From a virus (Duplodnaviria > Caudoviricetes), in IMG/VR virus record IMGVR_UViG_3300028906_000013, positions 1-25,578 of that record: DNA of 25,578 nucleotides; one strand, 5' to 3'. This document shows, piece by piece, positions 1-25,578 of this stretch; the first letter of the stretch is position 1, and every line of letters begins with the position of its first letter. The notes beneath the pieces were generated by a model. It did no database searches, had not been told where the DNA came from, and saw only the letters and a program-made list of their open reading frames with translations. Both the position numbers and the translations under genes were made by a program.

Positions 1-458
1 TACCGCTCCGTGACATACTTCATGAAGACATCGGAGATCAGCTTCCGGGTCGTGACTGTCACTTTCAACACCTTGTGTTTCTTCTGGTGCTTGGTGCCTT
101 TCTGGAGCAGCACTGCCTTCGCGACGGTGATCTCACGTCCGCGCCCCTCACCAGCGGCCAGTGAGCTCGACCCGAAGCGCAGTTCGGTTGGGCGCAGGAG
201 CTTCACCCCCTTCTCCGTTGTGAGTTCGTCCTTCATGACACCTGATTCGACGAGTGGTTCCTCGGAGTCCCCGTACTTCTCCTTGTATTCGATCGTCGCG
301 GGCTGGAGCTTCACACCCTTTTTGAACCCGGCCTTGTTCTTGCTTGCGACGAGGGTGGCGACCTCCTCCATCATCTCCGTGGAACCGCCGATGCGTCGCT
401 CGAGCTTTTCGAGACGCTTCGTCGCGCTCTTGCTGGTTGACTCGATAAGGAGCTGCAT
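1..458 (-). CDS. Virion morphogenesis/neck protein (Mu gpG / tail-completion-like), 152 codons, stop probably at window edge
   Basis: Not in ORF track. My translation: MQLLIESTSKSATKRLEKLERRIGG...KLQPATIEYKEKYGDSEEPLVESGVMKDELT...LLQKGTKHQKKHKVL...FMKYVTER, then TA at the edge. ATG overlaps the upstream TGA. The L.PAT...K, L..SG.(M/L) and Q.GT pattern and position after the adaptor fit this family. Confidence 0.7.
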   Translation of the reverse strand, partial: MQLLIESTSKSATKRLEKLERRIGGSTEMMEEVATLVASKNKAGFKKGVKLQPATIEYKEKYGDSEEPLVESGVMKDELTTEKGVKLLRPTELRFGSSSLAAGEGRGREITVAKAVLLQKGTKHQKKHKVLKVTVTTRKLISDVFMKYVTER

Positions 459-1426
459 CAGGCAATGCTCGGTGCGCGGCGGGTGGGGGAAAGCATCGCC
501 TCGGCGTGGTACGGAAGGCTGACCATTGGGCGCACCCCTTTCTCGTCCGCCTGGACCTGGCTCCCACGACCCACACTTTGCGTCGTGGACCACCACCAGC
601 GCAGCGTCTCTACTGCCGCCATTTTCACGTTCTGCGGGCAGGATTCCTGGCCCGCTTCATAGCGGACATTGACGTTCTGATCAGAGTGTCCGCTGCTGTG
701 GAAAAACGGCATTTCCCCACCACCGGAGGTTCTCCGGGCGATATATCCGAGTTCTTTGTTGACCATGATCGAATACACCTGCCCACCTGCTGGGGTGGGG
801 ACGTTCAGGAGGTCGTAGGCGATCGGTCCCCGGTACTCGATCACCGCGAGGACATTCAAGATCGGTGAGGTGCCATACCCGGCGTTTGCACGGTGCCGGA
901 GCGAGATGATTGTGTGGCCGCCCGCATACCACTCGTCGTAGACCTGGGGGACGATCGGGCCGGTCAGGTTTTCGATGAGCGGCCCGAGGGCCTGGATCCA
1001 TTCGGTGAGTTTCGCGTCATGGATACGGTCCGGGTTCGGGATGTTCAGCCGGTCGAGGACTTCGGGGAGCCCGATGATCGTGCCGACGCCGACGGTCGTG
1101 ATGCTCGGCTCGACGCTGATCGTCAGGTACCCGTCGGTGGGCCAGCGCATTTTCGCGCCGCCACCGAGCACAACCTCCCAGGATGCGAGATACATGCCTG
1201 CTTCGGCCGTGTCCTGTTCGGTGAAGGTGTAGGAGACTTCGCCTTTTTCGGGGCTAGTGATCGCGACGGTACCGGCGAGTCTCACGGGAGAGGGGGCGGT
1301 AGGGCTCCGCATGATGAGTGTGACTGTTGCGCCCGTGAGGTTGGCGGGCTGGTTGTTGGAGTAGGTGAGCGTGTCGGTAAGGATGGGGCTCGTGTCGCCT
1401 TGGCCGATCGTGAAGTCTGCGCTCAT
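458..1426 (-). CDS. Head-tail connector/adaptor (gp6-like) with N-terminal BppU-like beta-sandwich domain
   Basis: Residues ~1-108 (FTIGQGDTSP..NLTGATVTLIMR..KGEVSYTFTEQDTAEAGMYLASWEV..PTDGYLTISV) resemble BppU N-terminal domains. The remainder (LPEVLDRLNI..HDAKLTEWI..LIENLTG..VRYEAG..CPQNVKMAAVE..LPYHAEAMLSPTRR) resembles gp6-type adaptors. Confidence 0.8.
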   Translation of the reverse strand: MSADFTIGQGDTSPILTDTLTYSNNQPANLTGATVTLIMRSPTAPSPVRLAGTVAITSPEKGEVSYTFTEQDTAEAGMYLASWEVVLGGGAKMRWPTDGYLTISVEPSITTVGVGTIIGLPEVLDRLNIPNPDRIHDAKLTEWIQALGPLIENLTGPIVPQVYDEWYAGGHTIISLRHRANAGYGTSPILNVLAVIEYRGPIAYDLLNVPTPAGGQVYSIMVNKELGYIARRTSGGGEMPFFHSSGHSDQNVNVRYEAGQESCPQNVKMAAVETLRWWWSTTQSVGRGSQVQADEKGVRPMVSLPYHAEAMLSPTRRAPSIA

Positions 1427-3123
1427 TCGATGACTCCCGCGAGGGCTCTGGGGTTTACGAGGCCGGGAAGGTTGGGTGTCGCCCTGAGCTTCAGAGCGCT
1501 TGTGCTCGAAGCGTTCGCGGGCTGCAACGCGAGCTGCGTCGGCGTGTAGATCGCGAGATCGCCCAAGCCGGGGAGGGTTTCTTCGCCCGGATAGAGATCG
1601 CCCGGAAAGAGTGGTGTTCCGGCTTCGGAGATGCCACCCGCCGAGTTGAGGGCTATGTCTGTGGGTGTCGCGTCGCGGAACGTGCCACCACTGATCCCGG
1701 CGGCGGGGTTGAGCAGCGTGTAGGCTGGTGCCGTCGCGGCGAGGCTCGCGCTGGATACCGCTGCCGCCTGCTGCATGTCGATGTGGGCGTTCAGGAAGAG
1801 ACTTCCACCCGAGACCCCTGCAGTTGGTTCCAGCGGGATCTGGGTGTTGGCTGTAACCCCCAGGCTGCCGGTGCTCTGCCCGACTGCAGGTTCGAGGGAC
1901 ACCCGGCCTGTGGTGGTCGCGGTGAGCGTCCCGCCACTGGTCGCTGTCGCCTGGGCGAGCGGAACCCCGGTTGGGGCGGTGAGCGGTGTCACCCCGGTTT
2001 CTGATTTGCTCGCGCCCGGCGAGAGGACGACGGTCGTTTCGGCGCTTACCGCCAGCGTGCTTTCGGAGCGTCCGACCGCTTCATTCATCGAGAGCGGGGC
2101 GGTCGTGACAGCCGTGAGGCTTGCACCACTCGATCCCGCAGACGCGGTGAGCGGGATCTGAGTAGGCGCCGTTAGGGGAAGGTCGGACTGCCCTGGGTAG
2201 GTTTCTTCGCCGGGATAGAGTTCTTCGCCGGGTTCAACGCCGGGTGCGCCTGCTTCGGACTGCCCGGATGCCCCGCTGAGGCCAATTTGGGTGTTTGCTG
2301 TCGCCGCGAGAGACCCCGAGCTAGATCCGATGCTGCCACTCAGCGCCGTCCGAGAGGGGGCAGTGAGAGGGGCGACGGCCGCGCTCTGGGCGACGGACGC
2401 CGCGAGTGCAACCTGCGTCTTAGCCGTCACTGCGAGACTTCCGCCGCTCGAGCCGCCGGAAGCGCTCAGTGCGACGGGTATCGGTGCTGGCGCGGCCGCG
2501 TATGCTGCAATCAGGCCAGCCCATGTGCCCGTCGTGGAGAACGTGCCTGTCGCGGTTGCTTTGCTGCCCGCTGTAGGTGTGAGGAGGTACTCCGCTCCGA
2601 GAGACCCGCCCGTCTGGTCAGCGCCAGTGAGTCCTGTTGCACTGCCGCCCGCCGTGAAGGTGCCGAGTGACGCGGTGCTTCCGAAGACACCGATCCAGGC
2701 GTCCCCTTCGAGGAGATTCCCCGTGGTCGGACCCGCCGAGACAGCGGTGCCGATCCCGCTTCCCGAGCCTTTCGTGTCGAGCCAGCTGGTCGATTTGACG
2801 CCCGAGAGCTCGTAGGCCGCTGCCTCGACGATGAGGCTCGCGCCGAACCCGTTGATACTGATCGACGTGACGCCTGCCGTCGTGATCCTCGCGGAGAAGA
2901 TCATCACCGTGATGGCGACGCCGCTCGTGATTTCCGCGTCGAGGTTGTAGGTCGCTCCCGAGGAGTCTGAGCAGGACGCCGCACCCGTTGCGGCTGCCGT
3001 TGCTACCGCGACGACGAGGGTGTTGCCGACGGCGCCAGCGGTGATCGGGAGTGTGACCGCGCCCCCGCCGAGTGGGCTTGTCGTGACTACCTGGCCGCTA
3101 TTGCGGACGAACGTGATAGCCAT
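1423..3123 (-). CDS. Ala/Gly/Ser/Thr-rich fibre-like virion protein: N-terminal beta-sandwich plus ~14 imperfect ~21-aa repeats
   Basis: 566-aa ORF. Repeats such as IPLTASAGSSGASLTAVTTAP and VSLEPAVGQSTGSLGVTANTQ, plus two LYPGEETxPG motifs. Confidence 0.7.
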   Translation of the reverse strand: MAITFVRNSGQVVTTSPLGGGAVTLPITAGAVGNTLVVAVATAAATGAASCSDSSGATYNLDAEITSGVAITVMIFSARITTAGVTSISINGFGASLIVEAAAYELSGVKSTSWLDTKGSGSGIGTAVSAGPTTGNLLEGDAWIGVFGSTASLGTFTAGGSATGLTGADQTGGSLGAEYLLTPTAGSKATATGTFSTTGTWAGLIAAYAAAPAPIPVALSASGGSSGGSLAVTAKTQVALAASVAQSAAVAPLTAPSRTALSGSIGSSSGSLAATANTQIGLSGASGQSEAGAPGVEPGEELYPGEETYPGQSDLPLTAPTQIPLTASAGSSGASLTAVTTAPLSMNEAVGRSESTLAVSAETTVVLSPGASKSETGVTPLTAPTGVPLAQATATSGGTLTATTTGRVSLEPAVGQSTGSLGVTANTQIPLEPTAGVSGGSLFLNAHIDMQQAAAVSSASLAATAPAYTLLNPAAGISGGTFRDATPTDIALNSAGGISEAGTPLFPGDLYPGEETLPGLGDLAIYTPTQLALQPANASSTSALKLRATPNLPGLVNPRALAGVIE

Positions 3124-3166
3124 CCGGGCTCCTATCGGTGCTGGTGAACCTCACGCGAAGCGGCAG

Positions 3167-3379
3167 TCACGCCTCGGTCGCCGTCTGGGCGTCGACCTGG
3201 GCCTGGATCTGGGCGGTGACCTCGTCGAGGGTGAATCTGGGCCAGTCCTTGGCGGACACGATCTTCACCGCGTTCCCGGGCTGCCCGTTCTCGCCCTCGA
3301 GTGCCAGCGGCTGCAGGTTCTCGCCGTCGTCAACGACGTACTCGGGTTGCACAACCACTCTGACGAGTCGGACCTTCAT
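3167..3379 (-). CDS. Small hypothetical protein (70 aa), possible spike chaperone
   Basis: ATG at 3379 overlaps the TGA of the 738-aa gene (ATGA); MKVRLVRVVVQPEYVVDDGENL... Confidence 0.65.
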   Translation of the reverse strand: MKVRLVRVVVQPEYVVDDGENLQPLALEGENGQPGNAVKIVSAKDWPRFTLDEVTAQIQAQVDAQTATEA

Positions 3380-5592
3380 ACGCCCGCTATCGCTTCCCAT
3401 GCCGTGGTGCTGGTGGCGAAGTACATCCGGGTCCCAGCCGCGCCATCTGACCGGAAGTACACGTCACCTTTGGCCTGCCCCGTGAGGGTGCCCGGCGCGC
3501 CTTTCCCGGAGAACTGTTTGACGCCTTCCGAGCCGACCTGCAGCGACGGATTGAGAGCGCCAGTGGCATTGACACGCATGGCGGCTTCCGCGGCCCGCGA
3601 GAGATTTAGCTCTGGGAGTGCGGTGCCGCCTCCCCACTGGATAATCCCGTCCTGCGTGATGACGAACGAATCGGCGGTAGCACCTTCGAGTTTGACTGCT
3701 AGCCACCACTGTTTTGCTGTGGTCGTCGAGACTTCCAGCATGACCGTTTTTTCGCTCGGGGCACGGCCCCCGAGCAGGAAGTTGATCCCGGTCGCGGGAC
3801 CGAGGGCGGGTTTGGAGAGGGTGACCGTCGTTGCGTTGACGTAGGTAACGGTCGTGCCTTCCTGTATGACGGACGGCACAGTCTTTGTGGAGACGAGCTG
3901 GGAGAGTGACTGGCCAGTGTCCCCTGAAGTGAAGGCGGCTGTCGCGCTTTTCAGTTTCGTGAGTTCGCCTTCGACCACTTCCCCATCCGGGAAGCCCTTG
4001 CCCTTCAGCGATTGGATGACCATCGGGACGCTGGAGGCATATAGGTTGACCCTGATCGGGCTGGCTTTGGCGCTGTAGCTCGTCGCGGTCAGCCCAATCC
4101 CCGACGCCCCGGGCGCCTGGCCAACCGACACCCCGAAGCCCGCCGCCTTGACGCTGACGAGGATCCCCCCAGTGGAGCCGTAATCAGTTCCGATGCCGTA
4201 GAGCGCGAAATCGGTCGCATTCTGCCCGGCGACACTGTGGTAGAGGTAGCCACCTTTGCCTTCGTCAATGAAGTCCCATGCGCCCTGGGTGGCTTCGCCT
4301 TCGGCCTTGAGGACGATGCCCGAGCCCGCTTCGGTGCGGAAGAGAGGCGCGATTTCGTTGGGGGTCGAGCCACCGTAGATGGGCGTCTCGGTGAGTGTTA
4401 TGTCACGCCGATCGAAGTTGGTCCCGCCGGAGACTGTCAGCTTGCCGCTGACGCGCCCCGTCTGCGCGACCACTCGTCCGAAGGACGCTTCTCCGTATAT
4501 TTGGTTATTCGCGTCGAGCAAATGGTCTTTTGTTTTAGACCAGGGGCCTGCATACGTCCCGGCCCAGTCCTCGATGTCCCAGAGGTTGATCAGGAGTTGC
4601 GCGAGGTGCGTGGCGGGGATAGAGATCGCCCCCGCGGCGGGGGAGTAGCTGCCGATGTGGTAGACGCACTCCTGCGTAAGCAGGCGGTTGACGATCGACG
4701 AGTGCCCGTCGTTGACATTGATCTGTTCGTTGCCGGTGACGCCGAGACCGAGGATGCAGTAGTTGGCGAGAATCGACTTGGCATTGAGGTGGGCGGAGTT
4801 GCCGATCACACCCGCATAGAGGCCCCTGACGGAGATGCTTTCGACGAGGACTTCGTCGGAGTTGCCGCCCTCCGGGAGCCAGATCCCGAAGGCCGTGGGA
4901 TGGGTCGGTTCGACTTCCGCATACCCTTGGCCGAAGATTTCCACGTCCATCTTGCCGACGCCGACCATCCGCGAGAGGTTTACCCCGGCGATAGAGGGGT
5001 TGCTCGGGAGGTATATGCGCACGTCGGTCATTTCCACGACCGTCGCGCTGAAGTGGGTGTTGACGCCGAGCTGCTCGGTGGTGGGTCCGCCGAGGAACGA
5101 CGGTGGGCCGTGTTCCGCCGAATAGGTCGTTTCCGCTGGCGGTTCGACGTTGAAATGCGTCTTGCCTGGCGCCCCGCGAAACCACAGACGCTGGTTGATG
5201 CCGCCATAGATGGGGAGCGCCACGATCGAGTTCCCCTGCCGGTCGGTGCGGGGGGCTGTTCTGATGTTGTAGGTCGCACCCAGCCGCACTTCAGCCCGGG
5301 GGATTTTGTTGGTGACGGTGTAGTCGATCAGCGCCTGGAATGCCCGCGTGTAGTCTTCGCCTGGTTTGATCCCAAGTTCGGCTGCAAAGTCCTCGGGGTA
5401 CAGAGCGAGGATGCCGAGAGCGGAGCCTTCTTCAGCGAGAGCTCTTCTGATTACCACCGAGGCCGGAAGAGGAATCGCCCCGCTCGTGACCTGCGCCCCT
5501 AGGGCTTCTTCGGCGGCGTTGAGGTTCTGTCGGTTGAGCTTGGTCGGTTCGGCTTCGCCCCTGTTTTTCCATGGGAAGACGGAAAGGGCCAT
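3376..5592 (-). CDS. Tailspike-like protein with probable right-handed beta-helix (polysaccharide depolymerase/receptor-binding)
   Basis: N-terminal W.N...T.LN..NLN..E anchoring motif; YPEDF..EDYTRAFQALID resembles the pectate_lyase_3-type helix start; beta-rich body; C-terminal GAP....KGDVYFRSDG....MY.....W module seen in phage fibres. Confidence 0.75.
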   Translation of the reverse strand: MALSVFPWKNRGEAEPTKLNRQNLNAAEEALGAQVTSGAIPLPASVVIRRALAEEGSALGILALYPEDFAAELGIKPGEDYTRAFQALIDYTVTNKIPRAEVRLGATYNIRTAPRTDRQGNSIVALPIYGGINQRLWFRGAPGKTHFNVEPPAETTYSAEHGPPSFLGGPTTEQLGVNTHFSATVVEMTDVRIYLPSNPSIAGVNLSRMVGVGKMDVEIFGQGYAEVEPTHPTAFGIWLPEGGNSDEVLVESISVRGLYAGVIGNSAHLNAKSILANYCILGLGVTGNEQINVNDGHSSIVNRLLTQECVYHIGSYSPAAGAISIPATHLAQLLINLWDIEDWAGTYAGPWSKTKDHLLDANNQIYGEASFGRVVAQTGRVSGKLTVSGGTNFDRRDITLTETPIYGGSTPNEIAPLFRTEAGSGIVLKAEGEATQGAWDFIDEGKGGYLYHSVAGQNATDFALYGIGTDYGSTGGILVSVKAAGFGVSVGQAPGASGIGLTATSYSAKASPIRVNLYASSVPMVIQSLKGKGFPDGEVVEGELTKLKSATAAFTSGDTGQSLSQLVSTKTVPSVIQEGTTVTYVNATTVTLSKPALGPATGINFLLGGRAPSEKTVMLEVSTTTAKQWWLAVKLEGATADSFVITQDGIIQWGGGTALPELNLSRAAEAAMRVNATGALNPSLQVGSEGVKQFSGKGAPGTLTGQAKGDVYFRSDGAAGTRMYFATSTTAWEAIAGV

Positions 5593-5596
5593 CTGA

Positions 5597-6013
5597 TCAG
5601 ACCAGCGTCAGCGAGAGGACTTCGGCCGCGATCGACGCGGGAGTCTGCGTGGTCGAGATTACTGTTGAAGCCGCCGTGCCCCACATGATCACGTTGCCTT
5701 TCGCCGTTTCCGAGCTGTCACACGCGGCCCATGCGATGATCGTCGAGCTACCACCTGTGCAAGCAGCGAACGTGAAGGCTTCTTTGTTGTTGATCGAGCT
5801 GGGTGTCCCCGCGACAGCCGAGTTCAACACCGACGCGGGGACTTCCTTACGCAGATACCCCGTGTAGGTGGCCTCGGTGATCGTCGCACCCGTGCTTGCG
5901 TTCGTCGGCACTACGGTGAGGAGAGCGAGCCACATCGTGGGTTTCGCGAGTTCTTTCTTGCCCGATACGTGTTCCAGTGTTTTCGTGGCATACGCCTGTG
6001 AGAATCCCGACAT
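5597..6013 (-). CDS. Fibre-associated small virion protein (actinophage gp80-like)
   Basis: Motifs MSGFS..LEHV, WLALLT..P, EATYTGYLRKEV, N...FTFAACTG, GNVIMWG resemble a widespread phage fibre-associated family; SD GGAGG/AAGGA upstream. Confidence 0.7.
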   Translation of the reverse strand: MSGFSQAYATKTLEHVSGKKELAKPTMWLALLTVVPTNASTGATITEATYTGYLRKEVPASVLNSAVAGTPSSINNKEAFTFAACTGGSSTIIAWAACDSSETAKGNVIMWGTAASTVISTTQTPASIAAEVLSLTLV

Positions 6014-6016
6014 TCC

Positions 6017-6358
6017 TTAGCCTCCGATCCCTATTTGGACAGGCCCGGAGGTCTGCTCATGCTCGGCAAGAGCCGGCTCGCTCAACGCGGCCAACCCCGC
6101 CTCGGTCATACGCCACCCATCAGCGTTCTCCGCGAAGCCCTTGGACTCCAAGCCCTCGAGGAAAACGCTGACCTGCTCTTCGGTCCGGGGGGGAATCGAC
6201 CCATCACCCAGGAGTCGTGCGGTTAGCTCGGCTAGCGTGTAGGAGCGGATGCTCTGCGCCGCGCCCCCGTCTAGCTCCGCCTGGATAAAGGCGTCCTCAT
6301 CTGCTGTCCATACCGGTAGATGCCCGAGGACGCGCCGTTCGGTGTCGGATGCGAACAT
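6017..6358 (-). CDS. Hypothetical protein with winged-helix-like segment
   Basis: YTLAELTARL..EEQVSVFLEGLESKGFAENADGWRMTEAGLAAL is wHTH-like; SD AAAGG upstream. Confidence 0.6.
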   Translation of the reverse strand: MFASDTERRVLGHLPVWTADEDAFIQAELDGGAAQSIRSYTLAELTARLLGDGSIPPRTEEQVSVFLEGLESKGFAENADGWRMTEAGLAALSEPALAEHEQTSGPVQIGIGG

Positions 6359-6371
6359 GAGCTGCCTTTCT

Positions 6372-6716
6372 CTAAATGAAGGTCACTCCGACCGTGGTGG
6401 TCGAAGCGGCGTGCAGGATCAGGGACGTGGTGGCAGAGGTGAGAGGAATGACCGCGAAGCCCTGGCCGAGCATCGGGAGACCTGCCTCCGCGAGGTTGAG
6501 ATTCGTGCGTAGCTTGACTTCGGGGCCTTCGATCGTCGTGAAGAAGAGCGCCGCGCTCACAGCGCCTTTCGGGACTGTGATCGTGTTATCGCCCGAGGCA
6601 AGTTCGAGGGTCTCGGACTCCGACAACGCGGTTGTGCCGGTGACTGTCATTGGGCCGATACCGATCTGCCCCGCCGGTCCTTCCGACTTACCGCCCAATG
6701 TCATCTGGCCGGCCAT
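6372..6716 (-). CDS. Small all-beta virion protein (hypothetical)
   Basis: 114-aa ORF coupled to the upstream gene (TGATG); beta-strand-rich (LASGDNTITVPKGAVSA). Confidence 0.7.
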   Translation of the reverse strand: MAGQMTLGGKSEGPAGQIGIGPMTVTGTTALSESETLELASGDNTITVPKGAVSAALFFTTIEGPEVKLRTNLNLAEAGLPMLGQGFAVIPLTSATTSLILHAASTTTVGVTFI

Positions 6717-6991
6717 CAGGCCACCAGATCCTCAATGTTGCACTCGGGGCAGCGAGCGGCGATCATGTTGTGCTCACAGCGAGGCATCGGCTTCCTGCCT
6801 CTACGGGGCCGCTCGGGGGTCGCGGTCTCCATCTCGGTCGTGTCCTCGGTTGTCTCTAGCTCCCCCATGCGGGCCAGTTCCACGTTCATGCAGTGAACCA
6901 TGCCTCCGTCACCAACAGAAGCAGCCTTCGCGCGCTGTTCACGAAACATCGCGGTGCGGCCGGCCCGCGTTGGGGGATAGACCGGGGTCAT
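6716..6991 (-). CDS. Small protein with C-terminal CxH-x6-CxxC putative Zn finger
   Basis: CEHNMIAARCPEC; coupled by TAATG and TGATG junctions. Confidence 0.65.
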   Translation of the reverse strand: MTPVYPPTRAGRTAMFREQRAKAASVGDGGMVHCMNVELARMGELETTEDTTEMETATPERPRRGRKPMPRCEHNMIAARCPECNIEDLVA

Positions 6992-7593
6992 TACGACAGG
7001 ATGAAGAAGGGCACGAGTTCGTTACCCGCAACGGTCCATTCCGCCGCCGCTTCCGTCGCGGCTTTCTGTGCGACCTGCCCGCCCCACACGGGGGCTCCGG
7101 CAGCGAAGGACACCGCGAGTGGTTTGATTTTCCAGCACGCCACCGCAGCGATCGTGGTAGCAGACGAGTTGATCGCCGCATACACGAATTTGTTGGGGGC
7201 GTTTTCTTCGTTGATCAGGACCGGTTTTTCGAGTTCCTGCGTGAAGTTCGCTTCTTTTTTCACCGCTGCGGTTGCCGCTTTGCTCTGGCCGAGCAGTTTG
7301 GAGGCTTTACCGAGAGCAACCCCCCCGTATAGCGCCATGAACGTTTCCGAGGCCGCTTCGCCTTCCGTCCCCGCGATCGGGACCGTAAGCGCGCTGATCT
7401 CCCATCCCCATTCGACGGGGACCGCAGCGATCTGCGTTTTTTTGGTGGTCAGCACCGATTCAGTGAGAGAACCCGACCCGTGAAACGCGAGGTTCGTCGC
7501 TCCCGGGTAGATGCCCGTCACCTTGTTGGAGATGCCCACGGCCGTGAAGACCGGGTTCTGCTGGTAGTAGCGTCCTGATCCAAGATCAGCCAT
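6991..7593 (-). CDS. Probable capsid decoration/cement protein (200 aa)
   Basis: Directly after the capsid gene; SD AAGGAG before ATG 7593 (MADLGSG...), preferred over the ORF-track start at 7650; beta-rich. Function inferred from position. Confidence 0.6.
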   Translation of the reverse strand: MADLGSGRYYQQNPVFTAVGISNKVTGIYPGATNLAFHGSGSLTESVLTTKKTQIAAVPVEWGWEISALTVPIAGTEGEAASETFMALYGGVALGKASKLLGQSKAATAAVKKEANFTQELEKPVLINEENAPNKFVYAAINSSATTIAAVACWKIKPLAVSFAAGAPVWGGQVAQKAATEAAAEWTVAGNELVPFFILS

Positions 7594-7620
7594 TGTCTTG
7601 CTCCTTTGGGAAGGGTTGGG

Positions 7621-7648
7621 GAGGAGCGAGCCCGAAGACCCGCCCCTC
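7621..7648 (-). terminator. 12-bp GC hairpin with C(UUCG)G tetraloop after the capsid gene (attenuator or mRNA stabiliser)
   Basis: Minus strand GAGGGGCGGGTC-TTCG-GGCTCGCTCCTC (three G-U pairs); no U-tract, so probably partial termination or stabilisation. Confidence 0.6.
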
Positions 7649-7656
7649 ACACGTCT

Positions 7657-9417
7657 TTAGAAGGCGTAGCCGCCGAGGGTCGGTTCCGTCGGGGCCGACG
7701 AGAAGCTCGTGCCGACCTTGAACGGTTTGCCGCCAGCGAACTGCAGCGACGGGCCATACCTCACCAACAGGGCGATGTAGGCATACACCTGGAACCGGAT
7801 CTGGAGCGTTCCAGAGACAACCTCCGGGAGGACCCTCACGCGCAGGTCCGACTCGAAGAACCACACGTCGTCGCCCTTCATCGTCAGGCAGTAGCTGAAC
7901 GCTTCCGTCCCGGACGTGATGAGCGCTTCCGCTGCTTTGTTGGACGCCGCGACGATTTCCGCTGCGCTCCCCGTCTTCTGCGAGTTCGCGGAAGGCAGGA
8001 TCGGAGGGATGTTCGCCGACTGGAACACCGACGGCCCGAGGGGCGTTTTGAACAGGAACCCCTCCGGCTGGGTGTCTGACGCCAACAGACCCGAAGTGTT
8101 GAAGTTCGGGAAGTCGGTGTTGTTGAGCAGCAGGCGGCCCTTTTCGGATTCGCTGTCTGTCGCTGACGCGAGGTACGCCCCGAACGCCGGGTTGATGAAG
8201 TGATGCACGTTCTGGGTGTTGAAGCGTTCCTTCGCGATATGCGACCAGTTGGCGCCCATCGCCGCGATCAGCACCTGCGGAGAGACCGCACTCGATGATT
8301 CGCGGTGGCCGGCCTTCCATTCGTTCGCGCCTGACCCCAGTGACGGGAAGAGGCCCTTGATTGTCCCCGCGTTCAGGGTCGAGGCGTTCAGCCCCTGCCC
8401 ATAGGAGACGTTCTGGTCGACCTTCAGGTGATAGTCCGCCAGGAGGTCTTCCTGTACCACCCGGTCGAACATCTGCCCCGGTGACTGCTCGATCAGCTGG
8501 ATAGCGACATCCTGCTGACCCGCCAACGTCTTCACGGCAGCTTCGACGTATTCGGTTTCGATGTCCCTCGAAGCGACCCCGGCGTTGTCCTGCAGCTGGG
8601 GGGCGACTTCCGCACCGAGCTTGATCTTCGGGAGTTTGATCGTGTCGGTCCCGAGAGGCACAGGCATGTTTCGGCACTGGGTCGAGATGACCCTTCCGGC
8701 GCGCAGCGCCTCGATGTGCCCGGTCTCCACCAGCCACAACGGGGGTACGTATTCTCCACCGGCCCCAGGGGCACGGGAGGGGTTCGCGCGCTGTTCAAAT
8801 GCACGCATCTCGAATGGTGACTGGGTGAGTCCCCCGCGTAGGCCGAGGCTCTTGCGGAACTCGCGCTCCGCTGCCTCCGTCTGGTCTTCGGCGGCACGGC
8901 GGGCTGCCGCCTCGCGGCTCTCGACGGTGTCCTCCATCTGCTTGCCGTGCTTGGCACGGCGTTCGTCCGCCGCTGACCAGCCGCCCTCGGGCATGAACCG
9001 GCCACGGAGAGAGTTCTCCGAGCCGATCAGGTCCTTGAAGAAGCTGTGTTCCTGGGCGTTGTCCTGCCGGTAGACGAGAGGGTCTTTCTGGGATTCGATT
9101 TCCTCGTGCTCGAGTCCGGCGTCGTCGGCGAGTTTGCGGCGCTCGGCCCTTTTGGTGAGCGTGTCAACGCGAGCGTCGATCTCTTTGAACTGGCGCTCCA
9201 TGTCGTCGTTCGCGGCGCGGTACTCCTCCTCCGCGAGGTTGAAGGCGTCGCGCTCCTCGTCAGTGGGACGTTTTGACTCGTCCTCGTCTTTAAGGCGCGC
9301 CTCGAACTCCGTGCGTGCCTGCTCGCGGCTGTCGATCAGCTCGTCCCATTTACTGGCGATCTCCGCCCGCTGGTCTTTGAGCCCGTCGAGAACCGTTGGC
9401 TCAGTTGCTGTAGCCAT
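7657..9417 (-). CDS. Major capsid protein (HK97 fold) with long N-terminal coiled-coil delta/scaffold domain, 586 aa
   Basis: SD AAAGGA before ATG 9417 (MATATEPT). Coiled-coil N-terminus, then FEQRANPSRAPGAGGEYVPPLWL, IKLPKI, VKTLAGQQDVAIQLIEQSP and SGTLQIRFQVYAY, typical of actinophage HK97-type capsids. Confidence 0.92.
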   Translation of the reverse strand: MATATEPTVLDGLKDQRAEIASKWDELIDSREQARTEFEARLKDEDESKRPTDEERDAFNLAEEEYRAANDDMERQFKEIDARVDTLTKRAERRKLADDAGLEHEEIESQKDPLVYRQDNAQEHSFFKDLIGSENSLRGRFMPEGGWSAADERRAKHGKQMEDTVESREAAARRAAEDQTEAAEREFRKSLGLRGGLTQSPFEMRAFEQRANPSRAPGAGGEYVPPLWLVETGHIEALRAGRVISTQCRNMPVPLGTDTIKLPKIKLGAEVAPQLQDNAGVASRDIETEYVEAAVKTLAGQQDVAIQLIEQSPGQMFDRVVQEDLLADYHLKVDQNVSYGQGLNASTLNAGTIKGLFPSLGSGANEWKAGHRESSSAVSPQVLIAAMGANWSHIAKERFNTQNVHHFINPAFGAYLASATDSESEKGRLLLNNTDFPNFNTSGLLASDTQPEGFLFKTPLGPSVFQSANIPPILPSANSQKTGSAAEIVAASNKAAEALITSGTEAFSYCLTMKGDDVWFFESDLRVRVLPEVVSGTLQIRFQVYAYIALLVRYGPSLQFAGGKPFKVGTSFSSAPTEPTLGGYAF

Positions 9418-9419
9418 GA

Positions 9420-9553
9420 TTCGTCCTTTCAGAGAGCCCCAGACGGGGCCGTTTGTGTGGTCTCCTACGGGCGGTGCTCGACCACGGGACGGCGACACAC
9501 GCACATGTGGGCGTGTCAACGGTCCCGAGCGGAGTCCAACGCGTCGGGGTGGA
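9420..9553 (-). promoter_or_regulatory. Structured intercistronic leader upstream of the major capsid gene
   Basis: Nested stem CGGGAC..GACACGC/GCGTGTGTC..GTCCCG and hairpin GCCCC-GTCT-GGGGC just before the SD. Confidence 0.45.
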
Positions 9554-10735
9554 TCAGAATTCGGGGGCGGGTTTCATCCCTGCCCCGGTGAGCACCGAGA
9601 TCCCAGAAGGGAACCTGTGCGGCATCCAAGCTGTCGTGCGGTGCAGGCGGAACCGCACCTGCAGGGTTCCGGAGGTGGCGTCCTCGATAACTGCCTGCAG
9701 TGGCCGGGACTGCCACAGCATGAAGTCATCGGAGCGGACCGCAAGAATCGGCTCTTGGTTCCCGTTGACGGTCCGGGGGATCGCGTCATCGAGATATACC
9801 GAGAAGCCAGCGAAAGAGGAGATGGGCCAGTCCCCGCCAACGTTGTCGGTGAGGATCAACGGCCGCTGTTCAGACGTGGGTACTGTCGCCAGATACGCCT
9901 GCCTCGCCGTTGTCCAGAGAAGCGCGTCGGCTGGCCGTTTGCGTTCGATGCCGACTTTGGCGATGGCCACACCTATCTTTTCGAACAGGGTGCCGGCGGC
10001 AAGGGTCGCGTAGCTGATCGCATTGATTCCCGTGACGTTCAGGAGGCCGAGAGGTTCGGTGACCGTTTCCCCGTTCCCGGTGATCATGTCGGTCTCTAGT
10101 TCGGAGTAGAGCGATTCCTCCAGGTCGGTGAAGACAACCCAGTCCAAATGCGCTCCGGGCGGGGACATCTCCAGGTCCTGGATCGCCCAATCGCTGATCC
10201 CCCCGTAGAGGATGGCCTGCGCCTTGACTTTTTCGGTTTCGACATCCTGCATGTTCGCCCCGGTACCGGGGGTCTCGTCGTTGGCCAAGGTGCCCTTCAG
10301 CATCCTGGGGAGGTTCACGCTCGACACACCGGGGGGCAGGTCGAACTCGTGGCCCTCTTCGTTGATGAGCCGCTGGAGGATCTTCCCGGGCCTGCGAGCC
10401 TCCGCGAAAAGATGGTTCAGCCAGAGTGGCGGGGCGTACTCCCCACCGTGACCCGCTTCGACGTTGGGGTTGACGCGGTACTCGAACTCGGTCCCCTCAA
10501 GCGTGCGGGTCTCCCGGAGCTTGGAGATCGTGTCCATCTGACGGCCGTGGCGCTCCAGGCGCTCCCCGGCCCCGCTGTTGTTGCGGATTTCCGCCAGCGC
10601 AAGATCCCGGTAGTAGCTGGTGCTCCCGTACTGGTAGACGAGCTCCTCGCGGGTCTGTCTGCGGGCCTCAAGCTCGGCTGTCTCGATCGCTGCGCGCTCC
10701 TCCTCTGTCGGCTCGCGCTCTGGGGTCTCCATCAT
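9554..10735 (-). CDS. Second HK97-fold capsid protein paralog with short N-terminal domain, 393 aa
   Basis: FEYRVNPNVEAGHGGEYAPPLWL, VNLPRM, AIQDLEMSP, ITGNG..EPLGLLNVTGI and SGTLQVRFRLH are colinear with the 586-aa capsid; ATGA-coupled to the protease. Confidence 0.9.
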   Translation of the reverse strand: MMETPEREPTEEERAAIETAELEARRQTREELVYQYGSTSYYRDLALAEIRNNSGAGERLERHGRQMDTISKLRETRTLEGTEFEYRVNPNVEAGHGGEYAPPLWLNHLFAEARRPGKILQRLINEEGHEFDLPPGVSSVNLPRMLKGTLANDETPGTGANMQDVETEKVKAQAILYGGISDWAIQDLEMSPPGAHLDWVVFTDLEESLYSELETDMITGNGETVTEPLGLLNVTGINAISYATLAAGTLFEKIGVAIAKVGIERKRPADALLWTTARQAYLATVPTSEQRPLILTDNVGGDWPISSFAGFSVYLDDAIPRTVNGNQEPILAVRSDDFMLWQSRPLQAVIEDATSGTLQVRFRLHRTTAWMPHRFPSGISVLTGAGMKPAPEF

Positions 10736-11850
10736 GCGGCCCCCGCGATCGTCCTGGCCCTGCGTGCCCGCTCGGACTCGGCGGATGGGATGATCACTGC
10801 GAGCGGGTCGGCTTGAGGGGCCTCGGGCTCGGGCTCAAGCGCCGGCAGAAGACCTTGGAGCTTCTCGATTGCCGCTTTGATCTCGCTCGCGTTCTTGGTG
10901 GAGATGGCCTTTCCGGCACGCGCCTCCACCATCGCCTCACCGAGATGCTCGATACCCATGTCCTCGAAAGCCCTGAGGCCGGCTGACGCGGCGGGGTTGG
11001 CTCCGAAGTTCACCACCGACACGTCACCCTTGTGCAGGCTCACGTCGATCAGGCTGCGTTTGCGGTAGTCCTTGTCCCACTCCTGGTCACGGGCGCGGAA
11101 GGCGAAGCTGGATTCGTCCATGTCTTCGCGCTCGAGCTTCGGGAGTAGGCGCTTTACATCCGGGTCATGCAGCTGGAGATCCACGTCGTAGCGAAGACCC
11201 CTGTGGGGTTCTTCGAGCCGAAGACTGCCGGTTTTCGTACGTCCCATCGGCATGTCCCCGTGGTTAGCGAGGAACATCACATCTGGCTTCTCGCCAAGGG
11301 TGCGCCTACAGAAGCCGCGTACGGCCCGCTCTTCGTAATCCCCTACCTCGTACCAGCATTCGGTAACGCTCGCGTAGCCCCCGACCTGGACGATGCCTTC
11401 GGGCCGCTCGCGTAGCTCAAGGCCCACCGGCCCCCACGCCTCCTGCCAAAACCGACGCTCGGGCATCCCGTCCACAAGTTCAGCGCGCGCCTTGCGGCGT
11501 TCCTTCGCGGCCCATGCAGCGGTGCGCTGCTCGGTCTCTGGCTCCTCCGAGCGACCGTCAACCGGCTCGTAGCTCGTAACCGGCTGGACCTCCTGAGCAT
11601 CCCCGAGGGAAATACCATCGTCCCCTTCCTCGTAGGGGACCTGGAACATCTTCCCGCCCGATTCATAGGTCGCCGTGTCGTCGTCAAAGTCGGTGAGGTA
11701 GGCGCTTAGCGCTCCGCCGTCGGGCTGGTCCCTGATTGCGGATGAGAGTGCCCGGTGCCGGTCCTTGAAGCTCGGCCCTTCCCGGTGCTCGGGGTCCCAG
11801 ACAGCGGCGCGCGCCTCAAGCTCTGCGTCGGTCAACTCACTCATAGGCAC
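10732..11850 (-). CDS. HK97-family prohead protease with N-terminal extra domain
   Basis: GYASV, FLANHG..PMGRT..GSLRL, GLRYD, SSFAF and GDVSVVNFGANP motifs (His/Ser catalytic candidates in NH and SSFAF); C-terminal RAGKAISTKN...I helix. Confidence 0.92.
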   Translation of the reverse strand: MPMSELTDAELEARAAVWDPEHREGPSFKDRHRALSSAIRDQPDGGALSAYLTDFDDDTATYESGGKMFQVPYEEGDDGISLGDAQEVQPVTSYEPVDGRSEEPETEQRTAAWAAKERRKARAELVDGMPERRFWQEAWGPVGLELRERPEGIVQVGGYASVTECWYEVGDYEERAVRGFCRRTLGEKPDVMFLANHGDMPMGRTKTGSLRLEEPHRGLRYDVDLQLHDPDVKRLLPKLEREDMDESSFAFRARDQEWDKDYRKRSLIDVSLHKGDVSVVNFGANPAASAGLRAFEDMGIEHLGEAMVEARAGKAISTKNASEIKAAIEKLQGLLPALEPEPEAPQADPLAVIIPSAESERARRARTIAGAA

Positions 11851-11865
11851 CTCCGTGGGTGCAGG

Positions 11866-13077
11866 TCACTTCGACGGTGGAACGTTGCCCTTGGAGGGCG
11901 GAGGGATCTGGACAGGTTCCTGGCCCATTTCCCTTTCGCTGTTCTGCAGCTCCTTCAACGCTTCCAGAGCCATCTTGTACATCTCAGTGTTGATCGGGAC
12001 ATAGGTTTCTTTCCCGGTGCCCTTCGGCAACGGGGGCATGTCGAACGTAGCTCGCACGTCGTCTGCGCACCATGCGCCGCAGAGCATCATCAGCGAGCCG
12101 ACCTGTGCCCTCTGCACCGAATCACCACGAATACGGTGGTGCAGGTTGAAGTTCGCGAATTCACCCGGGGGAAGGCATTCGGTGAGCGCCAGTTCCCCTC
12201 GGCAGAGATACCCAGCGAGGGTGTCGGTTACGTAGCTTCGCTCCTGCTGCTCGATGCCTCGCCCGAAGCTCGTTGACCGTTCGTTGAGCCCCACCTTGTG
12301 CGGTGGAATACGGAAGATCAGTCCGCTGATTTCCTCCGCCGAGTATTTCCTGGCTTCAAGCAGCTGCTGGTCAGCGGGGCTGATCGAGATCGGGTTGAAT
12401 TTCGCTTCCTCGGTAAGGACAGCGGGGAGACTCGACTTGCTCGTCCCCTGATGCGCCGACATCCACGACTTGGCGAGGGCCTTCGTCTCGGTCTCCCCGA
12501 GTTTGCCCTTCGCTTCGATCACGCCGCGCGGGTCAGCGCTGTTCTTGTAGACCGTCGTGGCATGCACATCCATCACATGCGCCAGCCCAAGGGAGTGGCG
12601 GAGTAGGCCGATCGGGTTCAGCCCGAGGAGCATTCCGGGCATGACCTGATAGCGGACATGGAACAGGTTTTCCGAGTTGATCGGGTGCCCCGCCACATAC
12701 CACTTCACGCCTTTGGACGTGATTTCCGGACGCACCATGTCAGGGTTCAACGGCATGATCTGCGTCGGATAGCCAAGCCAGTCCCGTTCGACGATCAGCC
12801 CGAAGAAGTTCCCTCGCAACGCGAGGCTCCAGATAAACGCGCAGAGCCAGTCGATCCGGCTGATCGGCTCATACGGCTTTTCCAGCAGGAGAGGTGTCGG
12901 GAGTTCCTTCGCCGTGTTCACCCACGCGGGCTTATCCAGCACCCGCAACGGGAGCGAGACAACGGAATCGGCGAGCAGCGAGCAGCAGCCATACACGGCC
13001 GCAATCTCTGGTGCCGTCTCCGAGGTGACGTGCGTCGGACTACCAGCGCTGCCCCCTGGTGGCGGCGGCGCCGTCAT
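11866..13077 (-). CDS. Portal protein (HK97 family); an upstream in-frame N-terminal segment is separated by a TGA
   Basis: AVYGCCSLLADSVVSLPL, LALRGNFF, PLNPDMV, GLNPI, P.GVI, QQLLEARKYS..FRIPPHKVG, GIEQQ, DDVRATFDMPPL motifs. Confidence 0.95.
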   Translation of the reverse strand: MTAPPPPGGSAGSPTHVTSETAPEIAAVYGCCSLLADSVVSLPLRVLDKPAWVNTAKELPTPLLLEKPYEPISRIDWLCAFIWSLALRGNFFGLIVERDWLGYPTQIMPLNPDMVRPEITSKGVKWYVAGHPINSENLFHVRYQVMPGMLLGLNPIGLLRHSLGLAHVMDVHATTVYKNSADPRGVIEAKGKLGETETKALAKSWMSAHQGTSKSSLPAVLTEEAKFNPISISPADQQLLEARKYSAEEISGLIFRIPPHKVGLNERSTSFGRGIEQQERSYVTDTLAGYLCRGELALTECLPPGEFANFNLHHRIRGDSVQRAQVGSLMMLCGAWCADDVRATFDMPPLPKGTGKETYVPINTEMYKMALEALKELQNSEREMGQEPVQIPPPSKGNVPPSK

Positions 13078-13092
13078 TCCCCATTCGAGCGC

Positions 13093-13155
13093 TCACAGAT
13101 ACGGATTCGCCCCCCGAATCTCCATGAGCGTTCGTGCGGCTCTCCGTATCAGCAT
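13093..13155 (-). CDS. 20-codon in-frame N-terminal portal segment ending in TGA (MLIRRAARTLMEIRGANPYL*)
   Basis: SD AAGGGGGTGA before ATG 13155; same frame as the portal; 5 sense codons (ALEWG) between the TGA and ATG 13077. Confidence 0.55.
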   Translation of the reverse strand: MLIRRAARTLMEIRGANPYL

Positions 13156-13185
13156 ACATCACCCCCTTGGGGCACTTAGGGGATG

Positions 13186-13395
13186 CTACGCAGACTGGTG
13201 ACGGGCTCTAAATGCCTGCCAGCGGCGGGATGCGTGTGCTCGGAGCCACATGAGCGGGTGAACCTCCTCCGCAGCAAGTCCCATCGTGAAACACGCTCCA
13301 GCCACGACTAGGAGGGCTAGGGCTCTCCCGGAGTATTCGTAGGCCGCCCCGGTGAGAGAAGCGAAGCCGAGAAGCTCTAGGCCGTTGGAGAGCAC
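13186..13395 (-). CDS. Small two-TM membrane protein preceding the portal
   Basis: LELLGFASLTGAAY..ALALLVVAGACFTMGL. Small membrane genes at this position are common in HK97-like phages. Confidence 0.7.
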   Translation of the reverse strand: MLSNGLELLGFASLTGAAYEYSGRALALLVVAGACFTMGLAAEEVHPLMWLRAHASRRWQAFRARHQSA

Positions 13396-13554
13396 CTATG
13401 CAGCCTTCCAGCGCGGCAGGCTCTTCTTACCTGCACCCGAGCGGTGGTTAGCAGCCCGCAGCCGACGTTCATTCAAGGGGAGTTTCTGCTCACCTTTCGC
13501 TTCTCGTCTGGCGCGCTTGGCTGCCCGCTCTGGGTCCTCTACTCTCCGGCGCAT
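13396..13554 (-). CDS. Small basic protein (52 aa)
   Basis: Not in ORF track: MRRRVEDPERAAKRARREAKGEQKLPLNERRLRAANHRSGAGKKSLPRWKAA*. Its stop abuts the GTG of the next gene. Confidence 0.5.
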   Translation of the reverse strand: MRRRVEDPERAAKRARREAKGEQKLPLNERRLRAANHRSGAGKKSLPRWKAA

Positions 13555-13700
13555 TGGACTGCGCCCCCCTGATGGGTAGCGACGTACTGAGCGGCCAGCT
13601 TCTTCGCCTGCTCCGCGGTGAGCGGGACCTCTACGGTGAGAACGCCCGTCGGGCGCGCTGCATCATCAAAGTAGGGAGTGTCCTTCTTCCGTCTGAACAT
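13539..13700 (-). CDS. 53-aa mini-protein homologous to the portal clip region
   Basis: Not in ORF track: SD AGGAGG, then MFRRKKDTPYFDDAARPTGVLTVEVPLTAEQAKKLAAQYVATHQGGAVQCAGE*. 11/37 ungapped identities (hand count) to the portal segment TVYKNSADPRGVIEAKGKLGETETKALAKSWMSAHQG. Confidence 0.65.
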   Translation of the reverse strand: MFRRKKDTPYFDDAARPTGVLTVEVPLTAEQAKKLAAQYVATHQGGAVQCAGE

Positions 13701-14067
13701 CTAACCCCTCCTGTGTGAGATTGAGGCGTCGTGCATCGCATCGACGCCCATGTGACCACCCCTCCGAAAGCCACGCGCTAAGCCTCACGGGGGATTGCGA
13801 AGCGGGGCCGAGCAGCATCATTGGACCGCCAAGCAGGCTTTCACGGTCGCTAACGAGAGCGAAAGCATTCCAAGAACCGCCCGAAGCAAAAGCTGAGAGC
13901 CATTGGTTCGCGATCGGGCTGCCCGCTGCATCGTACGTCAAGAGCTGTAGTTCGTCGTACAGATCCGGGTCCTCGGCCGCAACGGCACGCGCCCACGCAT
14001 CAACCTCGCGCAGGCTCGCAAAATGGGCGCGAGATGACCCCTCAGGATCAACGATCACGTAACGCAT
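13666..14067 (-). CDS. Hypothetical protein (moron)
   Basis: SD GGGAG before ATG 14067; protein-like N-terminal ~60 aa (MRYVIVDPEGSSRAHFASLREVDAW..LLTYDAAG); C-terminal part less convincing. Confidence 0.55.
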   Translation of the reverse strand: MRYVIVDPEGSSRAHFASLREVDAWARAVAAEDPDLYDELQLLTYDAAGSPIANQWLSAFASGGSWNAFALVSDRESLLGGPMMLLGPASQSPVRLSAWLSEGWSHGRRCDARRLNLTQEGLDVQTEEGHSLL

Positions 14068-14146
14068 CAGACTCCCATCCTACGTCGGCTTGGTCTCGGC
14101 AGGGTAAACATCGGCGACACGGTGCCGCGAAAAGCAGCGGCGCGGG

Positions 14147-14935
14147 ATGAAACATCTGCAAGACCTCGACAACGCAATCGCCGAGTGGGTCGGCGAGCCT
14201 GGGGTCGATCCGAAGCCGTACGAAATCTCCGGCGATTTCCGCCTGAACAGCCGAGAGTATGTCTTCAAGGGGAAGCTGCTCAAGCCCTTGGATGACCTCC
14301 TCCTGTGGGGCGTCATGTTCGGGGACGCGATCCACAATCTGCGATCCGCTCTCGATCACCTCGTCTGGCAGCTCGTCCTTGTCAACAAGAAGAGACCCAG
14401 CGGAAGCAACCAGTTTCCGATTTGCGACACGGGCGCGAACTATTGGAGCGCGGGATGGAAGGACGGGAAGAAGACGCCCAGCACCCGAGAGCGGCGGTTG
14501 GAGGGCGTCTCCGACGCCCATAAGGCACTCATCGACGAGGCACAGCCCTACCGTGCTCGGGTACCACCAAGCGCGATCCATGCGCTCTCCGCGCTCCGAG
14601 ACCTCTCGAACTACGACAAGCATCGACTTGTCCACCTGACCGACTTTGCAGTGGATTTTCCGAGCCGCGAGGCTTTGGACAACCTGTTCATCGTCAACGC
14701 CGACGCGGGCGAGCGGATCGGCACCAGATTCGAGCCGTTCCGGTACGACCGTGAGACAGAGGTCTTTGCGGTCGAGTACTCCTGTCCGGGACCAAACCCG
14801 GAGGTGAGCGTGCAGGGAAATCCTCCCCTCGGCATAGGCATTAGCGAGTCCCGAGCACGCTTCAGCCACCTCCAAGGGCTTGCCTTCGACATCGGCAGCA
14901 TCATCGAGGAATTCGCCCCCGACTTCCCCGTCTAG
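14147..14935 (+). CDS. HEPN-like all-helical protein (putative RNase/abortive-infection effector)
   Basis: GDAIHNLRSALDHLVWQL, NQFPI, IDEAQPY and LRDLSNYDKHR match a widespread family I recognise as HEPN-like. Only convincing plus-strand gene in the window. Confidence 0.7.
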   Translation: MKHLQDLDNAIAEWVGEPGVDPKPYEISGDFRLNSREYVFKGKLLKPLDDLLLWGVMFGDAIHNLRSALDHLVWQLVLVNKKRPSGSNQFPICDTGANYWSAGWKDGKKTPSTRERRLEGVSDAHKALIDEAQPYRARVPPSAIHALSALRDLSNYDKHRLVHLTDFAVDFPSREALDNLFIVNADAGERIGTRFEPFRYDRETEVFAVEYSCPGPNPEVSVQGNPPLGIGISESRARFSHLQGLAFDIGSIIEEFAPDFPV

Positions 14936-14983
14936 CTCGCTTGTATCGATCAGCATTTATACAGTCGCTCCCTATATGTGAGC

Positions 14984-15166
14984 CTAGACGGCTTCGCCGC
15001 GCGCCTGTAGGTCTTTGCGAACGTTTGCGTAGAATGCCGCAGACGCCCGAGCGTCGGGGTTCGAGATGTGAGGCGTGATCGCAACAAACGGGCCGCTCGT
15101 CCTGAGCTGGATTGGTGCCGGTGCGGTCTTTACGGTCTCGTAGCTGTCTTGTTCATTCGTCATCAT
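14984..15166 (-). CDS. Small hypothetical protein (60 aa)
   Basis: SD AGGAGG inside the end of the DUF3467-like gene, then ATG ATG; MMTNEQDSYETVKTAPAPIQLR... Confidence 0.6.
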   Translation of the reverse strand: MMTNEQDSYETVKTAPAPIQLRTSGPFVAITPHISNPDARASAAFYANVRKDLQARGEAV

Positions 15167-15434
15167 GGTCGCCCTCCTGAGGCATGCCTGCATCTTTAGT
15201 GTATTGCTCCCATGCACTGTTGAACAGGTCGCGCAGCTCGGCGAGCAGCAGGGGCGAGAAGTTGATCCGTGAGACGACTTCCCCCATCTGCCCCTGAGGT
15301 CCGATGCGGACGAAATCGAGCGTCAGCTCGTGCGGGGTGCGCTGAAGCGCGGCAAAGTTGGCCCAGTGACCCTCAAAGTCCTCCTGGGGCAGCATGATGT
15401 TCGGCTGCTGCTGTGGGGTTGGTGGCTGCGACAC
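15153..15434 (-). CDS. DUF3467-like protein
   Basis: GHWANFAALQRTPHELTLDF..GEVVSRINFSP...AEL..L matches the G.Y.N...E..LDF...V..RI..SP pattern. Start placed at GTG 15434 (MSQPPTPQQQ); ORF track uses 15458. Confidence 0.75.
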   Translation of the reverse strand: MSQPPTPQQQPNIMLPQEDFEGHWANFAALQRTPHELTLDFVRIGPQGQMGEVVSRINFSPLLLAELRDLFNSAWEQYTKDAGMPQEGDHDDE

Positions 15435-15479
15435 TGAAGTTCGATCATGCCGAAACACGGGTGGGATGTCTACCCCAGT

Positions 15480-16013
15480 TTACGTTCCCGCGACATGATC
15501 ATCCGAGTCATCGGCCCGCTGCGACCCTGCTTTAGGAGGCTGAGAACTTCCTGGCCGGGCTGGCTGAACCTGCTTAGGCGTGACTCGCGAGAGCTGATCG
15601 ATTGTCTCTTGCGTCAGCGGCAGGGCTTCGCGACCCAGCACTAGCGTCGGGCCGTGTGCGTGATACTCGCCGATACTTGGAGCCGCTGGTGCGGGGGGTG
15701 GCACAGTCGTCTCTTGGCGATCCTGAAGCCACTTAAGCCTTGCACCCTTCGCCCAGATGCCCAGGAAGAAGAACACCAGGAATAGGAGGAACAGGAAGGC
15801 TTCGACGTGTATATGGAGCACTACGACCGCTCCAAACAGTGCGAGGACGACCAAGATGCGTTCAGCGATCTTGATTGCAGGATGCTCGCTGACCTCGAAA
15901 AGCCAGCGCAAGCCATGCACCAGCGCCAATGGCCAGAACCACGCCCGATACATGAGCCATCGGATCGGATGGCGCGCTCGATCCAGCCCCGATGGAGGTA
16001 GCGTCCCCGACAC
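15480..16013 (-). CDS. Membrane protein (2-3 TM) with Pro-rich cytoplasmic tail
   Basis: Hydrophobic segments ILVVLALFGAVVVL and AFLFLLFLVFFFLGIW. Confidence 0.65.
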   Translation of the reverse strand: MSGTLPPSGLDRARHPIRWLMYRAWFWPLALVHGLRWLFEVSEHPAIKIAERILVVLALFGAVVVLHIHVEAFLFLLFLVFFFLGIWAKGARLKWLQDRQETTVPPPAPAAPSIGEYHAHGPTLVLGREALPLTQETIDQLSRVTPKQVQPARPGSSQPPKAGSQRADDSDDHVAGT

Positions 16014-16028
16014 GCCGTCGGAGTCTGA

Positions 16029-16280
16029 CTAGTCGAACAGCTCGATGCTTTCTTCGCGGAACGCCGCCACGACCAGGTCGAGCGCGTCCAGCCGCGACAG
16101 GCACGGGGAGGCCCAAAGCCGCTCACCGTGCCGGACAACAACGCGATCGGCCGCGAGCGTCTTGACAGCCGCTACAGCGCCCGAGCCAAGCAGACGCTCC
16201 AGACCATCTAGCGTGCGCTCGCGTTCAAGGACGAGGCGCACAACCTCGCGTTGCATCGCCGTGTCGTCCGTTCGCAGCAT
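16029..16280 (-). CDS. Small winged-helix-like protein
   Basis: VVRLVLE..TLDGLERLLG..AVAAVKTLAADRVVVRHGERLWAS resembles a wHTH (helix-turn-helix plus beta-wing). Confidence 0.6.
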   Translation of the reverse strand: MLRTDDTAMQREVVRLVLERERTLDGLERLLGSGAVAAVKTLAADRVVVRHGERLWASPCLSRLDALDLVVAAFREESIELFD

Positions 16281-16394
16281 CGCCTTGGACCGTAGACCGC
16301 AAAGGGCATCGTTTGCAGGGGAAAATCAAAATGATGCACTACCCAAGATCCGATGGGCCCTCCGTAGGGTGTGGCCCGTGAAGGCTGTACCTCG

Positions 16395-18026
16395 TTAGAG
16401 CTTCCCTTCTTCTCTTAGCTTGTCTGCGATCTGGTTCAGGTCTATGACCTGGGGGGTGCCTAGCGGTGTGAGCGTCACGACGCCCCAATAGGCGAGCGTC
16501 ACGCTGACCAGCGGGGAGATGTCCACGCTTGAGTCTTTGCGGCTCCAAGCCCACGCCTCGCTCAGGGAGCGCTTGGTTGCGCCCTTGATAGCGGAGGCGA
16601 GCTCGATCTCCCCGAGATGGCGGAGAGTGTCTTGCTTCACCGCGTCGAAGAACATCCCGCACGCCTGAGCGTGCTCTTTCGCGTTGACGACCGTGATTTC
16701 CCGGTCGACCAAGCCCGAGAGTAGATCGCCGTGCTCGGACTCGCGTAGCGCCTTTGTGAGGTCCGGCAGTAGGGCGCCGGCAGGCCCGGAAGCATCGAGG
16801 ATGACAGCGGTCGGCTTGTGCTTCCAGACGACCTCGACAAGGCGGTCTGCAACCCATCCGGTACCGCGCTTGTGCTCGACGAGCTCGACATGCACCTTCG
16901 AGTCGCTGCGCCGCCCTGCGACACCCAGGGCAGACCACGAGCGGTCGGGGGTCACGTCGATCTCGAAGCACAATGGACCCGCAGCCTCGGAGAGTTCGTC
17001 GGTGCGTGCCGCCCAGTCCTCCGGGCTGATCACGACACCATCCAAACCATCAGTGCGGGGCCACGCCCCGACGTTCAATCTCTCCACGGCAAACGCCCTA
17101 GGGGACATGGAGCGCTGCTCCTTCGCCACATAGCTCGGAGAGATCCGGATCCCCAACGCGGGGTTGGCTTCCGCCCACCGTTCGGGGTCGATCGCCATCT
17201 CCGGCGTCACGTCCTCCGGGCGATCAGCGTCAACCGAATGCTCGCCGTAGACCAGCGAAGGATCACCACCAGCTATCCCTCTCTCCCTCAGTCGGGCGAA
17301 GACCACGGCGTCATGTGCGGGGTCTTCCTCGTCGCCAGCTGATCCGGTGTACCAAATCTGCGGGTTGGGCTGGGCGGAGAGGATCGGCATCAGCGTGCCG
17401 TGGAACGCCTCCGGCAGGATCATCGCCTCATCGCAATACAAGCAGCCACAGGAGAACCCTCGGCCACCCGAACCCGTCCGGGGACGAAAGCGGAGCCTCG
17501 GCGCGACCCCCGTCCGAGGATGGCGGTGCAGGAGGATTTCCTCGCTGCCCTTCCCGCGCCTGATTTTCTTCACACGACGAGAGAACTCCGGTGTCCCTTC
17601 GATCAGATCCTCCAAGCGAAGAAACTGCTCCAGGGACGTATCGGCCATGTGGGCTGAGTGGATCTGCAGCGGTTCTTCGAGGAGGAACAAGCCCCCGAGC
17701 TGGCGGGCCTCAAGCTCCCCGTTCTTTCCGTTCTGGCGAGGAACAGTCAACCCGACCTCGAGCGCCGCCCACTGCCCATCCGAGGTTTCCCCCAACGCAG
17801 CAGTTAGATGAGCCTGCTGCCAAGGATCAAGGATCAGGCCACCCATCCGGGCGAGGTCGATCACTTCCGCACCCGACGACGACGCGTACGGGGGAGCCCA
17901 GAAAATCCTCGCTACCTGGCTACCGAGCAGCGCGTCGTTCGGGCCGACGATTGGCCCGCTGCTCCTTCCGAGTTGCCCAGCGGCAGTTCTCCGGGGAGTA
18001 GGGGCCTTCGTTGTCAATGCGCTCAA
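16395..18026 (-). CDS. terL: Terminase large subunit
   Basis: LDPWQ adenine-binding motif, Walker A VPRQNGKN, Walker B LYCDEA, YTGSA coupling motif, nuclease motifs IDVTPDR and [11 protein letters not shown]; SD GGAGG 9 nt before TTG 18026. Confidence 0.95.
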
Positions 18027-18417
18027 GGGTCATACCCTCCGGGCGATCACCCATGTCGGCAATGAACTGTGCGGGATCGTCCCATCGGGGATCAACACTT
18101 ATGCCGCGTCCGCCGTAGTGAGGGTAGTCACGCCGCTTGGCGTTATTGCATCGCGCGTGCATCGCCGCCCACGTTTTGAACAGCGGGTGATAAGTGAGCC
18201 CATGACTACGATGGGTCTCGGCCGTCCGGTCGCGGGCGAAGCATCCGCACGATCGAGCGGACCCCCGCTTGAGATTGGCGGCCACCACAGCGACCTCTTC
18301 GCCGCAGTCGCAGAGACAGTCGTAAACGCGGTGGCGCCGCCGACGCTCCGGCGAAAGGCCGGTGACAGTCAACCGTCCAAAGCGGGACCCTACCCGGATC
18401 GTTGGCGCAGGTGCCAT
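17920..18417 (-). CDS. HNH homing endonuclease (free-standing, inserted between terS and terL)
   Basis: [57 protein letters not shown] 18417 lies 6 nt after a TAGAAT -10-like hexamer. Confidence 0.9.
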
Positions 18418-18433
18418 GCACACATTCTAGTAG

Positions 18434-18880
18434 CTAGTGTGCCGCCTGACGGCGCTTTGCACGGGCAGCGGAGAGATCGTCGAGGCCATCCTTTGTCTGC
18501 TCCTCCGGTGCCAGATCCCGAAGGGCACCCAAGACTTCCCGCATCTCCCGAGCACACATGCTCTTCGACGTAGCCGAGTTGAACGGATGCTCGATTTCAT
18601 AGGCCAGCCTGATCGCAGCAGCAGCCAGGGCGGATTCCGCGAGTTCCGGTGAGCGCTCGCGGATCTTGTCCACGTCATGCTCAGCAGCCGAGATCACATT
18701 CGAACGAGACGAGACCCCGAGCCCTTTCGGGAACAGCTCGTTAGCGAGATCCGCGGACATCTCCACCAGGCACCGCGAGCTAAACGGTCCGTAGACGCTG
18801 ATGACAGTCGCGCCACGCTCGCCCAGATCGGACGGCTTTGCTTTCGTCCGTGGCTTGGCTGTAGCTTTAGGCGTGCTCAC
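18434..18880 (-). CDS. terS: Terminase small subunit (putative)
   Basis: Between packaging HNH and terL; helical LAAAAIRLAYEIE..AREMREVLGAL and C-terminal DGLDDLSAARAKRR typical of actinophage TerS. Confidence 0.75.
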   Translation of the reverse strand: MSTPKATAKPRTKAKPSDLGERGATVISVYGPFSSRCLVEMSADLANELFPKGLGVSSRSNVISAAEHDVDKIRERSPELAESALAAAAIRLAYEIEHPFNSATSKSMCAREMREVLGALRDLAPEEQTKDGLDDLSAARAKRRQAAH

Positions 18881-19170
18881 CAGTCTCTCGATTTCCTCCG
18901 ACGCACGCGAGTCGCCTGCCTGTAAGGGTCACGACCCGACGTCGCTCGGTTGCAAGCCTGATGCTCAGGGCCGCGAGTGACACGCCGGTCAATATCGTCA
19001 TGGCCGAGATCCCAGTCGGAACCCGGCAAGATCGCATACCCACACCGCCAGCAGCACACGCCGCCAGCTTCCACGCGGGCCTTCCACATCTCCCGGCGCT
19101 TCCGGTGCTCACGGTCATAACCACGTTTGGCCGAGTTCGGCCGGTTTCGTTCCCGCTCCCGGCTTGGCAT
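18877..19170 (-). CDS. Packaging-associated HNH endonuclease (HK97 gp74-like role)
   Basis: RGYDREH, CWRCG, WDLGH, GPEH..CNR; GTGA-coupled to terS. Confidence 0.85.
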   Translation of the reverse strand: MPSRERERNRPNSAKRGYDREHRKRREMWKARVEAGGVCCWRCGYAILPGSDWDLGHDDIDRRVTRGPEHQACNRATSGRDPYRQATRVRRRKSRDW

Positions 19171-19378
19171 TACGCAGCCACCACGTCTGCACCGACGCGC
19201 GCTTGATAAGGCGAGTTTTCAGGCCCTCCCGCGATTTGGCTTTCTAGAGCCGCATCAGAGCTTAACGCGTTTCGTGGGGGGGAACGACGTTGACCGCGGG
19301 TCACCTAGAGTCAACCCCGACTTTCGTACCGGGCGCCGGTAGGGCTGTGCCTGCCTCGCTCTACGTACATACGTAGTC

Positions 19379-19780
19379 TCAGGCTGTGGTGCTACCTGCG
19401 AGGTCTGCGCTGAGGTCCTGGCAGCAGATGCTTGCGACCATCTCAAGTGGTGCTCGTTCGATCAGCTGTGGTGCCATGCATATGAACGCTCTGCGCTCAC
19501 CATGCTCAGCAACGATGAAGTTCTCTGGCGTGTAGATCCGCTGACCGATGATTGCCTTGTGTCGGTCCGGTAGATCATCCCAGCACCCGTAGAACGTGAT
19601 GCTGTCGCAGTTGATCTTGCCGTCTTGGTGTGCCTTATAGCGGTCCATGTCGCTAGTCAAGACAGGTACGCCCCACTTCCCACTGCCCTTGATCACACCG
19701 TCAAAGCCATCGAAGAAATCATTGAGAGGCTCTACCCCTACGTCAGGCGTTAGTGCAGGGGGCTGGGCCGTGATCGACAT
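19379..19780 (-). CDS. Hypothetical protein (133 aa), paralog of 21319..21606
   Basis: SD GGGAG before ATG 19780 (MSITAQPP); 34/80 ungapped identities (hand count) to 21319..21606. Confidence 0.75.
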   Translation of the reverse strand: MSITAQPPALTPDVGVEPLNDFFDGFDGVIKGSGKWGVPVLTSDMDRYKAHQDGKINCDSITFYGCWDDLPDRHKAIIGQRIYTPENFIVAEHGERRAFICMAPQLIERAPLEMVASICCQDLSADLAGSTTA

Positions 19781-19918
19781 TTGCTCTCCCTTCGGGTTAC
19801 GGCCGCCGTGCAGGGCTACGGCGAGCAAGAGGACGCCGATCCCCACGCGGGGTGGCGAGTCAGTGGCAGCGAGCGAGGCGCCCAAGGCGCCGACGATGAG
19901 TCGCTGCGAGTCGTCCAG

Positions 19919-20020
19919 CCGCATACATATGCGGATCGGACGGAGATATTACGTCCTTAGAATAAAGACCCGTAGTTTCTACGGACGCAGGGGTTTTGGC
20001 TTATACAGTGGCTTTATATG
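19919..20020 (-). promoter_or_regulatory. AT-rich region with three consecutive dyads; candidate late promoter/operator region
   Basis: CCGCATA-CA-TATGCGG (19919-19934), GGACG-N9-CGTCC (19938-19956), CCGTAG-TTT-CTACGG (19970-19984); non-coding boundary between accessory and packaging genes. Confidence 0.5.
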
Positions 20021-20029
20021 TGTGGGCGC

Positions 20030-20257
20030 TCATGCCGCTCTCCTTATCGGCTGCCACGGCTGACGGGCATGACCGTGACGCTTCCTGGAAACCGGGACTC
20101 GCCTAGAGTCGTAGAACGCCAGCCTGCGCTTAGTAGGACCGTAGATAGGAGGGTCGTTCTTCAATGCTCTGAGGATGAGCGTCTCGTCTACGGGGTGATG
20201 TGGCTGGTTTGAGTCGCAGCGCTTGCATCTACATCCGCTTGCGTGATCGACGGCCAT
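20030..20257 (-). CDS. Hypothetical protein (75 aa) with N-terminal HxxxCxCxxC motif
   Basis: SD GGAGG before ATG 20257; MAVDHASGCRCKRCD... Confidence 0.55.
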   Translation of the reverse strand: MAVDHASGCRCKRCDSNQPHHPVDETLILRALKNDPPIYGPTKRRLAFYDSRRVPVSRKRHGHARQPWQPIRRAA

Positions 20258-20258
20258 C

Positions 20259-20399
20259 TCAGCCCTCCGCAAATATGAGGAGGAAAGCGAGGCCAATCGA
20301 GAAGCAGACGACGGCCGAGAGCGGTGTGTGCACGATCGCCAGAAAACCTGCGAACGGAATGTAGATAAGCAGCCGATACCACCAGTGGTGCGTAGACAT
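20259..20399 (-). CDS. Small two-TM membrane protein (46 aa)
   Basis: Not in ORF track: SD GGAGG, then MSTHHWWYRLLIYIPFAGFLAIVHTPLSAVVCFSIGLAFLLIFAEG*. Confidence 0.55.
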   Translation of the reverse strand: MSTHHWWYRLLIYIPFAGFLAIVHTPLSAVVCFSIGLAFLLIFAEG

Positions 20400-20410
20400 G
20401 CCCCTCCCCA

Positions 20411-20602
20411 TCACGATTCGAGCCAATCGGCTTCACGAAAGTTCATCTCGCCCGGCAACGGTGGAACTGGATCGCCGCGTTCAAGCATCCCCAGCAGCGA
20501 GCCGCAAACGTAGCTCGGCAACGCCCCGTGGATCACTTCGTACTCGACAATCGCCTCAAGAGCGCGATCTGGACTGCGCGGCTCCCTGCGCAACGGACTC
20601 AC
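20411..20602 (-). CDS. Hypothetical protein (63 aa)
   Basis: SD GGAGG before GTG 20602; protein-like composition. Confidence 0.5.
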   Translation of the reverse strand: MSPLRREPRSPDRALEAIVEYEVIHGALPSYVCGSLLGMLERGDPVPPLPGEMNFREADWLES

Positions 20603-20717
20603 GATCCCCCTCCATCGGTCAAGCAGCTAGAGCGAGGTGATCCGGCTCTGAGCAGGGGTCGGCCCCCTTCTGGTCCATATCCTATACCACGGGGGTGGAC
20701 AGAACCAAATCCATCGC

Positions 20718-20999
20718 CTACTCGTACTCCCCAAGCGCCGTCCGACAGGCAGGCGCAGCATCGATCACCACGCCGTGAATCACGTTGTGCTCGGTACTGG
20801 ACTCTCCGAGGTTCGTAGCAGCCGCTTCTGCCAGATCGCGCGTTGAATAGGCCCCGTACAGGAGCGCGCCTTCGAAATCGGTGTACTGGAGAAGGACGAA
20901 GGCCTCCCGATGGGATGGTTCGCGGCTCTCCGCTGGCTCGGGTTGGGCTGTGGGCTTTTGCCAGCCACCACGACTGCGCGTGATTGGTTCGTCGCTCAT
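20718..20999 (-). CDS. Hypothetical phage protein (93 aa)
   Basis: ATGA-coupled start at 20999; AFVLLQY..LYGAYSTRDLAEAA is a common small phage beta-beta-alpha pattern. Confidence 0.6.
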   Translation of the reverse strand: MSDEPITRSRGGWQKPTAQPEPAESREPSHREAFVLLQYTDFEGALLYGAYSTRDLAEAAATNLGESSTEHNVIHGVVIDAAPACRTALGEYE

Positions 21000-21322
21000 G
21001 CGGGTTCGTGCATTGGCTCGATGTATAGGCGGAAGTTGATCGGTAGCAGCGAGCGATCCCATCCCTCGTCAAGAGCGGTTGCTATCGCGGCATCACGATC
21101 TGCGCAACCCGTTCCACAGACCCTTAGCGTCAGACTCCCCGCCGCTGGAAAGGCATCGAGGGATTCGACCTCGGCAAGCTGGAAGTTGGTCTCGGTCAAA
21201 AGGCTGTGTGCGTGCTGCATGTAGTCCTTGGCCGTGATCATGCGAATCGCGTCGTCAGCGATGCCCTGAGGCTTCCCTTCCGCCAACCATGCTTCGCGGG
21301 TGAGCGTCAAGCGTTGAGTCAT
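20996..21322 (-). CDS. Hypothetical protein (108 aa)
   Basis: ATGA overlaps at both ends; MTQRLTLTREAWLAEG... Confidence 0.6.
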   Translation of the reverse strand: MTQRLTLTREAWLAEGKPQGIADDAIRMITAKDYMQHAHSLLTETNFQLAEVESLDAFPAAGSLTLRVCGTGCADRDAAIATALDEGWDRSLLPINFRLYIEPMHEPA

Positions 21323-21606
21323 GCCGCGACCCTGGAGAGATCCGCCGTCAGGTCCTCGCAAATGATCCTCGGCAGCAGATCATCCGGTGCCTGTTCGATC
21401 AGCTGGTTGGCGAGACTGATCCAGGCGAAGGCTTGACCACGCCACGCGACGGCATAGCTCTCATCGGAGTAGAGACGCGTTCTGACGCTGGCTGCGACCG
21501 CGAACGGTAGATCCTCGTAGCTGTCGAATAGCTCCAGACGGTCGCAGTGGATCTTGCCGTCCGTCATGGCCTTGGTGAGCTTTACGCGAAGCTCGGGGTT
21601 GGTCAT
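21319..21606 (-). CDS. Hypothetical protein (95 aa), paralog of 19379..19780
   Basis: ATGA-coupled start at 21606 (MTNPELRVK); DGKIHCD, DLP, QLIEQAP and CEDLTADL motifs shared with the paralog. Confidence 0.75.
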   Translation of the reverse strand: MTNPELRVKLTKAMTDGKIHCDRLELFDSYEDLPFAVAASVRTRLYSDESYAVAWRGQAFAWISLANQLIEQAPDDLLPRIICEDLTADLSRVAA

Positions 21607-22226
21607 GTCGGAAATCGCCTTGTACGCCAAGCCGCCGCGCGGTCCATCACCGATTTGATCGCCGCCTCCCGGTCCGTGCACTCGGCAACGAACAGCGGGG
21701 CTTTGAGCGGGCCGCGATTCATGTGCTCAGCCGTGACAGGACGCTGATAGCGCTTTGCCAGATCGCCAGACACGTCGGCCTCGATACGCTGTTGCACCAG
21801 CGGCGACTCCATCTCGCGTTCTTCGACGTAGTACGGCCGGTGCCATTCGGCGGTGTAGACCGTTGCGATTCCGACTCCCGGTGGGAGCAGATCGAACTCC
21901 TCCACACTGTCGCCACCGCCAGCAGCGACGAACGCCTCGGCGTCTGCCTCAGCCTCAAAACAGGCTTCAATCGAGTAGTCGCTGTAGCTGCCCTCCGTGA
22001 CGGCGTAAATGGTGCGCTTCTCACCCACGCTTACCGTCACGATGATGCCGCTTGCACCGTCGATTGCAGGGCCAGCCACTTCGCGATCGTTCTCGTCAAG
22101 CCACGCCCAACCACCGTCCCCGCGCAGGTACACGCGAGTCGGCAGATCATCCGGTCGTGGCAAGCGAGTCCCCACCCATCCCGGCTCAGGCGCAGCGGCT
22201 CGTCCAGGCATGTTGTCGTCGCTCAT
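21603..22226 (-). CDS. Hypothetical phage protein (207 aa)
   Basis: ATGA-coupled; contains IYAVTEGSYSDYSIEACFE.EADAEAF..VEEFDL, a frequent small phage domain. Confidence 0.7.
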   Translation of the reverse strand: MSDDNMPGRAAAPEPGWVGTRLPRPDDLPTRVYLRGDGGWAWLDENDREVAGPAIDGASGIIVTVSVGEKRTIYAVTEGSYSDYSIEACFEAEADAEAFVAAGGGDSVEEFDLLPPGVGIATVYTAEWHRPYYVEEREMESPLVQQRIEADVSGDLAKRYQRPVTAEHMNRGPLKAPLFVAECTDREAAIKSVMDRAAAWRTRRFPT

Positions 22227-22516
22227 GCGATCTCGGGCTCCCTAAGCAATGGCTGGCGCTTCCAGTCAGACGATCGAAAACAGAACGTCACCCGGAACGA
22301 GCCATCCTCGTCAAGCCTCGGCTCCAGCTTGCACATCCGCCCTTCGAAAACCGCCCAGTCGCCCGGACAGTCAGGGCATGTCACCGTCGCAGACGTTGGC
22401 GCTCGGAGCACCTGACCACCACCGCGCTCGTGACCACCGAAGTAGCATCCGCATACAGGACAAGGCAGCCAGAAGTTGCCGTGGAGCTTTGCGTAGATGC
22501 GATTCAAAAGTCTCAT
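22223..22516 (-). CDS. Zn-binding hypothetical protein (two CxxC)
   Basis: FWLPCPVCG..FGGHE and CPDC; ATGA-coupled. Confidence 0.7.
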   Translation of the reverse strand: MRLLNRIYAKLHGNFWLPCPVCGCYFGGHERGGGQVLRAPTSATVTCPDCPGDWAVFEGRMCKLEPRLDEDGSFRVTFCFRSSDWKRQPLLREPEIA

Positions 22517-23043
22517 GCGGCACGTCCCAGCACACGTCTAATTGTACTCTTCGGCAGCTTCGTGACGAACTCGATCTGCCTCTCGGTCATGCCTTTGTCA
22601 GCCAGCCGAAGGGCCTCTTCTCGCTGATCCTTAGGCGGCGTATCGTCGGGCTCGGTCTGTGCTGTAGCCCACGCCATCCGCACGAATTTCTTGGTGGCCT
22701 TGAACTCGTTAGCGACCTCCTCGACCGTCCATCCCTGCCTGCACTTCGCCACGATCCGTTTTTCCAACTCCGCCTGGGTCTCCTCGACGATCACGACACG
22801 CTTCTGCTTCAACAGGCCCTTCAAGTGATCCTGGGCTTCTTTAAGGATCCGCTCGCGCTCGAGAACGCTCGCCTGGTCCCATCGTTCTCGCCACTCGACA
22901 TGCGGCGCGTTCTGCTCACCCGGGGGACGGCCATAGCTTCTCTCGCCGCTGGAAGTGTTTGGCTCCCAGCTGGTAGTGGTGCCGTGTTGTAGCCAGACTT
23001 CCATGTTGGCTAGGACCTGGCGGAACTCGGTTTCGATGCTCAA
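22513..23043 (-). CDS. Tandem helix-turn-helix DNA-binding protein (candidate late-gene regulator)
   Basis: Two HTH-like segments: GWTVEEVANEFKATKKFVR and GMTERQIEFVTKLPKSTIRRVL. Confidence 0.7.
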   Translation of the reverse strand: MSIETEFRQVLANMEVWLQHGTTTSWEPNTSSGERSYGRPPGEQNAPHVEWRERWDQASVLERERILKEAQDHLKGLLKQKRVVIVEETQAELEKRIVAKCRQGWTVEEVANEFKATKKFVRMAWATAQTEPDDTPPKDQREEALRLADKGMTERQIEFVTKLPKSTIRRVLGRAA

Positions 23044-23147
23044 CGCGCCACCCCAGCATTCGCGGCCGTCCGTTCTTTGCGTGCCTGGATGACAGCCCGT
23101 TTCCGGGCTTTCTTCGCCTGCCTGCTACTCAGCTTCCATTTGCTCAC
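23040..23147 (-). CDS. Small basic protein (35 aa)
   Basis: Not in ORF track: SD GAGGAGG, then GTG, MSKWKLSSRQAKKARKRAVIQARKERTAANAGVAR*; overlaps both neighbours. Confidence 0.5.
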   Translation of the reverse strand: MSKWKLSSRQAKKARKRAVIQARKERTAANAGVAR

Positions 23148-23311
23148 GTTGCCTCCTCGTTTGTGGATTTGCTTGCGTCCCCCAGTCGTCCGTGTTCATG
23201 GAGGAGCCCTTCAACGGCCTCTACGAGAGCATCGGGGGCGAGCTTCCAGGAGCGTCCGTCGGTTGGCTGGGTGCCCTCCAGTAGGTCGAGGATGGGACCA
23301 GCCTCAAGCAC
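23144..23311 (-). CDS. Small acidic hypothetical protein (55 aa; start uncertain)
   Basis: MLEAGPILDLLEGTQPTDGRSWKLAPDALVEAVEGLLHEHGRLG...EEAT*; stop overlaps the next GTG. Confidence 0.45.
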   Translation of the reverse strand: MLEAGPILDLLEGTQPTDGRSWKLAPDALVEAVEGLLHEHGRLGDASKSTNEEAT

Positions 23312-23345
23312 ATCGACTGACTCTCCATCCTCGAGATCAGCACCC

Positions 23346-23510
23346 CTAACGCCCGTTTCCCGCTGCGACGCTGCGTGATTCGTCGCTGCCCAGTCTCCCG
23401 ATGCTGTCCCGTAGTCCTGCCGCGTGCTCGAGGGCCTCCTGATGATCCAGGCTCAACAGGAACGCCACCTCGTTGCGCGTATAGCCAACAAGGGTGATCT
23501 CTTTGGACAA
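23346..23510 (-). CDS. Small hypothetical protein (54 aa)
   Basis: SD GGAGG, then TTG: MSKEITLVGYTRNEVAFLLSLDHQEALEHAAGLRDSIGRLG...GNGR*. Confidence 0.45.
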   Translation of the reverse strand: MSKEITLVGYTRNEVAFLLSLDHQEALEHAAGLRDSIGRLGSDESRSVAAGNGR

Positions 23511-23638
23511 TTCGTGCCTCCATCCGCTCGCCGTGTCATAACTCTGGGCTACGGAGGGACACGTTGAGGAGCGTGTCTTAGGTTACGGGAGCCCCGATCT
23601 GCCAAGGCGGGGCTTCTGTCGTGGAGGGGGCCTTATCA

Positions 23639-23776
23639 TCAGCTCAAGGTGCTCCTGCCGATGCGTAGGAGGTCGATGGCGAAGCAGGCCACGAAACCGA
23701 TCACCCACGGGTTACTGGTGACAGGGAAGGCCGGGGTGTGGCTGAGTAGCCAGATGATGAGCCACGCGATTGTCAC
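23639..23776 (-). CDS. Small membrane protein (45 aa)
   Basis: SD AAGGAG, GTGA-coupled: MTIAWLIIWLLSHTPAFPVTSNPWVIGFVACFAIDLLRIGRSTLS*. Confidence 0.55.
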   Translation of the reverse strand: MTIAWLIIWLLSHTPAFPVTSNPWVIGFVACFAIDLLRIGRSTLS

Positions 23777-23922
23777 GCCGCTCTCCTTTCGTTGAGGCGC
23801 TTCCGCTGACGCTCCGGGAGCTTGGCCTTCACCAGCAGAGTGGCAAGGTCGTGGGTGTTCGCCCTGGGCCAGCGGCGTCCCGCTTCGATGGCTTCGATTG
23901 CTGCCTCGACGGGGCCGGTCAT
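23773..23922 (-). CDS. Small hypothetical protein (49 aa)
   Basis: ATGA-coupled to the HD gene: MTGPVEAAIEAIEAGRRWPRANTHDLATLLVKAKLPERQRKRLNERRAA*. Confidence 0.5.
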   Translation of the reverse strand: MTGPVEAAIEAIEAGRRWPRANTHDLATLLVKAKLPERQRKRLNERRAA

Positions 23923-24416
23923 GCGGCCTCCAGGGTTGCTATTGCCTTCTCGTATCGGGCTTTGAGGGACCGCCAGTTCGGTTCGTAGGCAGCCATCGAA
24001 CCTTCACCGCCGCTGTCCTCTCGACCACCGCACTCGTTGTAAGGTCCCGGAGGGATCCTTGAGAGGTTGTCGCGCAAATCCGCCAGCTTGACCTCGCGGA
24101 TCTCGGCAACCCACGTCGAGGAATGGCCGTCTCGGATGCCCTGGATGTACTCGGCGTAAGTCTCCTTCGGTGAGCGCGTGAGGACTTCGACCGAGTTTTC
24201 GATCCACATGCCGTTCTCCTCGAACGTCTCTTCGAGCGACGGGACGACGACGGCATCCTCCATCACATCGTGCAGTGCAGCGAGCACCTTGGCGCGTTCG
24301 CCCTCGACCGCGTTGACGACTCGCAGCACGTGCAAGAGGTATGGCTCGCCCTGTTTGTCTCGCTGGTCGGCGTGAACCTTGATCGCAATCTGGAGGGCCG
24401 CTGCTAGATCGCTCAT
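23919..24416 (-). CDS. HD-domain phosphohydrolase, RelA/SpoT hydrolase (small alarmone hydrolase)-like
   Basis: H..Q.DK.G.PY..H..RV, AALHDVMED, LT, VKLADLRDN motifs. Confidence 0.85.
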   Translation of the reverse strand: MSDLAAALQIAIKVHADQRDKQGEPYLLHVLRVVNAVEGERAKVLAALHDVMEDAVVVPSLEETFEENGMWIENSVEVLTRSPKETYAEYIQGIRDGHSSTWVAEIREVKLADLRDNLSRIPPGPYNECGGREDSGGEGSMAAYEPNWRSLKARYEKAIATLEAA

Positions 24417-24724
24417 GCCGCACTCCTGGTCGTGGACTTACAAGCCGCGATGACTGACAGCCGCTGACGGTCTGTCAACTCCTCAACGCACTTCGCAGGA
24501 GATACCTGTAGACGGGTGCACGCATACTTCGCGGTAAGCCTTCCCCATCTCCGCTGTGCGGAGAGGAGCTGCAGGAGGGTCATCCGCTGGACACACTCCA
24601 AGGCGAGGGCCTCCTCGATGCTCATCGTCTGGTTGAAGACCCGGCGCTTCACCGCGGCTCTCTCCCCACGGACACGGTTTGCTTCCTCGAGCGCTGCTGA
24701 ACGCTGGGCTTCGCGGGCGGTCAT
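24413..24724 (-). CDS. Actinobacterial integration host factor (mIHF/sIHF)-like DNA-binding protein
   Basis: QRSAALEEANRVRGERAAVKRRV..M....LL....WG...A......L..SP.K....LTDRQR parallels mIHF (QRAAALEKA..ARRARAE.K..M.V..LL..LP.VGKVKA..I.P.RRL.GLG.RQR); ATGA-coupled start at 24724. Confidence 0.8.
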   Translation of the reverse strand: MTAREAQRSAALEEANRVRGERAAVKRRVFNQTMSIEEALALECVQRMTLLQLLSAQRRWGRLTAKYACTRLQVSPAKCVEELTDRQRLSVIAACKSTTRSAA

Positions 24725-24942
24725 CCCTCCGAGCTCCCCCACGATTCCGGCAGGGACGGGCCTACCTCAATGCACTTCTCGTGGAGTAGGAACTCGCAGG
24801 TGTGGATCATCAAAGAACGGTTTGGCTCAGGCACCTTCTCCCACGTCCTGGCGCTTGCCTCCCGTGTGCGATACCCGTAGCCAGGTGCAAGCAGCTCATA
24901 GACCTCGTGAAATCTCGCTGAGATGCGCTCCCCATCCGTCAT
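24721..24942 (-). CDS. Hypothetical phage protein (73 aa)
   Basis: ATGA-coupled; ARFHEVYELLAPGYGYRTREASA..WE.VPE.NR.LM. Confidence 0.7.
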   Translation of the reverse strand: MTDGERISARFHEVYELLAPGYGYRTREASARTWEKVPEPNRSLMIHTCEFLLHEKCIEVGPSLPESWGSSEG

Positions 24943-25226
24943 CCCTCTGCCCTCGGGTGGTCGGCCGGGAATCCGCTGGCGATTGAGTTGACGGTCTCGA
25001 CGCTCAATCCTGAGTGGCGACACACGTCGACCATGGGGAGTCCGGCGCGTACGGCTGCGGTGACGACAAGATCCCTCTCTTCTAGTTCTCTTTGGAGGTC
25101 TCGCGTGCTTCGCTCCACGCCCATGCGGACACGGATTAGATGCTCTGCTGCGAAGACTGGCTGGTCGCTCAGGAGCCCAGCGAACTGGTTAGCTGCGGGG
25201 CCTTGTGGGGTACCGGAAGCCATCAC
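24939..25226 (-). CDS. Small HTH protein
   Basis: RDLVVTAAVRAGLPMVDVCRHSGLSVETVNSI is a classical HTH. Confidence 0.65.
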   Translation of the reverse strand: MMASGTPQGPAANQFAGLLSDQPVFAAEHLIRVRMGVERSTRDLQRELEERDLVVTAAVRAGLPMVDVCRHSGLSVETVNSIASGFPADHPRAEG

Positions 25227-25578
25227 GCTGCCTTAGCCTTCTCCGGCAAACCGGTCTCAACCACATCGCCATACGCGACCACACCATCAAGCTCGCCACA
25301 TTCGACTGTTTTGACTTCCTGTTCAGTGGTATGCCAGATGCACAGGCCGGCAAACAGTCGCTTTGAGAACGACAGCTTGAGCTTGCACTTGATGCCCCAC
25401 CCGGCCTCGATGCCCCACCCGGCCTTGATGCCCGACCCGGCCTCGATGCCCGACCCGGCCTTGATGCCCGACCCGGCCTCGATGCCCTGCCCGGCCTCGA
25501 TGCCCTGCCCGGCCTCGATGCCCTGCCCGGCCTCGATGCCCCACCCGGCCTCGATGCCCTGCCCGGCCTCGATGCCCC
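25223..25578 (-). CDS. Hexapeptide-repeat protein GI(E/K)AG(W/Q/S), 5'-truncated by window edge
   Basis: Frame not in ORF track: (GIEAGQ/W/S)n-GIKCKLKLSFSKRLFAGLCIW...VAYGDVVETGLPEKAKAA*; stop overlaps the next GTG. Confidence 0.75.
   Translation of the reverse strand, partial: GIEAGQGIEAGWGIEAGQGIEAGQGIEAGQGIEAGSGIKAGSGIEAGSGIKAGWGIEAGWGIKCKLKLSFSKRLFAGLCIWHTTEQEVKTVECGELDGVVAYGDVVETGLPEKAKAA
25388..25578. repeat. 18-bp tandem repeat, 10 full copies plus a partial one
   Basis: Unit ctYgatgccNNNcccggc, with NNN = cca/cga/ctg. Confidence 0.95.

Follow-up and report, generated by a model that had tools for sequence, protein, structure and literature searches.

On the minus strand of the window, the 25,578-nt stretch of tailed-phage DNA that we analysed as a whole, lie in order a large terminase gene (16395..18026; phrog_9, E 1e-63), a gene for a 403-aa portal protein (11866..13077; PF04860, E 7.6e-60; phrog_12), a gene for a 372-aa prohead protease of the S78 family (10732..11850; PF04586, E 4e-22) and two intact capsid ORFs, the first encoding a short protein of 393 aa (9554..10735), a candidate penton, and the second a long major capsid protein of 586 aa counted from its ATG (7657..9417), a candidate hexon. 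The ORF finder extended the long frame upstream to a TTG at 9519. The protease stop and the short-capsid start overlap by 4 nt (ATGA), and an overlap of −4 or −1 was present in 18 of the 20 loci with the order portal-protease-short-long (type A) in which the protease was scored. The protease begins with a small domain that has no name (aa 26–100; 11551..11775, minus strand); delimited by iterated HMM searches, it matched no Pfam family, and in four related loci (L015, L020, L127 and L135) it is fused to the short-capsid N-terminus instead.

The short and long genes are separated by a 136-nt intergenic leader (9418..9553, minus strand) containing a 6-bp hairpin (9435–9450) and the Shine-Dalgarno (SD) element GAAAGGA (9424–9430), the strong SD announced by an earlier reading made from the sequence only. 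That reading had also described the leader as structured and a UUCG hairpin as lying downstream. Folding recovered a genuine 12-bp stem capped by a C(UUCG)G loop 3′ of the long gene (7621..7648, minus strand), and the small hairpin beside the long-gene SD recurs in relatives; the complete leader, however, folded no better than its shuffles (z 0.08), and the stretch with the UUCG hairpin reached a z of only −1.1. The UUCG stem lacks a U-tract, so that it probably stabilises the mRNA instead of terminating transcription.

A 200-aa protein encoded 3′ of the long capsid gene (6991..7593, minus strand) was without a match in Pfam, PHROGs and Atlas. Its gene accompanies 22 of 27 two-capsid loci versus 10 of 50 single-capsid loci, its presence at the latter leading us to reject it as specific to the pair, and the product is a possible decoration protein.

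Anatomy and predicted structure of the two capsid proteins

The short and long proteins are colinear paralogs with 26% identity over 491 columns (BLASTP, E 3e-21), and every shared motif quoted by the sequence-only reading was present. Both matched the major head protein family phrog_2263 and scored below the curated cut-offs of PF05065 and TIGR01554, the latter of which was exceeded by two relatives (L100 and L024), and neither protein matched a PDB sequence by phmmer or profile search. AlphaFold2 models, with a mean pLDDT of 78 for the short and 70 for the long protein, both matched HK97-fold capsids; the short model did so with a Foldseek E of ~1e-11 and aligned with HK97 itself (1ohg) at VIA Z 19.6 and rmsd 8.4 over 262 aligned residues, in agreement with the fold first proposed for it. 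Both paralogs are accordingly predicted to comprise an N-arm, an E-loop, a P-domain with a spine helix and an A-domain.

The long protein begins with a coiled-coil delta domain, its coiled helices spanning residues 9–99, and carries an enlarged A-domain and a C-terminal extension. The delta coil is absent from the short protein, which keeps a mini-delta of ~87 aa with the helical part before the E-x-R motif, and the median number of residues before the first common motif was 33 in short proteins and 96–118 in the others, bearing out the description of the 393-aa copy as lacking most of the coil. The span from the N-arm to the spine helix measured 128–129 aa in the short, long and single-capsid classes alike, and the short protein retains the full E-loop, P-domain and spine, that is, the whole lattice-forming core. 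The A-domain span of the short protein was smaller than that of its long partner in 30 of 30 pairs. Median spans of 125 aa in 34 short proteins, 134 in 56 single-capsid proteins and 151–152 in 29 long partners suggest that the short protein shrank slightly and its partner grew more. Spans of 170–189 aa occurred in seven single-capsid relatives in which a second capsid gene was not found, so that an enlarged A-domain can exist without a penton protein of its own. Cysteine was not enriched (mean 1.3–1.9 Cys), and 26 positions were invariant among 44 short homologs.

The E-x-R motif of both proteins aligns with the mature start of the cluster J mycobacteriophage capsid, which was established by N-terminal sequencing (PMC3706429), and on this basis we predict cleavage of the short protein after R87, between EYR and VNP (10475..10477, minus strand), and of the long protein after R210, between EQR and ANP (8788..8790, minus strand). 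The mature forms would comprise 306 aa (33 kDa) and 376 aa (40 kDa), respectively. With its N-terminal delta domain, the adjacent S78 protease and a cleavage site assigned by homology, the long protein fits an HK97-like head module.

For the mature short protein in three copies, association was predicted with a score of 0.71 (best control, 0.00; pLDDT 75); this passes a mark attained by 20 of 30 solved pairs and 1 of 23 single chains, and the homotrimer runs agreed on at least 83% of contacts. In the predicted trimer, the subunits join head to tail, by way of A-domain helices and of contacts from the E-loop to the spine, and A259 and G262, which >90% of short proteins conserve and few others have, sit where the A-domains come closest. 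In T4, some bypass-24 mutations fall in a comparable A-domain interface (PMC9958956). The short protein is thus predicted to self-associate like a capsomer, in a three-copy model that cannot separate a five-membered from a six-membered ring, and its passing score may stem from resemblance to solved capsomers.

Relatives, phylogeny and selection

Searches of viral contigs with single proteins gave no matches, and profile searches provided the relatives. The long-protein profile retrieved 80 loci, counted before de-duplication, and the short paralog was present in all 23 loci scoring at least 400 bits and in 7 of the 57 below. Collapsed at 90% identity, the pair was carried by 23 type-A lineages and by 10 lineages with the order short-protease-long (type B), in which the portal gene lies upstream wherever the locus extends that far. 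A third gene order, long then short, occurred at one locus (L030), and in two further pairs the long gene is split. The short frame was intact in 33 lineages at a mean identity of ~41–45%. Among the best 44 of the 120 matches listed, short homologs were 40–100% identical and 379–413 aa long, and 22 of these 44, as judged by eye, lie on contigs equal in length to that of a long homolog.

Cultured relatives comprised 61 Mycobacterium phage records (mycobacteriophage clusters J and Y), each with one matching capsid place. In 24 records chosen as single-capsid, 7 of them complete or at least 90% complete, the profile gave one capsid gene only. The phage had been described as small; it is not, its relatives measuring ~60 kb, and a close one, of type A, has a tail sheath gene. 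Of the ORFs scanned in a type-B relative, one encodes a tape measure protein and none a sheath. The host is probably an actinobacterium; one short copy without a partner lay within a Solirubrobacterales metagenome-assembled genome (MAG), whereas one long homolog was labelled as coming from an Acidobacteria-type MAG.

The short copies formed one clade in a FastTree phylogeny (40 of 146 rows), with which IQ-TREE under a mixture model agreed. In a tree of the mature core, from which four rows were dropped for want of an anchor, the short copies (20 of 51 rows) lay on one side of a branch with a support of 100/99, and no single-capsid protein fell inside the clade; a clade of its own with conserved synteny, as the sequence-only reading would have it, was recovered. 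A separate duplication within lineage A was rejected (AU p 0.003). One origin for all long partners was compatible with the data (AU p 0.335) as a grouping that was not recovered, and the mature-core tree had two changes. Short and long proteins diverged together (Mantel rho 0.82 in 19 type-A loci and 0.86 in 26 loci), and the alternative in which the protease, and not the long capsid, is what the short gene follows was rejected (rho 0.45 vs 0.82).

The window departs from this shared descent. The long proteins of the window and L012 share 80% identity, whereas for the short proteins the identity is 48% to the same locus and 55% to L084, and the short and long trees of the window lineage each reject the grouping of the other (AU p 0.003 for one and far below 0.001 for the other). 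On these mutually rejected groupings the short gene changed partner, and its descent from a lineage other than that of the long gene shows loose partner specificity.

In the six unsaturated pairs, dS being close to saturation in most others, dN/dS was 0.14–0.39 for the short and 0.12–0.25 for the long gene. These sequence comparisons show purifying selection on the short copy, and a search for relaxed selection thereby came out in favour of a maintained gene. The highest short values (0.36–0.39) were those of pairs including the window, the short-gene branches exceed the long-gene branches in length, and the near-identical strains L127–L131 differ at 2–6 codons of the short gene, for the most part non-synonymously, and at 0–1 of the long gene.

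Candidate roles of the short and long proteins

Taking gene content, predicted models and analogy together, we favour with moderate confidence a division of labour in which the short protein is the penton and the long protein the hexon. In such a head, the long protein would build the six-sided faces and scaffold assembly through its delta coil, while the short protein, at lower output alongside the protease, would enter as homo-pentamers and form eleven five-sided corners (55 copies), with one protease cleaving both proteins at their common E-x-R site. The hexon protein, released from the five-fold position, may then have acquired its A-domain loops. A dedicated penton had been proposed on the precedent of T4; the anatomy fits, and solved precedents extend beyond T4 to Jabs, Nocturne116 and Ccm, leaving the proposal a candidate with more company than it had at first. 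As in known vertex proteins, the short protein is a conserved, diverged paralog encoded near the major capsid gene (26% identity here, ~18–25% in known cases), with a lost or shortened scaffold and a reduced axial domain. The short clade branches among phrog_2263 capsids, suggesting an origin apart from that of the solved vertex proteins, and the pair is a variant of the known two-protein capsid, probably with a separate origin.

T4 employs separate scaffolding proteins instead of a delta domain. Its vertex protein gp24 is a paralog of gp23 with ~20% identity, is cut by the prohead protease and is thought to derive from duplication, in a head that differs in being large and prolate (PMC9958956). 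In the Mycobacterium abscessus siphophage Jabs, as described in the preprint (bioRxiv 10.64898/2026.07.24.740622), MCPh and MCPp are adjacent HK97-fold paralogs as here; MCPh resembles the long protein in its removed N-terminal domain, larger axial domain and C-terminal extension, and MCPp resembles the short protein in its smaller axial domain. MCPp differs in its length of 257 aa and in having no pro-domain, where our short protein retains both a mini-delta and the maturation motif, and the cysteine enrichment of the Jabs pair is absent from ours, the likeness of the two pairs being one of described anatomy. The vertex protein of the c2-like Lactococcus phage Nocturne116 is an adjacent ~24% paralog with no scaffold and a shortened A-domain tip, and it forms 11 pentamers (PMC13595954). 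Nocturne116 differs in its prolate, crosslinked head and in a vertex protein whose E-loop is much smaller and whose N-arm is nearly absent (PMC13595954), whereas the short protein's N-arm, E-loop plus spine are of full length.

The cluster J (Omega, BAKA) and Bipper-type capsids belong to phrog_2263 like those of the window, with 26–28% identity in the best matches listed, but with one capsid gene per genome. The cluster J report gives a cleavage position identical to the one predicted here, a T=13 head for BAKA and a capsid that is not crosslinked (PMC3706429). We found no publication on this two-capsid family in a search in which subscription papers were mostly, and bioRxiv supplements wholly, beyond reach, and the accessible text of PMC7150772 holds no two-capsid statement.

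Two expression signals count against the penton reading. SD strength in the window, scored against an anti-SD motif, was nearly equal for the short (−8.6 kcal/mol) and the long gene (−9.3 kcal/mol), the short gene having an SD-like element of its own, and codon use contained no signal dividing the two classes (17 of 28 pairs). The single-capsid relatives with large A-domains, the loose partner specificity of the window's short gene and the mostly non-synonymous differences among L127–L131 likewise speak against it. Across relatives, an SD of the CCGAAAGGA type recurs before the long gene, and the SD was stronger in the long than in the short gene in 21 of 30 pairs, which are non-independent (p 0.026). 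That two modes of initiation set stoichiometry, as first suggested, is thus weakly supported, and a lower level of the short protein is plausible.

A different function for the short protein would be that of a size or shape switch, with the long protein filling all positions and the short protein, when built in, setting head size or a second particle class. Such a switch, to which we give a small probability, would be compatible with a place at the pentons, like that of the SaPIbov5 protein Ccm, which takes the pentamers and turns prolate heads isometric (PMC8569155). Ccm is 24% identical to the phi12 capsid, similar to the short-long identity, and has a shorter cleaved delta domain (1–87 vs 1–128) (PMC8569155). 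Four complete two-capsid genomes measure 59–62 kb and five complete single-capsid relatives 36–39 kb, and short-clade genes without a partner occur in portal-less elements, both in keeping with a switch; size, however, does not follow the pair, given two-capsid records of 83 and 106 kb and the single-capsid genomes of Bipper (78 kb) and Omega (111 kb). Moreover, Ccm is satellite-encoded and redirects a helper, whereas the short gene of the window lies within the phage's own core late operon, at which no sigma-70-type promoter was found.

It is likewise improbable, in our estimate, that the short protein has no preference for vertices and serves as a helper in assembly or a minor subunit of the shell, acting in protease recruitment, in portal-proximal seeding or by random mixing with the long protein. 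Its gene adjoins that of the protease in both type-A and type-B orders, with the overlap in 18 of 20 type-A loci, the small domain shuttles between protease and short capsid, and encapsulin shells built from two HK97-fold components are known (PDB titles 9bje and 9bix), all of which a helper would accommodate. Yet the short protein co-diverged more with the long capsid than with the protease, retains a complete lattice-forming core and places its clade-specific residues at predicted self-contacts. Finally, a decaying or neutral duplicate, which the longer branches, the top dN/dS in pairs with the window and one satellite-type copy (L191) disrupted by an insertion sequence might indicate, is very improbable and largely ruled out by conservation, namely the frame intact in 33 lineages, dN/dS well below 1 and the invariant positions among homologs.

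Separate hexon and penton proteins have been solved in few tailed-phage systems, and two 2026 papers term them rare. The present family offers dozens of natural pairs, single-capsid sisters, a partner swap and satellite-type solo copies, forming a comparative system for asking which residues bind an HK97-fold subunit to five- versus six-fold positions, why quasi-equivalence is given up and where capsid pirates of the Ccm type originate.

Solo copies and a possible exchangeable vertex module

Short-clade genes were also found alone, with no long partner, in portal-less elements, and such solo copies fell in both the type-A and the type-B subclades. The best-defined element, L100, is a 14.3-kb island at tRNA-Val flanked by a perfect 45-nt repeat; it encodes a helicase/primase, a short capsid, a protease and integrases, with no portal or large terminase detected by profile. 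Five others (L102, L092, L094, L097 and L191) resemble it, with undefined ends. The satellite setting of Ccm, with neither a portal nor a main capsid of its own, is found among these solo copies, as in L100, and not in the window, where the portal, terminase and long capsid are present. Such genes may redirect capsids in the manner of Ccm, may mark satellites that form their own capsids, or may be remnants.

We tentatively raise a broader possibility, doubtful as it stands, that an ancient penton family constitutes an exchangeable vertex module of protease and penton, to which a small spike gene may or may not belong, that has been combined with various hexon lineages and with contractile or non-contractile tails, and that integrated islands devoid of a portal acquired on two or more occasions for head piracy of the Ccm type. 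Were this true, satellite capsid redirectors could derive from ready-made phage pentons and not from fresh duplications of a main capsid.

A gene of ~100 aa, absent from the window, lies directly 3′ of the short gene in seven two-capsid lineages. The sole lead to its identity is a cluster of which 32% of members carry PRD1_P5_spike_N (score 0.86), too weak for naming. An A-loop motif considered as its marker fits nine close lineages and was rejected on its failure in L196 and L199. The gene is often followed by fibre- or LamG-like genes.

Portal-less loci carrying a short-clade capsid

Among the related loci recovered from other records by homology to the window capsids, L100 contains a 14.3-kb island (positions 6114–20476) at tRNA-Val, whose att repeat is 45 nt long and perfect. 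The island encodes a helicase/primase, a protease, two integrases and, as its sole capsid gene, a member of the clade formed by the short capsid paralogs, while a profile search of the island found neither a portal nor a large terminase. This island is a candidate satellite resembling SaPIbov5, whose capsid paralog Ccm takes pentamers and redirects the helper phage head.

A portal was likewise not found at three other loci, L092 (808–3512), L094 (1440–6547) and L191 (6516–13850), in which the short-clade capsid gene is followed by an unannotated 125–160-aa protein, which may be a detached scaffold, and then the protease. A small terminase lies upstream in L094 and L191, and an insertion sequence interrupts the L191 capsid copy.

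Genes and domains around the short capsid

In seven loci (L004, 1178–1474; L008, L009, L012, L017, L196 and L199), a conserved ~100-aa gene, absent from the window, is coupled to the short capsid gene stop. Variable fibre- or LamG-like genes often come next, and the ~100-aa product is possibly a vertex spike. An unnamed ~80-aa domain, present in the window (11551–11775) and in L015, L020, L127 and L135, occupies the protease N- or C-terminus in some loci and forms the short capsid N-terminus in four others.

Long and single capsid variants

An insertion of ~0.8–0.9 kb splits the long capsid gene near profile position 217 in two lineages, L196 (4873–7526) and L199 (record G041), reminiscent of the capsid intron of mycobacteriophage LittleE. 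L177, L180, L183, L184, L187, L188 and L190, where no second capsid gene was found, form a single-capsid clade with very long A-domain spans (170–189 aa).

Remaining features of the window

Terminase and portal genes are nearer each other in most relatives than in the window, where ~3.3 kb of non-structural ORFs (13078–16394) separates them; one of these ORFs (14147–14935) lies on the opposite strand. Between the capsid and a 322-aa BppU_N-like gene, the segment 458–6013 contains a PF23140 (Gp80 fibre) gene and encodes repeat-rich proteins of 738 and 566 aa; these products are possibly head or neck fibres. Close to the end of the window, positions 25323–25544 hold a short tandem repeat that reads as HRGRAG/HQGRVG-type units in one frame.
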